Positions 1 through 64,000 of a DNA stretch of 64,000 bases are shown here, piece after piece; position 1 is the stretch's first letter, and the number at the start of each line of letters is the position of its first letter. The notes beneath the pieces are model-generated. The model was not told the DNA's origin. It searched no databases and saw nothing but the letters and a program-made list of their open reading frames with translations. Location of the stretch: positions 224,001 to 288,000 of the forward strand of contig JBEPYN010000001.1 in assembly GCA_041641305.1 (NCBI GenBank), given 5' to 3'. Both the position numbers and the translations under genes were made by a program. This DNA is from Nitrososphaerota archaeon. Its GTDB lineage: Archaea; Thermoproteota; Nitrososphaeria_A; Caldarchaeales; Caldarchaeaceae.

Positions 1-2
1 TC

Positions 3-320
3 AGGCTACCGCCACGCAGGACAGGACGTTGGCCAGTTTACTGCGGCTCGATATACGTAGCTCATCTCTCCCCCCGATATTTCCCGTTCAGAGTCGATGT
101 ATCGGCCGCTGACGACGTACAGCTCTTCAACCACCTTCTCTCGAGTGAAGCAATCATTTACGGCTACCCAGAGTCGCTTATACTGGCGCATCAGCTTGCG
201 AAGCTCAGCAGGCTTGATATACTCACAATATGTGCTAGGCTCGAAGCCGTTCACAAAATCAGGTTCACGCAATCACCGTCGCTCAGGAGCTCGCTCTTCG
301 GGCCACTGACCCACTCGTGA
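3..320 (+). CDS. nurA: NurA-family nuclease, 5'-truncated by the window edge
   Basis: Not in the ORF track. Frame 3 is open from base 3 to TGA at 318-320 and reads ...FPFRVDV...IIYGYPESLILAHQLAK..., the NurA C-terminal GYPxxLxxAH motif. It ends 7 nt upstream of a HerA-like gene. Confidence 0.8.
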   Translation, partial: RLPPRRTGRWPVYCGSIYVAHLSPRYFPFRVDVSAADDVQLFNHLLSSEAIIYGYPESLILAHQLAKLSRLDILTICARLEAVHKIRFTQSPSLRSSLFGPLTHS

Positions 321-327
321 CCCGGAG

Positions 328-1794
328 ATGAAGATTTTACAGAAACGTGGGGAAACTCTTGAGCTTCTCTGCACCCCATCTGAGCTCGAGTTCGAGATAG
401 GAGATTACATCAGATTAGGTGAAGGCGACAGCTTTCTGCTGGCTCAGGTTGTCGACGTAGGTTATGTTGATTTGCCTGGGGGAGTGGAGGAGCTTTTGAG
501 AGAGCTGATCGTCTCTGAGATAGATGGTGTTTCGTCGCTCGACCCATACAACACTTCCTCGCTTTCCATGATGGTTCGTGAAGTAAGATGCGTAACCGCG
601 AAGGTTCGAGCCGTGTTCCACACCGGATTACTGGCTCAGACTTCTCCATGGCTGCCAAGCCGCTACACGGCCACCCAAGAAAAGGCCGGGCCCCAGCTCC
701 TCCACCAGCTCATACTCGGAGAAGAAAAGCAATTCCTCTTCTGCCCAGGCACAGTCGGAGGAGAGCCGATCAACCTCCCGTTAACCAGGCTCGACGGCAG
801 CCTGACAATCATAACAGGGAAGAAAGAGAGCGGAAAATCGCATCTCGCGAAAATAATTGTTGAGGGAATCGTGTCAAATGGAGGAACAGTTCTCGTGCTC
901 GATGTCAACGGCGAATATCTGTATCTCGATAAAAGGGTTGACGGCGGCAGAAGCAACCTCGCAGACGCTCTAACGGTTCTGCATCCGGGCAGAAACTTCA
1001 CCACCTCGCTGGGTATGATGGGTTTGAAGACCTTCCACGACATCATGGAGCATGTCTACGGGACACCTGCCACAAGCCTTAGAGAACTTGGAAGAATTTG
1101 GAAAAAGCTCGAAAAAACGTGTGGAGATTTCGGTCTCGAGGACCTTATGGATGCCGTGGAAAACGAGCCGATGAACGAGGCGGTGCGTGAAGCTCTCCTC
1201 TCGAGGCTGGAGAGCATAAACTCCTCCGGCTTCATCTCCGACGGCGACCCCACCGACCTCGCAGAACTCCTCAACCCAAGGCCCTCGGGAAATGTCACAG
1301 TTGTTAACCTCTCCAAGCTGCTACCAAGCACCAGAAGACTGGTCGTCGAATATCTACTCAGCCATCTCTCAACACTTCTCTCGTCAAACAAGATTGAGCC
1401 TCTATTCCTTTTGGCTGAAGAAGCACATCTCTATCTTCGGGAAACCTACTGGGAAGACCTGGTAACAAGAATGAGACACATCGGGATGTTCCCCATCTTC
1501 GTGACAAACCAGCCAGACACAATACCCGAGCTGGTCTACAGACAGGCCGACAACATTTTTCTCTTCAACTTCACAAACGACACAGACCTCGAGAAAATAT
1601 CCAAAATATCGAAAATCGACTCCGAGACCGTGAAGCTGCTGGTGAAGAAGATGCCGCCACGACGCTGCCTCGTCCTCGGCAAAATAGTCTCCGACATTCC
1701 TCTAATGCTGAAGGTGCGAACAAGCAATCTCATGACGATGGGTCAAACCAAGCTTTTCTTTAAAAGGCGCTCAGAAGCCACAGTGCGTGGATGA
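328..1794 (+). CDS. herA: HerA/FtsK-family ATPase (HerA-like DNA translocase)
   Basis: N-terminal HAS-barrel-like region, Walker A GKKESGKS, LDVNGEY, Walker B LAEEAH, RMRHIG arginine-finger region, TNQP; follows nurA. Confidence 0.8.
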   Translation: MKILQKRGETLELLCTPSELEFEIGDYIRLGEGDSFLLAQVVDVGYVDLPGGVEELLRELIVSEIDGVSSLDPYNTSSLSMMVREVRCVTAKVRAVFHTGLLAQTSPWLPSRYTATQEKAGPQLLHQLILGEEKQFLFCPGTVGGEPINLPLTRLDGSLTIITGKKESGKSHLAKIIVEGIVSNGGTVLVLDVNGEYLYLDKRVDGGRSNLADALTVLHPGRNFTTSLGMMGLKTFHDIMEHVYGTPATSLRELGRIWKKLEKTCGDFGLEDLMDAVENEPMNEAVREALLSRLESINSSGFISDGDPTDLAELLNPRPSGNVTVVNLSKLLPSTRRLVVEYLLSHLSTLLSSNKIEPLFLLAEEAHLYLRETYWEDLVTRMRHIGMFPIFVTNQPDTIPELVYRQADNIFLFNFTNDTDLEKISKISKIDSETVKLLVKKMPPRRCLVLGKIVSDIPLMLKVRTSNLMTMGQTKLFFKRRSEATVRG

Positions 1795-2414
1795 GAACAT
1801 CGACAATATTGTCAAAGCTTCCGGTATATCAAGACGAAATCAATGCTGTAATCCGGCAATTTAGGCGAAATTTTTTCGATGAAGAGAAGATTTTGGCGGA
1901 GCTTGTATATTGCTTATGCACTCCTCAGACCAAGGCGGTAAACGCTTTGAAAGCTGTTGAAAAACTTTTCGAGAGCGGAGACCTGTGGAGTGGTGAAGTG
2001 TCGGAGATAGAATCTGTTCTGAGGAGCTCGGGTGTAAGGTTTCACAGGACAAAGGCTCGGCATATTGTTTCTGCCTTGAATGTGTTTGATGATGTTCTGG
2101 CCGTTGTTAGGAGTGGTAGGTCGCATGTGGAGATTAGGGGTTTTCTGGTTGATGGTGTAGAGGGGTTGGGTATGAAGGAGGCGAGCCATTTTCTCCGCAA
2201 CATAGGGTTCGACGGCCTAGCTATCCTCGACCGACACATACTCAGATACATGGCTGCCAACGGATTAATCGACATGGTGAAGTTGTCTCCTTCAGGGGGC
2301 AGATATCTTGCTTATGAGAAAAAATTTGTAAACCACGCAGAGAGATTCGGCTTGTCGCCTGCCGAGCTTGACCTGTTGATCTGGGCCTCTGCAACAGGAC
2401 GTGTCGTGAAATGA
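1791..2414 (+). CDS. ogg: 8-oxoguanine DNA glycosylase/AP lyase (Ogg2 type)
   Basis: EL..CLCTPQ, GVRFH..KA, HhH GLGMKEASHFLRNIG, ILDRHILR, ELDLLIW. Confidence 0.9.
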   Translation: MRTSTILSKLPVYQDEINAVIRQFRRNFFDEEKILAELVYCLCTPQTKAVNALKAVEKLFESGDLWSGEVSEIESVLRSSGVRFHRTKARHIVSALNVFDDVLAVVRSGRSHVEIRGFLVDGVEGLGMKEASHFLRNIGFDGLAILDRHILRYMAANGLIDMVKLSPSGGRYLAYEKKFVNHAERFGLSPAELDLLIWASATGRVVK

Positions 2415-3343
2415 GTGTCCAACTATCACAAGACCTGCGGAGTTTTCTTGAAGCAATCATTTCCGATAGGCTGGACATGCTCCTCGAAGCATACGCCAAG
2501 CCTCTGCCAGATTCCTTCCGTGTTAACACCCTCAAGATAGAGTTGGAAGAGTGTCTGAAACTTCTCCAAGACGAGGGGTTGACTGTCAAAAGAATCCCTT
2601 TCACTTTTGACGGTTTTTATGCGGAGCCTGAGGGGGTGTTGACTGTTTCTCTCTGGCACATGCTGGGCTATGTATATGCACAGGGCCCCGTCTCAATCCT
2701 CGTCACCGAGCTTCTGGATGTTGAGCCCGGTCACATGGTTCTCGACCTCTGCGCAGCCCCCGGCAGCAAAACAACACACATAGCCGCGAAGCTTGGTGGC
2801 AGGGGTGTGGTTGTGGCAAACGATGTGTCGAGGACACGTATCAAGGCTCTCTCATCAAATATGCAGAGGTGCGGTGTTGTGAACGGTGTGTTGACCCTCG
2901 CCGACGGGAGGAGGTTCGGCTACAAGTATAGGGAGATGTTTGACAGAGTTTTGGTTGATGCGCCGTGCACCTCTCTCGGGATAGGCTCCAAGGATTGGAG
3001 TGTTCTAAGAAACTGGACCAGCGGTTCCTCGATGAGGCTGGCCAGGCTTCAGACAAGCCTCTTGTTCTCGGGCTACATGGCGCTTAAGCCCGGTGGAGTT
3101 CTCATATACTCTACCTGCACTCTCCACCCCCTCGAAAACGAGGCCGTCGTGAACAGTTTGCTGGAGAAATTTGAGGAGGCCGAGGTGCTTCCGATTACGC
3201 TACACGGTCTTGGGTATGACCAAGGGTTTAGTGAATGGGGTGGCCGAAGTTTTTCGCCGGAGATGTGTAAAACGGTTAGGATATGGCCATTCCAGAGCGG
3301 CGCCGAAGGCTTCTACATAGCCAAAATAAGAAAGCCGGGGTGA
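2411..3343 (+). CDS. RsmB/NOP2/NSun RNA m5C methyltransferase
   Basis: RVNTLK, DLCAAPGSKT, DAPC (motif IV), YSTCT (motif VI), ENE. Confidence 0.92.
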   Translation: MSVQLSQDLRSFLEAIISDRLDMLLEAYAKPLPDSFRVNTLKIELEECLKLLQDEGLTVKRIPFTFDGFYAEPEGVLTVSLWHMLGYVYAQGPVSILVTELLDVEPGHMVLDLCAAPGSKTTHIAAKLGGRGVVVANDVSRTRIKALSSNMQRCGVVNGVLTLADGRRFGYKYREMFDRVLVDAPCTSLGIGSKDWSVLRNWTSGSSMRLARLQTSLLFSGYMALKPGGVLIYSTCTLHPLENEAVVNSLLEKFEEAEVLPITLHGLGYDQGFSEWGGRSFSPEMCKTVRIWPFQSGAEGFYIAKIRKPG

Positions 3344-3352
3344 GCCGCGTAA

Positions 3353-3808
3353 TTGAAAAAAATGGAGAAACACGAGCTTCAGAATTTTGCTGATGAGGTG
3401 TTGAAGAGCTTCGGGGCAAAGCTACTGACAGAGAAGCATGTTTTCGTGAAGACAGGTGAGGGAAAGATAAGGGCGATGACTGAGGAAACATTTCGGGCCG
3501 CCTCATTTTTCAGAGGAGTGATGAACGCAGGTGTCTACGTGGCTAAGCAGAGGAAGAACTTTGTAACCCTCACTATTGAGGGCTGTAAGTTTGTATCGCT
3601 TCTCCCCGGGGCCCATGTGGTCGAGCTCACGAAGGAGGATGCCGTTAAGTGGATGAGAGGTGACCCGGTAAATGTCGGGATACAAAGCCATAAAACAGTG
3701 ATAGGCCGCTATAGAGAACATCTTCTCGGAACAGCCGTGGTTGATATCAACGGCGTTGCATATCCACAGGTGCCAAAGTGGCGGCGGCTACCTCCCGACA
3801 CTAGCTGA
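3353..3808 (+). CDS. PUA/pre-PUA-like protein (NIP7/RsmF C-terminal-like), probable partner of the m5C MTase
   Basis: LTIEG and VVELTKEDAVKWMRG resemble RsmF/NIP7 accessory domains; lies directly after the MTase. Confidence 0.55.
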   Translation: MKKMEKHELQNFADEVLKSFGAKLLTEKHVFVKTGEGKIRAMTEETFRAASFFRGVMNAGVYVAKQRKNFVTLTIEGCKFVSLLPGAHVVELTKEDAVKWMRGDPVNVGIQSHKTVIGRYREHLLGTAVVDINGVAYPQVPKWRRLPPDTS

Positions 3809-6014
3809 CAGTAAGCTTCATAGGCAAGTAGCGGCTGACATGGTAAACCGCGTAGCCATAGACACCTTTTACCGAGGAAAACTCGTTTGCCTCGAGCTGA
3901 ATCTGTAGAGCCGGCGTCATCCATCCCTGCGCAATATCCATCACATGGAGAGAGTACAGTACCTTCGCGCCGCCTGATGCCCTCTCAACAAACATGGTAA
4001 CCAATCTCTTGTACTCGGGTATCGTGTAGTTTCCCTGCAGAGGCTTCTCCAAGGTTTTGACGAACGGGTTCGTGAGCAAGACGATGTAATCAGCATGCTT
4101 AATAACAGTTTCAACAGCAGAGGAGAATCCGTTTCTCGCAACCAGGGGGTCTACCTCAACAAACAATAGAAGGCCTCTGGTTTTTGCCTTTGTAGCCAAG
4201 ATTGATACAAACTGTGCGAAGCCGTCGACGTCGGCATCAGGCTTCATCCAGTCAAACCCCATAACATAGACACCCACATAACCCATGCGAGAAACCGTGT
4301 CAACAACTTTTTCTGCAAAAATCTCAGCGAGAACCTCGCCCGAATCAGTCACACATGAAAAAACAATATCTCCGCTGGGAGACACACATCTCCCAAACTC
4401 TGACAAAAGTCGGGAAGAATTATAGCCGTGATATCCAAAATGTACAGAGACATAGCTTGTCTTGAGGTATAGGCCAAGGAGCGGCGTAACTCCCATGATT
4501 TTCAGCTCGGATGCGAGGCCTGCCAAATCTTTTTCCAGCCACAAGTCGTTGGTGAGTTTAAACCTCGAGGATTCTCCAAAGTTCCCTCCGTAGATGTAGG
4601 GCTCGGGACCGAACGGTATCACAAGATGGGTCATGAAAAGTCTATCGGCAACCCCTTCTACACCAAAGCCCTCTGTTTTTGTAAAGAGGGCCTCAACACC
4701 CTCTGTGACTCCTACAACAACCGATGCCCGTGGCACGACCACTCCTCTACCGACGGGGAAAACTGCCACAACCAGCACCAATACCAGCAGTAGCGAAACA
4801 ATAGTAATTCTCTGAACATTCCAAATATTTTTACGAGCACCGACCAGCGATGTGAGCAGAACAATGAACCTCGAGCCGCCGAACACAGCGGACAAAACCA
4901 ACGCAACTCCGGCTATGGTTACCGACTCGACTTCCCGAGAAACAACTATCCTCCCGATGTTGCTCAGGTCAAATATGGCGAGCGCAACCTGTGAAGCCGC
5001 TATAAACAGGAGGCCTGCGGCCACGAGCAGCACCGTGTTCAAACGTAGCTCTCTGCTCGTGCTACGCAGAGACGAGAGTGTGAGAAACGGCAGAACCCAT
5101 AAAACATATTGGACGTTTACTTTTGCGGATGTGGCTAAGAAAGCCACCAAGGTTAGTTGCGAGAGGTCGAAAAGGCTTGGGCCATAGTTTCTGAAGCTTC
5201 TTCTGTAGACGATATAGAGTATTGCGACGAAGAAGCCATAGGATAGAGCCGGTATGGCTGACGGGGGCGAGATGAGGCTAAGGGCTGTCCAGTAGGTGAA
5301 GCTGCCGATGTTTCCAAAGTGGTAGAAAAGCTTCTCGATGAGGGGGCCGGGGTTGGCGAGGTATGGTGCAGAAGGTATGATCAACCCGGCGGCACATGCC
5401 ACGATAACTGAGATGGATTTCTTGATGGATACTCGCTCAACCATCTTCATGTAAATGAGGAGCGGAAGCATCAGGAAGAGAGGATAGAGCTTGACCGCTC
5501 CACCAACACCGAGCGCAAACGCTGCAGCCGCGTATTTCCTGCGGTGGGCGAGCAAGATACCTAGGAGGGATAGAGCTACGGCTATTGAGTCGAACATGCC
5601 CCATACAGCTGAGATGGCTATGACCAACGGGTTGAAGAGCCAGAGAAGCGAGGCCAACCCCGCGTATCTCAATCCACCCGTTTCAGCAGCAAGTTTAGCA
5701 ACCAGAACAGCAACAAACAAATCAGCCAAGATAATCGGAAGCTTGATGACGAACACGTGAAAACCCAGACTCGGATAAAAGCCAGACACGACATGCGCAA
5801 ACCCCAGCCAGTAGAGCCAGACAGGTGGATAAGCGTAGAAACCCCATGGAAAATCTGTCAAGTTCTTGACAGAATAGACATCGACGCCGCTGGAGAACAT
5901 CTCCCCGCTCTTAATCCAAACATACATGTCCCACGAATGACCGAAAAAGGGCGCCAAAACAGCTCGAATCAGAAAAGCTGCGCCGAAGACGGCGAGCGTT
6001 CTCCAGCTCCACAT
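3801..6014 (-). CDS. GT-C (GT87/PIG-M-like) multi-pass glycosyltransferase fused to a C-terminal soluble alpha/beta domain
   Basis: HSWD, YAYPP, KLP..LAD, FNP....SAVWGMFD, KLYP, QY..W motifs over about 12 TM segments, followed by about 310 aa of hydrophilic beta/alpha repeats. Confidence 0.75.
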   Translation of the reverse strand: MWSWRTLAVFGAAFLIRAVLAPFFGHSWDMYVWIKSGEMFSSGVDVYSVKNLTDFPWGFYAYPPVWLYWLGFAHVVSGFYPSLGFHVFVIKLPIILADLFVAVLVAKLAAETGGLRYAGLASLLWLFNPLVIAISAVWGMFDSIAVALSLLGILLAHRRKYAAAAFALGVGGAVKLYPLFLMLPLLIYMKMVERVSIKKSISVIVACAAGLIIPSAPYLANPGPLIEKLFYHFGNIGSFTYWTALSLISPPSAIPALSYGFFVAILYIVYRRSFRNYGPSLFDLSQLTLVAFLATSAKVNVQYVLWVLPFLTLSSLRSTSRELRLNTVLLVAAGLLFIAASQVALAIFDLSNIGRIVVSREVESVTIAGVALVLSAVFGGSRFIVLLTSLVGARKNIWNVQRITIVSLLLVLVLVVAVFPVGRGVVVPRASVVVGVTEGVEALFTKTEGFGVEGVADRLFMTHLVIPFGPEPYIYGGNFGESSRFKLTNDLWLEKDLAGLASELKIMGVTPLLGLYLKTSYVSVHFGYHGYNSSRLLSEFGRCVSPSGDIVFSCVTDSGEVLAEIFAEKVVDTVSRMGYVGVYVMGFDWMKPDADVDGFAQFVSILATKAKTRGLLLFVEVDPLVARNGFSSAVETVIKHADYIVLLTNPFVKTLEKPLQGNYTIPEYKRLVTMFVERASGGAKVLYSLHVMDIAQGWMTPALQIQLEANEFSSVKGVYGYAVYHVSRYLPMKLTVS

Positions 6015-6067
6015 CCGGCCAACGGAGAGGCAAAACTCTATTTAAACGATTTCAGCACACTTCGAAC

Positions 6068-6949
6068 ATGAAATCGAGCGAATTATCATTCTACCTGCAG
6101 AAAGGGATGGCTTTCTCTGGCGCGGAAACCGGGTTGGAGGAAGCGCGGTACTGCGTTTTCGGCGTTCCCTATGACTTGACCAGCAGTTTTAGGCCAGGTT
6201 CTAGATACGGACCCGAGGCTGTCCGCAGGTTCAGCGCCAACATCGAGGCCAACAGCTATCGCAAAACCTTTGACATAACCGCAGCTAAAATAGCTGACCT
6301 CGGCGACATCATATTCGAGTACAGGCTGCCGAAAATGGTGAGTAAAGTCGCTAAAGTTGTTGAAACGCTATCAGGTTTGGGAAAAATTCCGGTGATGATT
6401 GGAGGGGAGCATAGCTTCACCTATCCATGTTTTAAACATCTCGCGGAAAAATCATCATGTCTCATAGTACTTGATGCTCATTTTGATCTTCGTGACGAGT
6501 ATCTTGGTCTCCGGTTCAACCATGCATCTTATCTACGCCGCCTCGTGGAGAAATTCCCCGACAAACCCGTGGCCGTTCTCGGCGTTAGGGGTTTTGACCC
6601 AGCTGAGGAAAAATTCGCAAAGAGCCATGGAGTAACATACATCAAGGCATGTGAAATGGGGGATTGGCGTAGAGTAACAAAGGTGGTTGAAGAAGTTGTC
6701 GGAGACGGCCGGCCATACATTTCGGTTGACATCGACGTGGTGGACCCAGGATTTTGCCCCGGTGTGGGAAACCCCGAGCCTGAAGGCCTTACACCGACGC
6801 AGATTATCAACCTTGTCTCAACAATTGGGGCCTTTAGACCATCAGGTTTGGATGTGGTCGAGGTCAACCCGCTCTTCGACAACGGTGCAACAGCCGCGCT
6901 GGCCGCGCGTATAATTTTTGAAACAATTGCCTCGGCCGAGGAAACCTAA
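6068..6949 (+). CDS. speB: Agmatinase (ureohydrolase)
   Basis: SFRPGSRYGP, GGEHS, DAHFD, DIDVVDP, VEVNP. Confidence 0.92.
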   Translation: MKSSELSFYLQKGMAFSGAETGLEEARYCVFGVPYDLTSSFRPGSRYGPEAVRRFSANIEANSYRKTFDITAAKIADLGDIIFEYRLPKMVSKVAKVVETLSGLGKIPVMIGGEHSFTYPCFKHLAEKSSCLIVLDAHFDLRDEYLGLRFNHASYLRRLVEKFPDKPVAVLGVRGFDPAEEKFAKSHGVTYIKACEMGDWRRVTKVVEEVVGDGRPYISVDIDVVDPGFCPGVGNPEPEGLTPTQIINLVSTIGAFRPSGLDVVEVNPLFDNGATAALAARIIFETIASAEET

Positions 6950-6973
6950 ATATCCATCGGAGCAGATGTAATC

Positions 6974-9457
6974 TTGGTTTTCATGGTGGAGCGATATTTT
7001 CTCCTCGGCGTTGGATATGATGGTCAGGAGAGGAAGGCGTTTCTTAAGCTTCTCAACCTCTCCACTAGCACGGTGGAGATTTATCTGGACCCAACCGGTC
7101 ACAGGCCATATTGTTTGACAGACCAGCCTGTTCAAGAACTTGAGAAAAACCAGTCACTGCGGGAAGCTGGTGCAACAGCCTTCATCAAGGTCACGAAGTA
7201 TGACAGCATAGCAGATAAACATCGTGAGATGACGCTGGTTCAAGCAACCGATCCACTCGCTGTAGGTGGGAGCAAAAAATCTATCAGGGAACTCATCCCA
7301 TCCTGGGAAGCCGACATACCCTATCACCTGAACTATGTCTACGACATGCGGCTCACACCAAGCATGATTTACGAGAAAAAGGACGGAGAGCTCACCCCGG
7401 TATACGGGGAGAAATCCAGAGTGGAGAACATTCTTCAACAGTTCTTCTCAGACCTCTCGGCTGAGGAGCGGGAGGAGATGGAGAAATGGCTTCTAATGCT
7501 TGAGTCTGAACATCCCGCCGTAGACTTCACAGGCCTTGACATCGAGATTCTGAGCGACTCGCCCACCAAGGTGCCGAGCCCGAGCAACCCCGTGGACAGG
7601 GTTGTGGCCGTCTCTTTCTCGGGAACAAGAGGCATGGGGAAAGTGCTTGTCCTCAGACGAGATGGTGTCGACATGACTTTCAACGGCGGCGAATACAGCG
7701 TCGAGGTCTTCGACGAGGAAACAGCGCTCTTAAACAGATGCTTCGAGATAATGGATTCCTACCCCATAGTTGTAACCTTCAACGGCGACGAATTCGATCT
7801 CCCATATCTCCGCAACAGGGCTGAGAAACTCGGCATACCAAAGAGCAGAATCCCCGTAACCCTCGGCAGAGAGGGAGCCTCGCTACGGCGGGGGATACAT
7901 CTCGACCTCTATAGGTTCTTCAACAACAAATCGGTACAGGTCTACGCTTTTGAGAACCGTTACCGCGAGCACACGCTTGATGGTGTGGCGAAGGCATTGA
8001 TAGGTGTTGGAAAAGTCGAGCTGTCAAAAACGCTTAGTGAGTTGTCTTTGCAGGAGCTCGCGGACTACAGCTACCGCGACTCAAGGCTTCTAAGGGACAT
8101 GGTTGACGCCAATGACCGGCTTATACTACGCCTGATGGCGGTAATTTCCCGGATAAGCAAAATGCCAATCGAAGATGTGTGCAGACATGGTGTAAGCGGG
8201 TGGATCAAGAACCTTCTCTACTGGGAGTTACGGGGACGTAACTGGCTTATTCCGCGGAAAGAAGAGCTGATAAACGCTAAAGGAGGCACGACAACAAAGG
8301 CGATTATCGAGGGCAAGAAATACCGCGGCGCCCTGGTCGTCGAACCAGTGCCCGGCATCCACTTTAACGTCACAGTACTCGACTTCGCCTCCCTGTACCC
8401 AAGCATACTCAAGGAGTATAACCTCAGCTTCGAGACAATCAACTGTGGACACGAAGAATGCAAAACAAACACTATACCTGAGACAACCCACTGGGTCTGC
8501 ACTCGGAAAAGAGGTCTTCAGAGCGGCATCATCGGTGTGATAAGAGACATCAGGGTCAGATGGTATAAGCCGATGGCGTCTAACAAGTCTCTTGATTCCG
8601 TTACGAGAAGCTGGTACGAGGTTGTCCAGCGGGCGTTGAAGGTTTTCCTAAACGCGAGCTACGGAGTGCTCGGGTTCGAAGAGTTCCCACTATACTGTCC
8701 GCCATTAGCTGAGAGCACCACAGCTATCGGAAGATACGTTTTCTCCTCCGCAGTCGAGAAGGCGAAATCCCTCGGAGTAACAGTTGTTTATGGCGACACC
8801 GACTCGATATTCCTCAAGGCTGAAAAACAGGAGCTTGTCCACGAGCTGATTAGATGGGCCCGTGAAAAATTCAGGCTCGACCTCGAGTTCGACAAAGTCT
8901 ACCGCTACGTTGTCTTCAGCAAAAGGAAGAAAAACTACCTAGGGGTTACGGATAGGGGGGTTGTAGACGTGAAAGGCCTCACAGGCAAGAAAAGAAACAT
9001 CCCTGTCTTCATCAAAGAGGCTTTTGACGACATGCTGAAGCAGTTGGCCGAGGTAAAGTCGGCTGAGGAGCTTGAGACCGTGAAGAAAAACATCAGACAG
9101 GTCATCGCAACATGGTACTCGAGGCTAAAGAACAGAACCTTCGAGATTGACCAGCTCGCCTTCCGCGTGATGATGTCGAAAACTATTGAGCGGTATGAGA
9201 AGACGACGCCCCAGCATGTGAAGGCTGCGAAAAAGCTTCAGAGCCTCGGGATCAAGGTTGGACCCGGCGACATAATAAGCTACGTCAAAACAAAGGACAA
9301 GGATGGTGTGACGCCGCTTCAGCTCGCTAAGAAAGAAAACATCGATGTCGACAAATACATCGAATACATGAAGTCAACATTTGAGCAGGTACTCGACCCG
9401 CTGGAGATTGACTTCGACAGCATCATTGGGTTGACGAGCCTTGAGAGCTTTATGTAG
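6974..9457 (+). CDS. polB1: Family B DNA polymerase, crenarchaeal/thaumarchaeal PolB1 type
   Basis: Exo DIE and FNGDEFD; Pol DFASLYPS, KVFLNASYG, YGDTDS, KKNY; C-terminal PIP-like TSLESFM. True start may be ATG 6983. Confidence 0.93.
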   Translation: MVFMVERYFLLGVGYDGQERKAFLKLLNLSTSTVEIYLDPTGHRPYCLTDQPVQELEKNQSLREAGATAFIKVTKYDSIADKHREMTLVQATDPLAVGGSKKSIRELIPSWEADIPYHLNYVYDMRLTPSMIYEKKDGELTPVYGEKSRVENILQQFFSDLSAEEREEMEKWLLMLESEHPAVDFTGLDIEILSDSPTKVPSPSNPVDRVVAVSFSGTRGMGKVLVLRRDGVDMTFNGGEYSVEVFDEETALLNRCFEIMDSYPIVVTFNGDEFDLPYLRNRAEKLGIPKSRIPVTLGREGASLRRGIHLDLYRFFNNKSVQVYAFENRYREHTLDGVAKALIGVGKVELSKTLSELSLQELADYSYRDSRLLRDMVDANDRLILRLMAVISRISKMPIEDVCRHGVSGWIKNLLYWELRGRNWLIPRKEELINAKGGTTTKAIIEGKKYRGALVVEPVPGIHFNVTVLDFASLYPSILKEYNLSFETINCGHEECKTNTIPETTHWVCTRKRGLQSGIIGVIRDIRVRWYKPMASNKSLDSVTRSWYEVVQRALKVFLNASYGVLGFEEFPLYCPPLAESTTAIGRYVFSSAVEKAKSLGVTVVYGDTDSIFLKAEKQELVHELIRWAREKFRLDLEFDKVYRYVVFSKRKKNYLGVTDRGVVDVKGLTGKKRNIPVFIKEAFDDMLKQLAEVKSAEELETVKKNIRQVIATWYSRLKNRTFEIDQLAFRVMMSKTIERYEKTTPQHVKAAKKLQSLGIKVGPGDIISYVKTKDKDGVTPLQLAKKENIDVDKYIEYMKSTFEQVLDPLEIDFDSIIGLTSLESFM

Positions 9458-9459
9458 CG

Positions 9460-10683
9460 TCAGCGGTCCGCCTCAACGGGCCAATAGTTGAGAGACCAGT
9501 ATATCGGCGGGATGTTTGCTATCTCCTCTCCTCTGAGCAGGTATTTTATGGCGGGTATTAGGCGGAATGATGGTGTACTTATTTTTACGCGGTAGGGCTT
9601 GTCCCCGCCCTCGCTCCTGATATAGTACATCATCTCGCCGCGCGCAGCCTCCGTCCTTGCCACGGCTTCGCCCGCGGGAACCCTGATGTTGATGGGATGC
9701 TGCTTAACCTTCACAGGACCATCAGGCATCATCTCGGCCGCTTGTGAGATGATTTTGCAGCTTTCCCTCAATTCCTTGAACCCGACTATTGCCCGGTCGT
9801 AGCAGTCTCCACGCTCCCCGACGGGTACCTCGAACTTCAACTGGTTGTAGGCATCGTATGGGTTGTTGACTCTGTTGTCGAACCTTATCCCAGATGCGCG
9901 GAGAGTTGTCCCAACCACTCCCAGCCTTACAGCATCCTCAGACTTGAGAACACCAACGTTACGGGTCCGTGAGATGAAGAGCTCGTTGTTGAAGAAGAGG
10001 TCCCAGTAGTCGTCAAGCCGCTTGTCGAAGAATTCGCAGACATATGTGATGTATTTGCGTAGCTGCTCGGCGTCGCTGGGCAAGTCCTTCCCCGTCACCA
10101 TCCTATAGTAGCGGTTAAACTCTTTCAACAGAGGTTGCGGGACTTTTGCCGGCATGTCGTTGCGTACACCGCCGGGCTCGAAGTAGCTATGGGTTATGCG
10201 TTGGCCACCTATTAGTGAGGTGAGGTCGACAAGGTATTCTCTGTCGCCGAAACACCAGAGGAACATCGTGGCGTTTCCCAGGAAGACGCCGTATAGTGCG
10301 AACCAGTAGAGGTGGCTGGCTATACGCTGCAGTTCGGCCATAATGACACGTAGATATTTCGCCCTCTCTGGTGGCTCTATTCCCATCAGCTTCTCCACAG
10401 CCAACACATATGGGTACTGTATACCCGCTGAGTCGAGGATGACGGGCCTCTCGAGGTGCGGTATGTTCGTTATCCATGTTTTGTACTCTGCGAGTTTCTC
10501 TTCCCCCCTGTGGACGAAACCCGGGTCCGGCTCCGCCTCGAGGACTGTGTCGCCGAGGACCGTGATGATGAGCCTAAAGTGTCCCGTGCCGGGATGCTGT
10601 GGGCCGTAGCTCATTTTGAGGGCGCCTTCACCGACGTCATAGACCTCGATTTTTCTTATCTCCTTATGCTCTGTTACGGTCAA
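9460..10683 (-). CDS. nuoD: Complex I-like oxidoreductase subunit D
   Basis: GPQHP, HRGEEK, AELQRIASH, GDCYDR, EAARGE, C-terminal EADR; no NiFe CxxC motifs. Confidence 0.92.
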   Translation of the reverse strand: MTVTEHKEIRKIEVYDVGEGALKMSYGPQHPGTGHFRLIITVLGDTVLEAEPDPGFVHRGEEKLAEYKTWITNIPHLERPVILDSAGIQYPYVLAVEKLMGIEPPERAKYLRVIMAELQRIASHLYWFALYGVFLGNATMFLWCFGDREYLVDLTSLIGGQRITHSYFEPGGVRNDMPAKVPQPLLKEFNRYYRMVTGKDLPSDAEQLRKYITYVCEFFDKRLDDYWDLFFNNELFISRTRNVGVLKSEDAVRLGVVGTTLRASGIRFDNRVNNPYDAYNQLKFEVPVGERGDCYDRAIVGFKELRESCKIISQAAEMMPDGPVKVKQHPINIRVPAGEAVARTEAARGEMMYYIRSEGGDKPYRVKISTPSFRLIPAIKYLLRGEEIANIPPIYWSLNYWPVEADR

Positions 10684-10689
10684 TCTTTT

Positions 10690-11178
10690 TCACCTCCCGG
10701 GTGGCTCATAGTCTTTCAGCATAGGTGGGACGTCGCTCCAATACTCTGGAAGAAGAAGCCTTCTCAGGTCGGGGTGTCCCTCGAAGACTACTCCAAACAT
10801 CTCGTAAACCTCTCGCTCATGAAACTCTACACTTGGCCAAACCTCTATTAGGCTCGGCATACGCGGTGATTTTCTATCCAGCTTGGTTGATAGCGCTATG
10901 TCGGCTGTCTCCAGCTCGGGTCTCGTGTATGAGCCGAGATGGTAGATGACCTCTATCTTGTCCTCTTTCTTCAAAAGCCTGCTCAAATCCACACCGGTGA
11001 CCGCCTTAACATGGTCGAGACCATAGTTGTCCCGGAGAAAACGCGCAACAGCGACCACAGACTCGGTCTCCACAACTATTTTCACCAGCTTTCGTGTATC
11101 GACGGCTTTCTCGAGAAGTGCTTTGCCAAACTTGTTCTCAAGCTCCTGCACAACGGTTAACGCTGTTTCAGACATCAC
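10690..11178 (-). CDS. nuoC: Complex I subunit C
   Basis: EREVYEMFGVVFEGHPDLRRLLLPE..PPMLKD. Confidence 0.92.
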   Translation of the reverse strand: MMSETALTVVQELENKFGKALLEKAVDTRKLVKIVVETESVVAVARFLRDNYGLDHVKAVTGVDLSRLLKKEDKIEVIYHLGSYTRPELETADIALSTKLDRKSPRMPSLIEVWPSVEFHEREVYEMFGVVFEGHPDLRRLLLPEYWSDVPPMLKDYEPPGR

Positions 11179-11831
11179 GCAACCCTACCATAAAGGATTT
11201 TCTCCCTAAGCAGCAGAATGGCCTGGAAAAATGTTGAGGGGTTTGGTGGACATCCAGGAACATAGACATCAACCGGGAGTATGTCGTCGACGCCCTGTAT
11301 GACGTTGTAGCTGTCTTTGGCGTATAGCCCGCCGCTTATGGCGCACGCTCCCATAGCCACCACCCACTTCGGCTCAGGCATCTGGTCATAGATTAGACGA
11401 AGCCTCTGAGCCATCTTCGAAGTAACCGTACCCTCAACAACCAATACATCACTCTGGCGAAGGCTTCCCGTGGCGGGGAGCCAGCCAAACCTCTCTGGGT
11501 CATATCTGGGCGAGTGTGTAGCGGCGAACTCGACCGAGCAACATGCTGTGGTAATATGTGCGGGGAAGAGAGAAGCCATCCTGCCCCAGTTAAGCAGATA
11601 CCTTATCAGCCTAAAGTTGCGAAACCTGTAGAGAAAATACTCCACACCCCTCGGGGTCTCAACCCTGTGAACCTTCTCCACACCATAGCGCGCAATTGTC
11701 TCGTCAACCTTCCGATGCGAAACCTCTGTCTCCTCAACCATCGACACTATGTTTCTCGAGTCGGCGAACCTGTAGCCGAAAATCCCTGTTTTTACGTATC
11801 CGGGGAAGAAGGTTCTCGTCTGGGGGAACAT
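11175..11831 (-). CDS. nuoB: Complex I subunit B
   Basis: N2 ligands TACCSVE, GACAISGG, PGCPP. Alternative start ATG 11741. Confidence 0.93.
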   Translation of the reverse strand: MFPQTRTFFPGYVKTGIFGYRFADSRNIVSMVEETEVSHRKVDETIARYGVEKVHRVETPRGVEYFLYRFRNFRLIRYLLNWGRMASLFPAHITTACCSVEFAATHSPRYDPERFGWLPATGSLRQSDVLVVEGTVTSKMAQRLRLIYDQMPEPKWVVAMGACAISGGLYAKDSYNVIQGVDDILPVDVYVPGCPPNPSTFFQAILLLREKILYGRVA

Positions 11832-11871
11832 GTCTTTGAGCAGAGAATTGGCGGCTTATTATTATAGGTTG

Positions 11872-12555
11872 CTAACCATAAAGCGTCCAACGCGGTGAAC
11901 GGTTTCTCAAGGGTAGCGAGATGAGAAGGCCTGTGATGAATCCTCCGACGTGTGCTGTGTATGCGATGGTGCTGAACGGCATGGCTAGCATGAAGAAGGT
12001 CTGGATTAGGATTATGAAGGCGATGACGACGTATGCGGGGGCGATGATTGGTATGAGGTAGAGAAAGGCGGCGAGAGGCCTCCGCGGAAAGAACACGAGA
12101 TAGCTTCCCATGATGCCGAAGATGGCTCCGGAGGCACCTATCGCCGGGACAACGCAGGCAGCTGGAAGAGGCCGCACAAGTGGACTGCATTCAAGAGACA
12201 TGAAAACAGCGTAGTAAAACATGTGAAAAAGCGCGGCCACAACACCGCTCAGAAAATATACGGCGAGAAACTTAGCCGACCCGAGCCGCTCCTCAACATC
12301 TCTTCCGAAAAGAAACAGTGCATACATGTTGAGGAATATGTGGAAAAAGTCGACGTGGATAAACATGTAGCTGATGAGGCTGAAAAGGTTTTGACCATTT
12401 AGGATGAAGATCGGCACAGCACCGAAGCTGAGTAGAAACCTGTTGAGTGCCAGCTGGTTTGCGAAAAACATGTTAATGAAAAGCCAGACCAAGATGTTGG
12501 CAACTATTATGACGTAGACGAGGCGGGGCCCATGGGTGGAGACATCATGATACAT
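11872..12555 (-). CDS. Rhomboid intramembrane serine protease
   Basis: SYMFIH..FFHIFLNM, GASG (Ser), AHVGG (His), about 6 TM. Confidence 0.92.
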   Translation of the reverse strand: MYHDVSTHGPRLVYVIIVANILVWLFINMFFANQLALNRFLLSFGAVPIFILNGQNLFSLISYMFIHVDFFHIFLNMYALFLFGRDVEERLGSAKFLAVYFLSGVVAALFHMFYYAVFMSLECSPLVRPLPAACVVPAIGASGAIFGIMGSYLVFFPRRPLAAFLYLIPIIAPAYVVIAFIILIQTFFMLAMPFSTIAYTAHVGGFITGLLISLPLRNRSPRWTLYG

Positions 12556-12566
12556 CTTGGTTCGCC

Positions 12567-12929
12567 TCAGAGAAGTGGTAAACCGCCCGTGACCTTGTCT
12601 ACTTCCTCCTCGGGAGCCGGTCCTATGCCCAAGGCCGTTGCCGTCCCCGGTGGAAGCTCGGTTAGCCCCGCGTCTTCAACAATTTCCCACGGCAGCCCAC
12701 GGCGGCTGCATTCCGTCGCTAATCGGCGAAGCTCCTCCTCGGAAGAGACGCGGAGAACAACTTTCTTCTGCCCCGTATCAAACCAGTTCTTAACCCATTC
12801 AGGCCTCATTTTACGCGTCCTCTCAAGAGCGAGCACAGCCGCATGCCCTGCCTGAGCAGCTGTCTTACCCACACTCATCCTCAAATCCGAACGAACGACA
12901 ATCACCTGCTTAAATCCATCCATTACCAT
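12567..12929 (-). CDS. pth2: Peptidyl-tRNA hydrolase 2
   Basis: KQVIVVRSDL.MS.GK.AAQAGHA, GQKKVVL, DAGLTE, GIGP. Confidence 0.95.
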   Translation of the reverse strand: MVMDGFKQVIVVRSDLRMSVGKTAAQAGHAAVLALERTRKMRPEWVKNWFDTGQKKVVLRVSSEEELRRLATECSRRGLPWEIVEDAGLTELPPGTATALGIGPAPEEEVDKVTGGLPLL

Positions 12930-12944
12930 GGATGTTTTTAAGCG

Positions 12945-13748
12945 GTGGATAAAAGGATGAACAAGCCAATCATCGCTCTGTTGACAGATTTCGGCGACGT
13001 CGACACATATGTTGCTGAGGTCAAGGCCACCATACTAAAGGAAGCTCCTGACGCGGTGCTTGTAGACATAACGCATCAAGTCCCTCCTCAAAACATATTG
13101 CAGGGTGCCTTCCTCCTCATGCTCGCCGCAAAAACATTCCCCAGCAACACAATATTCGTCGCTGTCATCGACCCCGGCGTCGGAGGCGAAAGAGCAGCTC
13201 TAATCGTAAAAACCATGTCGGGCAAAATCTTCATAGGACCCGACAACGGCCTCCTCTATCCAGCCGCATCACGTGAAAAAATCACACAAGTTATGAGAAT
13301 AAAGTCAGAGCTTATCCCAAACGTTTCACACACCTTTCATGGAAGAGATGTTTTCGCCCATGTCGCGGGCCTCATCGCCGCTGGAAAAGACATAGCCTAT
13401 CTAACTGAGCCGCGTGGTTCAATGGTTGAGCTGCGGATTCCGAAGCCTGTTATGGGAGATGATAGGGTGAATGCGGTTGTTCTTCATGCTGACAGGTTTG
13501 GTAACGTGATAACTTGTGTGGAAGGGGGTTTGCCGAGTGATTGGAGAAAAGCTGAGGTTTATGTCAACGATGAATGGAAGACAGTGGCCATGGTTGGAAG
13601 GTTTTACTCCGAGACAGAGAAGGGAGAACCCATTTTGCTGGTGGGAGGAACAGGCTACTTGGAGCTTTCCGTCAATAGGGGAAATGCCGCAGCCACGTAT
13701 GGCATCAAGCCGGGCGACAAAATATTCCTCGTCAAAAGTCGGGCTTGA
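12945..13748 (+). CDS. SAM hydroxide adenosyltransferase (DUF62, chlorinase/fluorinase family)
   Basis: LLTDFG..D.YV, DPGVG, GPDNG, TFHGRDVF, DRFGN, LELSVNRG. Confidence 0.9.
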   Translation: MDKRMNKPIIALLTDFGDVDTYVAEVKATILKEAPDAVLVDITHQVPPQNILQGAFLLMLAAKTFPSNTIFVAVIDPGVGGERAALIVKTMSGKIFIGPDNGLLYPAASREKITQVMRIKSELIPNVSHTFHGRDVFAHVAGLIAAGKDIAYLTEPRGSMVELRIPKPVMGDDRVNAVVLHADRFGNVITCVEGGLPSDWRKAEVYVNDEWKTVAMVGRFYSETEKGEPILLVGGTGYLELSVNRGNAAATYGIKPGDKIFLVKSRA

Positions 13749-14247
13749 GAATGGTTGCCAATCTCTTCTCCGCCCCTATTTCCTCAAGATATTTTGCAGC
13801 CTCTGGGTGTAGCCTGCTTCTCCAGTCTCCCCTCGATGAGATGAGGCGCCTGATTTCACGGCCCATCATCACCTCCCGGTCAAAGAAGGGCACGGGCTCC
13901 ACTTTGTATCCAGCCTCTTCAAACAACACCTTGACCAGGCCGTTGTTGCTGTAGACCGTTTGGAAGCTGGGGCAGTAGGAGATGACCTGGCTGACCCAGA
14001 GCCTGTGTTCGCCGACATCAGGTATGGGTATTATGTAGACACGGCTTATGTCAACTGTTTGTCTGAGGCTTTTCGTAATTATCTCGATGCGTTCTCCTGT
14101 TGTGAAAGGGTTTTCAGCTGTATGGCTGTATTGGGCGGAGCCGATGCCGATGATGATTTCATCCTCCTTCTTGAGAATGTGTTCAACGGCGCGGAGATGA
14201 CCAAGGTGAAAGGGCTGGAAACGGCCTATGAAGAGACCACGCCTCAT
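13732..14247 (-). CDS. nadM: Nicotinamide-mononucleotide adenylyltransferase
   Basis: GRFQPFHLGH, GIGSAQYSH..NPFT.GER. Confidence 0.93.
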   Translation of the reverse strand: MRRGLFIGRFQPFHLGHLRAVEHILKKEDEIIIGIGSAQYSHTAENPFTTGERIEIITKSLRQTVDISRVYIIPIPDVGEHRLWVSQVISYCPSFQTVYSNNGLVKVLFEEAGYKVEPVPFFDREVMMGREIRRLISSRGDWRSRLHPEAAKYLEEIGAEKRLATILKPDF

Positions 14248-14265
14248 CCAGCATCCATCCTCCCG

Positions 14266-15351
14266 CTATGATTTATTTTTGTTCAGTATCCCCGCTCCAT
14301 GTATGATAATTGTTGCGGGACCTCCGGGCTCACCCTCCGCATAGGCCCTGATTTCGAGAAGGGCTTTGCAGACATCTATGCTGGTTAAAGTATGCATGGT
14401 GAGTGTTGAGACACGGTATGTTGAAACACCTTCGGCCAAAGCCGCGTAGATAACCAACATGTCCCCCAGATGAGTATCGACAGGCGCCCCGCTCCGATAC
14501 TCTTTGAGAAAGCTCTCGGCCGCATCCTGACCAACCTTCTCGGCAGGAACACCCTTCTCACCAAGCTTGTCAACACCCATGCGAACCGTGTCAAACTCTC
14601 CCATAACAAATATTCCAGCACCCGGATCCATTGCGCAGCCCGGCATCGATTCCGTCAACACCTCTTCACGCATCTCTGTCACGGCTATGCCATTGGCCTC
14701 TAGACGCTGTCTACATGACTCGGCCATTCTTTTCGCTACATGCGGGGGAAGTTTAGAGGTGTATGCGTTTATGGAAACTTTTGTGAGATTAGGCCTTTCG
14801 GTCAAGCTGAACGACGGGATCTTCTGCACCGGGACGATGTATCCCTCAACCTCTCCGCCCCCTCTTGGGTAAAACCCGCGTCTCAAAAGCCTCAGCCCAC
14901 AATCGACACCGAGTCTCCGTAGAAAATAGAAGAAGATCTGCTGGAAGTATTCGAAGGTGGGTGCGTTTGGGTTGTTTGTTCCACCACGTATCCGGAACCT
15001 GGTCTTGGTTTTCCCAAAGCAGAGGACGGGGACAAGGGATTGGAGGACGAGTGATGTGCTTCCCGCCGTGCCCGTGTCGAGAAAAAGGTTACTTGTAGCA
15101 TCTCTCCCTGGGGTGAAAAATATCTCCGTCGAGCCGACGAAGGCGTTCCTCACTTCTCCGCCGCAGGCCAGCTGAACAGCCCGCACAGCCGTCAAATGCT
15201 GGTTACGTAGACCGGGGTTGCTTCTCTTTTTCCTGATGTTGTAGATGTGTAGAGGTTTCCCTATCACGGCTGAAATAGCCAAGGCTACTCTGAGAACCTG
15301 ACCACCGCCTTCGCCGACCGAGCCATCGAGCTCAAGAAAACGCTCCATCAC
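14266..15351 (-). CDS. rtcA: RNA 3'-terminal phosphate cyclase
   Basis: DGSVGEGGGQ.LR, R.NPGL..QH, RGFYPRGGG, VDTHLGD. Confidence 0.95.
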   Translation of the reverse strand: MMERFLELDGSVGEGGGQVLRVALAISAVIGKPLHIYNIRKKRSNPGLRNQHLTAVRAVQLACGGEVRNAFVGSTEIFFTPGRDATSNLFLDTGTAGSTSLVLQSLVPVLCFGKTKTRFRIRGGTNNPNAPTFEYFQQIFFYFLRRLGVDCGLRLLRRGFYPRGGGEVEGYIVPVQKIPSFSLTERPNLTKVSINAYTSKLPPHVAKRMAESCRQRLEANGIAVTEMREEVLTESMPGCAMDPGAGIFVMGEFDTVRMGVDKLGEKGVPAEKVGQDAAESFLKEYRSGAPVDTHLGDMLVIYAALAEGVSTYRVSTLTMHTLTSIDVCKALLEIRAYAEGEPGGPATIIIHGAGILNKNKS

Positions 15352-15434
15352 TGCTTTTCTGTCCTTGTCGTGATTTATGGTTGACGTGAACCTATATTAG
15401 TCACTGAAGATGATAATGCCGAAGGGATACTGAC

Positions 15435-16040
15435 ATGGCTGCCCCACTCTACTACCCCGGCGCCACCACTCTCGGAATAAGAGGAAAGGACAGCGTGGTG
15501 ATAGCTGCTGAGAAAAGGTTTGCCTACGGCTACTTCGTGATGTCAAAACAGGCGAGAAAAGTCTTCAAAATCAGCGACAGCGTGGGAGCGGCGTGCGCCG
15601 GCGTCGTCGCCGATATGCAGAACATGATTAGAGAGGTTACAGCTGTGGTCAACCTCTACCGGCTTGAGCAAGGCATCGAGCCCAGTGTAAAGACAGTGGC
15701 TAAGATACTTTCATGGAACCTGTTTGGCAACCGATACTTTCCCTACTTCATGGAGACGATTGTGGGCGGGATTGATTCTCAGGGGCCACATGTTATCGTC
15801 CTCGACCCCCTTGGCTCCATGATCGAGGATGACTATGCGGTGGTTGGGACGGGGGCGGAGGTTGCGGTCGGTGTGATCGAGAATCTTTACAGAAGAGACA
15901 TGACTGCAGACGAGATACGTGACCTCGCAGCCAAAGCAATCAAAGCATCTATAGCAAGGGACGCGGGCAGCGGAAACGGCATAGACCTCCTACTCTACAC
16001 ACCTCGCGGATTGGAAGCCGAGGAAACGATAACCGTTTGA
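15435..16040 (+). CDS. psmB: 20S proteasome beta subunit, with Ala at the Thr1 position (likely non-catalytic)
   Basis: GATTLGI, AAEKR, AGVVAD, GTG, RDAGSGNG. Confidence 0.92.
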   Translation: MAAPLYYPGATTLGIRGKDSVVIAAEKRFAYGYFVMSKQARKVFKISDSVGAACAGVVADMQNMIREVTAVVNLYRLEQGIEPSVKTVAKILSWNLFGNRYFPYFMETIVGGIDSQGPHVIVLDPLGSMIEDDYAVVGTGAEVAVGVIENLYRRDMTADEIRDLAAKAIKASIARDAGSGNGIDLLLYTPRGLEAEETITV

Positions 16041-16120
16041 TTTCTCAGCGTTACGTCATTTCTTCACCCCAATAAAGCAGCTCTTACCTTTAAATCAAGC
16101 TGACCAAAAGATGGTGTGAA

Positions 16121-16846
16121 TTGGCGAACCTATCCCTCCGCGAAAGAGTGTTGATTTACCTCGCAGAGGCGGGCGCCATAACCTCGAGCCTTAAAATCAC
16201 GACACCTATACTTTCCAAACAGTTTTCAACCAGTCAGCAGTCGGCCTCGAGACTGTTGATTCTTTTGGAGAAGGAGGGGTTGATTGAGCGGCGGGTTGTG
16301 GGGCGAACAAGCTACGTTAGGCTCACGCAGAAAGGTGTTGCAAGGCTTCTGGACCTCTACCTTACACTGAAAATGATTTTCGAGAGGCCTGTCAAGGTTG
16401 TTCTCGAGGGCAGAGTTTTCACGGGCTATGGAGAAGGCGTCTACTACATGTCCCTCCCCAACTATGTTAAACAGATGCAGGAGAAGCTCGGCTTCATCCC
16501 ATACCCCGGCACCTTGAACATCACACTTCTCTCCAAAGACTCGATAGAAAACAAAATGCTTCTCCAGAAATACGCTGACATCGAGATACAAGGTTTCAGA
16601 GACGAGAAAAGAACCTACGGCAACGTCAAAGCAGTCAGAGTCACCGTCAACGACACAGAGCAGGCGGTCATGATCTTCCCCGAACGCACACTATACGATA
16701 ACTCCGTTGCAGAACTCATATCCCAACACAGCCTCCGGGAAAAACTGGGCCTAGTCGATGGCTCACTTGTCAAAATCACGGCAACCCTTCAGCCAAAAAT
16801 TTTCTATGAAGATGTGAAAACTTCACACACGTTTTCCAAGTCTTAA
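16121..16846 (+). CDS. ribK: CTP-dependent riboflavin kinase with N-terminal winged HTH (RbkR type)
   Basis: SQQSASR wHTH; G.VFTGYGEG..Y, PYPGTLN, PERT, SLREKL. Confidence 0.9.
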   Translation: MANLSLRERVLIYLAEAGAITSSLKITTPILSKQFSTSQQSASRLLILLEKEGLIERRVVGRTSYVRLTQKGVARLLDLYLTLKMIFERPVKVVLEGRVFTGYGEGVYYMSLPNYVKQMQEKLGFIPYPGTLNITLLSKDSIENKMLLQKYADIEIQGFRDEKRTYGNVKAVRVTVNDTEQAVMIFPERTLYDNSVAELISQHSLREKLGLVDGSLVKITATLQPKIFYEDVKTSHTFSKS

Positions 16847-17272
16847 AACACGTTTCATAACGTCGCTGCTGCTCAAGGGGTTGACTTTGTGCTTCCTAAG
16901 TGTAACAACTTTGACCTTGACGTTTCTTTCTTTGCAGAACCTTAGAAACTGGTCGCGAATTTTCCGCTGATCATATCCAAACGCCACAATATCGGGCTTA
17001 ACTTTTTTCAATATTTTTTCGAATGAGACCGGGTCGTAGCCGACTAACACTTGGTCAACCGGTTTGAGGAATTGGAGCATTCTTTTTCTTTCACGTGCAC
17101 CAAATATCGGTGAACGCCCTTTGTTTCGTCTGACTGTTTTGTCAGAGGCGACGACAACAACTAGTTTCCCACGTGGTCCTGCAAGTTTCTTGGCGTCTCT
17201 TAACATAAGCATGTGCCCGAGATGAAGTATGTCGAAGGCCCCCGTCGTGAGAACAGTTCTACCCTTCACCAA
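16823..17272 (-). CDS. ribL: Archaeal FAD synthetase (cytidylyltransferase family)
   Basis: GAFDILHLGH, PDIVAFGYDQ, SSS; converges on ribK. Confidence 0.82.
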   Translation of the reverse strand: MVKGRTVLTTGAFDILHLGHMLMLRDAKKLAGPRGKLVVVVASDKTVRRNKGRSPIFGARERKRMLQFLKPVDQVLVGYDPVSFEKILKKVKPDIVAFGYDQRKIRDQFLRFCKERNVKVKVVTLRKHKVNPLSSSDVMKRVLRLGKRV

Positions 17273-18273
17273 GTGAACGTCACCTCGCCTCTCAGCCTTA
17301 ACGCATCAAGCAAGCCTTCCGCATAGCCTATCGCCAGAAGAGCATCAGCGATTTTGCCATCCTGGATGAAGCGCTCGGCATCTTCCACATATTTTGACAC
17401 GTATCCGAGATAGTCTATGAGTCCAGGGGTTTGACTCAGCTGTGCAAGGATTTTCTCGCATTTTGTGATGTAGTTCATCACCCTTGTACTCAGCGGGTTT
17501 TCAGCCGTGTTCAAAGGGCCTTTGCAAAAAGTTTGTAGAATTTCTTCTTCTGTGAAGTGTAGTTTTGACGGTATAATTAGTGAGTGAGGTGGTGGAGGGA
17601 AGTTGTGTGACATAAGTTTCTCGGCTGGTGCTACCACGGTTACACAATCCATGAACCCGAGCCTCGCCAAAGCTACCATAAGCGTTTCATGGTTTATGAA
17701 GTGTTTGTTGTGCAGTTTCGCGTATTGTAGGAGCTGTTTGACTGCTTCTGGCACTGTTAGGCCGTGGTCTGATGTGTCGAGGAGAAGTAGGGTGTGGAGG
17801 TTGTTTGAGAGGTTTGTCTCGATTGTTTTGAAGATTTCGTGGAGCATGTCTGTGTCGGTTGTTTTTGGGATGGTGGCTGTTTTGCCGAATTTATAGATGT
17901 GGAGGCCTGTGGAGCTCACCGCGGCCGAGACAGCTGAAACACCGTGCACAATTTTTACAGCGACGTTTTTCCTGTGGGCCAGTGTTCTGATCGCGAGATG
18001 TGTTGTTGCTATGAATGGGTCTCCCGGCGTAAGCAAAGCTATCTCTCTTTCAACTGCTTCGGCAACAAGCTTGTGGACGTTGTCTTCGAGCATTTTCCTA
18101 TCGGCTAGAATAACTTGGACCGCGGCTTCTCTAACCTTGTCGAAGAAGTCATCAGCCCAGAAGCTCGTGTAAGTATCCACGTAAACTTTCTCCGCCCTCT
18201 TTATGGTTTCGAGCGCTTCGAGAGTCAGATGCTCAAACCTGCCCAACCCGCCGCCCACAAAAGTGAGAGTCAT
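17266..18273 (-). CDS. dph5: Diphthine synthase with C-terminal DUF357-like domain
   Basis: DTYTS, GDPFIATTH, GLHIYKFGK, LHTLLLLD; tail Y..DA..F..G..DAL.AIGYAEGLLDA. Confidence 0.9.
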   Translation of the reverse strand: MTLTFVGGGLGRFEHLTLEALETIKRAEKVYVDTYTSFWADDFFDKVREAAVQVILADRKMLEDNVHKLVAEAVEREIALLTPGDPFIATTHLAIRTLAHRKNVAVKIVHGVSAVSAAVSSTGLHIYKFGKTATIPKTTDTDMLHEIFKTIETNLSNNLHTLLLLDTSDHGLTVPEAVKQLLQYAKLHNKHFINHETLMVALARLGFMDCVTVVAPAEKLMSHNFPPPPHSLIIPSKLHFTEEEILQTFCKGPLNTAENPLSTRVMNYITKCEKILAQLSQTPGLIDYLGYVSKYVEDAERFIQDGKIADALLAIGYAEGLLDALRLRGEVTFTW

Positions 18274-18317
18274 TCCTCAGAATTATCTTGATAAGGCGTT
18301 TTTAAATTAATAACTCG

Positions 18318-19364
18318 TTGAAAGCGGTGGTTTTCGCGGCTGGTTACGGCAAGAGGCTGAGGCCTCTGACAGTTAACAGGCCTAAGCATGTTTTACCCGT
18401 GGCGGGCAAACCGTTGATCAGATGGGTTGTCGAGGCCCTTGCCGCAGCCGGAATAGATGATGTCGGCGTCCTTGTAGGATACCATGGACAGGACACCGTT
18501 CAGATCCTCAAGAGCCTTCAGAAACCTCGCCTAACTTTCACCATGCAGAAGAACCTCCTCGGCACAGGCCAAGCCTTGAAAGAGTGTAGAGAGTTTCTCG
18601 CAGGAGAGGATGCTTTCCTAGTGGTGTATGGCGACGTAACTGTTAATGATGATGTTATTCGGAGGTTGCTGGGTTTTTGGCGGGAAGGCGGGTTTGACAG
18701 CGTTTTGGCGGCTGTCGAGACTGATGAGAGCAAAAGGTTTGGCTCTATTAGGCTCGAGGGTGAGCGGCTTGCCAAGATAGAGGAGAAAACCGGCGCGGGC
18801 AACATCGTCAACGCAGGTGTCTACATCTTCAGCAAAAACATCTTCAAAGCCCTCGAGCAGGTGGGTTTCTCTGAACGGGGAGAGATAGAGCTGACCGATG
18901 CGGTAAACCAGATGGTCAAGCAGGGACACCTTGTAGGTGTGAAGGTATTTGAAAGAAGCTGGTGGTTTGACGTCGGTATGCCCGCGGACTACCTTAGGGT
19001 TAACCATGTTTATCTGAGAAATCTCCTCGGCGAATCCATTCAGTTGCAGGGCGGAGCCGTGTTAGAGGATGCCGTCGAGCTCAGGGGCCCTGTCATGGTT
19101 GAGGAGGAATGCGTCATAGAGAGTGGCTCGGTCTTGGAGGGGCCCTGCTACATTTGTAGAGGGTCTGTCATAGGCCGCGGAAGCAGGGTGATGAGCTCTG
19201 TTGTGTTGGAGAAGTGTTTTCTCGGGCCCGGGTCAAGTTTGGTCAACACCGTGTTGGGTGAGGAGTCAGTTTTCAGCGAAGGTGTCGAGGTTTTGTCAAG
19301 TGGTTTCCCCGCCTACGTCAGCGAACCCGGCTTCAGGGCCGAGAAACGGCTCAAGATAGTTTAA
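18318..19364 (+). CDS. Sugar-phosphate nucleotidyltransferase with left-handed beta-helix tail
   Basis: AAGYGKRLRPLT..PK, LGTG, YGD, EEK, SERGE.ELTDA, hexapeptide repeats. Confidence 0.88.
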   Translation: MKAVVFAAGYGKRLRPLTVNRPKHVLPVAGKPLIRWVVEALAAAGIDDVGVLVGYHGQDTVQILKSLQKPRLTFTMQKNLLGTGQALKECREFLAGEDAFLVVYGDVTVNDDVIRRLLGFWREGGFDSVLAAVETDESKRFGSIRLEGERLAKIEEKTGAGNIVNAGVYIFSKNIFKALEQVGFSERGEIELTDAVNQMVKQGHLVGVKVFERSWWFDVGMPADYLRVNHVYLRNLLGESIQLQGGAVLEDAVELRGPVMVEEECVIESGSVLEGPCYICRGSVIGRGSRVMSSVVLEKCFLGPGSSLVNTVLGEESVFSEGVEVLSSGFPAYVSEPGFRAEKRLKIV

Positions 19365-19928
19365 CGCGCTTCTTGCGAGAAGCTTAGCCAGCCTAACCGG
19401 CTCGGGGAACCGGCCGTCAACAGTAAACTTGTCGAGGACAGTTTTGGCTTCTGTGGACAATAGACCAAAACATCTCACATAGACCTTGTAACCTGTCTTC
19501 AGCACCACATCGACCCTCTCACCATTGCTTCGGTGAACCAGGAGACGCTGTTCCCAGTCCGTCGGAAACCTCTTCATAAAAACCTCCTCAAGCCCACGGG
19601 ACTCGCGGTAGCTGAGACATATCAACGGAATGTTGATAGCTTGATGAAGCCTGTTGAGGTCGACTACGTTGAACCAGCTTATGACGCTTCCGCTCAACAG
19701 AACCACGTTGATGTCCATTCGGCCGAGGCGATGCCACATCTCTAGAACGGCATCTGTAGAGTCCATGCCTCCAACGGTGCATGAGCCGAAAACAAAACCG
19801 TCCACTAGTAGATCAGACCTCATCACCACGCCGGCGAGAACAGCCCTTGAACCCATCCTCTTCCTAAAGCTCTCAGCGACGCCGAGGGCCCTAATCCCCT
19901 TCTTCCCAACCCTAACCCTGGCCTGCAA
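19296..19928 (-). CDS. DUF99 family (endonuclease V-like) protein
   Basis: RALGVAESF, VGGMDSTD, SWFNVVD, PEPVRLA. Confidence 0.8.
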   Translation of the reverse strand: MQARVRVGKKGIRALGVAESFRKRMGSRAVLAGVVMRSDLLVDGFVFGSCTVGGMDSTDAVLEMWHRLGRMDINVVLLSGSVISWFNVVDLNRLHQAINIPLICLSYRESRGLEEVFMKRFPTDWEQRLLVHRSNGERVDVVLKTGYKVYVRCFGLLSTEAKTVLDKFTVDGRFPEPVRLAKLLARSALNYLEPFLGPEAGFADVGGETT

Positions 19929-20865
19929 ACGCCTTCACAACAGCCGTCCACGCATTAGCCACGTTTACAGGATCGTAGCCGCCGCCACCCATCGCAAGAA
20001 TCTTGCCCCCACACTTCTTCTCAGCAATTTTGAGAAGCCTCGAGGCTGCGTAGCCATGCGCCCTCTCGGAGTATTGAAGGTTTGTGAGAGGGTCTCCCAT
20101 CAAGCCATCAGCGCCGCACTGTAGTAGCAGAAAATCGAAATCATGCTTCTCGAGAAACTGTTCAACCTCCTGAAATGCCTGGAAGAATTCTTCGTCACCC
20201 GAGTAAGGAAGCAGCGGTATGTTAAGCTTGGTACCGCGTGCTTCGCCATCACCTATCTCATTTCTAAAGCCTGTCCCCGGATAGAGTGTGCGCCCGTCTT
20301 GATGGATGTCAGCGAAAATCACACGCTTTTCGGTGTAGAAGTCGTAGCAGACACCGTCTCCATGATGCGCATCTATGTCAACGTAGGCAACGTTTCCAAC
20401 ATCTTCGCGGCGGAGAAGATACTCGATGGCTACCCCTGCGTCGTTGAATATGCAGAAGCCTCCCGCTCGGTCGCGTCTTGCATGGTGTAAACCGCCCATA
20501 GGGTTGAACCCCGCCGAAAGCTCGCCAGAAAGAATCATACGAAGCAGTTTAAGCGTAGTTCCGACCACGTATGAGGCTGCTTCAAAACATCCCGGGAAAG
20601 CGGGTGTGTCACCGTAGTCTAGGTAACCTCTTCCCGTTCTGCATCTTTCTTCAACAAATTCCACGTAGCTCCTGGTGTGGAAAAGCATCACATCCTCTTT
20701 TCCCGCCTTCTCCGGCTCGACAATAACCAAACCCTCTAAATCTCTTGTTTCGGTGTCGATCTTTTGATAGAAAGCCTCAAGCCTTATCTTGTTAAGTGGA
20801 TGCGGCTCGGGGAAACTATAGAGAAAAAGCTCGGGGCCTCTGGCAAGCCCTATCCTACGCATCAC
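19912..20865 (-). CDS. Zn-dependent histone deacetylase family / AcuC-like protein deacetylase
   Basis: GGLHHA, GFC.FND, DIDAHHGDG, GADG..GDPL, GGGGY. Confidence 0.92.
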   Translation of the reverse strand: MMRRIGLARGPELFLYSFPEPHPLNKIRLEAFYQKIDTETRDLEGLVIVEPEKAGKEDVMLFHTRSYVEFVEERCRTGRGYLDYGDTPAFPGCFEAASYVVGTTLKLLRMILSGELSAGFNPMGGLHHARRDRAGGFCIFNDAGVAIEYLLRREDVGNVAYVDIDAHHGDGVCYDFYTEKRVIFADIHQDGRTLYPGTGFRNEIGDGEARGTKLNIPLLPYSGDEEFFQAFQEVEQFLEKHDFDFLLLQCGADGLMGDPLTNLQYSERAHGYAASRLLKIAEKKCGGKILAMGGGGYDPVNVANAWTAVVKAFAGQG

Positions 20866-20905
20866 CTCTACATGTGAGAGGAGGCTTTTATACCGTTTCG
20901 AAGAA

Positions 20906-22009
20906 GTGTTTCCAGGATTGCCGCGTATTGTTCTGTTTCTGGACCTTGACTATTTTTTTGCACAGGTGGAGGAGGTTGAGAACCCTGAGCTGAAGGGTAA
21001 GCCGCTATGCGTATGCGTCTTCTCGGGAAGAACACCTGACAGTGGAGTAGTCAGCTCAGCAAACTATGTAGCGAGAAGATTCGGCATAAAAGCCGGAATG
21101 CCCATCAAGGGTGCCAAAAAACTTCTACCCGACGACTCCGTAATCCTTCCCATCCGCCTTAAACACTACGCATCTGTCTCGCGACAAATCATGGACACCC
21201 TCAGAAAATTCAACACCCCTCTACGTGTTGAGAGCGTGGATGAGGCCGTGATGGATATAACAGATGCCGTCGGTGGCGACTACGCCGAGGCCGAGAAGTT
21301 CGCGAGAAAAGTCAAGGAAACAATCCGCACACGCTTCGGCTTAACATGCAGCGTAGGAGTAGGGCCCAACCGCGTCGTGGCAAAAATGGCAGCCGACTAC
21401 TCGAAGCCCGACGGACTCACAATAGTGAAACCCGAGAACATCGAAGAATTTCTCCGAGACATGCCTGTCAAAAACCTGCCCGGAATAGGTGCCAAAACAG
21501 AATCAATTCTCGCCGACCACCATGTCAAAACAGTCGGAGACCTCTCTCGCCTAAGCCTTGAAAAGCTTGAAGAACTATTTGGAACAAAGAAAGCCCAGTA
21601 CCTTTACATGGCGTCGAGGGGCATGTATGATGAAGCTGTTGAGGAGAGGCCTCCGCCTAAGCAGGTGAGCAAAATAGTCACACTTAAACGGAACACCCGT
21701 GATGTCGAGGAAATTATGGAGACGCTTGCATCCGCGGCTTCAGATGCTTACACTAGACTTGCCTCAGCCAAGTTTTTCGCCTCAAAGATAGGGTTGATAG
21801 CCATAACCTCGCGCCTCGAAACAATTACTCGGCAGGCTGAAATACGGCTGGGAGCGAACCTTGACGAGGTGTTGAAGAGTCTACGCATCCTCTTAACCAA
21901 GCTTCTCGAAACAGACGAGAAGATGATGCTGAGACGCGTTGGAGTACGGTTTACGGGCCTCACACCCGTCCCGGGCCAAACAAGCCTAAACATCTTCTCA
22001 GAAGGGTGA
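20906..22009 (+). CDS. dinB: Y-family DNA polymerase IV (Dbh/Dpo4-like)
   Basis: DLDYFFAQVE, SANY.AR, SVDEA, AK.A....KPDG, PIP-like QTSLNIF. Confidence 0.93.
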   Translation: MFPGLPRIVLFLDLDYFFAQVEEVENPELKGKPLCVCVFSGRTPDSGVVSSANYVARRFGIKAGMPIKGAKKLLPDDSVILPIRLKHYASVSRQIMDTLRKFNTPLRVESVDEAVMDITDAVGGDYAEAEKFARKVKETIRTRFGLTCSVGVGPNRVVAKMAADYSKPDGLTIVKPENIEEFLRDMPVKNLPGIGAKTESILADHHVKTVGDLSRLSLEKLEELFGTKKAQYLYMASRGMYDEAVEERPPPKQVSKIVTLKRNTRDVEEIMETLASAASDAYTRLASAKFFASKIGLIAITSRLETITRQAEIRLGANLDEVLKSLRILLTKLLETDEKMMLRRVGVRFTGLTPVPGQTSLNIFSEG

Positions 22010-22013
22010 AAGC

Positions 22014-22421
22014 ATGAAAAGTTTTCTCAGTAGATTAGATATCCCGAGACTCATCAAATTCAGCGTAGTCGGTGGAGTCGGACTCATAGTCAACACGGTG
22101 GCGCTTTTCCTGCTCACAAACTATGTCTTCGGGGAGAGGCTGTATCTCGTCGCAGCCGCGATAAGCCTCGAAATCTCTATACTCAACAACTTTTTCCTCA
22201 ACGAGTACTGGACTTTCCGTGATAGAGCTGGGCCAGGCGGCATACAAGGACGACTCGCCAAGTTCCACGGCTCAAGGATAGCCGGAACAATAACCACGCT
22301 GGCTGTCCTCTATCTCTTAACCGACTTCCTTGGCATTTTTTACCTGGTTTCAAACATCGTTGGTGTGTTGGCTGGGATGGCTGTCAACTATTTGACAAGT
22401 AGTTGCTGGGTCTGGAGATAA
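22014..22421 (+). CDS. GtrA-family membrane protein
   Basis: KF..VG..G..VN, NF.LN..WTF, C-terminal WVW; 4 TM. Confidence 0.88.
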   Translation: MKSFLSRLDIPRLIKFSVVGGVGLIVNTVALFLLTNYVFGERLYLVAAAISLEISILNNFFLNEYWTFRDRAGPGGIQGRLAKFHGSRIAGTITTLAVLYLLTDFLGIFYLVSNIVGVLAGMAVNYLTSSCWVWR

Positions 22422-22466
22422 GCTGCTTATTCATACGCTTATATTAAGGCAGGGGAAAAATTCTGC

Positions 22467-23048
22467 ATGAGTCTCTCGAAGAAGGTGGCTCTCGCATCAG
22501 CCTTGAGCGCTCTCGGGATAGTTATATCGCCCATGATGTTTGAGTGGCTTGGGTCAAGAGCTTTCCCGGGGCAGCACTTCATCAACGTATTATCCGGTGT
22601 CCTGCTTGGCCCACTCTGGGGAGCTTTAGTGGCAATCATTATCGGGACTGTCCGTATTGCGCTCGGAATGGGGACAGTTTTCGCATACCCGGGGGGCATT
22701 CCCGGCGCGGTCTTGGTTGGCCTATTCTACATCCTGCTGAAACGGTTTAAGAACCCTCGGCTAAGGTATCTGGCTGCCTTCGCGGAACCGTTAGGCACTG
22801 TCCTGATAGGTGGAACGATAGCACTTGCCGTGGTTGCGCCTAGCATCGGGCCTGCTGTTGGACCTGCGGCCGTCATGCTTCGGAACCTTGAGACGCTCGG
22901 GTTCTGGCCTGCGTTGCTTCTTCTCTGGGGAGGCTGGGCCATCAGCTCCATAACAGGCGCGATAGCCGGATTCTTCTTCTTGGTGGCCGCCGAAAAATAT
23001 GGAGTTATATCCCGAGCCATCACAGCCTCCATACGTAGAGAGCGTTGA
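22467..23048 (+). CDS. thiW: ECF thiazole transporter S-component
   Basis: FP.QH.INV, G..FA.PG.I.GA, E.LGT..IG; thiDN lies downstream. Confidence 0.88.
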   Translation: MSLSKKVALASALSALGIVISPMMFEWLGSRAFPGQHFINVLSGVLLGPLWGALVAIIIGTVRIALGMGTVFAYPGGIPGAVLVGLFYILLKRFKNPRLRYLAAFAEPLGTVLIGGTIALAVVAPSIGPAVGPAAVMLRNLETLGFWPALLLLWGGWAISSITGAIAGFFFLVAAEKYGVISRAITASIRRER

Positions 23049-23599
23049 ACGCAGAGGAACTGCTAGGCAAAAGAACCCTGATTATTGGTGAGGCGGGCTC
23101 GGGCAAAACAAGCCTCCTCGCCCAAACAATCCAAAGCCTTCTCGGCAAACTTGGTCCATGCAGCATCACGGTAATAGACCTAGCACCCAGCCGCATAATG
23201 GGTGTCGGCGGCCCATTAACAGACCACATGAAAATAGAGGGCATCCACTACATGCGACCCCCAAACGTCTATGCACCTCGGCTTATGGCATGCAACGCCG
23301 AAGACCTCAGAAGATATGTCTCCGACAACGTGGAGACCGCGAGAAAGTTGTTCAACCAATTTCTCGCGAAGCCTACAACGGTTCTCGCCGTAAATGACCT
23401 CACAATATACCTTCACGGAGCAGATGTTGCCGAGCTGCTGACATACATAGAAAAAGCCTCCACCTTCATCGCAACAGCCTACCACGGAACAAAACTCGCC
23501 GAAGACTTCGGCACGGGCCTCTCCGAATCAGAGCGGAGAAAAGTAGAGGAACTGACTAAACATGTCGACATAGTTATCAACCTTAATTTCAGCCAATGA
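23045..23599 (+). CDS. Small P-loop NTPase of unknown function
   Basis: Walker A GEAGSGKT; degenerate Walker B LAVNDLT. Confidence 0.65.
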   Translation: MNAEELLGKRTLIIGEAGSGKTSLLAQTIQSLLGKLGPCSITVIDLAPSRIMGVGGPLTDHMKIEGIHYMRPPNVYAPRLMACNAEDLRRYVSDNVETARKLFNQFLAKPTTVLAVNDLTIYLHGADVAELLTYIEKASTFIATAYHGTKLAEDFGTGLSESERRKVEELTKHVDIVINLNFSQ

Positions 23600-24876
23600 T
23601 AGGGGGCTTCATGAATATTTGCGTCTATGAGGACCGCGGCTTCCCACGGCTATGGCCCCTAACAGCCACAAGACCCGTCTACGACTTATTCATCGGAGCC
23701 AGCACCCTCGTTGAGAAAATAAAGCAACACTTTCCAGACGTGGAAAAAATCCATCTCTACACAAGAAATTACCTCACGCAAGTTTTGGAGGAGAAGTATC
23801 CAGAGGCCGTGGTCAACAAGCCGCCAACGCGGGGAGAGACATTACTCATCAACGGCAGACTCATCCTAAACAAAGCTGTTGCAGAAGCGCTTAGAAAAAG
23901 TGAGACAGACTATGTCTTCTACGTTGGGGATGAGGTTGCGGCCATCAAGCTGGCCGAACCCGACCTCCCCGAAAATTTCTGGAACAGCTTTACAAAACCT
24001 GAGGAAAGCTTCGAGACAGTCATAAGCCATTTGAACAAGAGGAGACTCGATACCAACCTATTAACCAACCTGTGGGACATTGTTGAGCTTGCTCCAAAAC
24101 TGGTTGCAGAGGAGGCGGAGGGGGATAAATCAATTCACGGGTATAGGGGCCGCGTGTTTACTCGTGGAGAGGTTGAGGTGGAGAACCATGTTGTCCTGGA
24201 CGACAAGAAAGGCCCAATCGTGCTTGATGACAACGTTGTCGTAGAAGCGTTCACGAAGATTGTTGGGCCGTGCTTTGTTGGAAAGTCTTCCCGCATTTTC
24301 CCGAACTCGTATGTCTCGGGTTGCTGTTTTGGGCCTGTGTGTAGGGTTGGGGGCGAGGTCGAGGAATGTGTGTTCATGGGCTACTCTAACAAGAGACATT
24401 ACGGGTTTTTGGGACACAGTGTCGTGGGCGAGTGGGTCAACATAGCCGCTGGAACAACCGTCTCCAACATGAAAAACACCTACGGCACCTTTAGGATAAC
24501 AGTTGAAGGCAGACGCGTCGAAACCGGGAGACAGTTCCTCGGCACATTCTTCGCGGACCACGTCAAAACAGGGATAGGCACCATGGTTTCAGGCGGCATA
24601 AAAATCGGAGTAGCAAGCCATGTTTACAGAGAAGCCCATGCAGACATCCCATCCTTCACAATACACACGCCCATGGAAAAAATTGAAATCGACATCGAAC
24701 AGGCCCTTGAAACAGCCAAAAGAATGATGGCCAGAAGAGGGGTAAAACCCTCTAAAAGCTATCTCGAGATGCTCAGGAATGTTTTTGACATGACGGCTGA
24801 TGAGAGAAGATCGGCTGGGGTCTTGAAGAAGAGGTTCAGCTTTTATAACACCTCAGGTGGTTTAAGCCATGGTTAA
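23596..24876 (+). CDS. GlmU-like protein (degenerate nucleotidyltransferase plus LbH acyltransferase)
   Basis: [41 protein letters not shown]. Confidence 0.8.
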
Positions 24877-26224
24877 ACGTGTCCTGACCGTCGCAGGCTC
24901 CGACTCGGGCGGCGGCGCAGGAATACAGGCTGACCTCAAAACATTTGCCGCGCTCGGTGTTCACGGGATGTCCGCCATCACTTGCATCACGGCCCAGAAC
25001 ACGGAAGCTGTAACAGCCATTCACCAAGTTCCCGCCGAGATAGTCCGGGAGCAGATACGAGTCGTCGCTTACGATATCGGTGTCGACGCCGTCAAAACGG
25101 GTATGTTGTTCAGCGAGGAGATTATCGAGTCTGTTGCAGATGAATTATCGGGGATGAAGGTTCCGTTGGTTGTTGACCCTGTGGCGGTTGCTAAGAGTGG
25201 TGCGCCTTTGCTGAAGCCCAACGCCGTGGAGGCGCTTGTGAAAAGGCTCCTACCTCTCGCTACAGTGGTAACACCCAACATCAACGAGGCCAAGCTCCTA
25301 ACAAATATGGATATAGACTCCATCGAGGAAATGGAGGAGGCAGCACATAGGATAGCCGATATGGGGCCCGAGGCGGTGGTGGTCAAAGGCGGCCACTTGC
25401 CAAGTGAAACGACCACAGACATACTTCTTTACGCAGGCAACGTTTACAGGTTCGTTGCCGATAAAATCCATACACGGAATACGCATGGAACAGGATGTGT
25501 CTTCGCATCAGCCATCGCCGCCTACCTTGCCAAGGGCTGGAAAATCCCCCAAGCAGTTCAGAACGCACAGAAATTCGTCAACGAAGCCATAAAAAGAGGA
25601 CTCAGCATCGGACACGGCTACGGCCCCGTCAACCCAACAGGGGCGGTCTACGAAAACTCTGAGAAGATGGTTGCACTTCGCCAACTTAGAGAGGCTGTGG
25701 AAATGATCGAGTCTGAAGAGTCTTTCAAGCGTCTTATCCCCGAGAGCGGTTCAAACATCGCGGTGGCAACGGAATATGCTTCTTCGGTTGAAGACGTTGT
25801 CGCCATACCTGGTCGCATAGTGAGGACACCTGACGGTTTCACAGTTGTCTCGGAGCCTTGGTTCGGTGCATCCAAACATGTCGCCAACGCTGTGTTAACA
25901 GCCATGAAATATGACCCATCTATCAGAAGCGCGGCCAACATCCGGTTTGATGACGAAATCCTCGCCACATTAGAGACCCTAGGCTTCAGCGTCTCTTTCT
26001 ATGATAGAGCTTCGGAGCCTGAGGATGTTAAGAAAGAGGAGGGACGGACTATTCCATGGGGTGTTGAAGAGGCTGTGAAAAAAGCAGGCGGTGTTGTCGA
26101 CGTGGTTTACCATCGGGGAGATGTAGGCAAGGAGCCTATGGCCGTTGTTTTCGGGGTCGATGCCTTCGATGTAGCGAGGAAGCTGATAAGGATCAGCAGG
26201 AGGCTTTCGGGTGTGGAGACATGA
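24869..26224 (+). CDS. thiDN: Bifunctional HMP/HMP-P kinase and thiamine-phosphate synthase (ThiD-ThiN)
   Basis: [19 protein letters not shown]; C-terminal [22 protein letters not shown]. Confidence 0.93.
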
Positions 26225-27108
26225 GAGCTGAGTTCGGCGTCTGCGTCCCCAACTTTGGCAAAAACCTTTCACCCAAGGCAGTAAGCATCGTCGCATCCGA
26301 GGCCGAGGAACTTGGATACGAGTCTGTATGGGTGACCGATCATTTACTACTTCCCCCAACCCAGAGGTATCCGTATGGCAGCATCCTAGAGGCGCTCACA
26401 ACCATGGCCCATGTAGCCTCGGTAACAGAGGAGGTGAGGGTGGGCTCCTCTGTGTTGGTTCTTCCTATGAGAGAGCCTGTAAGTGTTGCAAAAGCTTTGG
26501 CCGCCATCGATGTATTGAGCGGAGGCCGTGTCATAGCGGGGTTTGGTGCAGGATGGTGTGAAGAAGAGTTCCAAAACATCGGCATGAATTTCAGAGACAG
26601 GGGACGAAGGTTTGACGAAGCTCTGCAGCTCATTAAACAGCTGTGGCAAGGAGGAGAGGTATCCTTCAGCGGCCGCTACTACAGGGTTGCTGCCGGCATC
26701 TTCGAGCCCACTCCAGCTCAGAAAGGCGGGCCACCTATCTGGATTGGGGGAAACAGTGAACACGCCTTCAAAAGGGCTCTGAAGCATGGGCAGGCATGGC
26801 ACTTCACAGGCATAACACTTGACAAGCTCAGCGAGCGGGTTTCCAACCTCAAGCAGCTCGACGGCTTCACAATATCGGGACGCTTCACAGTTGACCTAAC
26901 GGGAAAGACACCGCAAGTCGTAAAAGTAAGAGCGGGCGAAAATAGGGTAATTCTCTCAGGCTCACTGAACCAAATAACCGATACGATAGACCAATACCTC
27001 CGGAAAAAGGTTACACATTTTGTTCTCTACTTCGGCGACAAACCCGTCGAAGAATATGTCAAAGACATAGAGACGTTTTCCAAAGAAGTGATGCCGGGGT
27101 ACCTATAA
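26221..27108 (+). CDS. Luciferase-like (LLM), probably F420-dependent, oxidoreductase
   Basis: AEELGYESVWVTDH, D.LSGGR..G.GAGW..EEF, PPIWIGG. Confidence 0.85.
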   Translation: MRAEFGVCVPNFGKNLSPKAVSIVASEAEELGYESVWVTDHLLLPPTQRYPYGSILEALTTMAHVASVTEEVRVGSSVLVLPMREPVSVAKALAAIDVLSGGRVIAGFGAGWCEEEFQNIGMNFRDRGRRFDEALQLIKQLWQGGEVSFSGRYYRVAAGIFEPTPAQKGGPPIWIGGNSEHAFKRALKHGQAWHFTGITLDKLSERVSNLKQLDGFTISGRFTVDLTGKTPQVVKVRAGENRVILSGSLNQITDTIDQYLRKKVTHFVLYFGDKPVEEYVKDIETFSKEVMPGYL

Positions 27109-27135
27109 ATAAACGCATAAAAATTATTTTACCAA

Positions 27136-27603
27136 ATGAGTCTAAGGCGGGTTTTCTATTCCGCCCTTGGCACATCACTACTAGCCATTCTAACGATGTC
27201 GTTAGGCAGCTATGTCAGCAAGGTGGGGGCAGGTATGGCATGTCCTGACTGGCCCCTCTGCCCACTCGAAAACGATCCATTCATTCTACTCGAATTTGGA
27301 CACAGGATCGTCGCATTCACCACTTTCCTCTCCGGAGTATACACTTTATACCTAGGCTGGAGAACCAAGCTCCGTCCGTTGGCCGTCTATGCTTTCGCCG
27401 CGCTTTTGCTACAGGTTTTCGTAGTCGGTGCAGTAGTAATCTATACGGCTATACCGCCTATAGTCATAGCTGTGCATCAAGCTGTTGCGGCATCTGTTCT
27501 CGCACTACACGCCTCCTTAGCCACGGCGGCCCTGTTATACAGCACTCCGGAAAAACACAAAAATACAGCCGAAAAAGGGGTTGCATATGTCTCAGGTAAC
27601 TAA
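27136..27603 (+). CDS. ctaA: Compact (4-TM) heme A synthase
   Basis: GMACPDWPLC, EFGHR, distal His (VHQ); first gene of the oxidase operon. Confidence 0.85.
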   Translation: MSLRRVFYSALGTSLLAILTMSLGSYVSKVGAGMACPDWPLCPLENDPFILLEFGHRIVAFTTFLSGVYTLYLGWRTKLRPLAVYAFAALLLQVFVVGAVVIYTAIPPIVIAVHQAVAASVLALHASLATAALLYSTPEKHKNTAEKGVAYVSGN

Positions 27604-27820
27604 AAACGACTACCTCATTCTCACCCTGATCATCTTCGCCATGTTCACTGCACTTCTTGTTTTAGGAAACTTTGGACAACTCTTAAGGCCGGTATCCCCC
27701 CAAACCATAGAGATCAACCGGCTTTACCAGTTCGTTTACATATCGGCCTCCGCCGTGGGCTCCATATTCATCGGCGCACTCTTCTTCATGATGTATAAAT
27801 TCAGAGAAAAAGGTGAGTAA
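27587..27820 (+). CDS. N-terminal membrane fragment of cytochrome c oxidase subunit II (IIa-like)
   Basis: P.S....I..LY...A..V....L....YKFR matches the CoxII TM1 region; immediately precedes the CuA gene. Confidence 0.65.
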   Translation: MSQVTKNDYLILTLIIFAMFTALLVLGNFGQLLRPVSPQTIEINRLYQFVYISASAVGSIFIGALFFMMYKFREKGE

Positions 27821-27824
27821 TGGC

Positions 27825-28241
27825 ATGGAAAGGGTTAAGATAGTGGAGAACGCCACAATCGTCGGCGCAATAATACTGTTCGCCATAATCGGGTTCTGGT
27901 CTTGGACAGTTTTAAACGACCTTGAAGCGAATAAACCCGCGGACTTGACGGTCAAGGTTGTGGCACGCCAGTTTGCATGGCAGTTTGAATATCCCGACGG
28001 CACCGTCAGCGCCGAGCTAAGGGTGAAGGCCGGACAAACCGTGAAGCTTGAGCTTCACTCCGAAGACGTCATCCACAGCTTCTACCTCAGAGACTTCGGT
28101 GTCAAGAAAGACGTCGTCCCCGGCCGAACAAACGTCCTCTATGTAACTCCGTTGGAGCCAGGAACATATTTAATACAATGTGCAGAGTTCTGTGGACAGG
28201 GCCATTACAGTATGAGAGCTAACATGGTGGTTGAGCCATGA
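27825..28241 (+). CDS. coxB: Cytochrome c oxidase subunit II, single TM plus CuA domain
   Basis: QFAWQFEY, DVIHSF, CAEFCGQGHYSM; SD AGGTGA at 27811-27816 (ORF track start is GTG 27813). Confidence 0.92.
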   Translation: MERVKIVENATIVGAIILFAIIGFWSWTVLNDLEANKPADLTVKVVARQFAWQFEYPDGTVSAELRVKAGQTVKLELHSEDVIHSFYLRDFGVKKDVVPGRTNVLYVTPLEPGTYLIQCAEFCGQGHYSMRANMVVEP

Positions 28242-29812
28242 CCGTGGTTACCGTGGAGAAAGCCCAGCCCAAGCCATGGTATAAGAGCCTTTACCAGATA
28301 CTTTCGACGACCAACCACGCCCACATAGGGATGCTCTACATCGCCGCATCCTATATCTTCCTCGTGATAGGCGGGCTGCTGGCCCTGCTGATACGATTTG
28401 AGCTCGCCACTCCTCAGGGCAACCTGGTGGACTCCAACACCTACTCATCACTCTTCACAATACATGGAACCCTGATGATCTTTTTCTGGGCCATGCCAGT
28501 ATTCGCCGGCCTTGGCAACTACCTCATCCCCAAGATGATAGGGGCCCCTGACATGTATTATCCCAAGCTCAACGCCCTCAGCTTCTGGCTGTTTCTGGCA
28601 GCCGGTGTCCTGCTTATCTCGAGCTGGACAAACATAGGCTGGACAGGCTACGCAACACTCTCTGTGATTGAGCCGAGTCTTGGGGTTGACCTTTGGATAT
28701 TGAGCCTTCATGTGGCGGGGACGTCGTCGATGGTGGGAGCGCTAAACTTCATCGTAACCACTTGGCGGCTTAGACGTGTCGACATGGGATGGTGGAAACT
28801 CCCGCTCTTCGTCTGGTCATGGGTTGTCACAGCATTCATCATAATTTTCGCCGTTCCCCCGCTCGCATTCGGCTTAACCATGCTATTGCTCGACAGAAAC
28901 CTCGGCACAGGTTTCTATCTCCCCGCGCAAGGCGGCGACCCAATACTCTGGCAGCATCTCTTCTGGTTCTTCGGACACCCCGAGGTCTACATACTGGTCA
29001 TCCCCGCCATGGGCATAATATCTGAAATACTGCCTCGACTCGTCAAGAAACCCATAGTAGGATACAGAATGATAGCGTTGTCATCGGTTCTAATCGCTGT
29101 ACTCAGCTTCGGCGTATGGGCTCATCACATGTTAACCACTGGGTTATCTCCTTTGACGCTTGCGCCATTCATGATAATGACGATGCTTGTCGCGATTCCA
29201 TCGGGCGTTAAAGTGGTTAACTGGGAGGCAACCATATGGGGTGGAAAAATACGATATAACACACCCACGATATTCACTCTCTCGTTCATCGCCACCTTCA
29301 TCGTGGGCGGGATCACAGGGGTATTCCAGCCAGCAGTTCCAGTGGACTGGCATCTTCACGACACCTACTGGGTCGTTGGACACATGCACTTCATCCTATT
29401 CGGAGCCATCTCACAAGCAGCTTTCGCCGCGACCTACTACTACTTCCCATACCTAACCAAGAGAATGTACAGCGAATCTCTGGGAAAAATACACGCAATA
29501 ACGGCTAACATCGGACAATACCTTGTCTTCATGTCTATGATGATCCTCGGACTTATGGGCATGCCCCGCCGCTATTACAGCTATGTGCCCGAGTACCAGC
29601 CCTGGCATGTAGTAGCCTCAATTGGAGCTTTTCTCATAGGCGTAGGCACAGCCATCTTCTTGGTCAACATGCTGATGAGCTGGAAGTTCGGGCCCAAAGC
29701 CGACCCTGACCCGTGGCAGGCAACCAAGAACAACATGCCAGACTTCCCCGGAGAATATCTTAACGAATTGGATAAGACTCGGCAACAGGTGGTTAAAGCT
29801 GAAGCACATTGA
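28238..29812 (+). CDS. coxA: Heme-copper oxidase subunit I, A1 type
   Basis: HG..M, D-channel GAPDM..PKLN, WFFGHPEVY, WAHHM, K-channel PSGVK, HDTYWVVGHMH, GMPRR. Confidence 0.96.
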   Translation: MTVVTVEKAQPKPWYKSLYQILSTTNHAHIGMLYIAASYIFLVIGGLLALLIRFELATPQGNLVDSNTYSSLFTIHGTLMIFFWAMPVFAGLGNYLIPKMIGAPDMYYPKLNALSFWLFLAAGVLLISSWTNIGWTGYATLSVIEPSLGVDLWILSLHVAGTSSMVGALNFIVTTWRLRRVDMGWWKLPLFVWSWVVTAFIIIFAVPPLAFGLTMLLLDRNLGTGFYLPAQGGDPILWQHLFWFFGHPEVYILVIPAMGIISEILPRLVKKPIVGYRMIALSSVLIAVLSFGVWAHHMLTTGLSPLTLAPFMIMTMLVAIPSGVKVVNWEATIWGGKIRYNTPTIFTLSFIATFIVGGITGVFQPAVPVDWHLHDTYWVVGHMHFILFGAISQAAFAATYYYFPYLTKRMYSESLGKIHAITANIGQYLVFMSMMILGLMGMPRRYYSYVPEYQPWHVVASIGAFLIGVGTAIFLVNMLMSWKFGPKADPDPWQATKNNMPDFPGEYLNELDKTRQQVVKAEAH

Positions 29813-29834
29813 CGCCGCCGGCATCGACGAAGCC

Positions 29835-30059
29835 GTGAAGAGATACCAGACAACAGCGGTCGTCGCAGCTATCCTCGTCCACTTCTTCATCTTCATAACA
29901 GCCATAGTAGTCATAGTCATCCTCAAACAGCCCCTGCCCGTGTTTATCGCCACGCATGTAACGCTACAAATATTAACGATCCTAAACGCCCTTTTCGGAC
30001 ACAGGCTATACCGCAAATATCTCCTAGCCAAAAAAACAAACCGTGTGATGGTAAACTAA
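29835..30059 (+). CDS. Small 2-TM protein, possible oxidase accessory subunit
   Basis: Two hydrophobic helices and a basic tail, directly after coxA. Confidence 0.5.
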   Translation: MKRYQTTAVVAAILVHFFIFITAIVVIVILKQPLPVFIATHVTLQILTILNALFGHRLYRKYLLAKKTNRVMVN

Positions 30060-30101
30060 TTACCTATTTATCTTAGTACGCTTCTTCATGGGTGAGCCTC
30101 C

Positions 30102-31010
30102 TTGGTTTTCGAGACAATAGCGCGAATAGTCAAGCCGATGGCAGTAGCCCTGAAACATGTTTTCATGCCCACTGTCACAATAAAGTATCCCTATGAAAAA
30201 ATCGTTAACACAACAGGTGAGAACTATCGCTACGACCCTAAGGCAAGCATAGCCTACCCAGGCTTCAAAGGCAGACACATTTTATATCTCGACAAATGCA
30301 CTGGCTGCAGCCTATGCGACATAGCCTGCCAAAACATCGCAGAAGCCATCATGATGGTTTACGGCTTCAACGTATCCCTCAAGCTTGACAAAAAGCTTGT
30401 AGATGACTATAGAAAAGGTGAGAAAGCGGCTGTAGACTTTGTCGAAAACCTTGTCACACGGCTGGGTGTAAACGGGCAAGGTGTTAGTAGAAACTCGCAT
30501 CCGGTTGTTGACGTGGTGTGGAATGATTTGAAGGCGTTGCAGCAGGCGGGAGATGGTTATGAGTGGAGGCTCAACGCTGAACCCATCTACACATACAGGT
30601 CCGAGGCGGTTCTTGAAGCATACTTCGACAGTTTCCTGAAATGGGCACGTGAAAGCGGATGGAGCGACCAAGTCATCGAGGTACAGGGCGCAGACAAAGA
30701 AGACGAATACCACAAACTATCAAACGGCTCCTATGAAGCGGTTTTAGCCGTAACAAAAATCGATGAAAAACTCGCTCACAACAAGAAATCATACTTCCCC
30801 GCTGTCGACTACGGCCGCTGCGTCTTCTGCGGCTTCTGCGTAGACGCATGCCCCTTCTACGCCCTCGAGATGACGACTGAGATCGAGCTCTCAGACACGG
30901 ATAGACGCTCGCTTTTCTACACACCCAAGAAACTCGCCAAACCCGGCGTCAGAGGGCCGCCGGCTGAGCTCGGCTGGATTGACAAACTTGTTACAGCTTT
31001 GAGAGGATAG
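30102..31010 (+). CDS. nuoI: Complex I subunit I (2x[4Fe-4S]) with a large internal insertion
   Basis: T.KYPYEK, FKGRH, CTGCSLCDIAC, DYGRCVFCGFCVDACP; SD GGTGA before TTG. Confidence 0.88.
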   Translation: MVFETIARIVKPMAVALKHVFMPTVTIKYPYEKIVNTTGENYRYDPKASIAYPGFKGRHILYLDKCTGCSLCDIACQNIAEAIMMVYGFNVSLKLDKKLVDDYRKGEKAAVDFVENLVTRLGVNGQGVSRNSHPVVDVVWNDLKALQQAGDGYEWRLNAEPIYTYRSEAVLEAYFDSFLKWARESGWSDQVIEVQGADKEDEYHKLSNGSYEAVLAVTKIDEKLAHNKKSYFPAVDYGRCVFCGFCVDACPFYALEMTTEIELSDTDRRSLFYTPKKLAKPGVRGPPAELGWIDKLVTALRG

Positions 31011-31012
31011 CC

Positions 31013-31369
31013 ATGGCCACGGAATTAACCCCCAAGGAGAGACCCGAAGCCCATGAGCTATTGAAGAAACTACGCCTCCTCGCAAAAACGCTTAGAACAT
31101 TCCTTGACACAGAGGACTTCACATATTTCGTCGAATCTGTCAAACTACATCAGGAAATCAAGGGCAACCCCCATTACCAACACTTGTCTGGACATTTGGA
31201 CCTCGACAACAACATGGAGCAACTCCAGAAAATATACGAAGCCGGAGGAGCCAACATGGATGACATGACCTTTGGACGCATGCTCGACCAAGTCGTCTAC
31301 ACAATCGTGAGAGCAAACATCGTCTCCACGGGGCTCGAGTTTAAGCTGAAAAGGATGAGAAAAGGCTAA
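31013..31369 (+). CDS. Hypothetical helical protein
   Basis: GAGG SD, starts 2 nt after the nuoI stop, protein-like composition. Confidence 0.7.
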   Translation: MATELTPKERPEAHELLKKLRLLAKTLRTFLDTEDFTYFVESVKLHQEIKGNPHYQHLSGHLDLDNNMEQLQKIYEAGGANMDDMTFGRMLDQVVYTIVRANIVSTGLEFKLKRMRKG

Positions 31370-32397
31370 GCTAGTATAGTTGGTAGGTAGATTGTTAGAC
31401 TCACGAGAAACAGGTTGATGAAGCCGAGAGGTATAAGGTATCGCCAGCCGAGGTCGAGGATTTTCCTGATTGTTATGCGGGTGTAGACGCCTCGGAACAT
31501 GAATACAATTGTCAGAAGTATAAGGAACTTTACGAAGACCCAGAAGGGCTGGAGAATTGTTTCGGGTACGCCGGGTATGGCTGGACCATGCCAGCCTCCG
31601 AGGTATAGGTCAACTGTGAGGAACAAGAGCGCGTCAAGCTTGGTGTACATGGCCAGCTGAATGCCGAGAAATCCTACTCCTCCGTACTCTACCATCCATC
31701 CCTCGACAAGCTCCTGCTCAGCCGTGGGAAGGTCGAAAGGTATCCTCTCCGCTTCGCTGACAGCTGCTATGAAGAAAACTAGAAAGCCTATGAACTGAGT
31801 AACAATAAACGGTAACGCATACTGTGCGTTGACAATATCGACTATGTCGAATGATCTTGCCGCGAGAATTACACCGGCCAACGCTATGAAGAGTGGTACC
31901 TCGTAGGCGAATATCTGGAAAGCGAACCTCAGCATGCCCACGAAGCTGTATTTGCTGCCCGCGGCCCACCCAGCGATAATCAATGGAATAGGTGTGAGAG
32001 CTATCAGCACGAAAACCAGTAGAACACCTATCTCGCTCCTGTAAATTACCCAGTACTCGCTGAATGGTAGGAAGGCGAAGAGGAGGGCTGATAGGAAAAG
32101 TGCTGTGAGCGGCATGGAGACGAACAGCTTTTTCTTAGCCCGTGCAGGGATGATAAACTCTTTTGAAAGGAATTTGACTGCGTCGGCGATTACCTGCAGC
32201 CATCCGCCGTACTTGCCAACGTGCAGTGGCCCGGGGCGGAGCATAATTCGTGCCAGAAGCTTTCTCTCATACCAGACGGATAATATTCCCAATACCGCTA
32301 CGAAGGTTGCTCCCGGGAAAACAGCGGCCTTGACGAAGCTCTCGCTAGCCAGAAACCTGACCAGCTCCTGTAATGGTGGAGGTAGGGCGACAACCAT
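31366..32397 (-). CDS. nuoH: Complex I subunit H
   Basis: ERK..AR...R.GP, Q.IAD..KF..KE, PFDLP.AEQELV.G...EY. Confidence 0.95.
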   Translation of the reverse strand: MVVALPPPLQELVRFLASESFVKAAVFPGATFVAVLGILSVWYERKLLARIMLRPGPLHVGKYGGWLQVIADAVKFLSKEFIIPARAKKKLFVSMPLTALFLSALLFAFLPFSEYWVIYRSEIGVLLVFVLIALTPIPLIIAGWAAGSKYSFVGMLRFAFQIFAYEVPLFIALAGVILAARSFDIVDIVNAQYALPFIVTQFIGFLVFFIAAVSEAERIPFDLPTAEQELVEGWMVEYGGVGFLGIQLAMYTKLDALLFLTVDLYLGGWHGPAIPGVPETILQPFWVFVKFLILLTIVFMFRGVYTRITIRKILDLGWRYLIPLGFINLFLVSLTIYLPTILA

Positions 32398-32401
32398 GGC
32401 T

Positions 32402-32776
32402 CTACAGCCTCTGCGGCAAATTCTTCAAGGTAACAGCGGCGTAGATCGATGAAACGCTTAGAACAGCTAGCAAAATCACCACGTTAAGGGCGGCTCCGGG
32501 GTTGTCGATAACAGCTGCAACCGAGAGAAAAACAGCCAACGCTATGACTGCATAGGCTATGTAGATAATCGCGTAGGGAAAATATTCAACTGGGAATGAT
32601 GACTCTGTCCAGCCGAATGGAACCTGGCCACTCTCGAAAGACAGCCTCTTCCTTCTCGTAGACCTTTTGGTGGAAAGTAGCTTAGACCCAATGATGAGGA
32701 GAATGGGCAGCAGCGCCGAGACAACCACGTATATGATGAGTGAGAGAGTGTCCGCCATCGGTTTATCGGCGTCCAT
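32402..32776 (-). CDS. nuoA: Complex I subunit A
   Basis: 3 TM, K..SFESG..P, EYF.YA; upstream of nuoH. Start may be ATG 32758. Confidence 0.85.
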   Translation of the reverse strand: MDADKPMADTLSLIIYVVVSALLPILLIIGSKLLSTKRSTRRKRLSFESGQVPFGWTESSFPVEYFPYAIIYIAYAVIALAVFLSVAAVIDNPGAALNVVILLAVLSVSSIYAAVTLKNLPQRL

Positions 32777-32797
32777 GGATTATTTAAACATGCGCGG

Positions 32798-34246
32798 CTA
32801 TATCACAAGTTTCGCCGAGAGGTAATTCTTGAGCTCCTCTATTTTCACTCGCTCCTGTTTCATAGTGTCTCTGTCCCGTACTGTTACCGTGTCATCTTCT
32901 ATGGTTTGGTAGTCGACTGTGACGCAGAAGGGTGTGCCTATCTCGTCCTGTCTCCTGTATCTCCTGCCTATGCTTCCTTTTTCGTCGTAGAAAGTGTCAA
33001 AATCCAGCTGCAGCATGGCGTGTACCCGTTGTGCAACCTCTGTTAGCTCAGGTTTGTCGAGTAGGGGGAAAACCGCCACGGTGTAAGGCGCTATATATGG
33101 GTGAAGACGAAGAACAGTTCTACCATTTTCCTCAACATATCCAAGCTCAAGTAATGCGAGAAGGCTTCTGTCAACACCCATAGAAAGCTCAAAGACATGA
33201 GGCAGGAAACTTTCTCCGTCTTCTGTTATACGGAGGTCTACGCCGCTAACTCTCTGATGCCCACCGAGGTCATAGTCGGTTCGGTTGTTGCAGGCGACGA
33301 GCTCCATCCACCCAGTCGAGGTAAGAACCTCGAGGTCCCAAGCCTCGGCTGCATAGAACGCCTTCTCATCATCGCCGAGCCTCCTGAACCTCAACCTATC
33401 GGAGCTTATACCCAAACGGAAGTAAAAGTCCTGCACTAGCCAAAGATAGTAGGCGACGAGCCAGCTCGAAACCAGGCCTTTCTCAACAGCTTGTCTACAT
33501 GTGACTTTTTCGACCCTTTCCCCAACCCACATGTTCAACTCTTTGCCGGCAACTTCTCTGGCTTTCGCGGGGTCGTTGGCTGTTCTTGGGTTGAAGAAAA
33601 CCTCTATCTCAGCCTGTGTAAACTCCCGCAGCCTGACAAGTGATTGACGAGGCGATATCTCGTTGCGAAAGCTTTTCCCGACCTGTGCCAGTGGAAGCGG
33701 TAGCTTCCGTCTCGAAATCTTGTAAATACGTGGAAAATCTATGAATATGTTTTGACATGTTTCGGGCCTAAGATATCCTTCGTCTCCTGATGCTCCCAGC
33801 GAAACACCGAACATCATGTTGAATAGGGATACCTTGTCCAGCTCGCCGCCGCAGGTTGGACAACGGAAACCATGCTCTGCAATAATTTCATCAATTTTCT
33901 CGGGCTGAGTACGTTCAGGAACCTTGATGCCGAGCTTCTCCTCCAGCAGCCTGTCAATTCTATAAACAGCTTTGCATGACCTGCATCTTGTTATTGGGTC
34001 GGCAAAGGTTGCAAGATGCCCAGAGGCAATGAACACTGCTTTGGGGAGAATCTGGGAGCCGTCTAAGAGAAGCATCTCATCCCTGCGAACCATTAGACGA
34101 TGCCAAGCGTCGATGAACTTGCGTTTGAGAAGAGCTCCGAGATGTCCGTATTCCCAGAAGCCGGCTGGAGACCCTGGGTAGATCTCCGCCGATGGAAAGA
34201 AAAACCCGCGCTCGAGACCAAGTTTAACAATTTCCTCGAGGCCCAT
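32798..34246 (-). CDS. glyS: Glycyl-tRNA synthetase (alpha2, archaeal/eukaryotic type)
   Basis: LRPETCQ, GKSFRNEISPR, REFTQAE.E, anticodon domain GSIGRRY.RQDEIGTP. Confidence 0.95.
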   Translation of the reverse strand: MGLEEIVKLGLERGFFFPSAEIYPGSPAGFWEYGHLGALLKRKFIDAWHRLMVRRDEMLLLDGSQILPKAVFIASGHLATFADPITRCRSCKAVYRIDRLLEEKLGIKVPERTQPEKIDEIIAEHGFRCPTCGGELDKVSLFNMMFGVSLGASGDEGYLRPETCQNIFIDFPRIYKISRRKLPLPLAQVGKSFRNEISPRQSLVRLREFTQAEIEVFFNPRTANDPAKAREVAGKELNMWVGERVEKVTCRQAVEKGLVSSWLVAYYLWLVQDFYFRLGISSDRLRFRRLGDDEKAFYAAEAWDLEVLTSTGWMELVACNNRTDYDLGGHQRVSGVDLRITEDGESFLPHVFELSMGVDRSLLALLELGYVEENGRTVLRLHPYIAPYTVAVFPLLDKPELTEVAQRVHAMLQLDFDTFYDEKGSIGRRYRRQDEIGTPFCVTVDYQTIEDDTVTVRDRDTMKQERVKIEELKNYLSAKLVI

Positions 34247-34257
34247 GTGGGCTCACG

Positions 34258-35022
34258 CTATACAACGGCTCTTCCGCAGTTGGGACATGTTCCGTTTATG
34301 TTTACGTAGGCGTCTAAACACCCCGAGTGAAACACGACGCCGCAGGATGAGCATTTGACAGCGTTTTCAGCCTCCACAGAGGTGTAGCAAATGGGGCAGA
34401 CAATCCCTTCCTCAACATCGCCAGCTACTTCGAAAGAGGTCGTCTCCAAAGACTGGGATGCTCCAGCCGTGGCCCCGCCCACTCCCCCGTAACTCTGATA
34501 AGGTATCTCGACGACCCGCGGCCGTGTCAGTAAAGCCACAATGCCGAGAGCGAGTATCACTACGGCCGAGAAAAGGGCGACGAAGAAACCTATCCCAGGC
34601 TCGCCGGCTACGCTAAGCGCCGGAACTCTGATGAACCCGAGATATAGGGGGGATACTAGGGCCATCCCACCTCCTAGTAGCGATAAGGCCACTAAAATTG
34701 TTCGCACGGACGTGACACGCTGGCTAAAAGATGTCACCAGCAAGGACAAACCAGCCAAAACACCCCCTAAAACGGATAGAAGCAGTGTCTCGGGCAATAT
34801 GTATCCGCTGAGGACAGAGGTGGAGACAGCGTCAGCCCTAACCGTGTACCATGGAAGAAGAAGCGTCAACACATGTACGCTGCCAGCCAAAGCCAGCACC
34901 GACCCTATCTGAAAAAACCGAATAAGCAACCGTCTCTCTGACACAACCATGCCGCTAAAAACCACATGCTCCACCATATAAAAACATGCCCTACGAGAAA
35001 CCCAAAAACTATCCTTGGCCAT
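34258..35022 (-). CDS. 4-TM membrane protein with C-terminal C4HC3 RING finger, putative membrane E3 ligase
   Basis: Four hydrophobic helices, a Gly/Ser linker, then C-x2-C-x11-C-x2-C-x4-H-x2-C-x10-C-x2-C. Confidence 0.8.
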   Translation of the reverse strand: MAKDSFWVSRRACFYMVEHVVFSGMVVSERRLLIRFFQIGSVLALAGSVHVLTLLLPWYTVRADAVSTSVLSGYILPETLLLSVLGGVLAGLSLLVTSFSQRVTSVRTILVALSLLGGGMALVSPLYLGFIRVPALSVAGEPGIGFFVALFSAVVILALGIVALLTRPRVVEIPYQSYGGVGGATAGASQSLETTSFEVAGDVEEGIVCPICYTSVEAENAVKCSSCGVVFHSGCLDAYVNINGTCPNCGRAVV

Positions 35023-35048
35023 TCTCCATCTAATACGACCAAGTAGAG

Positions 35049-35055
35049 TTTATAA
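35049..35055. promoter_or_regulatory. Candidate shared TATA box between divergent genes
   Basis: TTTATAA (palindromic TTATAA core) sits 24-27 nt from both ATG 35022 (-) and ATG 35079 (+). Confidence 0.5.
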
Positions 35056-35078
35056 CCACGTAGACCATCCTGTCACAC

Positions 35079-35912
35079 ATGGGTCTGCTCCCCAGAAAGT
35101 CCGACAGCTTGGCCGACCTCCGGAAAGAGGTGGCGGCCATACGGGTACAGGTTATAGAGAAACTTGAGGAAAGAATAAGTCTGCTCGAGGAGGCTTTGGC
35201 CAAGCTTAAAGAAGATGTCCGCCAGGTTCTTGAACAGGTTTCGTCTCCCCAGAGGACACTTTCATCGCTGCAATCCGTTGTGGAGAAAGCGTATCTACTT
35301 GATCAGGCGCTGGACTCGTACAAGGCTCTTACAGAGGAGGTTCGGTCCCTTAGTGAGAGTCTGCATGAGACGGCCGACCTTATTTCCAACCAACGGTCTG
35401 AACTGTTTAAGGAGACGCAGAGGCTTTTGCAGGAAAGGGAGAGTTTGTCGAGGCTTCGTGAGGAGGTGCTGAAGTGGCGTGAGGAGCTTGAGACCAAGGA
35501 GAAACAGATAGCGGAGGCCCAGGAGACGCTGAAGCAGCTTATCACCAAGAAGGAATCACTAGAGGCTGAGATAAATGTTCTGACGGAACGTTACTTTGCC
35601 GCGTTTGAGGAGGCTCAGAAAAAGCTGGAAAACTTCGGAAGGGAGATGGATAAGCTGTTCAAGTTGCGGGAGATACGGATGGAGAGGATGATACGTAGGG
35701 AGAGAGAGCTTGAGGAGCGTCTCGCCGAGCTGGAGAAAAGCAAGACCGAGGCCGAGGCCCTAATAGAAACATCCAACAAGCTCAGGGAAGAGGTCAAGAA
35801 GCTGGAGTCCCTTAAGGAGTCGCTGGCAAGAGAGATAGCTGATATGGAGAAACGGAGGAAGGAGCTTAACGAACTAATAACAGAGATGAGGCGCGCATTC
35901 CTGACATCATAG
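35079..35912 (+). CDS. Long coiled-coil protein
   Basis: E/K/R/L-rich heptads over nearly all 277 aa; no enzyme motif. Confidence 0.75.
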   Translation: MGLLPRKSDSLADLRKEVAAIRVQVIEKLEERISLLEEALAKLKEDVRQVLEQVSSPQRTLSSLQSVVEKAYLLDQALDSYKALTEEVRSLSESLHETADLISNQRSELFKETQRLLQERESLSRLREEVLKWREELETKEKQIAEAQETLKQLITKKESLEAEINVLTERYFAAFEEAQKKLENFGREMDKLFKLREIRMERMIRRERELEERLAELEKSKTEAEALIETSNKLREEVKKLESLKESLAREIADMEKRRKELNELITEMRRAFLTS

Positions 35913-36218
35913 CTTCAGCGCCTTCTTTATCTGGGCAACAGTGGCGGACAGCTCCCCAAGAGCGTTGAGAATCTCTCTAACGTCGTCGCTAAGCACCATC
36001 AGCTGCTCCTCTATGTATTTTAGCCTGCGCTCGAGGCCCTCGGGCACTTGGCTGCTCTCAGGCAGATTTTCCAGTCTCTCCTTCATCTTGTCAATCTCTT
36101 CTATAACCTCTGCGAGGACTTCGGCCAACTGTCGGACACCCTCGAACCTTGCGACCGCTCCTTTAGGCGTCTCCAGGTAATCCAGCTCAATAACTTTCTC
36201 GTTCTCTTCTCCACTCAT
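35907..36218 (-). CDS. Small coiled-coil protein, apparent last gene of the ubiquitin operon
   Basis: Starts 1 nt after the srfp stop; short beta-like N-terminus followed by heptads. Confidence 0.75.
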   Translation of the reverse strand: MSGEENEKVIELDYLETPKGAVARFEGVRQLAEVLAEVIEEIDKMKERLENLPESSQVPEGLERRLKYIEEQLMVLSDDVREILNALGELSATVAQIKKALKL

Positions 36219-36219
36219 T

Positions 36220-36450
36220 TCACATCTCTACCAACGGCCTTCGGCAAAGCGGGCACGTCTGCCTAACCACGAGCCAGTCATCGAAACAGGCCATGTGGCC
36301 AACTGCTCCACAGTGAGGACACGAATACGTTTTCTCATTCCCCATCTCCAGCCCACATATCACGCAACTCTCCTGCTTAAGCCGTTGCTTCTGCTCCTCA
36401 AACGGGTTCCAGAACCCTGCGTTAATCTCCTTAATTACCAGCCTCAACAA
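36220..36450 (-). CDS. srfp: Small RING finger protein (E3 ligase)
   Basis: CVIC-x11-CPHC-x4-H-x2-C-x10-CPLCRR with Trp in the central helix; overlaps the E1 end. Confidence 0.9.
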   Translation of the reverse strand: MLRLVIKEINAGFWNPFEEQKQRLKQESCVICGLEMGNEKTYSCPHCGAVGHMACFDDWLVVRQTCPLCRRPLVEM

Positions 36451-37630
36451 GCCTCACCTTTACAGCAACCGGTGTTGCTCTTCTGCTTGAATGGATATAA
36501 AGTATGTCACCGTCGACTATGCCCGCTGACTCTATCTCCATATCATCGCTTAACAATTTTGCACCATGCTGTAACCTCGTGTCCGGGAACATGAGCAGGT
36601 TAGATAGCCTCTCTCTCAAATCGGCGACAGTCTCGTCTGGCGAGACGTTAACCTGCATAGGCTTATCTTCATCGTAGCCGCATACATGGCAGTTAATGTT
36701 TCTCTCCAGCTTTATCCGCGTAAGCCTTCCCTTCAGCCCGTCGAAAACCATCATCCCGTTCAACGGCCTGCCCAAAGAACCTTTATGCAGTATTCGGACG
36801 ACCTCGAAAGCAGCCAAGCCGGAGACTGTAGCCGATATGCTCTGTAAAGCAGGCATCTTGGGGTTGAGCAGTGAGCGGAGCTGTATAACCTGGTCTCGGA
36901 GACCCTTATCCATTTGGTCTAACACGGTCTGTGGAGCAAACTTAATGTCGTAAACAGTCTTGATATTGTATTTGAAGAGTGCCTCAGCCTCTGAAACTTC
37001 CAGTACTATGCCTCGTTCACTCAGCTCCTTTACGAGGTCGTTTGGGGTGCGGCGGCGTAGAGAGCATTCGGACGCCTGTATGTCGGCGGGAATAAGGGCC
37101 TCTGCGTGGCATTCGAGGCAGCTTGTAACACGAGGTATCACAGTTTGAACATTGCCATAATATCCGTCTGTTGCGACGTCAACAAGCGCAGTTCCAACAT
37201 GCACCGCCATCGAGTTTATCCATCTTCTAGTAGGCCAGTTGTCAACAGCGGAAACTATGACATCAACCTCTCCGAAGGTTTCTTCGGGGATTCTTCGAAC
37301 ATCTGTTTGTAAGCCTTTTACTTTTACGAGAGGGTTCATCATGGATATTTTTTTCTCGGCCGTAGATGCTTTTGGCTGGCCTATGTCTTGGTCGGTGTAG
37401 AGCATCTGGCGGCTGAGGTTGGAGAGCTCAACGTAGTCGTTGTCTATGAGGAGCAGCTCACCCACGCCCATAAGCGATAGGTTTTTCGCCACCTCGCATC
37501 CCAGCGCCCCCACACCCGCGATAACCACCCTCCCCGACAGGAGCCTGCTCTGGTCCCATCCCTCGAGCCTTAGCTGACGGTCGTACCTCGACAGAGCGTC
37601 AACCTCGCCCAAAACTACAAACCCTTCCAA
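36431..37630 (-). CDS. e1l: Ubiquitin-activating enzyme E1 with C-terminal Ub-fold domain
   Basis: RYDRQ, GVGALGCE, SNLSRQ, Zn pairs CLEC and CHVC, candidate catalytic Cys in SECS, C-terminal beta-grasp-like ETVADL...GAKLL...GI.DGD. Confidence 0.93.
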   Translation of the reverse strand: MEGFVVLGEVDALSRYDRQLRLEGWDQSRLLSGRVVIAGVGALGCEVAKNLSLMGVGELLLIDNDYVELSNLSRQMLYTDQDIGQPKASTAEKKISMMNPLVKVKGLQTDVRRIPEETFGEVDVIVSAVDNWPTRRWINSMAVHVGTALVDVATDGYYGNVQTVIPRVTSCLECHAEALIPADIQASECSLRRRTPNDLVKELSERGIVLEVSEAEALFKYNIKTVYDIKFAPQTVLDQMDKGLRDQVIQLRSLLNPKMPALQSISATVSGLAAFEVVRILHKGSLGRPLNGMMVFDGLKGRLTRIKLERNINCHVCGYDEDKPMQVNVSPDETVADLRERLSNLLMFPDTRLQHGAKLLSDDMEIESAGIVDGDILYIHSSRRATPVAVKVRLVEAGN

Positions 37631-38121
37631 CGCTTCTTTCCAAAAGCCTGCTCAGGCGTAGCAAATGTTTCAACAAACTGTCTAACACGGGCGTAGAATA
37701 GGTCGGGCCTGTTCTTGTACTCAAATGCTGCGACGGGGTTAAGAGGATCCTCGGGGTTGGGGTTCGTCAGAAGGTTTCTCAGCGACTCGATAACCGCCAC
37801 AATGCGGAGAGAAGGTGACCAATGGTCTTTGAAAATTGATTCACAAACCCTTGCAGGGACGCTGTCCGAGAAATTTGGGTGCCATATACGTGTGTGCCAT
37901 ATAACATCTGGCGGGAAATATGGATAGGACCTCGGAATGATTATTTCTACTCTGAAGTAGCCTCCCTCATATTCGCCTGAGCCAACTATAACGCCTTCGT
38001 AATGGGTTAGGTCGTTTTCAACAGGTGTGAAGGTGGGCTCATTCTCCTGAATCAACGCATACTCGAGAGCCAGCCGCCTGTACCACGCGTTTTCAGGCAG
38101 CTCGACGTATTGGCTCTCCAT
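37615..38121 (-). CDS. e2l: Ubiquitin-conjugating enzyme E2
   Basis: RRL..E, YEGG.F, YP..PP, WHPN, catalytic Cys (RVCES), WSP, PNPEDPLN..AA. Confidence 0.96.
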   Translation of the reverse strand: MESQYVELPENAWYRRLALEYALIQENEPTFTPVENDLTHYEGVIVGSGEYEGGYFRVEIIIPRSYPYFPPDVIWHTRIWHPNFSDSVPARVCESIFKDHWSPSLRIVAVIESLRNLLTNPNPEDPLNPVAAFEYKNRPDLFYARVRQFVETFATPEQAFGKKRWKGL

Positions 38122-38356
38122 ATCCGCCCACCGTCCTCGTTATGAGTACGAATTTGTCTCCATCGGCTACTCCGAGGCTCTCAAGTGTTTCCGTGTCTTT
38201 GAGAGCTCTTCCTTTATAGGTTAGACGTGTGGTGTCGGGTGGAAGTTTCTTCATGGCGCAAACCTTCGTCCGAACTGCTCCGACGGTGGCGTTTGGAGCA
38301 ACCTCGAGCTCTAAGGGTGAACCTCCTCCGACAGCTGGAACGATCTTAATCTTCAT
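38093..38356 (-). CDS. ub: Eukaryote-type ubiquitin precursor (87 aa; G77-G78 plus a 9-aa propeptide)
   Basis: MKIKIV...TVGAVRTKV...RLTYKGRALKD..TLESLGV.DGD...RTVGG|YGEPIRRAA; ATG at 38356. Confidence 0.95.
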   Translation of the reverse strand: MKIKIVPAVGGGSPLELEVAPNATVGAVRTKVCAMKKLPPDTTRLTYKGRALKDTETLESLGVADGDKFVLITRTVGGYGEPIRRAA

Positions 38357-38497
38357 TTCTGAACTCCTGATAACCACAGCGTATATAAGGATTAACCAGA
38401 AGTCAAACCTCGAGCCAGCTTACAAAATACCTCGGTAATATTCAATATCGTTTCTTGCAGCGTCATTTTTATTACCGTCCGAGTCATCGGTCTCCCA

Positions 38498-39106
38498 ATG
38501 CGTGTGCGTATCTACCCACTGGCCTTGGCGAAGGTTGTAAAGCACGCTGCCTCAAGCCTCAACCGAGAGGTGGCGGGCCTCCTCGTCGGCAAATCGGCTG
38601 GGAAAGTTCTGGAGATATGGGACGCGGTCACAGGTGAGCAATATGGTACCCCTGCTTACGTGCAGCTTGATGAGCTGGTCATGGCTAGGGTTGCGGAAGA
38701 CCTCTCTAAATCGGATAAAAACCTGTACATAGTCGGATGGTATCATTCTCATCCGGGGCTTGATGTTTTTCTATCGCCGACAGACATCGACACGCAGAAA
38801 AGATACCAGGCCATGTACAGCAAGGCCGTCGCGCTCGTGGTGGACCCTGTTGAGTATGCCAAGACACGTAGAATCTCTGCTCTTAAGTTCAAGGTTTTCC
38901 AGATATCGAAAGAGGGGAAGGTTGTTTCTCTTCCTGTAAGCATTGGAGTACACAGAGCTAAGCTTCTTGAAAGCACTCTCCACGCCCTGAGCACTTTTGA
39001 TTTTATACATATCTTCGGAGAGTCTTCCAGTAAGACGAGGGAGAAGCCTTCGTTGGATGAACAGGAGAGTTTGCTGGAAAAAGCTAAAAAGTTATTCGGA
39101 GTGTAG
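38498..39106 (+). CDS. rpn11: JAMM/MPN+ metalloprotease (Rpn11-like deubiquitinase / pro-Ub maturase)
   Basis: REVAGLLVG, GWYHSHPGLDVFLSPTD; divergent from ub. Confidence 0.95.
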   Translation: MRVRIYPLALAKVVKHAASSLNREVAGLLVGKSAGKVLEIWDAVTGEQYGTPAYVQLDELVMARVAEDLSKSDKNLYIVGWYHSHPGLDVFLSPTDIDTQKRYQAMYSKAVALVVDPVEYAKTRRISALKFKVFQISKEGKVVSLPVSIGVHRAKLLESTLHALSTFDFIHIFGESSSKTREKPSLDEQESLLEKAKKLFGV

Positions 39107-39137
39107 AAGAGAATAGCTGGGACGGGGTCGCTGAAGC

Positions 39138-39929
39138 TTGCCGAAAAAAATCGTTCTCCGCATAAAGCCGTCGACGCAGCATCAAGAGACCTCTCCAGAC
39201 ATAGAGATGGTTACTCCTCAACCTTCACAAGAGGAACAACCTGCTAAAGAAGAGAATGTGAAACCTGTTGAGGAGCCTGTTCAACAGCCGGTTGGTGACG
39301 ACCTTGACGCGGCTCTAAAAATGTATGAGGAGCTGATGCGAGAGGTTGAACGGCTGCGCGGTCTCGACCGTAACTTCATGCTTTACTGCATCAAAATGGA
39401 GGAGCTGAGACCTCAGCTGGTGAGAAACATTTTGGGCAGACTTGCCGAGAAAAGGAACGCGTTGCTGGAGAAAAGTGAAGAGGTTTTGGAGAGGCTTAAG
39501 GCGGCGAGAGAAGCCATAGGCTCAGAGTTTGCCCAAGTAGAGGAGGAGCTGATTTGGTCCAGCATCGAGCTAAACACCATGCAGCTTGAGAAGGATACAG
39601 ACTCTGATAAGGGTGTCGGATTAAGGGAGGAGCTTGAGGCAAAGATACCTGAGCTAAGAAAAAAGCTCGCAAGCCTACGAAACAGGTTAAAGATGATTGA
39701 GGAGATGGTGAAACAGCTCTCTGACCTACCGCGCAACATAGCAGACATGACGACAAATAAGGAGGAGCCGGCCAAACTTTTCGAGGAAATCAAGAAAAAA
39801 TACATGCTATCATATGGGCAGCGCGCCGAGGCTGTTGCGAGGGCGGAGGTTGAGAAAATCGCTCAACAGGAGTCGATACCGCGGGAGTATGCTGTTATTA
39901 TTCTCTGGAAAAGCATGTCCAACCGTTAA
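39138..39929 (+). CDS. Coiled-coil protein with disordered P/E/Q-rich N-terminus
   Basis: Heptad-rich helices; 31 nt downstream of rpn11 on the same strand. Confidence 0.72.
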   Translation: MPKKIVLRIKPSTQHQETSPDIEMVTPQPSQEEQPAKEENVKPVEEPVQQPVGDDLDAALKMYEELMREVERLRGLDRNFMLYCIKMEELRPQLVRNILGRLAEKRNALLEKSEEVLERLKAAREAIGSEFAQVEEELIWSSIELNTMQLEKDTDSDKGVGLREELEAKIPELRKKLASLRNRLKMIEEMVKQLSDLPRNIADMTTNKEEPAKLFEEIKKKYMLSYGQRAEAVARAEVEKIAQQESIPREYAVIILWKSMSNR

Positions 39930-40324
39930 AGCACTGGCCTGAATTTTACGCCATAGATTATTAGCTTCGACTCGCCGTCTACACGGATTTTTCTCACGAC
40001 CGTTTCGACATCCATTCCAACTGTAAGCTCTGATGGTTCGCAGTCTGTCATCTGACCTATTACCTGCGTGCCGTCGGGCATCTCAACCCATGCTACAATG
40101 TATGGAACATTTTTCTCAAGACCTGTCTGAGGTTGATAAACTACGGTGAAATGCTTCAGTTTGCCGTGGTTGGCGAGCCTATCTCTTTCAAGTCTGCGTG
40201 AACCACATTTTCTACATATCTTCCGAGAAAACGGGTTGAAGTGGCCGCACTGTGTGCAACGGTTTCCCTCAAGCCTGTAGAGATAGGGGCGGAGACGCCA
40301 GTATGAGGATGGCCGGGTTGACAT
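39926..40324 (-). CDS. DUF35 Zn-ribbon/OB-fold protein
   Basis: CTQCG...CRKCG, QMTD, VGMDVE.V.RK, YG.KFRP. Confidence 0.92.
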   Translation of the reverse strand: MSTRPSSYWRLRPYLYRLEGNRCTQCGHFNPFSRKICRKCGSRRLERDRLANHGKLKHFTVVYQPQTGLEKNVPYIVAWVEMPDGTQVIGQMTDCEPSELTVGMDVETVVRKIRVDGESKLIIYGVKFRPVL

Positions 40325-40325
40325 G

Positions 40326-41483
40326 CTACACCCACTCCTCTACAACGGCAACTGCTGAGAAGGAGCCGAGTCCAGCCATCGAGGACACAAGACCCGCCTT
40401 AGCGCCGTCGACCTGATTTTTTCCAGCGCGTCCAGACAGTTGCAGAAAGCTTTCAACCAAGGCGTAGAGACCCGAGGCCCCTACCGGGTTCCCGCGGCCC
40501 TTCAAACCACCGAATGTGTTGACAGGCACCTCACCCGACAGCGACCACCTGCCTTTACGCGCGAGATGACATGACTCACCGGCCTCTGCCAACCCAATAG
40601 CTTCAAGAGAAAGCGGCGTCAACAAGCTGTAGCTATCATGAACTTCCACGAAGTCAAGATCAGACACCTTTCTCCCCGCCATCTCCAAAGCCCTCTGAGA
40701 AGCCAGAGATAGGCTCCTCAGCCATAGAGGGTCTTCGCGGTCAAACGGAGAGAGATAATCCGTGGCCGCACCAATGCCTGAAACCACAGCCTTGTAGCCG
40801 TCTGTTTTCTGGGCTGTTTCCAGTGACGTGATTACAACAGCGGCTGCTCCGTCCGCCGGAGCAGTTGTCTCCAGCCGCCTAATTGGTTCTGCTACGCTTG
40901 GCGAGTTTACGACTGTGTCGAGGGTGATTTTGAACTGGTATTGAGCGTGCGGCACGGTTTGAGAATGCTCATGGCTGAGGACTGAGAAGTAAGCAACATC
41001 TTCATGCTCCAGCCTGTTGCGTTTCAAATACTCTTTGTAGAGTAGAGCCGCTTCGGCCAGTTGTGTCACTCCAAGTGCAGCAACAGTTTCCGCGGGCTCC
41101 TCCGTCGTGAGCAGTGACACGTAATCCTCGGAAGTGGCCTCAGACATTTTTTCGCCGCCGACAACGAGGACAGATTTGTATAGGCCGGATGAAACAGCTG
41201 CGACGGCGGCTATTGCTGCAGCCAGGCCGGAGGCCCCGCCGGCCTCAACCCTTGAGGCGGCCACACCTCTTATCCCAAGCTCTTCCGCGAGATATGCTCC
41301 GATGTTGGACTGCTCCTGCAGAACCTGCCCAAATGTGTTTGAGACATATACCGCGTCTACTGCGGATATGCCAGCGGAATCGAGTGCTTGTACCGAGGCT
41401 TCCGCCATAAGCTCTGTCAAGCCTTTGTCCCAGTGCTCCTCAACCTTCGTCAACCCAGCGCCTACCAACGCAGCCCGCAACAC
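40326..41483 (-). CDS. Archaeal/SCP2-type thiolase homologue lacking catalytic residues
   Basis: GGEKM, DGAAA, EVHD, VN..GGLK.RG are present, but the catalytic motifs read EAGGASG, HDSY and GNP. Confidence 0.88.
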   Translation of the reverse strand: MLRAALVGAGLTKVEEHWDKGLTELMAEASVQALDSAGISAVDAVYVSNTFGQVLQEQSNIGAYLAEELGIRGVAASRVEAGGASGLAAAIAAVAAVSSGLYKSVLVVGGEKMSEATSEDYVSLLTTEEPAETVAALGVTQLAEAALLYKEYLKRNRLEHEDVAYFSVLSHEHSQTVPHAQYQFKITLDTVVNSPSVAEPIRRLETTAPADGAAAVVITSLETAQKTDGYKAVVSGIGAATDYLSPFDREDPLWLRSLSLASQRALEMAGRKVSDLDFVEVHDSYSLLTPLSLEAIGLAEAGESCHLARKGRWSLSGEVPVNTFGGLKGRGNPVGASGLYALVESFLQLSGRAGKNQVDGAKAGLVSSMAGLGSFSAVAVVEEWV

Positions 41484-41484
41484 G

Positions 41485-42531
41485 CTACACCCTTATCTTC
41501 TCCCTGAATTTGAGGTAGGTCGAGTAATCGATCGGCTTTCTGCGGCTGAGCAGTTGGCTGAAGCTCGGGCCCCTGCCGCGTTTCTCCTCCACGCCGTCGC
41601 AGACAGTTAACACGAAAGAGTCGCTTCCAGCTCCCGAGCCATAAGAGGTCATCAGTATACGCTGACCCGGCTTAGCTATGTCTAAGACCTTTGCAAGACC
41701 AATCATCGAGCAGGCGGCATAAGTGTTTCCGACCACGTCAGCCACTATGCCGGGCTTCACCTTCTCAACGGGAATGGAAAGTATCTTTGAGACCGCGAGA
41801 GGGAATTTTACGTTAGGCTGGTGGAAAACAAAGTAGTCTATGTCGGTGACGGTGAACCCGTTTTCCTCGAGCACGGTCTTGACAGCAGAAAGGGTGTGGT
41901 GGAAGTAGGCTGGTTCCCCTGTGAAGCGGGACCCATGCATCGGATACCGTTCATAGCTTCTTCTCCAGAAGTCAGGAGTGTCGGACACGTATGATGTCGA
42001 GTATTCGAATTTCGCTACACAGTCTGAGCCGTTTCGTCCTATGAGGAAGGCCGCGGCCCCGCTTGCCGCGGTGTATTCGAGGGCATCCCCAGGCCTCCCC
42101 TGAGCTGTGTCAGCTCCTATTGCAAGCCCAAACTCAATCCTCCCTGTCTCGACGAGAGCTGTAACCATCTGCATAGCCTCTGTCCCCGCTTTGCAGGCGA
42201 ACTCGAAATCAGCGGTGGTCACGTGGCGGGATACACCGAGGATTTCGGCGACCAACGTGCCAGAGGGTTTGACCGCATATGGCTTTGACTCTGTTCCCAC
42301 ATGAACCGCCTGAACCCTTGAAGGCTCCACATCAGCCCTAGCCAGAGCCATTCGAGCGGCCTCGGCGGCCATTGTTATAGTGTCTTCATCCAAACCCGCC
42401 ACTGCCTTCTCTTTGACAGGCAGGTCGGCGGAGGATTTCCCCCAGACCCTTGCTATCTCCTCACCAGCAATCCTATACCTGGGGAGATAGCAACCATAAC
42501 CATGAATAGCCGCGTCCCTTATCTTCGGCAT
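41485..42531 (-). CDS. Archaeal HMG-CoA synthase
   Basis: DED..TM, GTES.PYAVKP, EFACKAGT, FTGEPAYF.H, HQPN, GNTY, SYGSGAGSD. Confidence 0.94.
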   Translation of the reverse strand: MPKIRDAAIHGYGCYLPRYRIAGEEIARVWGKSSADLPVKEKAVAGLDEDTITMAAEAARMALARADVEPSRVQAVHVGTESKPYAVKPSGTLVAEILGVSRHVTTADFEFACKAGTEAMQMVTALVETGRIEFGLAIGADTAQGRPGDALEYTAASGAAAFLIGRNGSDCVAKFEYSTSYVSDTPDFWRRSYERYPMHGSRFTGEPAYFHHTLSAVKTVLEENGFTVTDIDYFVFHQPNVKFPLAVSKILSIPVEKVKPGIVADVVGNTYAACSMIGLAKVLDIAKPGQRILMTSYGSGAGSDSFVLTVCDGVEEKRGRGPSFSQLLSRRKPIDYSTYLKFREKIRV

Positions 42532-42642
42532 GGAGAATGGATTTGTCCTGTCCTATTAAAAGGCTTTTGTAGATAAAGATTTCGACAACCAGCGAACAAC
42601 GGCAAAAATATTACAAGGTCTTGCCAATAATCATCCGTCATT

Positions 42643-43092
42643 ATGACAATGGAACTCGATGAAAAGGATTTGAGAATTCTTCAAGAGCTTGTGGAGGATG
42701 CTGAGCAGGCGGTTTCAGCCATAGCGGCTAAGGTTAAGATGCCTCGCACAACTGTTCAGGAGAGGATTAAGCGGCTTAAGCAGCTGGGCGTGATAAAGAA
42801 GTTCACGGTTCAGCTTGATCATTCTAAGCTGGGCAAACCCGCCACAGCATTTGTCCTCGTCTCCTTCCAGCAGGGAACAACTTCGCAGAAGAAACTGGCC
42901 GAGGAAATAGCGAAGCTTCCCGAGGTCGTTGAGGCACATGTCATAACCGGTGAATGGGACATAATCGTGAAAGTAAGGTCCGAGTCTATGCAGTCCATCG
43001 GCGCTCTCGTTGTCGACAAAATCAGGAACATGCCAGGCGTCGGAAAAACTATTACATGTGTTTCGCTCGCAGCCGTCAAAGAAAGCGTCTAA
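42643..43092 (+). CDS. Lrp/AsnC transcriptional regulator
   Basis: LDEKD..IL, HTH TV..RIKRL...GVI, TGEWD RAM domain. Confidence 0.93.
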   Translation: MTMELDEKDLRILQELVEDAEQAVSAIAAKVKMPRTTVQERIKRLKQLGVIKKFTVQLDHSKLGKPATAFVLVSFQQGTTSQKKLAEEIAKLPEVVEAHVITGEWDIIVKVRSESMQSIGALVVDKIRNMPGVGKTITCVSLAAVKESV

Positions 43093-43093
43093 C

Positions 43094-43894
43094 ATGGGGG
43101 TGAAGAAAACGCTGGAAAACGTGAAGGGCCTCGTCCTCGACATGGACGGAACAATCTACATCGGCTCTAAGCCACTGCCCGGCGCGCCGGAGGCCGTCAA
43201 CAAACTCCGAAAAAAGCTAAGGCTGGTATTCATGACAAACAACTCCACTATGACGAGGGTCCAATACCTTGAGAAGCTACACCGTATGGGCATTCACGCC
43301 TCTGTCTCAGAGATTTTGACATCGGGTTACCTTGCAGCAAGATATGTGGCCGCGGAGCATCCCGGGGCCCGTGTACTCGTCGTGGGAGAGGAAGGAATAT
43401 CAGCCGAGGCCAGGCAACTGGGTCTGCGGATAATTGAACACAGCGAGTGGAAGTCCGCCGATTACGTCGTAACAGGCCTTGATAGACATTTCACCTACCA
43501 GAAAGCAGCGGACGCAGCTCGCGCCATCAGAAACGGTGCAAAATTCATAGCAACAAACCTTGACAACATCTATCCGACTGAGCAGGGGTTTATGCCGGGC
43601 GCCGGCTCAATCGTCGCCATGCTTTCAGCTGCCACGGGCGTGAAGCCATTATCGGTGGGAAAACCGTCGATTACTTCCTCCCAAATGGCTCTTGAGACCT
43701 CGGGTCTCCAAGCCTCGGAGGTGATTTTTGTCGGCGACCGTGTGGACACAGATGTTGCAGCAGCAAGGATGGTTGGGGCCCGTTGCATACTCGTGAAAAC
43801 CGGTGCCTTCGAGCTTTTCAGAGACAAGACATCCGACGCCGACATGGTTATAGAAAGTTTAGCCGAGCTGCCGAGCCTCCTATCCATAGAGTAA
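43094..43894 (+). CDS. HAD-IIA hydrolase (NagD family)
   Basis: DMDGT, TNNS, ATN.D, GKP, GDR.DTD; start moved to ATG 43094. Confidence 0.9.
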   Translation: MGVKKTLENVKGLVLDMDGTIYIGSKPLPGAPEAVNKLRKKLRLVFMTNNSTMTRVQYLEKLHRMGIHASVSEILTSGYLAARYVAAEHPGARVLVVGEEGISAEARQLGLRIIEHSEWKSADYVVTGLDRHFTYQKAADAARAIRNGAKFIATNLDNIYPTEQGFMPGAGSIVAMLSAATGVKPLSVGKPSITSSQMALETSGLQASEVIFVGDRVDTDVAAARMVGARCILVKTGAFELFRDKTSDADMVIESLAELPSLLSIE

Positions 43895-43929
43895 ATGTTT
43901 TATTCACCAGAAAGCCGTATTATGATAGG

Positions 43930-44313
43930 TTGCTAGAGGTAAAGGTTTCAGAAATAATGTCCCGTCGAGTCGTGACAGCAAACGCCGATGAGAAGCTATC
44001 CGATATTGCGGAGAAGATGATTCAGTCAAAGGTTAGCAGCGTCGTAATTGTTTCGGATGGAAAAGTCGCAGGCATAGTTACGGAGAAAGATTTCGTGAAG
44101 TTCTTTGCGTTACGTGTGGATTATGACTCTAAAGTCAGCGACTACATGACGCGTAATGTCATCGTTGTTAGGGAGTATGCCTCCTTGAACGAGGCTAAGA
44201 ACATTATGATCTCCAACAATATTAGGCACCTGCCAGTCGTCGACCGCGGCAACAACTTGGTGGGCATGATAACAATCAGAGATATTGTGGAATCCGTGGA
44301 GACGCTGGTTTAG
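43930..44313 (+). CDS. CBS-pair protein
   Basis: V.EIM, GIVTEKD, IRHLPVV, G.ITIRD. Start uncertain (TTG 43930). Confidence 0.87.
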   Translation: MLEVKVSEIMSRRVVTANADEKLSDIAEKMIQSKVSSVVIVSDGKVAGIVTEKDFVKFFALRVDYDSKVSDYMTRNVIVVREYASLNEAKNIMISNNIRHLPVVDRGNNLVGMITIRDIVESVETLV

Positions 44314-44371
44314 CGGCTCAGATACCCCAGAGACTATCACGTGTTCAAGTGTCTCTGTTCATCATCGCCGC
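44313..44371 (-). ncRNA. Box C/D small RNA
   Basis: Minus strand reads GCGGC-G-ATGATGA(C)-ACAGAGACAC-TTGA(D')-ACAC-GTGATAG(C')-TCTCTGGGGTAT-CTGA(D)-GCCGC: perfect C and D boxes, a 5-bp GC terminal stem, and 10- and 12-nt guides. Confidence 0.8.
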
Positions 44372-44397
44372 CTATCCCAGCAATGGGGCTGGAGCTG

Positions 44398-46866
44398 TTA
44401 AACCTTGCCCTCAACCCTGTAAAGCCTCTCAGCTAGCCGCCTGTTTTCCTCACGTATCTTCTCAAGCTCCTCCCGCAGCGACTTGTATTCAACACCTTTC
44501 TCGAGATGGTCTCTGATCTTCTTGGCAACCTCCCTTGCGCTCCTCCGCACCCTTTCATTCAAATCCTTCTCAGCCATTTTGTCAAGCATCGGCAGAAGCC
44601 TCGGGTCCATCATCTCCCGAGCCGCGGCGACAACCGCATGGCGAACCCGTTCGTTACTGTCCTCTGACAACCTCTCGAGCAAAGTGTATGTTTCGCGTTT
44701 CTCCGGGAACTTTGCGAGAGCGACGGCTGCCGACACGCGTACGGGTGTCGGGTAGCTTTTCTCAACTCTCTTCACCACATGTTCATAGGCTTTTTCGAGA
44801 CCTGTTTCAGCCAATCCCTGAACTGCGCCAGACGAGATAACATGGGCGTGAGAGGGGTAGTCAAGGGCCTTGACAAGGACAGGGACCGCTTCCTCCAGTT
44901 TCAACCTTCCAAGCGAGATCGCGGCAGCCTGCCGAACATAATATGACTCGCCCGTGTCTTCAACCACCTTTGCCAACATCTTCATCACTTCGGTGTCTTT
45001 TTCGAAGGAGCCTAGGGCCTCGACTATTCCACGCCTGATTTTGGGATGCGTTACTTTGTCGAGTACCTGAAGTAGAGCGGCCTTCGCTTCCTCGGACTTT
45101 ATTTCGCCGAGGGCCTTCGCGGCGCTGTAAGACACTCCCCAGAACGGGTCACCCAAGACAAGCCTCTCCAGCACCTCTACGACTCTACGGCCGCCATGTT
45201 TAACCAGCGAGTCAATCATCTCTATTCTGCAGACAACGCTTCCACATTTCTCAACCATGGCGAGGGCCTCTTCGAGGGGTCTCTCGACGTCGAGGACTCG
45301 GAGAATCTTTAGCTCTGGATCGACGCAGACATGTTTCGGCTTATTTTTCATAGGTATGTAAAGCGTTGTTTCACGCTCTTCGAGAGATATCTTTCTCTCT
45401 ACCCTCTCTTCATCGACATGGATTACTACATCCAGAGTCAGTCCATAGGTTTCAGGTGAATCATCTCCCTGAACCTGCTTAAAACCAATTTTGAATAGGC
45501 TGGTTTCCGGGTCCCATCGGTAGCTAATTTTGACTACTGGATGCCCGGCAGAGTAGACGAGCTGTTCAAACACCTTCTCCAGCATCATTCCCGATGATTC
45601 TTCGAGGGCTTTCCTCAAATCCTCTGTGTCGGCGTTAGAGTATTGGTGGCGGGTGAGAAACAGGTTCAGGGCTTTGCGGAAGCTTTCCTCGCCCACGATG
45701 TTTTTGATTGTGTGTAGTATGAGGCCGCCTTTTGGATAGGCGTGTCTGTCGAAAAGCTCCTCTGGATATTTGTAGACCCGGTAGACTACGGGACGTGAGT
45801 ATCGGCGTTTGTATTCGTCGAGGTAGGATTGGAGGTCGTTGTAGAGCTCGTAGAGGAATTCGTCGTGTCCTTTGTCGTGCTGTAGGTAGAGGTTTTCGAG
45901 ATATGTTGCGAATGATTCGTTGAGCCAGATGTGTGACCAGTCTCGGCAGGTTACGAGGTCTCCGAACCACTGGTGTGCGGCCTCGTGGGCTACGAGAGGG
46001 TCGCTGCTGAAATCCATGTGAGCGTGGTCGTCGTGTAGGGTGAGGTCTGTCAAGGTTGTGGCTGTTGTGTTCTCCATGCCTCCGACAACGAACTCGGGAA
46101 CACAGACCTGTCGATACACCTTAAATGGATAGGGATAATTTAGATAGCTGCTGAAAAACTTGATGATGTCCGCTGTTTTGCTGAAGGAGTTTTTAACCAG
46201 TTTTCCAAGGGTTTTCGGCACATAGTATTCAAGACGTATGCCGTCGACAGCTTCTTCTTCCTTGTCGAAGACTCCTGCTACGAAGCTAATGAGGTAGGCT
46301 GGGTGAGGCTTGTCCATGAGCCAGTGGAAGGTGGATGTGCCGTCTCCGTTGTCCCTCCTGTTCAAAAGCTCACCGTTGGAGACGACTTCAAGCGGCTGCG
46401 GAACCGTAACCAAAAGCCCTGTCGAGAACTTCATGTTGGGATAATCGTACACCGGCATCCAGTTTCTGTGGTACTCGGGCTCGCCGTGGCTCCAGACGAA
46501 AGGAAAACCATAACCTTTCTCCTTCTCCACGAAATGGACACCAGTCCGCGGCCAAGCCCGGTACCTGATCCCGACAGTTTTTTCACCCGGTTCCTCGAAA
46601 CGCAGAGTCAAGACCTTGCCGTCATAGTCGCTTGTTTTCACTCCGGAAACTTCAAGAATCTGGAGATCGACGCCGTCAAGCTCAACTACAGGGCTGTTCG
46701 TCTTTAACCTGAGCTCCGCGTAGCCGTCCACCCTTCTATCCTCCACGTCGACTTTAATGTCTAGACGGTAATGTGTTATCTTGAAGCTGGGTTGACGAGG
46801 ATATCTTGGCCTGTAATCTGGGAAAGCGAAGTCTCTTCCAGCCTTGAGATATGGCTGTGTCGCCAT
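44398..46866 (-). CDS. pepN: M1-family aminopeptidase with C-terminal HEAT-like repeats and coiled-coil tail
   Basis: GGMEN, HEAAH-x18-E (WLNES), YPKG; repeated VR..AA.ALG units. Confidence 0.92.
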   Translation of the reverse strand: MATQPYLKAGRDFAFPDYRPRYPRQPSFKITHYRLDIKVDVEDRRVDGYAELRLKTNSPVVELDGVDLQILEVSGVKTSDYDGKVLTLRFEEPGEKTVGIRYRAWPRTGVHFVEKEKGYGFPFVWSHGEPEYHRNWMPVYDYPNMKFSTGLLVTVPQPLEVVSNGELLNRRDNGDGTSTFHWLMDKPHPAYLISFVAGVFDKEEEAVDGIRLEYYVPKTLGKLVKNSFSKTADIIKFFSSYLNYPYPFKVYRQVCVPEFVVGGMENTTATTLTDLTLHDDHAHMDFSSDPLVAHEAAHQWFGDLVTCRDWSHIWLNESFATYLENLYLQHDKGHDEFLYELYNDLQSYLDEYKRRYSRPVVYRVYKYPEELFDRHAYPKGGLILHTIKNIVGEESFRKALNLFLTRHQYSNADTEDLRKALEESSGMMLEKVFEQLVYSAGHPVVKISYRWDPETSLFKIGFKQVQGDDSPETYGLTLDVVIHVDEERVERKISLEERETTLYIPMKNKPKHVCVDPELKILRVLDVERPLEEALAMVEKCGSVVCRIEMIDSLVKHGGRRVVEVLERLVLGDPFWGVSYSAAKALGEIKSEEAKAALLQVLDKVTHPKIRRGIVEALGSFEKDTEVMKMLAKVVEDTGESYYVRQAAAISLGRLKLEEAVPVLVKALDYPSHAHVISSGAVQGLAETGLEKAYEHVVKRVEKSYPTPVRVSAAVALAKFPEKRETYTLLERLSEDSNERVRHAVVAAAREMMDPRLLPMLDKMAEKDLNERVRRSAREVAKKIRDHLEKGVEYKSLREELEKIREENRRLAERLYRVEGKV

Positions 46867-46925
46867 GGGGAGAATGGCGTGGATTGTTGGTAAAAAATTT
46901 TAGCGACCAAGGACACGCGGGCTAC

Positions 46926-47135
46926 GTGGAGCTTGACAGATTGGTGGAAGCGGTTAGAAGCTATCTTGAGAGGAAGTATGGTGAGGTGGAGGTCGAGGTT
47001 GTCCGAACCTATGATAGGGGAGAGGTGTATGAGGTTGCTGGTGTATTTAGGAGAAAGGGGGAGAGGATGTTTAGGCGGTTTACCTTTTTAATCAACTCCA
47101 AAACATATTCTGTTGAGGCGTTTGGTCTCAGGTAA
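46926..47135 (+). CDS. Small hypothetical protein (helix plus beta strands)
   Basis: Open frame; GTG 46926 chosen because the ORF-track start overlaps the pepN start. Confidence 0.55.
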   Translation: MELDRLVEAVRSYLERKYGEVEVEVVRTYDRGEVYEVAGVFRRKGERMFRRFTFLINSKTYSVEAFGLR

Positions 47136-47415
47136 CGAGGATTTCGAGGCTGCGTTGATGGACAAGGTGGAGAAGCTCTATTCACTCGTAAACAGGATAC
47201 GGTTTTACCGCGACCTCAAAATGGACAGCGAGGTATCATCCCTCGCATCGGAGATGGAAAAGCTACGAAGCTCTCTCATGCTTTCAGAGGATGAGGTGGA
47301 GAAGCTTGCTGACGAGCTTGACGAATACTATATCTCAGGGGCCTCCCCCCATGGTGATACTGACCCGCTAACCTATTGGACACTCTACGTCAAGGACAAA
47401 CTCTCTAAAAAGTGA
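47113..47415 (+). CDS. Hypothetical helical protein
   Basis: Fills the gap before the convergent dehydrogenase. Start may be ATG 47158. Confidence 0.6.
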   Translation: MRRLVSGNEDFEAALMDKVEKLYSLVNRIRFYRDLKMDSEVSSLASEMEKLRSSLMLSEDEVEKLADELDEYYISGASPHGDTDPLTYWTLYVKDKLSKK

Positions 47416-48529
47416 CACGAAGTATTCTATCGTCGGCTGCGGTGGGAGAGCCTCTTCCGTCTCGGTTGCTTGTCAGAATGTAGAGGTTGCCGTCGGGTCC
47501 TTCAACGACGTCCCGTAGCCTACCGAACTCGCCGTCGAAGAGCTTCTCGGATAAAATTACTCTGTATCCGTCTTCGTCGAAGACGAGCCTATGTAAATGC
47601 CTGCCACGCAGGGCCGCGAAGAAAAACGAGTTGCGATATTCCTGATTCCCACGGCCTGTGTAGAAGCAGCATCCCGAGGGCGCCCATGTCTCTAACCCGC
47701 TGTGTATCACTGGTTTGATGAACTTTTCATCTCCAGCGTCGCCGATGACGATGGGCCATCCATAGTTGGCTCCGGTCTCAACCAGGTTTACCTCGTCGTG
47801 GGCTATTCTAAGACCTTCGCCGCTGGGGCCGTGGTCTGTGCAATAGAGCTTCCGAGTATCTGGATGCCATGCGATGCCCTGCGGGTTTCTCAAGCCCAGC
47901 GCGTAAACTGCTGTTTTGAAGGGGTTGTCTTGAGGAATTCCGCCCTCAGGTGTTAGTCGGAGAATTTTTCCGCCCAGTGAACTCGGGTTCTGTGAAAGCT
48001 CGGGCACACCTCCTTCGCCCGTCGTGATGTAGAGCATGTTGTCGGGCCCTATCTTTAATCGTCCACCGTTGTGAACGGTTCCACCAGGAATACCTGAGAT
48101 TATATCAACTGGGTCCTGCAGTCCACCGCTGTATATGGTTTTGATGACTTTGTTGTAGATTTTTCCGTTTTCTCTGTAGCTATGGTAAAGGTATACATGT
48201 GTTTTTCCACCGGTGTATAGTGTCTCTATTCCGAGGAGACCGCCTTCGCCTACCGCCGCCACCTCTAGTCGCCCAATCTCCTCAACCCTGCCTGAACATA
48301 AGGTGAGAAGCTTGACTGCACCGTTTCTCTCGGTTAACAAGGCCTCATCACCTGAGATGAACGCAATAGACCATGGCACAGACAACTGTTTAGCAACGAC
48401 CTCTACGCCTGAAGACGGCTTCTCCCATATTCTGGTGAATAAAGCGGCCAACGCCGCAGCCCCCAAAGCCGCAGCCGAGCCAAGTAGGGTAAGAAAAATC
48501 CGTCTCCTCACAGCCAAACCCATACACAA
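47405..48529 (-). CDS. PQQ-dependent aldose sugar dehydrogenase (Asd/YliI), Tat-like signal
   Basis: RRRIFL plus hydrophobic stretch; GEGGLLG, HNGGR, GLRNPQG, NYGWP, GRLRDV. Confidence 0.9.
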   Translation of the reverse strand: MCMGLAVRRRIFLTLLGSAAALGAAALAALFTRIWEKPSSGVEVVAKQLSVPWSIAFISGDEALLTERNGAVKLLTLCSGRVEEIGRLEVAAVGEGGLLGIETLYTGGKTHVYLYHSYRENGKIYNKVIKTIYSGGLQDPVDIISGIPGGTVHNGGRLKIGPDNMLYITTGEGGVPELSQNPSSLGGKILRLTPEGGIPQDNPFKTAVYALGLRNPQGIAWHPDTRKLYCTDHGPSGEGLRIAHDEVNLVETGANYGWPIVIGDAGDEKFIKPVIHSGLETWAPSGCCFYTGRGNQEYRNSFFFAALRGRHLHRLVFDEDGYRVILSEKLFDGEFGRLRDVVEGPDGNLYILTSNRDGRGSPTAADDRILRVTF

Positions 48530-48559
48530 TACTGTTGTTAAACCTTATCCAAATTAAAG

Positions 48560-48633
48560 TGGACCGGCTGGGATTTGAACCCAGGACCTCCCGCACGCCA
48601 AGCGGGCGATCTTCCAGACTGATCTACCGGCCC
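48560..48633 (-). tRNA. tRNA-Ala(GGC), intronless, CCA not encoded
   Basis: Acceptor GGGCCGG/CCGGTCC with G3:U70, D stem GATC/GATC, anticodon arm CCCGC-TTGGCGT-GCGGG, T arm CTGGG-TTCAAAT-CCCAG. Confidence 0.96.
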
Positions 48634-48656
48634 GACGAGTATGTTTCTAAATGTTT

Positions 48657-48671
48657 CTATAAAGTTTTTTG
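48657..48671 (-). promoter_or_regulatory. BRE/TATA promoter of tRNA-Ala
   Basis: Minus strand CAAAAAACTTTATAG about 25-35 nt upstream of the tRNA. Confidence 0.6.
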
Positions 48672-48702
48672 TTGAAACATTTTTATCCTTTTGATTTGAG
48701 GA

Positions 48703-49929
48703 ATGGTTGTGAGCGTTGTTGATTTTCTGACTATCGATGATTTTGATGTTTCGGGGAAAACCGTTTTTGTGCGCGCCGACCTCAACACGCCTATAGACCC
48801 TGAAACCGGGCGTCTACTCGAGCTGCATCGTATAAAAGAGTCGTCGTTCACGGTTAGGCATTTGAATGGCGCTAGGATTGTTCTCGGCTCTCATCAGGGC
48901 AGAGTGGGTAGATATGATTATGTCTCGCTCAGCATGCATGCTGAGGCGCTTTCCGAGGTTTTGGGCAAGCCGGTGAAGTTTGTCGAAGATGTTTTCGGTG
49001 AAGCGTCGCGGGCCGCTATACGGAGCCTCAACCCCGGCGAAGTTCTTCTTCTCGAAAACCTACGGTTTGCCGCTGAAGAGAATTATGAGTATAGCCCGCA
49101 GGATGCTGCGAAGACGCACATCGTAAGGAAGCTTGCGCCGCTCTTTGACTTATGTGTGTTGGATGCCTTTCCCACCGCTCACCGAGCTCATCCATCCATC
49201 GTCGGATTTGCAGAGGTTTTGCCCACATGTGCAGGATATCTTGTGGCACGGGAGCTAAAATCGCTTAACCGCGTCATGATGACCTCCAAAGCACCCTACA
49301 CAGCTGTTCTCGGCGGCTCAAAGGTCTCAGACAGGCTTGAAGCAATAACAGCACTGATACAGAACGGCCGAGCAGACAATGTACTGTTAACAGGGTTGAT
49401 AGGTCTTGTTTTCCTTAGGGCAGCCGGTGTTTTGAAGAAGCCACTGCCATCTGAGATTGAAAAACATGTTCCAAAAGCTCAGTCTATTTTGTTAGAATAT
49501 CGTGGAAAGTTTAGCCTGCCCGAGGACGTGGCAGTTGAAAAAGACGGCGAACGTGTGGAGATACCTGTCTCAGAGATAGAGGACCCTGTGAACGTGCTTG
49601 ACATCGGCGAGCAAACAATAAGGAAATACTCTAGGATAATCAAAAGCTCTGGTACTATTTTCATCAGCGGTCCTCCGGGCATGTTTGAGAAGAAGGGCTT
49701 TGAGAAGGGTACTGATGAGCTTTTGCTGGCGACAGCCGGCTCCCTTGGTACATCGATAGTCAGTGGAGGGCATCTTTCCGCGGCTTTGGAGCGGCTTGGG
49801 GTAAAGGATTGGGTGGACCATGTCAGCACGGCAGGCGGGGCCTTGGTTATGTTTTTAGCTGGGCAGCGTCTCCCGCTCATAGAGGCTTTGACACGGAGCG
49901 CGAGAAAGTATAGAGGTGGTTCGGCGTGA
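48703..49929 (+). CDS. pgk: Phosphoglycerate kinase
   Basis: RADLNTP, SHQGR, LLENLRF, DAF..AHR, LGGSK, STAGGA. Confidence 0.95.
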   Translation: MVVSVVDFLTIDDFDVSGKTVFVRADLNTPIDPETGRLLELHRIKESSFTVRHLNGARIVLGSHQGRVGRYDYVSLSMHAEALSEVLGKPVKFVEDVFGEASRAAIRSLNPGEVLLLENLRFAAEENYEYSPQDAAKTHIVRKLAPLFDLCVLDAFPTAHRAHPSIVGFAEVLPTCAGYLVARELKSLNRVMMTSKAPYTAVLGGSKVSDRLEAITALIQNGRADNVLLTGLIGLVFLRAAGVLKKPLPSEIEKHVPKAQSILLEYRGKFSLPEDVAVEKDGERVEIPVSEIEDPVNVLDIGEQTIRKYSRIIKSSGTIFISGPPGMFEKKGFEKGTDELLLATAGSLGTSIVSGGHLSAALERLGVKDWVDHVSTAGGALVMFLAGQRLPLIEALTRSARKYRGGSA

Positions 49930-50936
49930 TAACTGTGGGGATAAACGGTTACGGAACCATCGGCCGAAGAGTTGCTGACGCGGTCATGAAGCAGAGTGAC
50001 ATGAAGCTTGTGGGAGTGGTGAAGAACACACCGGATTACAAGGCGCGTCTGGCGGCCTCAAGGAATATTCCGATATACTGTGTAGATGAGGCGGGTGTCT
50101 CCAAGTTCAGGAAGGCTGGGTTCGATGTTTCGGGTGTTTTGGACGACCTGCTTAAGGAGGTGGACGTGATTGTTGACTGCACCCCCGGCGACGTGGGTAA
50201 AAACTATCGTGAGAAATATCTCGGAGCGGGTGTGAAGGCGGTTTTTCAGGGTGGAGAGGATGCGGATGTGGCTGAGACGAGTTTTGTTGCTCAGTGCAAC
50301 TATGAGAAAGCGATTGGACGAAAAAGTGTTAGAGTTGTTTCCTGTAACACGACTGGCTTATGTAGGGTTTTGAATGCTTTCGACACCTCTTTTGGCGTGG
50401 AGAAGGCCCGTGTAGTTATAGCGAGAAGGGCTGTGGACCCCGAGGAAACATCTAAAGGTGTAATTGATGCAGTTGTTCTTGACCCTGTCGAGATACCTTC
50501 CCACCATGCTGAAGACGTAAACACGGTTCTTCCACATATCGACATCGTGACTATGGCGCTCAAAGTCCCCACAACACATATGCATCTCCACAGCCTAATC
50601 CTATCTCTCCGCCAAAAACCTACGAGGGAAAAAGTGTTGAACACTCTTGCCGAGACTACACGGGTTAAGCTTTTCTGGAAATCCGACGGCTTCAAAGGAA
50701 CCGCTAACCTGTACGAATACGGCCGCGAACTCGGCAGACCTCGTGGAGACCTATACGAAGCATGCATAATCGGAGACTCTGTAACCGTCAAGGATAACGA
50801 GGTCTTTCTCTACCTAGGTGTTCATCAAGAAGCGATAGTCGTTCCCGAAAACATAGACGCCATTAGGGCCCTAGCCGGAGAAGCGTCAGCCGAGCAGAGC
50901 ATAAAAACCACCAACCAGTCACTCGGAATAGTTTGA
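49926..50936 (+). CDS. gap: Archaeal phosphorylating GAPDH (class II)
   Basis: NGYGTIGRRVADA, FQGGE, VVSCNTT, PSHH, HQEAIVVPEN.DAIRA. Confidence 0.96.
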   Translation: MITVGINGYGTIGRRVADAVMKQSDMKLVGVVKNTPDYKARLAASRNIPIYCVDEAGVSKFRKAGFDVSGVLDDLLKEVDVIVDCTPGDVGKNYREKYLGAGVKAVFQGGEDADVAETSFVAQCNYEKAIGRKSVRVVSCNTTGLCRVLNAFDTSFGVEKARVVIARRAVDPEETSKGVIDAVVLDPVEIPSHHAEDVNTVLPHIDIVTMALKVPTTHMHLHSLILSLRQKPTREKVLNTLAETTRVKLFWKSDGFKGTANLYEYGRELGRPRGDLYEACIIGDSVTVKDNEVFLYLGVHQEAIVVPENIDAIRALAGEASAEQSIKTTNQSLGIV

Positions 50937-51553
50937 AAGCGGTTTTCCTCGACATCGACGGCACACTCTACAGGAACAGCGACTATGAGCAGCATCTGTT
51001 AACCTCGGCGGTGTACGTGATAGCGGAATGCCTTGGATTGGACAGGGCGGAGGCTTTCAAAAAACTCTACGAGACAAAAAAGGTTTACAAAACCGTGAGC
51101 AAATCTGTAGAAGTTCTTGGAATAGACCGGCACAAATTCTACTCTCTGCTCGCGGAGAAGGTTCAGCCATGCAGATATCTCTCACCTGACCCATTGCTGA
51201 AGCAGTTCTTCGCCGCAGTGAAAGGCAGGAGGCTTTTCGTCGGGCTGCACACGAATTCGGGGAAAATGCTTGCGTTGAAGGTTCTCGACTGCTTGGGTGT
51301 TGATGATGGATGTTATGATGTTCTTGTAACGAGTGATGACGCGGAGCCTAAACCGAGTATCGAGGGGTTTCGTCTACTGTTGTCGATGGCTGATGTTTCT
51401 CCCGAGGATGCTCTATACGTTGGGGACAGGTGTGAGGTGGAGCTGGAGCCTGCGAAGAGGATTGGTATGAGGACCGCTGCCATACATATCAGCGGCTGCC
51501 CCTACGCAGACATCCACCTCAACAGCTTGCAAGACCTGCTACACATCATTTGA
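50933..51553 (+). CDS. HAD-IA hydrolase
   Basis: DIDGT, TNS, KP, VGDR...E. Confidence 0.85.
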   Translation: MKAVFLDIDGTLYRNSDYEQHLLTSAVYVIAECLGLDRAEAFKKLYETKKVYKTVSKSVEVLGIDRHKFYSLLAEKVQPCRYLSPDPLLKQFFAAVKGRRLFVGLHTNSGKMLALKVLDCLGVDDGCYDVLVTSDDAEPKPSIEGFRLLLSMADVSPEDALYVGDRCEVELEPAKRIGMRTAAIHISGCPYADIHLNSLQDLLHII

Positions 51554-52253
51554 TGCCGAGGTAAAGCTTCCCCAGCTCCTCGTGGGTAAGCAAAGCGTTG
51601 GCATCTCCCTGGTAGACGGTTTTCCCGCTCACTAGGAGGATGGCCTTGTCCCCTATCTCGAGAGCTTTTTTCGCGTTCTGTTCTGCGAGGAGAATCGTTT
51701 TCCCATAGCTGTCTCGGAGATCCTTTATTATGTTGAATATGGTGATGGCCATTTTTGGTGAGAGGTTCCCGGTCGGCTCGTCGAAGAGCATGATCTTGGG
51801 TTTTCTGAGAAGCGACATGGCTATGGCCAGCATCTGTCTCTCTCCCCCGCTCATCAAAGCAGCTTTCTTGTTGCGGTAGGTTCTCAGATGCGGAAACATC
51901 TCCATGACATCGTCTATAGCTGACTCATCGAGGTCTAGTCCATGTGTTGCGATTAGTAGGTTTTCGTAGACTGTTAGGTTGCTGAATATATTATCCACCT
52001 GTGGAACGTATGATATGCCGTGGTATGCGATTTCATGGGGCTGGAGACCCGTGATATCCACTCCGTTGAGCAGTATTTTGCCCGAGTAGATTTTTGTGAG
52101 TCCGAAAATTGTTTTGAGGAGTGTGCTTTTGCCGCTTCCGTTTGGGCCCACGACCACGGTGAGATGCTTCTCAGTCACCGTCACAGAAACGTCGAACAAT
52201 ACTTGAAGCTGTCTGTACCCGGCTCCGAGGCCCTCCGTCCGCAGCATCTTCAC
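51546..52253 (-). CDS. livF: Branched-chain amino acid ABC ATPase
   Basis: GPNGSGKS, MSGGERQMLA, DEP, EQNA. Confidence 0.92.
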   Translation of the reverse strand: MKMLRTEGLGAGYRQLQVLFDVSVTVTEKHLTVVVGPNGSGKSTLLKTIFGLTKIYSGKILLNGVDITGLQPHEIAYHGISYVPQVDNIFSNLTVYENLLIATHGLDLDESAIDDVMEMFPHLRTYRNKKAALMSGGERQMLAIAMSLLRKPKIMLFDEPTGNLSPKMAITIFNIIKDLRDSYGKTILLAEQNAKKALEIGDKAILLVSGKTVYQGDANALLTHEELGKLYLGIK

Positions 52254-53011
52254 CCACCCAAGTAGCTCTCAACAACCATGCTGTTTGTCAAAACTTCCTG
52301 AGGCTCTCCCTCGGCGATGACTTTGCCCAAGTGCATGGCGTAGACGTGGTCCACGTACGGTATTGCTATGTCGAGCCTGTGTTCGACGATCAGAAGCGTT
52401 ATGCCGAGGCTTTTGCAGACGTTTCTTAGATGGGTGAAGACTTCATGTGCGAGCACTGGGTTGAGGCCGGCTGCGGGCTCATCCATCAGTATCATCTTGG
52501 CCCCGCTCATCAACGCTCTCCCTGTTTCGAGAAGCTTCATCTGGCCTCCGCTTAGCTCGCTTGCCCTGTGGTCCCAGAGATGGTCAAGCCTAAGCAGCCG
52601 CAGTATATCAAAAGCTTTCTGAGCCAGCTCCACCTCCGTATTTATCCAACGTGACCTGAGCAGCGCTGTCAGCAATCCATCTCCTTTCTTGCTCTTCGCT
52701 GAGACGAGAAGATTTTCAAGCACAGTCATGGAGTAGAAGGGCTGCGGTATCTGCCATGTTCGTACTAGGCCAAGTTTGTAGATGCTGTGCGGTTTTTGGC
52801 CTGTGATGTCTTTGCCTTCGAATACTATGCGGCCCGCCTCGGGTTTGTAGACACCTGTTACTGTGTTGATGAGGGTTGTTTTCCCGCTTCCGTTGGGCCC
52901 GATTAACAGAGAAATAGAGCCTTTCCTAACCTTTAGAGAAGCTCCGTTAAGAGCATACAGTCCCCCGAAGCTTTTGTAAACATCCCGCACATCCAAGATA
53001 ATATTTTCCAT
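52250..53011 (-). CDS. livG: Branched-chain amino acid ABC ATPase
   Basis: GPNGSGKTT, RTWQ, LSGGQ, DEPAAG, VEH. Confidence 0.92.
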   Translation of the reverse strand: MENIILDVRDVYKSFGGLYALNGASLKVRKGSISLLIGPNGSGKTTLINTVTGVYKPEAGRIVFEGKDITGQKPHSIYKLGLVRTWQIPQPFYSMTVLENLLVSAKSKKGDGLLTALLRSRWINTEVELAQKAFDILRLLRLDHLWDHRASELSGGQMKLLETGRALMSGAKMILMDEPAAGLNPVLAHEVFTHLRNVCKSLGITLLIVEHRLDIAIPYVDHVYAMHLGKVIAEGEPQEVLTNSMVVESYLGG

Positions 53012-53044
53012 GACTAAAAAAGGTGTGGGAAATATATAAGAGGT

Positions 53045-54376
53045 TTATGGGGTGAAGCCCTCGGCCCACTCGAAGTTTCCTGTCGTGTAGACGTACCGTC
53101 CGGCCTCAACCCATCTCGGCTGTCCTCCGACGGTTTTGACGACCCATAGTATGTAGTCGGAGTATGGGAGGTCTCCGGCGTCGTCGAGTTTGAGGCTGAG
53201 GAACTCAGAAGCGATTGTGGGCAAAACCGCTCTCACGGCCTCTGCGTCATATTTCTGGGTAGCCATAAGCGCTAATGCGTAAGCCCACACAGCGCTGTAT
53301 GCCGCGTAGGAGTAGGCGTCGGGCGGTGATCTGCCGAGAACTCGGAGAACCTCTGCGTCGACGCGGGCCTTTCTATCGGGAGTGGTTGCGAAGAAAAGCG
53401 GGTTAATCCACTTCACCTCTTCGGCGAAGCCTGCGGCGGCCGGGTCCTGGAAAATGGCTGCAGTCACAGCGGTTCCGTCGCTTCCAAACCATCTGATACG
53501 CTTAAGGTTCGGGTAGTCGTTGGCGGCTGAGAGGAATGCGACAACCTCGTCAAAGCCGACGATTTCGACCATGATTTTCTCGGGTGATACTCCCTGGCCG
53601 ATGAGTTCTGTTACCTTGGCGTTGAGCTGAGAGACCTCGGCCGAGAACTCGGTTTTGTCAGGAGCGTATCTGAGCTCGAAGACAAGGTTTAGTCCGAGTT
53701 TGTTTGCCTCATTTGTGGAAACTGTGTGCAAGCCATCCCCCCATGCATCACCTCTCCACACATAGAGGAAGTGTGTGACACCAAGTAGCTTGGCAAGCCT
53801 CGGCCCTATTGGGCCCTGTATGTCGTCTGCTGTCGTGAACCTGAAGACAAAGTCGTTGGGTATCTTGAGGTCAGGAGCTGTGGAGGACTGAGAGATTATC
53901 AAGATTTTGTTTGCGTCAACGTAGCTCTTTATCTGCCTAATCTCCGCGGATGTCATGGGGCCAACAATTAGCTTAACGCCTCTGGCGTTGAGGCTTCTAA
54001 CCTTTTCCTCCGCGTTTGCTGGGTTGCAGGCCGTGTCTTCATGAATCAGACGAATTCTGAACCCTGCGCCTGATCTCTGGAGGAAATCATTAACCTCTCT
54101 GGCGGCGAGGTCCATCGCGACACGCTCGTTCTCAGCATAGGAAGAGAGTACAGCGCTTAGACAAAGCAAAGTACCGATGGTGACCTCGCCTGTTAAACCC
54201 GCAGCAGCCGTAACAGTCGCGGTGGTGGCCACTGTTCTGGTCAGGGTAATGGTCTGGGCTGGTGATAATACTGGTCCGAGACCGATGCCGCCTATCAACA
54301 GACCGACAACAAGTGCAACAACAGCAGCGGCGCCTGCCACAGAAGACGAAACCCCGGCTGAGCTTTTCCTCTTCAT
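53045..54376 (-). CDS. livK: HAAT-family substrate-binding protein, N-terminal anchor and Thr-rich linker
   Basis: TM helix, TITLTRTVATTATVT, VGPMTS, SQSSTAP, VFR, DAWG. Confidence 0.87.
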   Translation of the reverse strand: MKRKSSAGVSSSVAGAAAVVALVVGLLIGGIGLGPVLSPAQTITLTRTVATTATVTAAAGLTGEVTIGTLLCLSAVLSSYAENERVAMDLAAREVNDFLQRSGAGFRIRLIHEDTACNPANAEEKVRSLNARGVKLIVGPMTSAEIRQIKSYVDANKILIISQSSTAPDLKIPNDFVFRFTTADDIQGPIGPRLAKLLGVTHFLYVWRGDAWGDGLHTVSTNEANKLGLNLVFELRYAPDKTEFSAEVSQLNAKVTELIGQGVSPEKIMVEIVGFDEVVAFLSAANDYPNLKRIRWFGSDGTAVTAAIFQDPAAAGFAEEVKWINPLFFATTPDRKARVDAEVLRVLGRSPPDAYSYAAYSAVWAYALALMATQKYDAEAVRAVLPTIASEFLSLKLDDAGDLPYSDYILWVVKTVGGQPRWVEAGRYVYTTGNFEWAEGFTP

Positions 54377-54481
54377 GAGCTTTACGGTGAGGCTAGGCCT
54401 TTATAAACGTTTTCAAAAATCCGTAATTAGACACTTTGCTATAAAAATTATTTTAACAGGGCTTTAGGAAAGAATGAGTAA

Positions 54482-55420
54482 ATGGTGTTCCTCGACCCTG
54501 TCATCAGGGATGCCGTCATTTTCGCCAGTATGCTCAGCCTCTTAACTCTTGGACTCACGCTTAATTATCTCACAACTAAGGTTCCGAACTTTAGCCACGG
54601 TAGCTTTGCGTCGATAGGTATGATGACTATGTTGACGATGACTGAGGCGTTTAAACAGCCCGCCTATCTTTCCCTTGTTCCCGCGTTTATCCTCGGAGGA
54701 GCCGCTGCCATCTCCCTCTACATGCTTGTGCTGAGGCCCCTGATTTCACGCGACGCCGGCCTCGTTTCGCAGATGATTGCGACAATAGCGTTTGAGCTCA
54801 TACTGATTGCGGTGCTCAACATCTATGCTGACTACTTTACCCAGACCTTCAAGGTGCAGAGCAGAGGTTTTCTTATAAGGAGAAACGATGTAAGGATTTT
54901 CGGCGAACCCGGTGTATTCATAATAGCTCCCACAATTGCAGTGTCCACAGTTATTCTGCTTTATCTTCTACTAAATAGGACAAGGTTCGGCATAGGGCTC
55001 CGCGCAGCCATAGAGAACCCGTCACTCGCGGGAACACTTGGCATCAACGTCAAGCGAGCTTATTCCTTCTCATGGTTCCTCGCCGGCGGCTTGGGCGGAG
55101 TAGCCGGCTCGCTGCTGGCTCTCTGGTTTCAGGGAAGCCCCAACTACGGCAGCGAATTGCTCATCAGCATTTTCGCGGCTGCCATAGTGGGCGGGCTGCA
55201 AAACATCTACGGCGCCGTTGCCGGGGGTTATCTGCTAGGGTTTGTTGAGATACTTGGGACGCGTCAACTGGGTTTAACCCTTGGGCCATGGATAACGGTT
55301 TATAGGCCGCTGATTCCGATCACCGCGATGGCGATAACGCTTCTCTTTCTTCCACAGGGTCTGGTCTCACTCCGTATACGCAGAGTCCTTAAACAACCTG
55401 TGGGAGGTGGGGCGGAGTGA
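54482..55420 (+). CDS. livH: Branched-chain amino acid ABC permease
   Basis: NFSHG, TRFG..LRA..EN, IVGG, PQGL. Confidence 0.9.
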   Translation: MVFLDPVIRDAVIFASMLSLLTLGLTLNYLTTKVPNFSHGSFASIGMMTMLTMTEAFKQPAYLSLVPAFILGGAAAISLYMLVLRPLISRDAGLVSQMIATIAFELILIAVLNIYADYFTQTFKVQSRGFLIRRNDVRIFGEPGVFIIAPTIAVSTVILLYLLLNRTRFGIGLRAAIENPSLAGTLGINVKRAYSFSWFLAGGLGGVAGSLLALWFQGSPNYGSELLISIFAAAIVGGLQNIYGAVAGGYLLGFVEILGTRQLGLTLGPWITVYRPLIPITAMAITLLFLPQGLVSLRIRRVLKQPVGGGAE

Positions 55421-56544
55421 TAGACCAGCAGCTTATCATCTTCTTGTTGAACGTTCTCTCCTACGTGGCTATCTACTTGATGGTTAACGTCAGCCTCAAT
55501 TTCGAGTATGGGTTCACTGGGATACCCAACTTCGGAAAAGTGCTCGCAGTGGCGGGTGGAGCCTTTGTGGTGGGCGCTGTTCCGGGACGTATATTGGCGG
55601 GTCAGCTCAACCTCTACGGGGGTTTCAGAGCTGTGCAGGATAACCCTGTGCTGGCGGAGTGTCTCAGCACACTTGTACAGGTAAAGCCTAAGCTCATGGA
55701 GAGTATAGACTACATCGAGGACAATGCCGTGGTAATAGACTGTGTTAGACGGGTTCTCGGAAACGACCCCATGCTCTCGATAACCTTGTTGGTTGCCACG
55801 GTTGGGTTGGCGGCCATTGTAGGGGCGGGACTCGGCTTCATAGCGTCCTATCCAAGCATCAGGCTTAGGGAGGATTATCTCGCGATGACGCTGCTGGCGA
55901 TGGGTGAGTTTCTCCGACAGGTGGGTTATCTTGACAGGACCCTGGTTGGAGGTACACTGGGTGTGGCTGTCCCCGACCCATATGGCTGGCTTGGCGACCT
56001 GCGTCCCTATGCCTCAACCTTCATCATGCTCACCGTGGCGGTGCTTTTCTTCCTCTATGTGCGGGCCGTCACCTATTCTCCGGCCGGCCGCGTGCTAAGG
56101 GCTGTTCGAGACAATGAGATATCCGCCGAGGTTCTCGGCATAGATGTTGTACGGGTTAAGCAGAAGATTCTGGTCGTCTCGTCTATGATGGCGGCAGTCG
56201 CGGGCGCTCTCTGGGCCTTCAACTCGGTCGCCGTCATAGCAAACAACTATGACCGCTTCACATGGACTTTCTGGCCGTGGGTTATGGTGATTATCGGCGG
56301 CGCGGGAAACAACAGGGGAGTACTGCTTGGAACACTTGTCTTCGTAATTCTACGCCAAGCCATACTCACATACAACTACTTGCTCGAGCCGTTTATACCG
56401 TTCAGCATTGTCTGGCTGGATAGGCTGCTCTTCGGCATCGCGTTGATAATCGTTTTAATCATCAGGCCTCAGGGAATTGTTCCCGAGAAGCCGACGCCTG
56501 CCATCAGCTTCGATAAGATAAGGAAGATGGTTCAGAAAAGTTGA
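55417..56544 (+). CDS. livM: Branched-chain amino acid ABC permease
   Basis: SLN..G.TG, RLREDYLA, GR.LRAVRDNE, IIGG.GN, RPQG. Confidence 0.9.
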   Translation: MIDQQLIIFLLNVLSYVAIYLMVNVSLNFEYGFTGIPNFGKVLAVAGGAFVVGAVPGRILAGQLNLYGGFRAVQDNPVLAECLSTLVQVKPKLMESIDYIEDNAVVIDCVRRVLGNDPMLSITLLVATVGLAAIVGAGLGFIASYPSIRLREDYLAMTLLAMGEFLRQVGYLDRTLVGGTLGVAVPDPYGWLGDLRPYASTFIMLTVAVLFFLYVRAVTYSPAGRVLRAVRDNEISAEVLGIDVVRVKQKILVVSSMMAAVAGALWAFNSVAVIANNYDRFTWTFWPWVMVIIGGAGNNRGVLLGTLVFVILRQAILTYNYLLEPFIPFSIVWLDRLLFGIALIIVLIIRPQGIVPEKPTPAISFDKIRKMVQKS

Positions 56545-57056
56545 GCGGAAAAAGAGACGATGAGACTTTTTTGCCTGGCAGGGGCGAGGTTAGGAAAAGC
56601 CATCCACTGTTGGAGGCTCTGGGAGCGGTTGACGAGTTGTCCGCATTCGTCGGCGTAGCCCGTTCGCTTACAGAGGACGAGGAGCTGAGAAAGGCTCTAA
56701 AAACTGTTCAAGAAGCGTTATTCAACATCGGGTCATATCTTGCGGTTCCAAATCGCCCCCTCGACCGAGTCAGGCTCTGCATGGAGGAGCTAAAGACTTT
56801 TGAGAAATTGATGGAAAGCAGGCTCCCTGCTTTGACGCGGTTTATCTATCCCGGTGGAGCAGAGGCGGCGGCATTCATGAATGTTTGTAGAGCAGTGGCT
56901 CGCAGGGCTGAGAGAACAATTGTCAAGCTAAGCGAAACTATGGAGGTAGACCCACTCACAATCTCTTTTCTCAATTTTTTATCGAAGTTTTTCTTTACAG
57001 CGGCACGTTACATAAACCATTTGTCCGGAGTTGCTGATGAGGAGTGGTTTAGCTAG
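56541..57056 (+). CDS. PduO-type cob(I)alamin adenosyltransferase homologue
   Basis: G.VDEL...G, Q..LF..G, F..PGG, R...RRAER, LS...F..AR; the N-terminal TxxGDxG motif is degenerate. Confidence 0.8.
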   Translation: MSGKRDDETFLPGRGEVRKSHPLLEALGAVDELSAFVGVARSLTEDEELRKALKTVQEALFNIGSYLAVPNRPLDRVRLCMEELKTFEKLMESRLPALTRFIYPGGAEAAAFMNVCRAVARRAERTIVKLSETMEVDPLTISFLNFLSKFFFTAARYINHLSGVADEEWFS

Positions 57057-57745
57057 GTTTTCTGCTTCTTAACCGTCTTGGTCAAGAGGGTTGCCAGAAT
57101 TTCGAAGGATAGGAGAAGTGGAGTGGGTTTGAGAAACTTTGCCGCAGACGTGTTATAGGAAGCGTTTATCGATGTCTTGCGCATCTCGCTTTCGTCTCCG
57201 AACCAAACCTGTATCAGCAGCCTGACCTTGGGTAGAAAAGTGAAGGAATAGGCTGTTCCACCCAGTTTCTCCCTTTTGCCCCCGAGCATCCGCGAAGCAT
57301 CTTCGAACAACTGTCCCTGGTTACCAAAGGTTTTCAAAAGCGGGTTGAGCACATTTTTCTGGTAATAGGAGAGATAAGCCGATGTCTTGAGGACTGTGTC
57401 GAGAGGCTGCCAAACGTCCTGCCCACCACCCCCCTCACCCAGCAAATACTCCAATATCACGTAGCTGAGTTTTTCGCCCGCATCTTTTCCTGTCATCAAG
57501 TCGACCACCTTACCCTCGTCAAGCTCAACCGTGAAAGTTTTGTTCAACACATTGACTATGTATCGGCTTGGCTTGTCTCCCCCGCCCCTAAGAAAAACCA
57601 CATCACATTTCTTCATGACAGCGCTGTGGTTCACAGACCTCAGCCTCTGAAAATCACTTGCAACCCACTCCGCAAAAGTCGACTGCGAAGCACCGAACAA
57701 AACCTCATCCCCAGGCAACAAACCACCTCCCAAAATCACAAACAC
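57053..57745 (-). CDS. DUF3786-like hypothetical protein
   Basis: IL.YL, F..LPKV......W.GD.E pattern. Confidence 0.55.
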   Translation of the reverse strand: MFVILGGGLLPGDEVLFGASQSTFAEWVASDFQRLRSVNHSAVMKKCDVVFLRGGGDKPSRYIVNVLNKTFTVELDEGKVVDLMTGKDAGEKLSYVILEYLLGEGGGGQDVWQPLDTVLKTSAYLSYYQKNVLNPLLKTFGNQGQLFEDASRMLGGKREKLGGTAYSFTFLPKVRLLIQVWFGDESEMRKTSINASYNTSAAKFLKPTPLLLSFEILATLLTKTVKKQKT

Positions 57746-57783
57746 ATGTAAACATGTTCACATAGCAACCGCATAAATGATGG

Positions 57784-57806
57784 AAAAAAAGGTGGTATAA
57801 AAAAAT
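57784..57806 (-). terminator. Oligo-T terminator downstream of the archaellin gene
   Basis: Two T7 tracts on the minus strand, 20-45 nt after the arlB stop, preceded by a C-rich tract. Confidence 0.55.
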
Positions 57807-57826
57807 AGGGGGAGGGGTGGGGGAGT

Positions 57827-58405
57827 TTAAGTCAGGTCCATGACAGGGTCGAAAGACGGCGGAAGCCTTCTCTCAACCTTGAGCAACGAACCCTGTGGCG
57901 GCTTGATCTCTACGCTGAAGATGTCGTTGGGTGCGAGGCTGGCTCCAGAAATGCTCGATACATTGATTTTGACCGCGAAGACTTCACAGTATTCGAGGAC
58001 GGTGTCGCCGTCACCCGTTACCTGATAAACAGTTGTTATGGTTGAGTTGTTGGGGTAGATGTTCTCCCTGAAGATGGCCTTGTCTCTATATGTGATGACA
58101 AGCTTGCCCGGCCGTACGTCGACCTCGCCCTTACCCACCGACGACTTGATGTAGATAACGACCTCGGTGATGCTTCCGTTAGAGCTCTTTGCCACAACTG
58201 CTCCAGCCGTCTCTATCGACGACAGAGTCTCCTCGAGACCGGCCTGCATAACCTCGCCCGTCTTCTGCGTCGTGAAAAGTCCGAGGTTCAGGACGGCGAA
58301 GCTGAAGGCGCTGGCCACGATGACGAAGGCTATCAGTATTATGGCCGTCTCTAGGCCCGTCAGACCTTTGTTCTGTTTTTTCATTCTTTTTGTTTGGTTT
58401 TTCAT
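57827..58405 (-). CDS. arlB: Archaellin
   Basis: Class III signal KKQNKG|LTGLETAIILIAFVIVA, GD.D.VLE..E, EIKP..G; N-glycan sequons. Confidence 0.95.
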   Translation of the reverse strand: MKNQTKRMKKQNKGLTGLETAIILIAFVIVASAFSFAVLNLGLFTTQKTGEVMQAGLEETLSSIETAGAVVAKSSNGSITEVVIYIKSSVGKGEVDVRPGKLVITYRDKAIFRENIYPNNSTITTVYQVTGDGDTVLEYCEVFAVKINVSSISGASLAPNDIFSVEIKPPQGSLLKVERRLPPSFDPVMDLT

Positions 58406-58533
58406 TTCTGCAACTGATAGGCTACATTGGTGTTTTTTAAATTTTTTTAGAATTTTTTTGGACGAATGTATGATTTTTGTCTTATTCTAGTAAAGCTTAT
58501 TTTTTAAGATACCCCAATCCAGGCGAATGAAAC

Positions 58534-59184
58534 ATGTCATTGGTGGAGGTGTTAAAATTGGCCGAGAACAGCGTTGGGGATAAACGAATCAAGAAGCTGG
58601 AGGAGGAAATTCGGCGTATCAGGGAGCCTCTTGAGAAGACTTTGCTGGAGATAAGGGAAATGATGAACATGGCTGAGAACCCGTTTATCTATCTAAAAGG
58701 AGGAGACTTGGGCGAAGTATCCTCCGAGGAAGTTCGGCCAAAACAGTCTGCGGACAAGCATGCAGTGGAGAACAATTTGGCCATTCATGAGAAAGCGGCG
58801 GACAAGGAGCTGCATGGTTTGCGTCAGGGCTTCAACGGGCTTGACTCCTTCATCACAACGTTGGCGGCTGTTGACTTAATGGTGGTGATAGTTGGCCGAG
58901 AAAACCTGGTCAACCTTGTTAACATGCTGGCTTGGCGTAACCTAATCCCGAGGACTTTGCTCGAGGGAATTAAGGAGGCCCTCGAATTCATTTCTACCCT
59001 TGAAAAGGATACAAGGATAGAGCAGGCTCCGACACATCCGCCTGGTTTCAACGACCTCCTGATAGTTCTCTACATGCTTTCGCTTTTGGTCAAAGACCGT
59101 GAGAACCCGATAACGTTCCTGCTTCTCTCTTCGGCGGGGAACCTGAAGTTTCTCAGCAGGAACTGGGGTGGTCGCCAGGTTTGA
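58534..59184 (+). CDS. Archaellum accessory protein, ArlC/D/E-like
   Basis: N-terminal coiled coil ending ENPF, helical C-terminal domain, no TM anchor; first gene of the arlGFHIJ operon. Confidence 0.5.
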   Translation: MSLVEVLKLAENSVGDKRIKKLEEEIRRIREPLEKTLLEIREMMNMAENPFIYLKGGDLGEVSSEEVRPKQSADKHAVENNLAIHEKAADKELHGLRQGFNGLDSFITTLAAVDLMVVIVGRENLVNLVNMLAWRNLIPRTLLEGIKEALEFISTLEKDTRIEQAPTHPPGFNDLLIVLYMLSLLVKDRENPITFLLLSSAGNLKFLSRNWGGRQV

Positions 59185-59669
59185 CAGGCGCCTACATAGT
59201 GGCCGAAGCAATCTTCGTCATCTCGCTCATCATAACGGCGTCGGCCTATGCATCGACTATGTTCAGCTTTGTGGACGACCTGAAACAAGCCAACCAAGTC
59301 AAGGTGAACAGGATGAAGAGAGAGGCTATGACCAGTGTCGAGCCTTTGATGGGCTATGTAGGCGATAACCGCAGCATAGTCTATCTCTGGCTGAAGAACG
59401 TGGGGACAGAGAGGATTTCCTATGCCGAAATCGAGGCCTCCGACATATTCCTCATAGGTAGAGAAACATTTTATTTACTCAAGCATGGACAGGGGCCATC
59501 TCGCTGGACATACAACATCTTAGGAGAAACTCTGCCGGACAACGGCTGGTCGTGGGGAGAAACTCTAGAGATCACCATGGAGCTCGAAACACCGCTCAAC
59601 CCCGGCGAATACACTGTGAAAATTGCCGGCCCATATTTCTCCACGACCTATGTTTTCTCTGTAGGGTGA
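59181..59669 (+). CDS. arlG: Archaellum stator protein G
   Basis: N-terminal TM, WLKNVG, W..GETLEI, GEY.V. Confidence 0.75.
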   Translation: MTGAYIVAEAIFVISLIITASAYASTMFSFVDDLKQANQVKVNRMKREAMTSVEPLMGYVGDNRSIVYLWLKNVGTERISYAEIEASDIFLIGRETFYLLKHGQGPSRWTYNILGETLPDNGWSWGETLEITMELETPLNPGEYTVKIAGPYFSTTYVFSVG

Positions 59670-59676
59670 GTGAAAA

Positions 59677-60174
59677 ATGTCGGTCTACGGATTACTGGCC
59701 TCATTCGGCATCACGACCCTGATAATTCTACAGTTTCTGGGATACTTTCTAAACGTCTACGATGTGGCTGCGACGGTGGCACAGCTAAGCCAAGCACACA
59801 AACCATCCATGAAGAAACTGGAGCCAGTATTTACAAATGCTTCGGGAAACGCGGTAACTCTAGGCATACGCAACGAAGGGCCTGTGGACATCTCCTCAAA
59901 ACAAATCAAGACAGCCGACCTATTCATCATCTACTTCAACGAGGACGGGGTACGTAGGGTGCGTAGGCTGGGGTACGGCGAGATACCTGGATGGCAGGTA
60001 ACGGATGTCAGGCTCGGCGATTCTGCTGAGGTTCTTGACCCTATTGGGCTGAGCCCGGAGCTCGAGGGCGTTTGGAACGTCGGGGAAACAATCTACATCA
60101 CGGCGACACTCGACGAAACTGTCAACACTTCTCTGCCCATATTGGCCAGATTTTGGGTGGTGACCGAAAGTTGA
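59677..60174 (+). CDS. arlF: Archaellum stator protein F
   Basis: N-terminal TM, I.N.G, W..GET; lies between arlG and arlH. Confidence 0.65.
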   Translation: MSVYGLLASFGITTLIILQFLGYFLNVYDVAATVAQLSQAHKPSMKKLEPVFTNASGNAVTLGIRNEGPVDISSKQIKTADLFIIYFNEDGVRRVRRLGYGEIPGWQVTDVRLGDSAEVLDPIGLSPELEGVWNVGETIYITATLDETVNTSLPILARFWVVTES

Positions 60175-60872
60175 CCGATGGATACATCAGGGCGTTTAAC
60201 AGTGAGCTGGACCGTAAAATAGGCCCGATAAAGACCCCGGCCCTATGCCTCGTCGAAGGCCCCAACGACAGCGGAAAATCAGTCCTCACTCTACAATACT
60301 GCTATGGCGCTCTTCTCTCAGGGTTCAACTGCTACCTGCTCAGCACGGAGGGGAGTATGAAGGCGGTTAGGGAGAGCATGGCATCACTGTCGTGGAACCC
60401 ATCCTATTTCATCATAACAGGCAGGCTGAAAATCGGCGAGATGCATGTCAAAAACTTCACCTGGGCTCCACAGCAATATACCAAGCTACTCCGCCTCGTA
60501 ACATCATTTATACAGAGCCGCTCAAAAGAGAATGTCTTCTTCATAGACTCGATGACCTATCTCCTCACCAACGCGTCTACAACAGACATCCTCAACTTCT
60601 TCACAGTCCTGCGAAACATCGTAGACGAACAGGAGAAGACAATTTTCCTCACCATACATTCCCACGCCCTTGACACAGACCTTTTCCTCAGACTGCGCTC
60701 AATCTCCGATGTCCACTTTGTTCTAAGCGTCAAGGAGATGGGAGAGAGGATAGTGAGGGTGTTGCAGGTCATGAAGCTCAAGGGAGCTGAGAAAAGCGGG
60801 TTAACCATAGCGTTCGAGGTTGACCAGGTCTTCGGCATAAGGGTGCTGCCTTTCTCACAGGCCAAGGCGTAG
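60171..60872 (+). CDS. arlH: Archaellum KaiC/RecA-like ATPase H
   Basis: ELDRKIG, GPNDSGKS, STE, IDS, K..GA, F.V....GI; TTG 60171 overlaps the arlF stop. Confidence 0.9.
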   Translation: MTDGYIRAFNSELDRKIGPIKTPALCLVEGPNDSGKSVLTLQYCYGALLSGFNCYLLSTEGSMKAVRESMASLSWNPSYFIITGRLKIGEMHVKNFTWAPQQYTKLLRLVTSFIQSRSKENVFFIDSMTYLLTNASTTDILNFFTVLRNIVDEQEKTIFLTIHSHALDTDLFLRLRSISDVHFVLSVKEMGERIVRVLQVMKLKGAEKSGLTIAFEVDQVFGIRVLPFSQAKA

Positions 60873-62539
60873 TGGCGATGAGCAGCGTCCCCTCAGGGGT
60901 TCTTATGGATAACCCGCATCTAGGGATGTATCTCGAGGAGCTGAGGCTCCGGGGGAAAACCGCGAACTACGTCGAGCAGCTCAGCAGAGAAATGCGTAGC
61001 CTGAGAAGCTTCAGCTTCATCTACCCCGTCGGAGACCCATTATTCATACACATAGAGTCAAGACCAAACGAGAGATCCTCTTACAACGTCATAAGCCCCT
61101 TCACGATGGCTCCCGTGGAGATAAACAGAATTGTCGAAAAAGGGTTGGCGAGACTCATCACACCCGACATGGACTATTCCACACGCGAAGAACATGAAAA
61201 ACTACTCAACGAGCTTCTTGACATGTTTCTCGAGATAGATGATTCTCTAGAGGACTTTGACTATAGGCCTATTTATAGGAAAGGGCTTGTGGAGAAACTT
61301 GTCGCCAACCAGACGACCGTTGAAATAATCAGAAACAGCGTAATTCTCGACAAGGTCTACCTCGGAACACTTGAGCCATTCATCCGTGACCAATATATCG
61401 AAGATGTTTCATGCAACGGCGTCGGCCCCATATTCGTCGAGCACAAAGTCTTCGGAAGCTGCGAAACCAACATAACTTTCTCAGACCAGGAGGAGCTCGA
61501 CACCTTCGTGGTCAAGCTCTCGGAAAGAATAGGTAGGCCCGTCAACTTCCGCAAACCAATAGTGGATGCATCTCTTCCAGACGGCAGTAGAATAAACATA
61601 GTTTTCGGCAGCGACGTCAGCAGACATGGTAGCAACTTCACCATCAGAAAATTCTCCGAAAAACCCGTGAGCATAGCAGATTTGATAAGCTGGGGGACGA
61701 TGAGCGGCTTGGAAGCAGCCTATCTATGGATAATGCTCGAGCATGGGATGAGCATATGGTTCTGCGGAGAAACAGCTTCAGGCAAAACCACGGCCCTCCG
61801 AGCCGCAAGCGTCTTCATCAACCCGTCGGCGAAAATAGTCAGCATAGAAGACACGCCCGAGATAGTTGTGCCTCATGAAAACTGGGTGCGGGAGGTTACG
61901 CGCCAAGGCGAGCAGGGAGAGGGTGATGTCACGTTGTTCGACCTACTCAAAGCAGCTCTCCGGCAACGTCCGAACTACATCATAGTCGGAGAGATCAGAG
62001 GAGCGGAGGCGTCTGTCGCTTTCCAGGCCATGCAGACAGGGCACCCCGTTCTCGCCACCTTCCACGCAGGCAGCGTCGAGAAGCTTATCCAGAGGCTTAC
62101 AGGCGATCCGATAAACATCCCGAAAACATACATCGACATACTCAACTGCGTGTTGATACAGAGCGCAGTGAGGCTGCCGACCACGGGAAAGATTGAGAGA
62201 CGAGTCCTGAGCATCAACGAGATAGTTGGCTACGACCCGACTACTCAGAGGTTTGACTACATCGAGCTCTTCAACTGGGACTCCTCCACAGACAAACACG
62301 AGTTCAGAGGCGAGGGCAACAGCTACCTGCTCGAAAACAAGATAAGAACCATGCTCGGCGTCTCGCCGCGTGAAGTACACAGAATCTATCAAGAACTCTT
62401 TGACAGAGCCCAGCTCCTCGAGTTGCTCGTCAGCCGTAAAACCACAGATTTCGAAACGGTCTGGAGAACAGTCAAAGAGGTCTACCACATGGGCGCCCAA
62501 AATGTTTTGGAGAAGCTGGAGAGCGTGCAGAGAATTTGA
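60872..62539 (+). CDS. arlI: Archaellum motor ATPase I
   Basis: IYPVGDP.FIHI, GETASGKTT, IEDT.E, LRQRP, GE.RG.E, TGH...TFHA. Confidence 0.95.
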   Translation: MAMSSVPSGVLMDNPHLGMYLEELRLRGKTANYVEQLSREMRSLRSFSFIYPVGDPLFIHIESRPNERSSYNVISPFTMAPVEINRIVEKGLARLITPDMDYSTREEHEKLLNELLDMFLEIDDSLEDFDYRPIYRKGLVEKLVANQTTVEIIRNSVILDKVYLGTLEPFIRDQYIEDVSCNGVGPIFVEHKVFGSCETNITFSDQEELDTFVVKLSERIGRPVNFRKPIVDASLPDGSRINIVFGSDVSRHGSNFTIRKFSEKPVSIADLISWGTMSGLEAAYLWIMLEHGMSIWFCGETASGKTTALRAASVFINPSAKIVSIEDTPEIVVPHENWVREVTRQGEQGEGDVTLFDLLKAALRQRPNYIIVGEIRGAEASVAFQAMQTGHPVLATFHAGSVEKLIQRLTGDPINIPKTYIDILNCVLIQSAVRLPTTGKIERRVLSINEIVGYDPTTQRFDYIELFNWDSSTDKHEFRGEGNSYLLENKIRTMLGVSPREVHRIYQELFDRAQLLELLVSRKTTDFETVWRTVKEVYHMGAQNVLEKLESVQRI

Positions 62540-64000
62540 GACTCTTTAGCCGAACAGGTCTTAGTAGGGATGATGTCGACAGGCTGATGCTGCTGTTCGT
62601 CATCTACGGCTCCTCAAAGCTCTCCGTTAGGCAAATGATTAAGCAACTGTCCCACTCGGAGGCGTTGCCAGCACATATCGGGAAAATTTTCAGGAAAAGC
62701 CGCAACCTTTTGGAGAGATGGAACTACGGTGTCTCGGAGACTCTTGAATATCTCGAAACCGTTCTAAGATATCCAAAGCTTAGAGGGCTTGTAGTCAGGC
62801 TCCAGCACTCGATCAAGGCAGGTGTATCTATAGAGGATTTTGCCAAGATAGAGTATGTTAAACACAGGGCTGAGCAGGATAACGAGCTGGAGAAGGGGCT
62901 TGAAAAGCTTAGACGTCTCGTAGAAGCCTACACCACGTTGATAAGCGTAGTCTCTCTACTCAGCGTCTCCTTCCTCCTCATCGGAACCATAATCGGAGGA
63001 GGCGGCGCATCGTTTCTCGACACAGCCTTTCTCTCGATAACCGCCACACTCGGCTCCACAACCCTCCTCTTCCTCACAAACAACCTCAAGAGACCGATTT
63101 TCAACAAATACCCTGACAAGCCTGGAAGACTCGGCCTACTCCTAAAAACCACTACACCACTACTCGCCGCATCCGTGGCTACGCTCTTCTTCGCACAGCC
63201 TGTCGCGAACCTTATGGGGGCATCAACCGTGGAGACAATGTCCGCAGTCCTCATCTCCGTTGGGACAGCCCTCTTCATACATGGGTACCTCGGTAGAAGA
63301 TGGCACAAGAAAATCCACCAAACCGAGACGATGCTGCCCATAGTTTTGAAAAGCTTCGGAGACTACCTGTCCGCGACAGGGTCGGTTAAGTCATCGGCGC
63401 ACATGTTAACCCTAAGCGACCTCGGGCCACTCAACAGACTTGTCAAAGCATTTGAGCAGAGGCTTAGGCTGGGCATATCCCAGAAAGAGTCGATAACCAT
63501 GGTTGGGCGTGAAACCATGGGAAAACTGGGGGACACCGTCTTCACTATACTCGGGGAGGTTATTGAGGCTGGGGCGAGGCCCGCAACGGCCTGCGGCATC
63601 CTCAGCGAATACGTATCCAACGTCTTGTTCAGCGACAAGAGACGCGAACAAATAACATCCACGCTCAAAACCCTATCCATACCGCTTCATGCAACCCTCG
63701 CAGCCATATACGCACTTCTCACAACCCTACTAGCCATCCTCTCAAAAATAAGCGCCCTCCTCGAAAACTATCTCATGCTCATAAAACCCATACCATCCTC
63801 AATAGTGGTCACCTACTTCTACATAATCATCGCAGCCACATCCATCATCACGGGGCTGAACATCTACCTCGCCGACGGCGACTCATTATTCACACTCACC
63901 TACTACCTCGGCCTGCTGCTGCTGGTAAGCGGCATCAGCTACCTCGTCATGACAAACCTCAGCATGCAGCTTCTCTCAACATTCATCGGACTGGGCGAAA
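62536..64000 (+). CDS. arlJ: Archaellum membrane platform protein J, 3'-truncated by the window edge
   Basis: Not in the ORF track because no stop falls within the window. TTG 62536 overlaps the arlI stop; reads ...FRKSRNLLERWNYG..ETLE...L..SIKAG..., then multiple TM segments. Confidence 0.85.
   Translation, partial: MRLFSRTGLSRDDVDRLMLLFVIYGSSKLSVRQMIKQLSHSEALPAHIGKIFRKSRNLLERWNYGVSETLEYLETVLRYPKLRGLVVRLQHSIKAGVSIEDFAKIEYVKHRAEQDNELEKGLEKLRRLVEAYTTLISVVSLLSVSFLLIGTIIGGGGASFLDTAFLSITATLGSTTLLFLTNNLKRPIFNKYPDKPGRLGLLLKTTTPLLAASVATLFFAQPVANLMGASTVETMSAVLISVGTALFIHGYLGRRWHKKIHQTETMLPIVLKSFGDYLSATGSVKSSAHMLTLSDLGPLNRLVKAFEQRLRLGISQKESITMVGRETMGKLGDTVFTILGEVIEAGARPATACGILSEYVSNVLFSDKRREQITSTLKTLSIPLHATLAAIYALLTTLLAILSKISALLENYLMLIKPIPSSIVVTYFYIIIAATSIITGLNIYLADGDSLFTLTYYLGLLLLVSGISYLVMTNLSMQLLSTFIGLGE

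What the first reader, a model, noticed from the sequence alone, without database searches (positions are those of the whole stretch)
34258..35022. Second, membrane-anchored RING E3 beside the archaeal ubiquitin operon
Seen: 4 TM helices (LPWY after TM1, GIGF before TM4, RPR after TM4, suggesting a cytoplasmic C-terminus), a flexible linker, then a C4HC3 finger. Its spacing (x2, x11, x2, x4, x2, x10, x2) is identical to that of srfp 1.2 kb away. The E2-contact Ile and Pro are kept, Trp becomes Tyr, and the linchpin Arg becomes Gly (CPNCGR vs CPLCRR). Known: the Caldiarchaeum cascade as I recall it has Ub, E1, E2, srfp and Rpn11 only; eukaryotic multi-pass RING ligases (MARCH/Doa10, Hrd1) ubiquitylate membrane proteins. 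Inference: a prokaryotic membrane-protein ubiquitylation or ERAD-like ligase, or a membrane anchor that heterodimerises with srfp.
Basis: partly seen in the sequence, partly recalled or inferred. Interest (0 to 1): 0.88.

Follow-up and report, generated by a model that had tools for sequence, protein, structure and literature searches.

The report
Archaeal claudin-fold membrane RING ligase candidate
Near the eukaryote-like ubiquitin genes of a hot-spring archaeon lies a conserved gene for a four-helix membrane protein, predicted to be shaped like animal claudins and ending in a RING finger; it most likely tags membrane proteins with ubiquitin, but this is untested.

Summary
The gene (probably 230 aa, start 34950) encodes four membrane helices, a linker and a C4HC3 finger that models as a RING, not a PHD. 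New here: the membrane part is predicted to have a claudin-like fold, by structure only. It is a single-copy core gene of Caldarchaeales (71 of 75 genomes; Ub and E2 in 74), under strong purifying selection, and was not found in 346 other genomes of the phylum. Fuchs 2018 already mentions a 'second E3', without the membrane domain. Best reading (0.6): a membrane-anchored E3 for the genome's only E2, probably weak in this genus. This scan noted the same gene before in other genomes; the summaries shown do not mention the claudin fold.

The parts
34258..34950 (-). Membrane RING gene, probable 230-aa form (longest ORF runs to 35022, 254 aa)
34976..34984 (-). TATA-box-like element (TTTTTATAT) 27-34 nt upstream of ATG 34950, at a similar distance in most orthologues; inferred own promoter
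34858..34938 (-). TM1 (helix 5-31), followed by invariant Trp34
34807..34848 (-). Predicted extracellular beta-hairpin (35-48), followed by invariant Gly49 and conserved Tyr50; no cysteine pair
34729..34794 (-). TM2 (helix 53-74)
34615..34716 (-). Long TM3 (helix 79-112) with conserved Ser100-Pro101-x-Tyr103
34528..34608 (-). Short strand (115-118), invariant Gly121 and TM4 (helix 120-141)
34417..34524 (-). Variable cytoplasmic linker (143-178), low model confidence at 150-167, longer in some genera
34276..34398 (-). C4HC3 RING finger (Cys185-Cys225) with Ile187, Tyr215, Pro223; Gly226 follows at the linchpin position
32798..34246 (-). Glycyl-tRNA synthetase gene, 11 nt downstream; neighbour in 20 of 20 loci examined, possibly co-transcribed
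35079..35912 (+). Conserved 277-aa coiled-coil gene, divergent from the membrane RING gene and separating it from the Ub operon
35907..36218 (-). Conserved 103-aa gene (TPxG motif plus coiled coil) directly after srfp
36220..36450 (-). srfp, the small RING E3
   Evidence: PMC5654768
36431..37630 (-). E1
37615..38121 (-). E2, the only one found in the genome
38093..38377 (-). Pro-ubiquitin
38498..39106 (+). Rpn11/JAMM protease

Best explanation
The protein is a membrane-anchored RING E3 ligase of the Caldarchaeales ubiquitin system. Shown by computation: a four-helix claudin-like domain with both ends inside the cell, a flexible linker and a RING fold. Inferred: the RING binds the single E2 loaded with ubiquitin through Ile187, the Trp/Tyr215 helix and Pro223; the membrane domain binds a partner or substrate membrane protein from the side, as claudin-fold auxiliary subunits do; ubiquitin is passed to cytoplasmic lysines of that protein. 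With Gly at the linchpin and Tyr for Trp, the copy in this genus is probably a slow or mono-ubiquitylating ligase that relies on membrane proximity; orthologues with Trp and Lys should be stronger. The fate of the substrate (Cdc48/proteasome or ESCRT-III) is a guess.
For: RING fold: model pLDDT 95; all 50 Foldseek rows are RING E3s; VIA-align best rows ZNRF1, HRD1 and RNF165 RINGs, Z 7.4, rmsd about 2 A over 53-56 residues; profile search of solved structures best Arkadia RING, E 1.9e-13. E2-contact positions over 45 orthologues: Ile 44, Trp 33 / Tyr 12, Pro invariant; the matching srfp residues I30 and W58 are needed for activity (PMC5654768). RING dN/dS 0.015-0.03. One copy in 71 of 75 genomes; Ub and E2 in 74 of 75; no credible hit in 346 other genomes of the phylum, of which 340 have no E2 over the family cut-off. 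Next to srfp in 15 of 20 loci across all four families. Related archaeal membrane RINGs with other membrane domains sit directly after Ub-E2-E1 or beside a JAB gene. A claudin-fold subunit (MOSMO) is part of a eukaryotic membrane E3 (bioRxiv 10.1101/2025.09.11.675358). Two Cdc48, proteasome and two Snf7 genes are in the genome.
Against: No activity data exist. The linchpin is Gly, Asn or Gln in 25 of 45 orthologues, whereas srfp always has Arg or Lys; srfp R69A impairs the cascade, and in RNF38 Gly at this position weakens E2-Ub binding 36-fold, Lys 12-fold (PMC12326332). The gene is not in the Ub operon, and in one whole family it is far from Ub-E2-E1. Co-occurrence rests on one lineage, so it is a single event, not many independent ones.
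Confidence: 0.6

Rival explanations
1. The RING is a weak or silent partner: it anchors srfp or E2 at the membrane, or pairs with srfp as in RING heterodimers where one finger does the catalysis, possibly with the two coiled-coil proteins as a scaffold.
For: Non-basic linchpin in 25 of 45 orthologues. The block srfp, 103-aa gene, 277-aa gene, membrane RING travels together even when Ub-E2-E1 moves away. In family f2 srfp has lost the Ile and Trp positions but keeps Lys/Arg, while the membrane RING keeps Ile and Trp but has Gly, which looks complementary.
Against: Ile, Trp and Pro of the E2 face are kept, and Lys/Arg is present in all 17 f4 orthologues examined. In genus g6 and in G037 the gene is separated from srfp. 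The two fingers are only 33% identical and do not mix in a (weak) tree.
Confidence: 0.2
2. The finger is a RING-fold interaction module outside ubiquitin transfer; the protein is a claudin-like membrane organiser working with the neighbouring coiled-coil proteins, and its place near the Ub genes is historical.
For: Strongest gene linkage is to glyS, 20 of 20. Some RING-fold matches are not ligases (TFIIH p44, GATOR2/SEA). Claudin-like four-helix domains with zinc-ribbon or other appendages occur in bacteria.
Against: The conserved surface residues are those that contact E2 in srfp; range matches the E2 within the phylum; a relative of the finger fills the E3 slot of a Ub operon.
Confidence: 0.12
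3. An ERAD-type ligase that, like Hrd1 or Doa10/MARCH6, recognises misfolded membrane proteins and helps pull them out for Cdc48 and the proteasome.
For: Multi-pass membrane protein with C4HC3 ligands as in MARCH/Doa10; two Cdc48 and a proteasome are encoded.
Against: The membrane domain matches claudin-fold proteins; Hrd1 and Doa10/MARCH6 membrane domains are not among the top rows. The RING is C-terminal and Pfam RINGv is not among the hits. No Derlin match; no Cdc48 gene seen next to it in 20 loci.
Confidence: 0.08

Closest known systems
C. subterraneum 'second E3 protein' (Fuchs et al. 2018, PMC6043591); database names 'RING finger protein' / 'RING-H2 finger protein'
   Same: Almost certainly the orthologue: genome G011 has the published length of 1,680,938 bp and carries the gene (87% identical) in the same place; only two such fingers were found in this genome.
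   Different: The paper mentions it in passing, calls both E3s 'small', and says nothing about a membrane domain; no experiment on it was found.
srfp (CSUB_C1477), small RING E3 (Nunoura 2011 PMC3082918; Hennell James 2017 PMC5654768)
   Same: Same C4HC3 spacing, 33% identity over the finger, Ile and Pro kept.
   Different: srfp is soluble, in the operon, has Trp and Arg, and is a proven E3; this one is membrane-bound, separately promoted and has a variable linchpin.
Prokaryotic C4HC3 RINGs (Pfam Prok-RING_1, PF14446; Burroughs, Iyer and Aravind 2011)
   Same: 38 of 50 family fingers match PF14446 at E <= 0.001; some orthologues carry it as a precomputed domain. From memory, not readable here: that work described prokaryotic RINGs near Ub/E1/E2 genes, some with membrane helices.
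   Different: The window protein scores below the PF14446 cut-off; I found no description of a claudin-like domain on these RINGs.
Claudin/PMP22/TARP/LHFPL superfamily
   Same: Four-helix order with extracellular strands; Foldseek top 50 rows all claudin, TARP or Cav-gamma entries, best E 2.8e-3; VIA-align Z 13.2 for LHFPL4 and 13.0 for claudin-15, rmsd 3.4-3.5 A over 136-142 residues.
   Different: No sequence-level match; only a two-strand hairpin in loop 1; no cysteine pair; fused to a RING.
MEGF8-MOSMO-MGRN1 membrane E3 complex (bioRxiv 10.1101/2025.09.11.675358)
   Same: Combines a claudin-fold tetraspan with a cytoplasmic RING to ubiquitylate a membrane protein.
   Different: Three chains with a receptor subunit and an Arg linchpin; analogy only, no homology shown.
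MARCH/Doa10 and Hrd1 multi-pass RING ligases
   Same: Multi-pass membrane protein with a cytoplasmic RING; C4HC3 ligands as in MARCH/Doa10.
   Different: Different membrane fold, RING position and spacing; no ERAD partners linked.

Membership tests
RING finger domain | Eight cross-brace zinc ligands | tested here: met
   All eight invariant in 50 sequences; zf-RING_2 above cut-off
RING finger domain | RING fold with central helix and short final loop | tested here: met
   Predicted model pLDDT 95; top structural matches are RING E3s
RING E3 ligase | E2-contact Ile, Trp-type helix residue and Pro | tested here: met
   Ile 44/45, Trp 33 or Tyr 12 of 45, Pro invariant; Tyr in this protein
RING E3 ligase | Basic linchpin residue after the last Cys (typical, not universal) | tested here: not met
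   Gly226 here; Lys/Arg in 20 of 45 orthologues
RING E3 ligase | Binds E2~Ub and stimulates transfer | not testable with these tools
   Needs the in vitro cascade of PMC5654768
PHD finger | PHD fold and profile score | tested here: not met
   PF00628 20.1 bits (23.9 for the domain alone) under cut-off 24 and far below zf-RING_2; model has the RING helix and matches RINGs
Prok-RING_1 (PF14446) | Profile match and association with Ub/E1/E2/JAB genes | tested here: inconclusive
   Window protein below cut-off; 38 of 50 relatives match weakly; gene association present
Claudin/PMP22 superfamily | Four-helix bundle capped by extracellular beta strands from loops 1 and 2 | tested here: met
   Predicted model only. 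Margin over plain four-helix bundles is about 2 Z units
Claudin/PMP22 superfamily | Sequence homology (Pfam PMP22_Claudin, Claudin_2) | tested here: not met
   No hit for 41 members, none to solved structures, none at this gene in 75 genomes
Claudins proper | W-GLW-C-C signature with loop-1 disulfide (from my own knowledge) | tested here: not met
   Invariant Trp34 and Gly49-Tyr50 resemble the first part, but no sequence has two cysteines in the domain
Claudins proper | Polymerises into junction strands | not testable with these tools
   No experiment possible
MARCH/Doa10 (RING-CH) ligases | RINGv profile, N-terminal RING | tested here: not met
   RINGv not among Pfam hits; RING is C-terminal
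Hrd1/Doa10 ERAD ligases | Hrd1- or Doa10-type membrane fold | tested here: inconclusive
   Not listed among top structural matches, which are claudin-fold; absence from the list does not exclude

The most novel reading that the evidence does not exclude
The protein is an active single-chain claudin-fold/RING ligase, a prokaryotic counterpart of eukaryotic receptor-type membrane E3s, whose membrane domain is a true homologue of claudin-superfamily proteins and selects membrane substrates for ubiquitylation; with srfp and the two coiled-coil proteins it may form a membrane ubiquitylation complex.
Probability: 0.3. Interest if true: 0.85.

Novelty: new variant of a known kind. Interest (0 to 1): 0.6.

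Why it matters
No natural substrate of any archaeal E1/E2/E3 cascade was known in the papers read (PMC5654768 used a foreign substrate). One of only two E3 candidates in this order being a conserved membrane protein points to membrane proteins as substrates and to membrane ubiquitylation outside eukaryotes. It is directly testable, because the orthologous E1, E2, Ub and Rpn11 are already reconstituted. The claudin-like fold links two things usually thought of as eukaryotic and suggests how substrates are recognised. Limits: the gene was mentioned before, prokaryotic membrane RINGs are not new as a class, and no eukaryotic orthologue was found.

Tried and rejected
Complex prediction of E2 with the RING domain gave no verdict (score 0.12, mark 0.32); it is not evidence either way. 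No RNA holder was listed; raw reads from one hot-spring run gave 41 reads of a relative at 90-99% identity, mostly on Ub/E2/E1, too few to judge this gene. Sequence searches for claudin homology were blank. Weak membrane-domain hits outside the order (four fetched) had no RING in the ORF and were rejected. Five non-Caldarchaeales genomes with an E2 gave only partial finger hits. The search for related loci failed on the alignment and found nothing for P0097. Asgard genomes could not be searched directly as a group; the all-protein profile search found only one full-length relative outside the family, P0040, of unknown lineage. The RING tree has 55 columns and is weak; it only shows that srfp and membrane RINGs do not mix. 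Burroughs 2011 and 2012 were not held. I recalled yeast Gld1/Vld1 as claudin-like; the paper says only 'tetra-spanning', so I dropped it. Atlas feature searches gave only low-score leads. The sigma-70 promoter scan does not suit archaea. The 254-aa start was rejected in favour of 34950.

Full report
Observation. The minus-strand ORF at 34258-35022 is as described. A hydropathy scan gives four membrane segments, and a six-frame pattern scan of the 1.66-Mb genome finds only two C4HC3 fingers, this one and srfp, both spaced 2/11/2/4/2/10/2. Orthologues start at ATG 34950, and a TATA-like element lies 31-34 nt upstream, at a similar distance in most orthologues, so the protein is probably 230 aa; numbering below uses that start. 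Against the C. subterraneum-type genome dN/dS is 0.015 in the RING and 0.12 in the membrane part.

Origin. The closest named hits are Candidatus Caldarchaeum proteins. Genome G011 has the published length of the C. subterraneum composite genome and the same gene order with an 87% identical orthologue.

The finger. Pfam zf-RING_2 scores 37.5 bits (cut-off 27.3) and PHD 20.1 (cut-off 24). A model of the domain from 50 sequences (pLDDT 95) matches RING E3s in all 50 Foldseek rows and ZNRF1, HRD1 and RNF165 RINGs at Z 7.4; a profile search of solved structures agrees. The PHD alternative is rejected. In srfp, I30Q abolishes and W58A and R69A impair ubiquitylation (PMC5654768). Over 45 orthologues the matching positions are Ile 44; Trp 33, Tyr 12 (all Tyr in this genus); Pro invariant; linchpin Lys 19, Arg 1, Gly 18, Asn 4, Gln 3. 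So the E2-binding face is conserved, Tyr is a local change, and the linchpin varies by lineage, while srfp always has Arg or Lys. In RNF38, Gly here weakens E2-Ub binding 36-fold and Lys 12-fold (PMC12326332), so a weak ligase is expected in this genus (inference). The spacing is the motif published for srfp and is shared, within a residue or two, by other archaeal fingers; the two fingers are 33% identical and do not mix in a poorly resolved tree. Identical spacing is therefore a family trait.

The membrane domain. The full model (pLDDT 83) shows TM1, a beta-hairpin, TM2, a long TM3, a short strand and TM4. Foldseek's top 50 rows are all claudin, TARP or Cav-gamma entries, with best E 2.8e-3, not formally significant. 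An independent wide search ranks ten claudin-fold chains first (LHFPL4 Z 13.2, claudin-15 Z 13.0), about two units above plain four-helix bundles. That margin is modest for helical bundles, but two methods agree and the strand layout fits. Invariant Trp34, Gly49, Ser100 and Gly121 fall where claudins have their Trp, GLW, TM3 proline region and TM4-entry Gly (my own knowledge); the cysteine pair is missing and no sequence search detects homology. Similar predicted folds occur in bacterial families such as Trp_oprn_chp and DUF5336, so the fold itself is not unique to this gene among prokaryotes. Charge bias puts both termini, and so the RING, in the cytoplasm.

Distribution and context. The membrane domain is present once in 71 of 75 genomes of the order, in all 15 genera; E2 and ubiquitin in 74 of 75. 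In a 400-genome sample of the phylum it is in 52 of 54 order members and has no credible hit in the other 346, where only six have an E2 over cut-off. This is one lineage, not independent co-occurrence. In 20 loci the gene precedes glyS in all, follows srfp, the 103-aa gene and the opposite-strand 277-aa gene in 15, and is near Ub-E2-E1 in 9; in family f2 the srfp block lies apart from Ub-E2-E1. It is thus not part of the Ub operon. One full-length distant relative of unknown lineage exists. Related fingers on unrelated membrane domains occur in other metagenome contigs, one directly after Ub-E2-E1 and one beside a JAB gene. The genome has two Cdc48, proteasome subunits and two Snf7 genes, but no Derlin match.

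Mechanism. Most likely (0.6) a membrane-anchored E3: the RING recruits the single E2 carrying ubiquitin, the claudin-like bundle holds a membrane partner or substrate, and the linker lets the RING reach its cytoplasmic lysines. Fold, topology, conservation and range are computed; E2 binding, activity, substrate and fate are inferred. A eukaryotic precedent for the pairing is MOSMO, a claudin-fold subunit of the MEGF8-MOSMO-MGRN1 ligase, as analogy only. Rivals are a weak partner or anchor for srfp (0.2), a role outside ubiquitin transfer (0.12) and an ERAD-type ligase (0.08).

What is known. Nunoura 2011 and Hennell James 2017 do not discuss the gene in the passages searched. Fuchs 2018 notes 'a second E3 protein' next to the operon and calls both E3s small, with no mention of membranes. 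Literature searches found nothing on a claudin-fold or membrane E3 in these archaea, but the library lacks most subscription papers, including Burroughs 2011, which from memory reported prokaryotic RINGs with membrane helices. Earlier notes of this scan describe the same gene in other genomes and claudin-like proteins in other archaea; they are unchecked notes, not support.

Verdict. Real, conserved and untested; a new variant of a known kind. Interest 0.6.

Noticed in passing
window 35079-35912 (+), 35907-36218 (-), 39138-39929 (+): Three unannotated coiled-coil genes are conserved across the order; the first two stay with srfp, the third usually with Rpn11. No family match.
   Followed up: partly
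L033, L038, L040, L041, L078 (family f2): srfp is detached from Ub-E2-E1 and has lost the Ile and Trp E2-contact positions while keeping Lys/Arg at the linchpin.
   Followed up: partly
L079:3417-6280 (G023, genus g6): A second ubiquitin-like cluster with an E1-like gene, a ubiquitin-E2 fusion and a JAB gene, plus a further RING-like ORF nearby.
   Followed up: partly
L052:735-8243: Metagenome operon Ub, E2, E1, multi-pass membrane RING, second E2, with two JAB genes; the membrane domain is unrelated to the one studied. Lineage unknown.
   Followed up: partly
L088:377-2229: GOLD-like ectodomain, single membrane helix and C4HC3 RING next to a JAB gene.
   Followed up: no
L051:2941-3873: Orphan full-length relative (21% identity) with a short helical insert before the RING, with no Ub genes on its 4-kb contig.
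   Followed up: partly
G000:C1:566850-569514 (outside the window): A Cdc48 gene is directly followed by a Snf7/ESCRT-III gene.
   Followed up: no
ubiquitin genes of about 20 genomes, e.g. L074:8612, L045: A stop codon falls right after the di-glycine position, suggesting ubiquitin without a propeptide, unlike the window's pro-ubiquitin at 38093-38377.
   Followed up: no
window 39926-42531: HMG-CoA synthase, thiolase and OB-fold cluster lies beside the Ub locus here and beside the membrane RING gene in genus g6.
   Followed up: no
L082, L083: Extra glyS fragments in both orientations near the gene in two draft genomes; possible assembly artefacts.
   Followed up: no

Follow-up and report, generated by a model that had tools for sequence, protein, structure and literature searches.

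A Caldiarchaeum-type ubiquitin locus of the Caldarchaeales with four candidate accessory genes

Gene content of the locus

The window, the whole stretch of 64,000 nucleotides that was analysed, contains nine open reading frames (ORFs) at positions 34258-39929 between glyS and the HMGS cluster (Table 1). They fill this interval, which contains neither a further gene nor a tRNA or Rfam RNA. Five of the nine genes constitute the published Caldiarchaeum ubiquitin system and encode ubiquitin (Ub), E2, E1, a small RING protein (sRING) and a divergently oriented Rpn11/JAMM protein; these core parts were identified by Pfam and agree with the published system (PMC3082918, PMC5654768). The remaining four genes are uncharacterised and encode a RING protein with four transmembrane (TM) helices (TM-RING) and three helical proteins of 277, 103 and 263 aa (CC277, CC103 and CC263), for which searches of Pfam and NCBIfam gave no match above cut-off. 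No paper found in our literature search describes these four genes or their linkage across the order.

Table 1. Genes of the ubiquitin locus, with positions in the window
Gene	Position	Strand	Features
TM-RING	34258..34950	-	Pfam zf-RING_2, E 2.8e-9; four TM helices, variable linker, C-terminal RING-H2
CC277	35079..35912	+	long coiled-coil protein, order-specific; monocistronic
CC103	35907..36218	-	last gene of the Ub-E2-E1-sRING operon
sRING (srfp)	36220..36450	-	Pfam zf-RING_2, E 1.6e-9; 76 aa; small RING E3 of the known system
E1-like activating enzyme	36431..37630	-	Pfam ThiF, E 7e-57; 399 aa
E2-like conjugating enzyme	37615..38121	-	Pfam UQ_con, E 1.2e-29; 168 aa
Ubiquitin precursor	38093..38356	-	Pfam ubiquitin, E 9e-13; ORF 94 aa
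Rpn11-like JAMM deubiquitinase	38498..39106	+	Pfam JAB, E 7e-22; 202 aa
CC263	39138..39929	+	TTG start; second gene of the JAMM operon

For two genes, the most likely start differs from that of the longest ORF. TM-RING most likely begins with the ATG at 34950 (230 aa) and not at 35022 (254 aa), because its orthologues align from there and a TATA-like box, 20-27 nt upstream of this ATG at about 34970-34977, lies inside the longer ORF. The most likely start of Ub is the ATG at 38356 (MKIKIV...) rather than the GTG at 38377; the orthologues begin with MKIKIV, and a TATA-like box is located at about 38381-38387. With a further box for CC277 at 35048-35054, both divergent spacers contain back-to-back TATA-like boxes.

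The same five core genes occur in the same order and orientation and with overlapping frames in the rpn11l-ubl-e2l-e1l-srfp cluster (CSUB_C1473-C1477) of Candidatus Caldiarchaeum subterraneum (PMC3082918, PMC5654768, PMC6043591), and sRING is the orthologue of CSUB_C1477 (PMC3082918, PMC5654768). In both clusters, Ub carries a tail after Gly-Gly, which comprises nine residues in the present precursor, and E1 has a C-terminal Ub-like domain, represented here by a weak Pfam ubiquitin-family match at residues 325-381. The core proteins are 87-98% identical to those of the single-contig genome G009 (89% for sRING). The JAMM motif E...HxH...S...D is intact, its catalytic columns being invariant in the alignment, and E2 is present in 40 of 40 relatives and, within a sample of 400 genomes from the phylum, in every one of the 58 genomes that, in addition to G000, represent the order's four families. 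The papers on the Caldiarchaeum cluster cover these five genes, while the flanking coding sequences are drawn only as 'hypothetical proteins' (legend to Fig. 3 in PMC3082918). The core is already known, and the four accessory parts are plausible new components of the system, acting by a mechanism that we infer.

Conservation and linkage of the accessory genes

TM-RING, CC277, CC103 and CC263 are real, conserved, single-copy families, and the alignments of all four have invariant columns. CC277 occurs as a single copy in 72 of 75 genomes of the order and CC263 in 70 of 75 (42 of 42 among the high-quality ones). Across the genomes and databases searched, none of the four families turned up outside this order, and the MAGs that carry them are labelled Caldarchaeum or Aigarchaeota; the database relatives of CC277 and of CC103 all came from Caldarchaeales MAGs, and a search of 1.84 billion representatives gave no more than 14 clusters of the CC263 family with values below 1e-30. 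Two divergent CC263 family members were looked up, and both adjoin JAMM genes. Five outgroup genomes with Ub-E2-E1-JAMM gave no match to the profiles of TM-RING (RING finger included), CC277 or CC263. As the clade is a single lineage, finding the genes together amounts to about one evolutionary event.

The gene arrangement is far beyond chance, and three of the order's four families show it with gene order and orientation unchanged. In the fourth family, f2, an intact block of sRING-CC103, CC277 and TM-RING-glyS is separate from Ub-E2-E1, by 85 kb on the same contig in genome G017, indicating that the proven E3 travels with the uncharacterised genes and not with E1/E2. Across the order, conservation of the Ub genes extends to the flanking genes, and a lack of such conservation, which the sequence-only reading had named as evidence against itself, was not what we found. 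Synteny resolves three modules: Ub-E2-E1; sRING-CC103 with the convergent CC277 and the divergent TM-RING-glyS; and JAMM-CC263.

The same reading had tied each uncharacterised gene to a RING or JAMM gene by promoter or operon, and the conserved spacings bear this out. The distance from the sRING stop to the CC103 start is 1 nt in the window, with a median of 1 nt in 32 of 32 loci and many overlaps of 4-11 nt. JAMM and CC263 are 31 nt apart in the window and have a median gap of -4 nt (19 loci). The spacer between the divergent CC277 and TM-RING genes has a median of 126 bp (28 loci), and CC277 converges on CC103, their stops overlapping in most of 34 loci. Only 11 nt separate the TM-RING stop from the glyS start in the window, and glyS adjoins TM-RING in all four families; a DUF35-thiolase-HMGS cluster adjoins CC263 in several lineages. 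In broken loci, sRING-CC103/CC277 and JAMM-CC263 remain together, and the stop and start codons within these pairs usually overlap or nearly touch. JAMM and CC263 are adjacent even where they are detached from Ub/E2 (loci L090/L091; genus g8), and g8 still keeps the accessory genes, its locus being scattered into four pieces. In genera g10, g11 and g14, CC263 is located 5-10 kb beyond glyS and does not adjoin JAMM.

Predicted architecture and membrane association

Hydropathy analysis indicated four TM segments in TM-RING, and no related Pfam family was found for this part of the protein. Its finger has the spacing C-x2-C-x11-C-x2-C-x4-H-x2-C-x10-C-x2-C, which is identical in sRING, and is a paralogue of the sRING finger; all eight Zn ligands are invariant among 19 orthologues. 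TM-RING resembles Hrd1-type polytopic membrane RING E3s as a multi-pass protein with a cytoplasmic RING, but it has four TM helices and not six or more, and its RING is a close paralogue of that of the operon's own sRING.

The label 'coiled coil' fits the models of CC277, which AF2 predicts as one helix of about 220 residues (pLDDT 87). Its N-terminus has a conserved M-G/S-hydrophobic-hydrophobic-G-x-K-K motif, and W133, Y172, KLREIRLER and a C-terminal EMRRAxLTP motif are conserved further along the alignments. A relationship of CC277 to ESCRT-III/PspA, as suggested from sequence alone, was rejected: the Snf7 and PspA models gave no match, the comparison with the order's CdvB profile reached 0.3%, and the AF2 model is a single straight helix and not a hairpin. 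CC103 consists of an acidic N-terminus, a hairpin-like motif with an invariant T-P-x-G and a heptad-like helix of about 70 residues, and the label also fits its C-terminal two thirds. CC263 has a conserved MPKKIVIK N-terminus followed by an acidic, Pro-rich disordered linker of about 45 residues, a compact helical bundle (residues 52-262; pLDDT >90 for 184 residues, pTM 0.67 by AF2) and a conserved IPREYAIILxWK motif at the C-terminus. It is predicted to be a helical bundle with a disordered N-terminal tail of about 50 residues and not a coiled coil. Of the earlier view that every gene encodes either a Ub component or a coiled-coil protein, the nine ORFs and their described arrangement were confirmed, but CC263 does not fit the label.

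The C-terminal tail of JAMM is basic and amphipathic, with muH values of about 0.5 in this genus and 0.5-0.8 in the order as a whole. A TM anchor replaces this tail in family f3 and in outgroup orders; in the latter, the TM helix of JAMM is in some cases accompanied by an ectodomain. Since the Zn ligands of TM-RING are invariant and JAMM provides independent support through its TM anchor in f3 and the outgroup orders and its amphipathic tail elsewhere, a membrane-associated system is plausible; the locus, however, acts more like three separable modules than like the one system envisaged from sequence alone.

Proposed roles and alternative explanations

There is, in our judgement, an even chance that four order-only accessory genes extend the known Caldiarchaeum-type ubiquitylation system at this locus and are functionally part of it, with an organisation in modules, partner roles and a membrane site. 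What we observed comprises the genes with their conservation and operon coupling, the membrane anchors and, for the genomes and databases searched, the restriction to the order; we infer binding to the enzymes, the roles and the membrane site as follows. Tag and activation would be provided by Ub-E2-E1. The ligase module would comprise the soluble sRING, co-translated with CC103, and nearby CC277 and the polytopic membrane RING, while removal would be carried out by the Rpn11-like JAMM, co-translated with CC263. In the mechanism that we consider most likely, CC103, with CC277, would be a non-catalytic partner of the RING ligases, either an adaptor/scaffold or a dedicated first substrate, and would supply the substrate-binding part absent from the 76-residue RING; CC263 would position or regulate the deubiquitinase. 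The whole cycle would take place at the cytoplasmic face of the membrane. Eukaryotic TRIM-type E3 ligases combine a RING with a long coiled coil, which could serve to dimerise and position the RING. The likeness would be one of parts only, a RING plus a coiled coil: here the two lie on different polypeptides, a B-box and a substrate-binding C-terminal domain are absent, and the sequence matches were no more than generic coiled-coil. E3 and Rpn11 activities were reconstituted without any accessory proteins (PMC5654768, PMC6043591), indicating that the latter are not required for catalysis in vitro. Neither fold nor sequence comparisons gave a relative that provides a functional clue, and no evidence points in particular to sorting, division or proteasome delivery, which had been suggested. 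The four accessory genes make good candidates for the partners or targets that the archaeal ubiquitin system is missing.

The linkage might instead be purely historical if this part of the chromosome rearranges slowly and the helical proteins, and perhaps TM-RING, are structural or cytoskeletal proteins specific to the lineage and functionally unrelated to ubiquitin. We consider this rather doubtful. All genomes come from one order, and background synteny is high in that housekeeping glyS and HMGS-thiolase-DUF35 have stayed next to the block to about the same degree as the accessory genes; adjacency by itself is therefore a weak argument for a functional link. The core junctions Ub/E2, E2/E1 and E1/sRING are also broken in some lineages, indicating that the linkage is partly historical. 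However, the stop/start coupling of sRING-CC103 and JAMM-CC263 is kept down to about 25-30% protein identity, and these pairs survive rearrangements, including the full scattering in g8, apart from CC263 in g10, g11 and g14. About ten breakpoints were seen in the region, and by our own rough estimate two given junctions would be spared by every one of them with a probability of about 0.09, which is not decisive. Also against a purely historical linkage, the families were detected solely in the clade that has RINGs in its Ub system, and in none of the five outgroup genomes, whose Ub systems lack them, and the TM-RING finger is the sRING paralogue described above. The helical proteins could also be structural proteins that are the main physiological targets of the cascade and not ligase or protease subunits, their assembly or turnover being switched by ubiquitylation and by removal through JAMM. 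This is unlikely. Translational coupling is commoner for stoichiometric partners than for substrates, no conspicuous lysine motif is conserved, and residue x of T-P-x-G in CC103 is not always Lys, although modifier-system and target genes are often linked and the helical proteins are rich in Lys (8-9%) and Glu, with nearly invariant lysines. An srfp-dependent reaction in vitro modified coiled-coil lysines of a surrogate Rad50 substrate, and the physiological substrates were stated to be unknown (PMC5654768).

A coupling of ubiquitin to Cdv/ESCRT-type scission, with CC263 as a CdvA-like filament former and CC277 as an ESCRT-III/PspA-like membrane binder in a machinery for division or membrane remodelling, is very improbable. 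Among those tried, the helical domain of CdvA (PF18822; 9s9g; PMC12818579) was the top structural and best profile-profile match of CC263, and both are archaeal, non-enzymatic helical proteins. A comparison of the CC263 model with 48,161 structural representatives placed the CdvA filament of S. islandicus (9s9g_A) first (Z 11.7; 130 residues at an rmsd of 3.2 A), but this Z is not separated from those of designed helical bundles (11.3 and 10.7) and stays below about 13, the level under which the tool itself advises caution with helical proteins. By hhalign, the alignment of CC263 with CdvA had a probability of 39%, compared to 0.2-15% for other profile pairs run likewise; the Pfam CdvA model, on the other hand, did not match CC263 even at E<=1. 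CC263 lacks a PRC-barrel domain and is linked to a JAMM gene and not to cdvB/cdvC, and the locus contains no Vps4/CdvC or CdvB gene. The suggested kinship to CdvA thus reduces to a weak signal that is not separated from unrelated bundles, and a CdvA-like fold of CC263 may be taken only as a weak lead. Canonical CdvA was found in 0 of 13 genomes in this order compared to 76 of 120 genomes of the phylum, and CdvB in 22 of 24 genomes of the order. At its N-terminus, CC277 is similar to the CdvB proteins of the order itself, which begin with short hydrophobic-basic stretches of a type that binds membrane in Sulfolobus (PMC12818579).

Gene content and the ubiquitin core

Exactly nine open reading frames fill the stretch between glyS and the DUF35-thiolase-HMGS cluster (34258-39929), and no tRNA or Rfam RNA was found among them in a search of the locus. 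The nine-gene locus described in the sequence-only reading was borne out, with small corrections of its coordinates. Five of the genes constitute a ubiquitin core: Ub, E2, E1, a small RING protein (sRING, encoded by srfp), and a divergently transcribed Rpn11-like deubiquitinase (JAMM). Ub matched the Pfam ubiquitin family (E 9e-13) and terminates in ...TVGG followed by a 9-residue tail. E2 matched UQ_con (E 1e-29), E1 matched ThiF (E 7e-57) with a weak C-terminal Ub-like match, the 76-residue sRING matched RING (E 1.6e-9), and JAMM matched JAB/MPN (E 7e-22). The metal site of JAMM is intact, as E24, H83, H85, S93, and D96 are invariant among 18 orthologues. Ub, E2, E1, and srfp form a co-directional operon in which successive genes overlap by 29, 16, and 20 nt. 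The sequence features of Caldiarchaeum-type ubiquitylation are present: a Gly-Gly modifier, an overlapping Ub-E2-E1-srfp operon, and a divergent, intact JAMM.

The five core genes correspond to a cluster of Candidatus Caldiarchaeum subterraneum known as rpn11l-ubl-e2l-e1l-srfp (PMC3082918), and the cascade of the C. subterraneum orthologues is active in vitro (reconstitution, PMC5654768; structural study, PMC6043591). With a single-contig genome from its own genus (G009), the locus shares protein identities of 87-98%. Based on these matches we concluded that the core is an already known system. Its modifier varies within the order Caldarchaeales: the 78-aa Ub of family f2 and of genera g11 and g14 has Gly-Gly as its very last residues, whereas Ub carries the 9-residue tail in the window and its genus. 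Precursor processing by JAMM is therefore not needed in every member of the order.

Orthologue alignments, together with TATA-like boxes at the spacing expected of leaderless archaeal mRNAs, placed the start of the membrane RING gene (TM-RING, 34258-34950) at 34950, yielding a product of 230 aa, and that of Ub at the ATG at 38356. No shared operator was found, the sole word common to both divergent promoter regions being the 8-mer ATAACCAC, which is about chance level. The motif (A/T)AACCAC adjoins three of the four TATA-like boxes of these two regions (window 34960, 35052, and 38370), a count that is likewise close to chance.

Coordinates of features discussed in the text. Positions without a handle refer to the window; L handles are extracted loci and G handles genomes.
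Feature	Position	Strand	Remark
glyS	32798-34246	-	flank of the nine-gene locus
DUF35-thiolase-HMGS cluster	39926-42531	-	opposite flank
Lrp/AsnC-type regulator	42643-43092	+	just past the HMGS cluster
sRING	36220-36450		similar basic start motif
Ub	38093-38356		similar basic start motif
CC263	39138-39929		similar basic start motif
Ub without tail	L048:9524-9760, L050:10331-10567, L057:10431-10667, L062:10309-10545, others		examples from f2, g11, and g14
Insertions between E2 and E1	L041:10287-11731; L044:10318-10989		g7
Post-E1 gene	L048:11509-12072; L049:11527-12087		g8
Second E2-like locus	G033:C1:95499-95693 + 98603-98779; G035:C23:64058-64252 + 67167-67346; G026:C2:193705-193953		g8
Tail-anchored JAMM	L045:8306-9088, L046:8645-9445, L047:10562-11353		f3
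Tail-anchored JAMM	L056:10606-11235		outgroup
525-aa JAMM	L051:10680-12257, L052:7874-9457, L053:7831-9417		outgroup

Conservation and gene order of the accessory genes

The remaining four genes encode TM-RING and three helical proteins, CC277, CC103, and CC263, numbered by length in residues. None of the three helical proteins reached a Pfam or NCBIfam cut-off. Orthologue alignments down to 25-30% identity nevertheless retain invariant columns in all four families. CC277 is marked by an N-terminal M-G/S-hydrophobic-hydrophobic-G-x-K-K, W133, Y172, KLREIRLER, and a C-terminal EMRRAxLTP. CC103 has an invariant T-P-x-G within an N-terminal hairpin-like motif that is followed by heptads; in the alignment this motif reads [E/D]-T-P-x-G and a lysine is not fixed. 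CC263 displays an MPKKIVIK start, an acidic/Pro-rich linker, and a C-terminal IPREYAIILxWK, while TM-RING retains its eight zinc ligands and several transmembrane residues.

E2 occurs in all 40 relatives searched. In a 400-genome sample of the phylum, G000 apart, it is present in 58/58 genomes from the four families of the order and in only 6 genomes from outside them. CC277 is present as a single copy in 72 of 75 genomes of the order and CC263 in 70 of 75, including 42/42 of high quality. In a collection of 5.8 billion proteins, relatives of CC277 and CC103 came from MAGs labelled Caldarchaeum, Aigarchaeota, or Nitrososphaerota and from one labelled 'Halobacteria archaeon'; in the databases they are annotated as hypothetical proteins or, erroneously, as Smc, prefoldin, or FlaC. 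The CC263 profile retrieved 14 clusters below 1e-30 from 1.84 billion representatives and noise beyond that. Neither TM-RING (with a profile including the RING finger) nor CC277 or CC263 matched in five outgroup genomes that possess JAMM-Ub-E2-E1. A fused, longer form of CC263 was not found, which is weak evidence, and mutual relatedness of the three helical families was not detectable (hhalign 8-13%). The four accessory genes are real and conserved and, within the genomes and databases searched, occur in this order only. No mention of them was found in the literature, where Nunoura et al. draw them merely as 'hypothetical proteins' (PMC3082918); as far as the literature search reached, the set is undescribed.

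Gene order was compared in 20-kb loci around E2 from 40 genomes, further CC277 loci from 12, and shorter CC263 loci from another five, onto which the nine families were mapped by tblastn and HMMs. All nine genes occur in the order and orientation of the window in families f1 and f3 and in genus g7 of f4. In f2 (g5, g12, and g13), sRING-CC103, CC277, and TM-RING-glyS form an unbroken block that lies apart from Ub-E2-E1, at a distance of 85 kb on the same contig in G017. The locus is scattered in g8 into Ub-E2-E1, sRING-CC103 with CC277, TM-RING, and JAMM-CC263, with every family kept. JAMM-CC263 stands alone, away from Ub and E2, in a divergent lineage (L090 and L091), and CC263 is displaced to a site 5-10 kb past glyS in g10, g11, and g14. 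In one genome (G036) the break falls between E2 and E1. The junctions are tight: sRING and CC103 are co-directional in 32/32 loci with a median gap of 1 nt and many overlaps of 4-11 nt, and so are JAMM and CC263 (median gap -4 nt, 19 loci). CC103 and CC277 have convergent stops in 34/34 loci (median -4 nt, overlapping in most), and CC277 and TM-RING are separated by a divergent spacer with a median of 126 bp (28 loci). By synteny the locus thus consists of three modules, Ub-E2-E1, sRING-CC103/CC277/TM-RING-glyS, and JAMM-CC263. sRING, the proven E3, therefore travels with CC103, CC277, and TM-RING and not with E1/E2. The protease JAMM travels with CC263.

Synteny across Caldarchaeales had been put forward as a check on the locus. 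The accessory pairs are kept, but so are the housekeeping neighbours, and CC263 can be displaced. glyS is the immediate downstream neighbour of TM-RING in each of the four families, with an inversion in g9 alone, and the DUF35-thiolase-HMGS cluster adjoins CC263 in f1, g10, and the lineage of L092. The conserved block really comprises about 13 genes with housekeeping genes at both ends. The genomes compared are all members of a single order, and adjacency by itself is no proof of function. The accessory genes are set apart from glyS and the HMGS cluster by their restriction to the clade with a RING-bearing Ub system, by the RING paralogy of TM-RING, and by a translational coupling to sRING and JAMM that is kept over deep divergence. 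About 10 independent breakpoints were counted in the region, and the junctions sRING/CC103 and CC103/CC277 are free of them; a rough estimate of the chance probability is ~0.09, which is suggestive but not decisive.

Several local variations in gene content were observed. In g7, the operon, whose genes overlap elsewhere, is interrupted between E2 and E1 by opposite-strand insertions, one of ~2 kb encoding two hydrophobic proteins and another containing a 223-aa ORF. The post-E1 gene of g8 encodes, instead of sRING, a protein of 186-187 aa that has a coiled-coil-like N-terminus and matches no Pfam family. Genomes of g8 also contain a second, weak UQ_con match within an ORF of 270-290 aa, with a RING-like match ~3 kb off in G033 and G035, which may represent a second E2/UEV-RING locus. 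An Lrp/AsnC-type regulator is encoded just past the HMGS cluster; in g7 its orthologue directly adjoins CC263 because the HMGS cluster is located elsewhere.

Predicted membrane features of TM-RING and JAMM

TM-RING, a candidate RING-type E3 ligase, possesses four hydropathic segments and a C-terminal RING-H2 (zf-RING_2 37.5 bits, cut-off 27.3) with a Cys/His spacing identical to that of sRING. Its cross-brace C3HC4/RING-H2 zinc ligands are canonically spaced, and 8/8 are invariant among 19 sequences. The predicted topology fits an N-in/C-in arrangement by the positive-inside rule, which would place the RING in the cytoplasm.

Independent evidence comes from JAMM. The JAMM proteins of f3 have a C-terminal apolar tail anchor of 21-23 residues, and one outgroup JAMM is also tail-anchored. 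Three further outgroup JAMMs are proteins of 525 aa consisting of an MPN domain, one transmembrane helix at ~180-205, and a C-terminal part with weak, sub-threshold Ig-like Pfam matches. The outgroup loci contain JAMM-Ub-E2-E1 and lack a RING gene. In the remaining families of the order, a basic amphipathic tail occupies the anchor position of JAMM (11-mer hydrophobic moment 0.5-0.8). Exchanging a transmembrane anchor for an amphipathic tail is a well-known means of keeping a protein membrane-bound. Judged from these predicted anchors and tails of JAMM together with TM-RING, the membrane-associated system that had been proposed appears reasonably supported, and the membrane is a plausible site of action.

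Candidate relationships and roles of the helical proteins

For CC277, an AF2 model based on 25 sequences predicts a continuous helix of ~220 residues (57-276) and a helix at 9-55 (pLDDT 87, pTM 0.33), as expected of a long coiled-coil subunit. The sequence-only reading had named ESCRT-III and PspA as structural comparisons, a relationship that we reject for CC277. The N-terminal motif of CC277 does resemble the CdvB N-termini of the order, and short hydrophobic-basic N-termini bind membrane in Sulfolobus (PMC12818579); the helical hydrophobic moment of the CC277 motif is low, and the motif type is non-specific. The Snf7 (PF03357) and PspA (PF04012) profiles miss CC277, neither being among its Pfam matches at E<=0.1, while the whole-genome scan detected two CdvB elsewhere. 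hhalign against the order's own CdvB alignment gave 0.3%, and the alpha1-alpha2 hairpin is absent from the AF2 model, although a monomer prediction carries little weight for an oligomeric protein. Membership in SMC/Rad50 was rejected as well, as CC277 has 277 aa, is all helix without ABC ATPase heads, and scores 36.9 bits with the SMC model against a cut-off of 567. CC103 similarly fell short of prefoldin (Pfam Prefoldin 15.8 bits, cut-off 23.2; TIGR00293 13.9, cut-off 53.9). The database names Smc/Rad50, prefoldin, and FlaC were rejected as compositional, those of the CC277 relatives reflecting coiled-coil composition. Sequence searches of solved structures with the three helical families returned generic coiled-coil or designed-protein matches only, and an Atlas feature search with CC277 returned only its own cluster.

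CC263 was modelled by AF2 from 18 sequences as a compact six-helix bundle following disordered residues 1-50 (pLDDT >90 for 184 residues, pTM 0.67). With Foldseek, no PDB entry reached E<=0.001 and an AhlC/ClyA-type bundle came closest (E 0.017, TM ~0.3); the ESM Atlas fold search yielded nothing at TM >0.5 and the Atlas feature search nothing usable. A comparison with CdvA had been suggested as well. In an exhaustive VIA-align search, the CdvA filament of S. islandicus (9s9g_A) ranked top with Z 11.7 (rmsd 3.2 A, 130 residues), followed by unrelated designed bundles at Z 11.3 and 10.7; values of Z below ~13 are common for helical proteins. hhalign of CC263 with CdvA reached 39%, compared to 0.2-15% for other profile pairs in the same procedure. 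Pfam CdvA (PF18822) gives no match to CC263 with the threshold relaxed to E<=1, its top match in the genome lying elsewhere (E 0.09), and an N-terminal PRC barrel is absent, the sole conserved element within the disordered residues 1-50 being an 8-residue motif. Kinship of CC263 with CdvA is thus a weak but curious lead. Canonical CdvA (PF18822) was found in 0/13 genomes of the order and in 76 of 120 genomes sampled across the phylum, while CdvB/Snf7 occurs in 22/24 genomes of the order. The CdvB recruiter in this order, whatever its identity, is not a recognisable CdvA. Complex prediction for JAMM with CC263 gave an ipSAE of 0.00 in both runs, which, with 18-row alignments each and without controls, is evidence neither way.

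The coiled-coil proteins had been proposed to be substrates, adaptors, or a scaffold of one ubiquitin system. This interpretation was partly supported, in that the flanking genes are conserved with the Ub genes across the order, while the suggested functions in sorting, remodelling, division, or proteasome delivery found no support. The accessory genes are very probably part of one set with those for E3 and DUB, and some functional tie to them is rather likely. Overall, a role as partner or adaptor has about an even chance, and that of a dedicated substrate is unlikely. A far-reaching joint reading can be formulated, in which the ubiquitin machine of the order would be minimal and membrane-bound. 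The E3 would take the form of a 'split TRIM' composed of RING polypeptides and the separate coiled-coil subunits CC103 and CC277, beside the membrane RING; CC263 would be a CdvA-like filament former docking the deubiquitinase; and, in an archaeon without canonical CdvA, ubiquitylation would be tied to membrane remodelling of the CdvB/ESCRT-III type. If true, the ubiquitin-ESCRT link of eukaryotes would have an independent forerunner among prokaryotes, but we regard the combination as very improbable.

Among prokaryotic models for ubiquitylation of the eukaryote type, the Caldiarchaeum system is characterised best, and its natural targets and cellular site are still unknown (PMC5654768). The coupling of the accessory genes to E3 and DUB, together with the recurring membrane anchors on ligase and protease, makes the four order-specific genes concrete and cheap candidates for adaptors, scaffolds, or first substrates and suggests a membrane location for its activity. 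The set lends itself to direct tests in the in vitro reconstitution already available; confirmation would show that archaea other than the Asgard group possessed accessory subunits for substrate selection and ubiquitylation localised at the membrane. A side observation is that sRING, Ub, and CC263 share a similar short basic, strand-like start (MKIVIK, MKIKIV, and MPKKIVIK, respectively), each conserved among its own orthologues.

Follow-up and report, generated by a model that had tools for sequence, protein, structure and literature searches.

The thiolase/HMG-CoA synthase (HMGS)/DUF35 complex described in 2018 from Methanothermococcus thermolithotrophicus is presented as a near-universal archaeal means to pull the unfavourable condensation of acetyl-CoA by channelling (PMC12960953). 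It is established knowledge that all known thiolases pass through a covalent acyl-cysteine intermediate (PMC12960953), and in the archaeal complex the exchange H284A, which removes the histidine of the HDxF motif, abolishes HMG-CoA formation (PMC12960953). In the part of PMC12960953 that cites Vogeli 2018, HMGS is given as inactive and the thiolase (ACAT) as insoluble when each is expressed alone, and the CoA-binding site as fused at the interface between HMGS and thiolase. A tripartite organisation in which one subunit of the thiolase superfamily is dead, yet kept for assembly, is known from PhlABC, MucABC and the ACAT/HMGS-DUF35 complex of P. fluorescens (PMC6392133, PMC12960953). The dead partner there is the HMGS-like subunit, which has no E-C-H-N tetrad, whereas the ACAT-like subunit carries its cysteine (PMC12960953), in agreement with the original prediction on the locus presented here, which had named the HMGS-like subunit of PhlABC as the non-catalytic one. 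Proteins with an SCP2-thiolase fold, a DUF35 partner and no nucleophile cysteine are likewise known, namely the aldolases Ltp2-ChsH2(DUF35) and Sal-Shy as well as TbSLP, and the catalytic tyrosine of Ltp2 and Sal is the first position of a YD[HC][FY] motif (PMC12329534). An archaeal SCP2-type fold without the nucleophile is represented by the thiolase-like protein ST0096 of Sulfolobus tokodaii (PDB 4YZO), for which our literature search found no describing paper. A further parallel comes from type II polyketide synthases, whose KS-beta or chain-length factor is a paralogue of the condensing enzyme that no longer carries the active-site cysteine and is the obligatory partner of the active subunit; it differs from the present case in belonging to another branch of the thiolase superfamily, in its ACP dependence and in forming a heterodimer with its own paralogue.

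The window, a stretch of 64,000 nucleotides (C1:224001-288000), belongs to the genome of a hot-spring archaeon, 1.66 Mb in size and 99.3% complete. It carries three genes head to tail on the minus strand, and its closest database proteins bear the name Candidatus Caldarchaeum:

41485..42531, minus strand: HMGS, 348 aa, the only copy in the genome, E 9e-115 to 6esq_I, with E81, C113, H237 and N269 present
40326..41483, minus strand: cysteine-less SCP2-type thiolase-fold protein, 385 aa, GTG start, Pfam Thiolase_N and Thiolase_C_1
39926..40324, minus strand: DUF35 protein, 132 aa, ATG start, Pfam zf-ChsH2 and OB_ChsH2_C, with a Cys4 zinc ribbon and an OB fold

The spacers are 1 nt at both junctions, with the thiolase GTG starting 1 nt past the HMGS stop and the DUF35 ATG 1 nt past the thiolase stop. 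The thiolase reading frame is full length, as had been claimed, and the neighbouring HMGS is catalytically intact, again as expected from the first reading: it matches the HMGCS of M. thermolithotrophicus at the E value given above, and 9 orthologues show no variation in its four tetrad columns. All zinc-ribbon cysteines of the DUF35 protein (C23, C26, C37 and C40, in CxxC...CxxC arrangement) are present. A genome-wide search returned no HMGS other than the operon copy and the same genome encodes an HMG-CoA reductase; therefore the operon is the real entry into the mevalonate pathway. The locus thus resembles the M. thermolithotrophicus system in its three adjacent genes, its HMGS tetrad, its zinc ribbon and OB fold and, in an AF2 model, a superposable thiolase backbone, and is here known from its genes.

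On one side the operon adjoins a eukaryote-like ubiquitin system (window 36431-39106), and on the other, 111 nt ahead of the HMGS start, lies a gene of the Lrp/AsnC family whose product is a candidate for regulating the operon:

36431-37630, minus strand: ThiF E1
37615-38121, minus strand: UQ_con E2
38498-39106, plus strand: JAB/MPN (JAMM) protease
42643-43092, divergent from HMGS: Lrp/AsnC-family regulator

A ubiquitin system of this kind is already known from Caldiarchaeum.

The best solved relatives of the operon thiolase are the P. furiosus thiolase PFC_04095 (7yvy), ST0096 (4yzo) and the thiolase of the M. thermolithotrophicus complex (6esq). In the alignment to 7yvy (E 3e-80) the nucleophile motif EAACASG is changed to EAGGASG, EVHDAF to EVHDSY and RGHPVGA to RGNPVGA. 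All three changes had been called from the DNA at first reading, and they were recovered at the following sites:

41235-41237, minus strand: codon GGG of Gly83 at the position of the nucleophile cysteine, within GAG GCC GGC GGG GCC TCC GGC
40629..40640, minus strand: HDSY, residues 282-285, the HDxF motif with His282 and Asp283 retained and Phe changed to Tyr
40488..40490, minus strand: codon AAC of Asn332 at the position of the GHP histidine, from alignment and direct codon reading

In contrast to the thiolase of the M. thermolithotrophicus complex, the protein has neither the nucleophile cysteine (CxS) nor the GHx histidine, and against the NCBIfam equivalog NF053570 (AcCoTHIOL_METTL), whose curated cut-off is 600, it reaches 256 bits; therefore it cannot make and channel acetoacetyl-CoA as that complex does. 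Its best NCBIfam family, NF004720, is matched with 326 bits, also below the respective cut-off (420). The histidine of HDxF has its equivalent in His282, followed by Asp283. By gene content, fold and HMGS residues the operon belongs to the archaeal HMGS/thiolase/DUF35 module, but its thiolase fails the catalytic features, which makes it a variant and not a standard member. ST0096 shares with it the absence of the nucleophile (RVDNTSGSG aligns with VEAGGASG) and a SMAG-type C-terminal loop, and is among its fold matches (TMt 0.92-0.96); it differs in keeping the GHP histidine, at an identity of about 31%.

The three motif changes had been offered together as evidence for inactivity. The loss of the cysteine holds as such evidence, but GNP does not count for much by itself. 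In three genomes of the same order (G019, G022 and G028; loci L040, L041 and L050) the operon thiolase carries the cysteine, is the only thiolase of its genome and also reads GNP. Since these are the sole thiolases of sister genera, GNP alone is weak evidence for inactivity, and its use as proof was dropped. As judged from the sequences, it is the loss of the cysteine, and not GNP alone, that indicates inactivity, and archaeal SCP2-type thiolases seem able to function with a Cys-His(HDxF)-Asn set. Such a set resembles that of FabH and HMGS.

In public records the homologues of the operon thiolase are annotated as thiolase or acetyl-CoA acetyltransferase, and together with the intact reading frame this would suit a protein that still acts as an acetoacetyl-CoA thiolase through another nucleophile, or else a gene that is decaying or owes its Gly and Asn to errors of assembly or sequencing. 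We regard these possibilities as highly improbable. The sole cysteine of the protein is Cys305, in the ESCH context that the first reading had rightly described as an unrelated position, and its column holds Cys in 13 of 33 clade members; no conserved Cys column exists in the cysteine-less Caldarchaeales clade, in which this best column reaches only 13/33, and an alternative Cys nucleophile was ruled out on this ground. Any Cys codon is two base changes away from GGG. A survey of motifs and dN/dS among relatives had been suggested with the original prediction and was carried out on 40 genomes of the same order (Caldarchaeales). Gene order HMGS-thiolase-DUF35 is retained in 30/30 genomes with an orthologous operon thiolase (47-90% identity), and in all 30, which are independent assemblies from three families of the order, the nucleophile cysteine is absent. 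Among the best database matches, 88 of 119 cluster representatives likewise have no nucleophile cysteine. Sequencing error and pseudogene were both ruled out by the 30 assemblies, the two-base codon distance and the low dN/dS.

Regarding selection, dN/dS was calculated by the Nei-Gojobori method for ten close genome pairs. The values range from 0.03 to 0.15 for the cysteine-less operon thiolase, from 0.03 to 0.14 for HMGS with one pair at 0.29, from 0.04 to 0.17 for DUF35, and from 0.006 to 0.096 for the stand-alone canonical thiolase described below. The cysteine-less thiolase is thus under strong purifying selection, with dN/dS similar to that of HMGS, which excludes a decaying gene. Relative to HMGS, divergence is 1.3-1.6x for cysteine-less and 1.05-1.3x for cysteine-bearing thiolases, the pairs compared not being independent of each other. 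The AF2 model of the operon thiolase has a pLDDT of 95.3 and a pTM of 0.94. In the comparison with the Methanothermococcus thiolase, which had also been proposed at the outset, it superposes on the thiolase of the complex (6et9_C, 6esq_A) with TMq 0.96 and an rmsd of 1.4 A. The dN/dS values and this superposition thus describe a folded protein of thiolase shape that is under selection.

If the operon thiolase is inactive, acetoacetyl-CoA has to come from another thiolase or route, as the original prediction had pointed out, and the inventory of other thiolases that it suggested was made. Thiolase-fold genes occur at four loci of the genome, all of them next to a DUF35 gene, and only one is canonical:

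C3:5826-7010, minus strand: stand-alone canonical thiolase with EAACASG, HDCF and GHP, followed by a 182-aa DUF35 gene (the pair spanning C3:5281-7010), with no HMGS nearby

With this enzyme present, the source of acetoacetyl-CoA in the genome is not a puzzle. It scores higher than the operon thiolase both against 6esq (256 vs 163 bits) and against AcCoTHIOL_METTL (360 vs 256 bits). An orthologue was found in 30/30 genomes with a cysteine-less operon (58-94% identity), with EAAC, HDCF and GHP invariant and a DUF35 gene following in most cases. In the same order there are 9 genomes whose operon thiolase has the cysteine, and 8 of these 9 have no other thiolase. A cysteine-less operon with a canonical thiolase elsewhere on the one hand, and a cysteine-bearing operon alone on the other, is the pattern expected if the stand-alone enzyme has taken over catalysis; few independent events stand behind this co-occurrence, however, as all 30 genomes fall into a single clade. 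Further possible inputs of acetoacetyl-CoA are two 3-hydroxyacyl-CoA dehydrogenase genes and a ligase:

C1:379444-381417: acetoacetate-CoA ligase, TIGR01217, 746 bits

The 4-hydroxybutyrate carbon-fixation cycle, which would supply acetoacetyl-CoA and make channelling unneeded, was considered and ruled out for this genome, as 4-hydroxybutyryl-CoA dehydratase (PF11794) was not found in the 99.3% complete assembly.

We consider it probable, at roughly 0.7, that the operon thiolase is a pseudoenzyme subunit retained for the assembly and support of HMGS, and that acetoacetyl-CoA is provided in trans. The protein would be the catalytically inactive thiolase-fold subunit of the archaeal HMGS/thiolase/DUF35 complex, presumably co-translated with HMGS and DUF35 from the tightly packed operon and joined with them in a physical complex. 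Its retention would follow from a need of archaeal HMGS for the assembly, both for activity and for CoA binding; if HMGS depends on its partner as reported in PMC12960953, that dependence would account for why a dead enzyme is under strong selection. The thiolase half-reaction would have moved to the canonical enzyme at C3:5826-7010 with its own DUF35, and HMGS would take acetoacetyl-CoA from solution and not through an intramolecular channel. A retained scaffold with another thiolase as the source had been the first proposal for this gene, and selection, the unchanged fold in the model, the single intact HMGS and the canonical thiolase in 30/30 genomes all support it, the scaffold role itself being the part deduced from sequences and models.

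What has happened to the old active site was examined against 80 columns that are ≥88% conserved among 34 cysteine-bearing operon thiolases. In more than half of the 33 cysteine-less Caldarchaeales proteins 23 of these 80 columns are altered. The most affected columns are 59, 82, 83, 128, 141, 285, 332 and 368, and they are also lost in an independent cysteine-less clade of Chloroflexi. Kept throughout 56 diverse homologues are K112, D211-G212, R249, E280, E294, GGLK325-328, G331, P333, Q348 and Q357. The active-site columns of the operon thiolase have thus decayed, while the backbone and most non-catalytic conserved positions are kept. In the clade, His282, Asp283, Ser85 and Glu80 are largely retained, from which the pocket could still bind a ligand or have some activity.

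These residues bear on whether the old pocket performs cysteine-independent chemistry, be it decarboxylation of malonyl-CoA of the KSQ/CLF type or as in SLP, or a retro-aldol/aldol reaction with the DUF35 partner as in Ltp2 and Sal. Besides the four retained residues, such a role would be in line with the mostly Tyr state of position 285 and with the replacements favoured in both independent cysteine-less clades, namely Gly at 83, Ala at 59, Tyr at 285 and Asn at 332. Cysteine-less thiolase-fold enzymes moreover exist in Ltp2, Sal and TbSLP (PMC12329534), which are also among the fold matches. However, the catalytic tyrosine of Ltp2 and Sal occupies the first position of their motif, where the operon thiolase has His282. 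The HDxF histidine is retained in 27 of 33 clade members, and the last position of the motif is Tyr in 21 and Phe in 8, so that Tyr285 alternates with Phe. Position 332, that of the GHP histidine, alternates between H, N and Y within the genus, and site 83 reads G, A, E, T, S or D, but never C, in the 33 Caldarchaeales orthologues, which means that site 83 calls for no particular chemistry. The clade has gained no new invariant polar residue, the partner gene codes for an ordinary HMGS and not a hydratase, and the decarboxylase activity of TbSLP is itself very low (PMC12329534). The genomic setting differs as well: the DUF35 of Ltp2 and Sal is fused to a MaoC-type hydratase and found in steroid side-chain and degradation clusters, whereas here it is a free-standing protein of 132 aa beside HMGS and ubiquitin-system genes. 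New chemistry of this kind is in our view unlikely. Its Ltp2-like form, which the first reading had put forward as the alternative to a scaffold, found no support, and an Ltp2-type aldolase was ruled out by the missing Tyr signature. It is similarly doubtful that the pocket formed by His282, Asp283, Glu80 and Ser85 captures acetoacetyl-CoA or malonyl-CoA noncovalently and hands it over to HMGS, or even carries out a cysteine-independent step such as decarboxylative enolate formation. If this were true, TACK archaea and Chloroflexi would have arrived convergently at another way around the unfavourable reaction with which the archaeal mevalonate pathway begins.

Thiolases are obligate dimers, and both thiolases, each with a DUF35 partner, are present in 30/30 genomes. 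Channelling could on these grounds be kept with one live site, in a mixed dimer of the cysteine-less subunit and the canonical thiolase, or by the canonical thiolase joining the HMGS assembly; a tandem pair of thiolase-like genes elsewhere in the genome, described at the end, suggests that heteromers occur in the family. The two proteins belong, however, to different deep clades, the operon protein being HDAF-derived and the stand-alone thiolase of the HDCF type, with 34% identity between them, and the canonical gene lies on another contig with no obvious co-regulation. We therefore judge a mixed assembly to be quite improbable. The same phylogenetic distance bears on the origin of the stand-alone enzyme, which did not arise by recent duplication of the operon gene.

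The history of the cysteine was followed in a tree (IQ-TREE, LG+C20 PMSF, quick search) and in a survey of 80 HMGS-centred loci from named genomes. The window protein falls into the cysteine-less Caldarchaeales clade with 100% SH-aLRT, and this clade is nested in a TACK group that includes cysteine-bearing proteins of Thermofilum and Nitrososphaerales. Well-supported branches require at least 3 changes of the Cys state. The HMGS-adjacent thiolase is cysteine-less in Nezhaarchaeota, Bathyarchaeia, one Desulfurococcaceae MAG and 31 of 37 Chloroflexota, and cysteine-bearing in Thermococcus, Thermofilum, Methanobacterium, Hadarchaeota, DPANN lineages, Wukongarchaeum and a Nitrososphaerales MAG. 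In an Anaerolineaceae MAG (L095:4001-7900) HMGS, a cysteine-bearing thiolase and DUF35 are followed by a second thiolase without the cysteine; this operon may be an intermediate stage with live and dead copies together.

The channelling model cannot hold in the whole Caldarchaeales clade because the thiolase of the complex is without its nucleophile, and the same limit applies to Nezhaarchaeota, Bathyarchaeia, the one Desulfurococcaceae MAG and most sampled Chloroflexi operons. The annotation of the cysteine-less operon genes as acetyl-CoA acetyltransferase is accordingly wrong, and in metabolic reconstructions the first mevalonate step should be assigned to the stand-alone thiolase. With regard to PhlABC and MucABC the operon is a mirror image, the thiolase and not the HMGS-like subunit being dead, so that either half of a two-enzyme machine can turn into a structural pseudoenzyme. 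A search of the literature, which covered few subscription papers, returned none on a cysteine-less thiolase subunit in the archaeal complex, and nothing of relevance on 7YVY or on a mevalonate-pathway thiolase of C. subterraneum. Three points are new here: the contrast within one order, in which a canonical stand-alone thiolase accompanies the cysteine-less operon and no other thiolase the cysteine-bearing one, the convergence of two lineages on decay at the same columns, and the caveat on GNP. The system is suited to asking whether channelling is dispensable once a second thiolase is present.

Some observations were made at other thiolase loci. In two genomes (G033 and G035; loci L149 and L150) the stand-alone canonical thiolase lies within an open frame of 750 aa with one in-frame TGA, and no DUF35 gene was found downstream of the thiolase at these two loci; the long frame may be a gene fusion, a case of read-through or an assembly feature. 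The acetoacetate-CoA ligase listed above belongs to a cluster (C1:379444-385986, L162:1444-7986) that also comprises an acyl-CoA dehydrogenase, two tandem cysteine-less thiolase-like genes of the NCBIfam PRK06066 and PRK06065 types, a 214-aa DUF35 and a 138-aa ORF without family. This cluster may code for a heteromeric enzyme of thiolase fold whose substrates are acetoacetate-derived or branched CoA esters. A further cysteine-less thiolase-like gene, with GDHGGANG at the nucleophile site and accompanied by DUF35, is located at C1:401972-407595 (L163) and is flanked by genes for an acyl-CoA dehydrogenase, a molybdopterin oxidoreductase large subunit and a 4HBT thioesterase.
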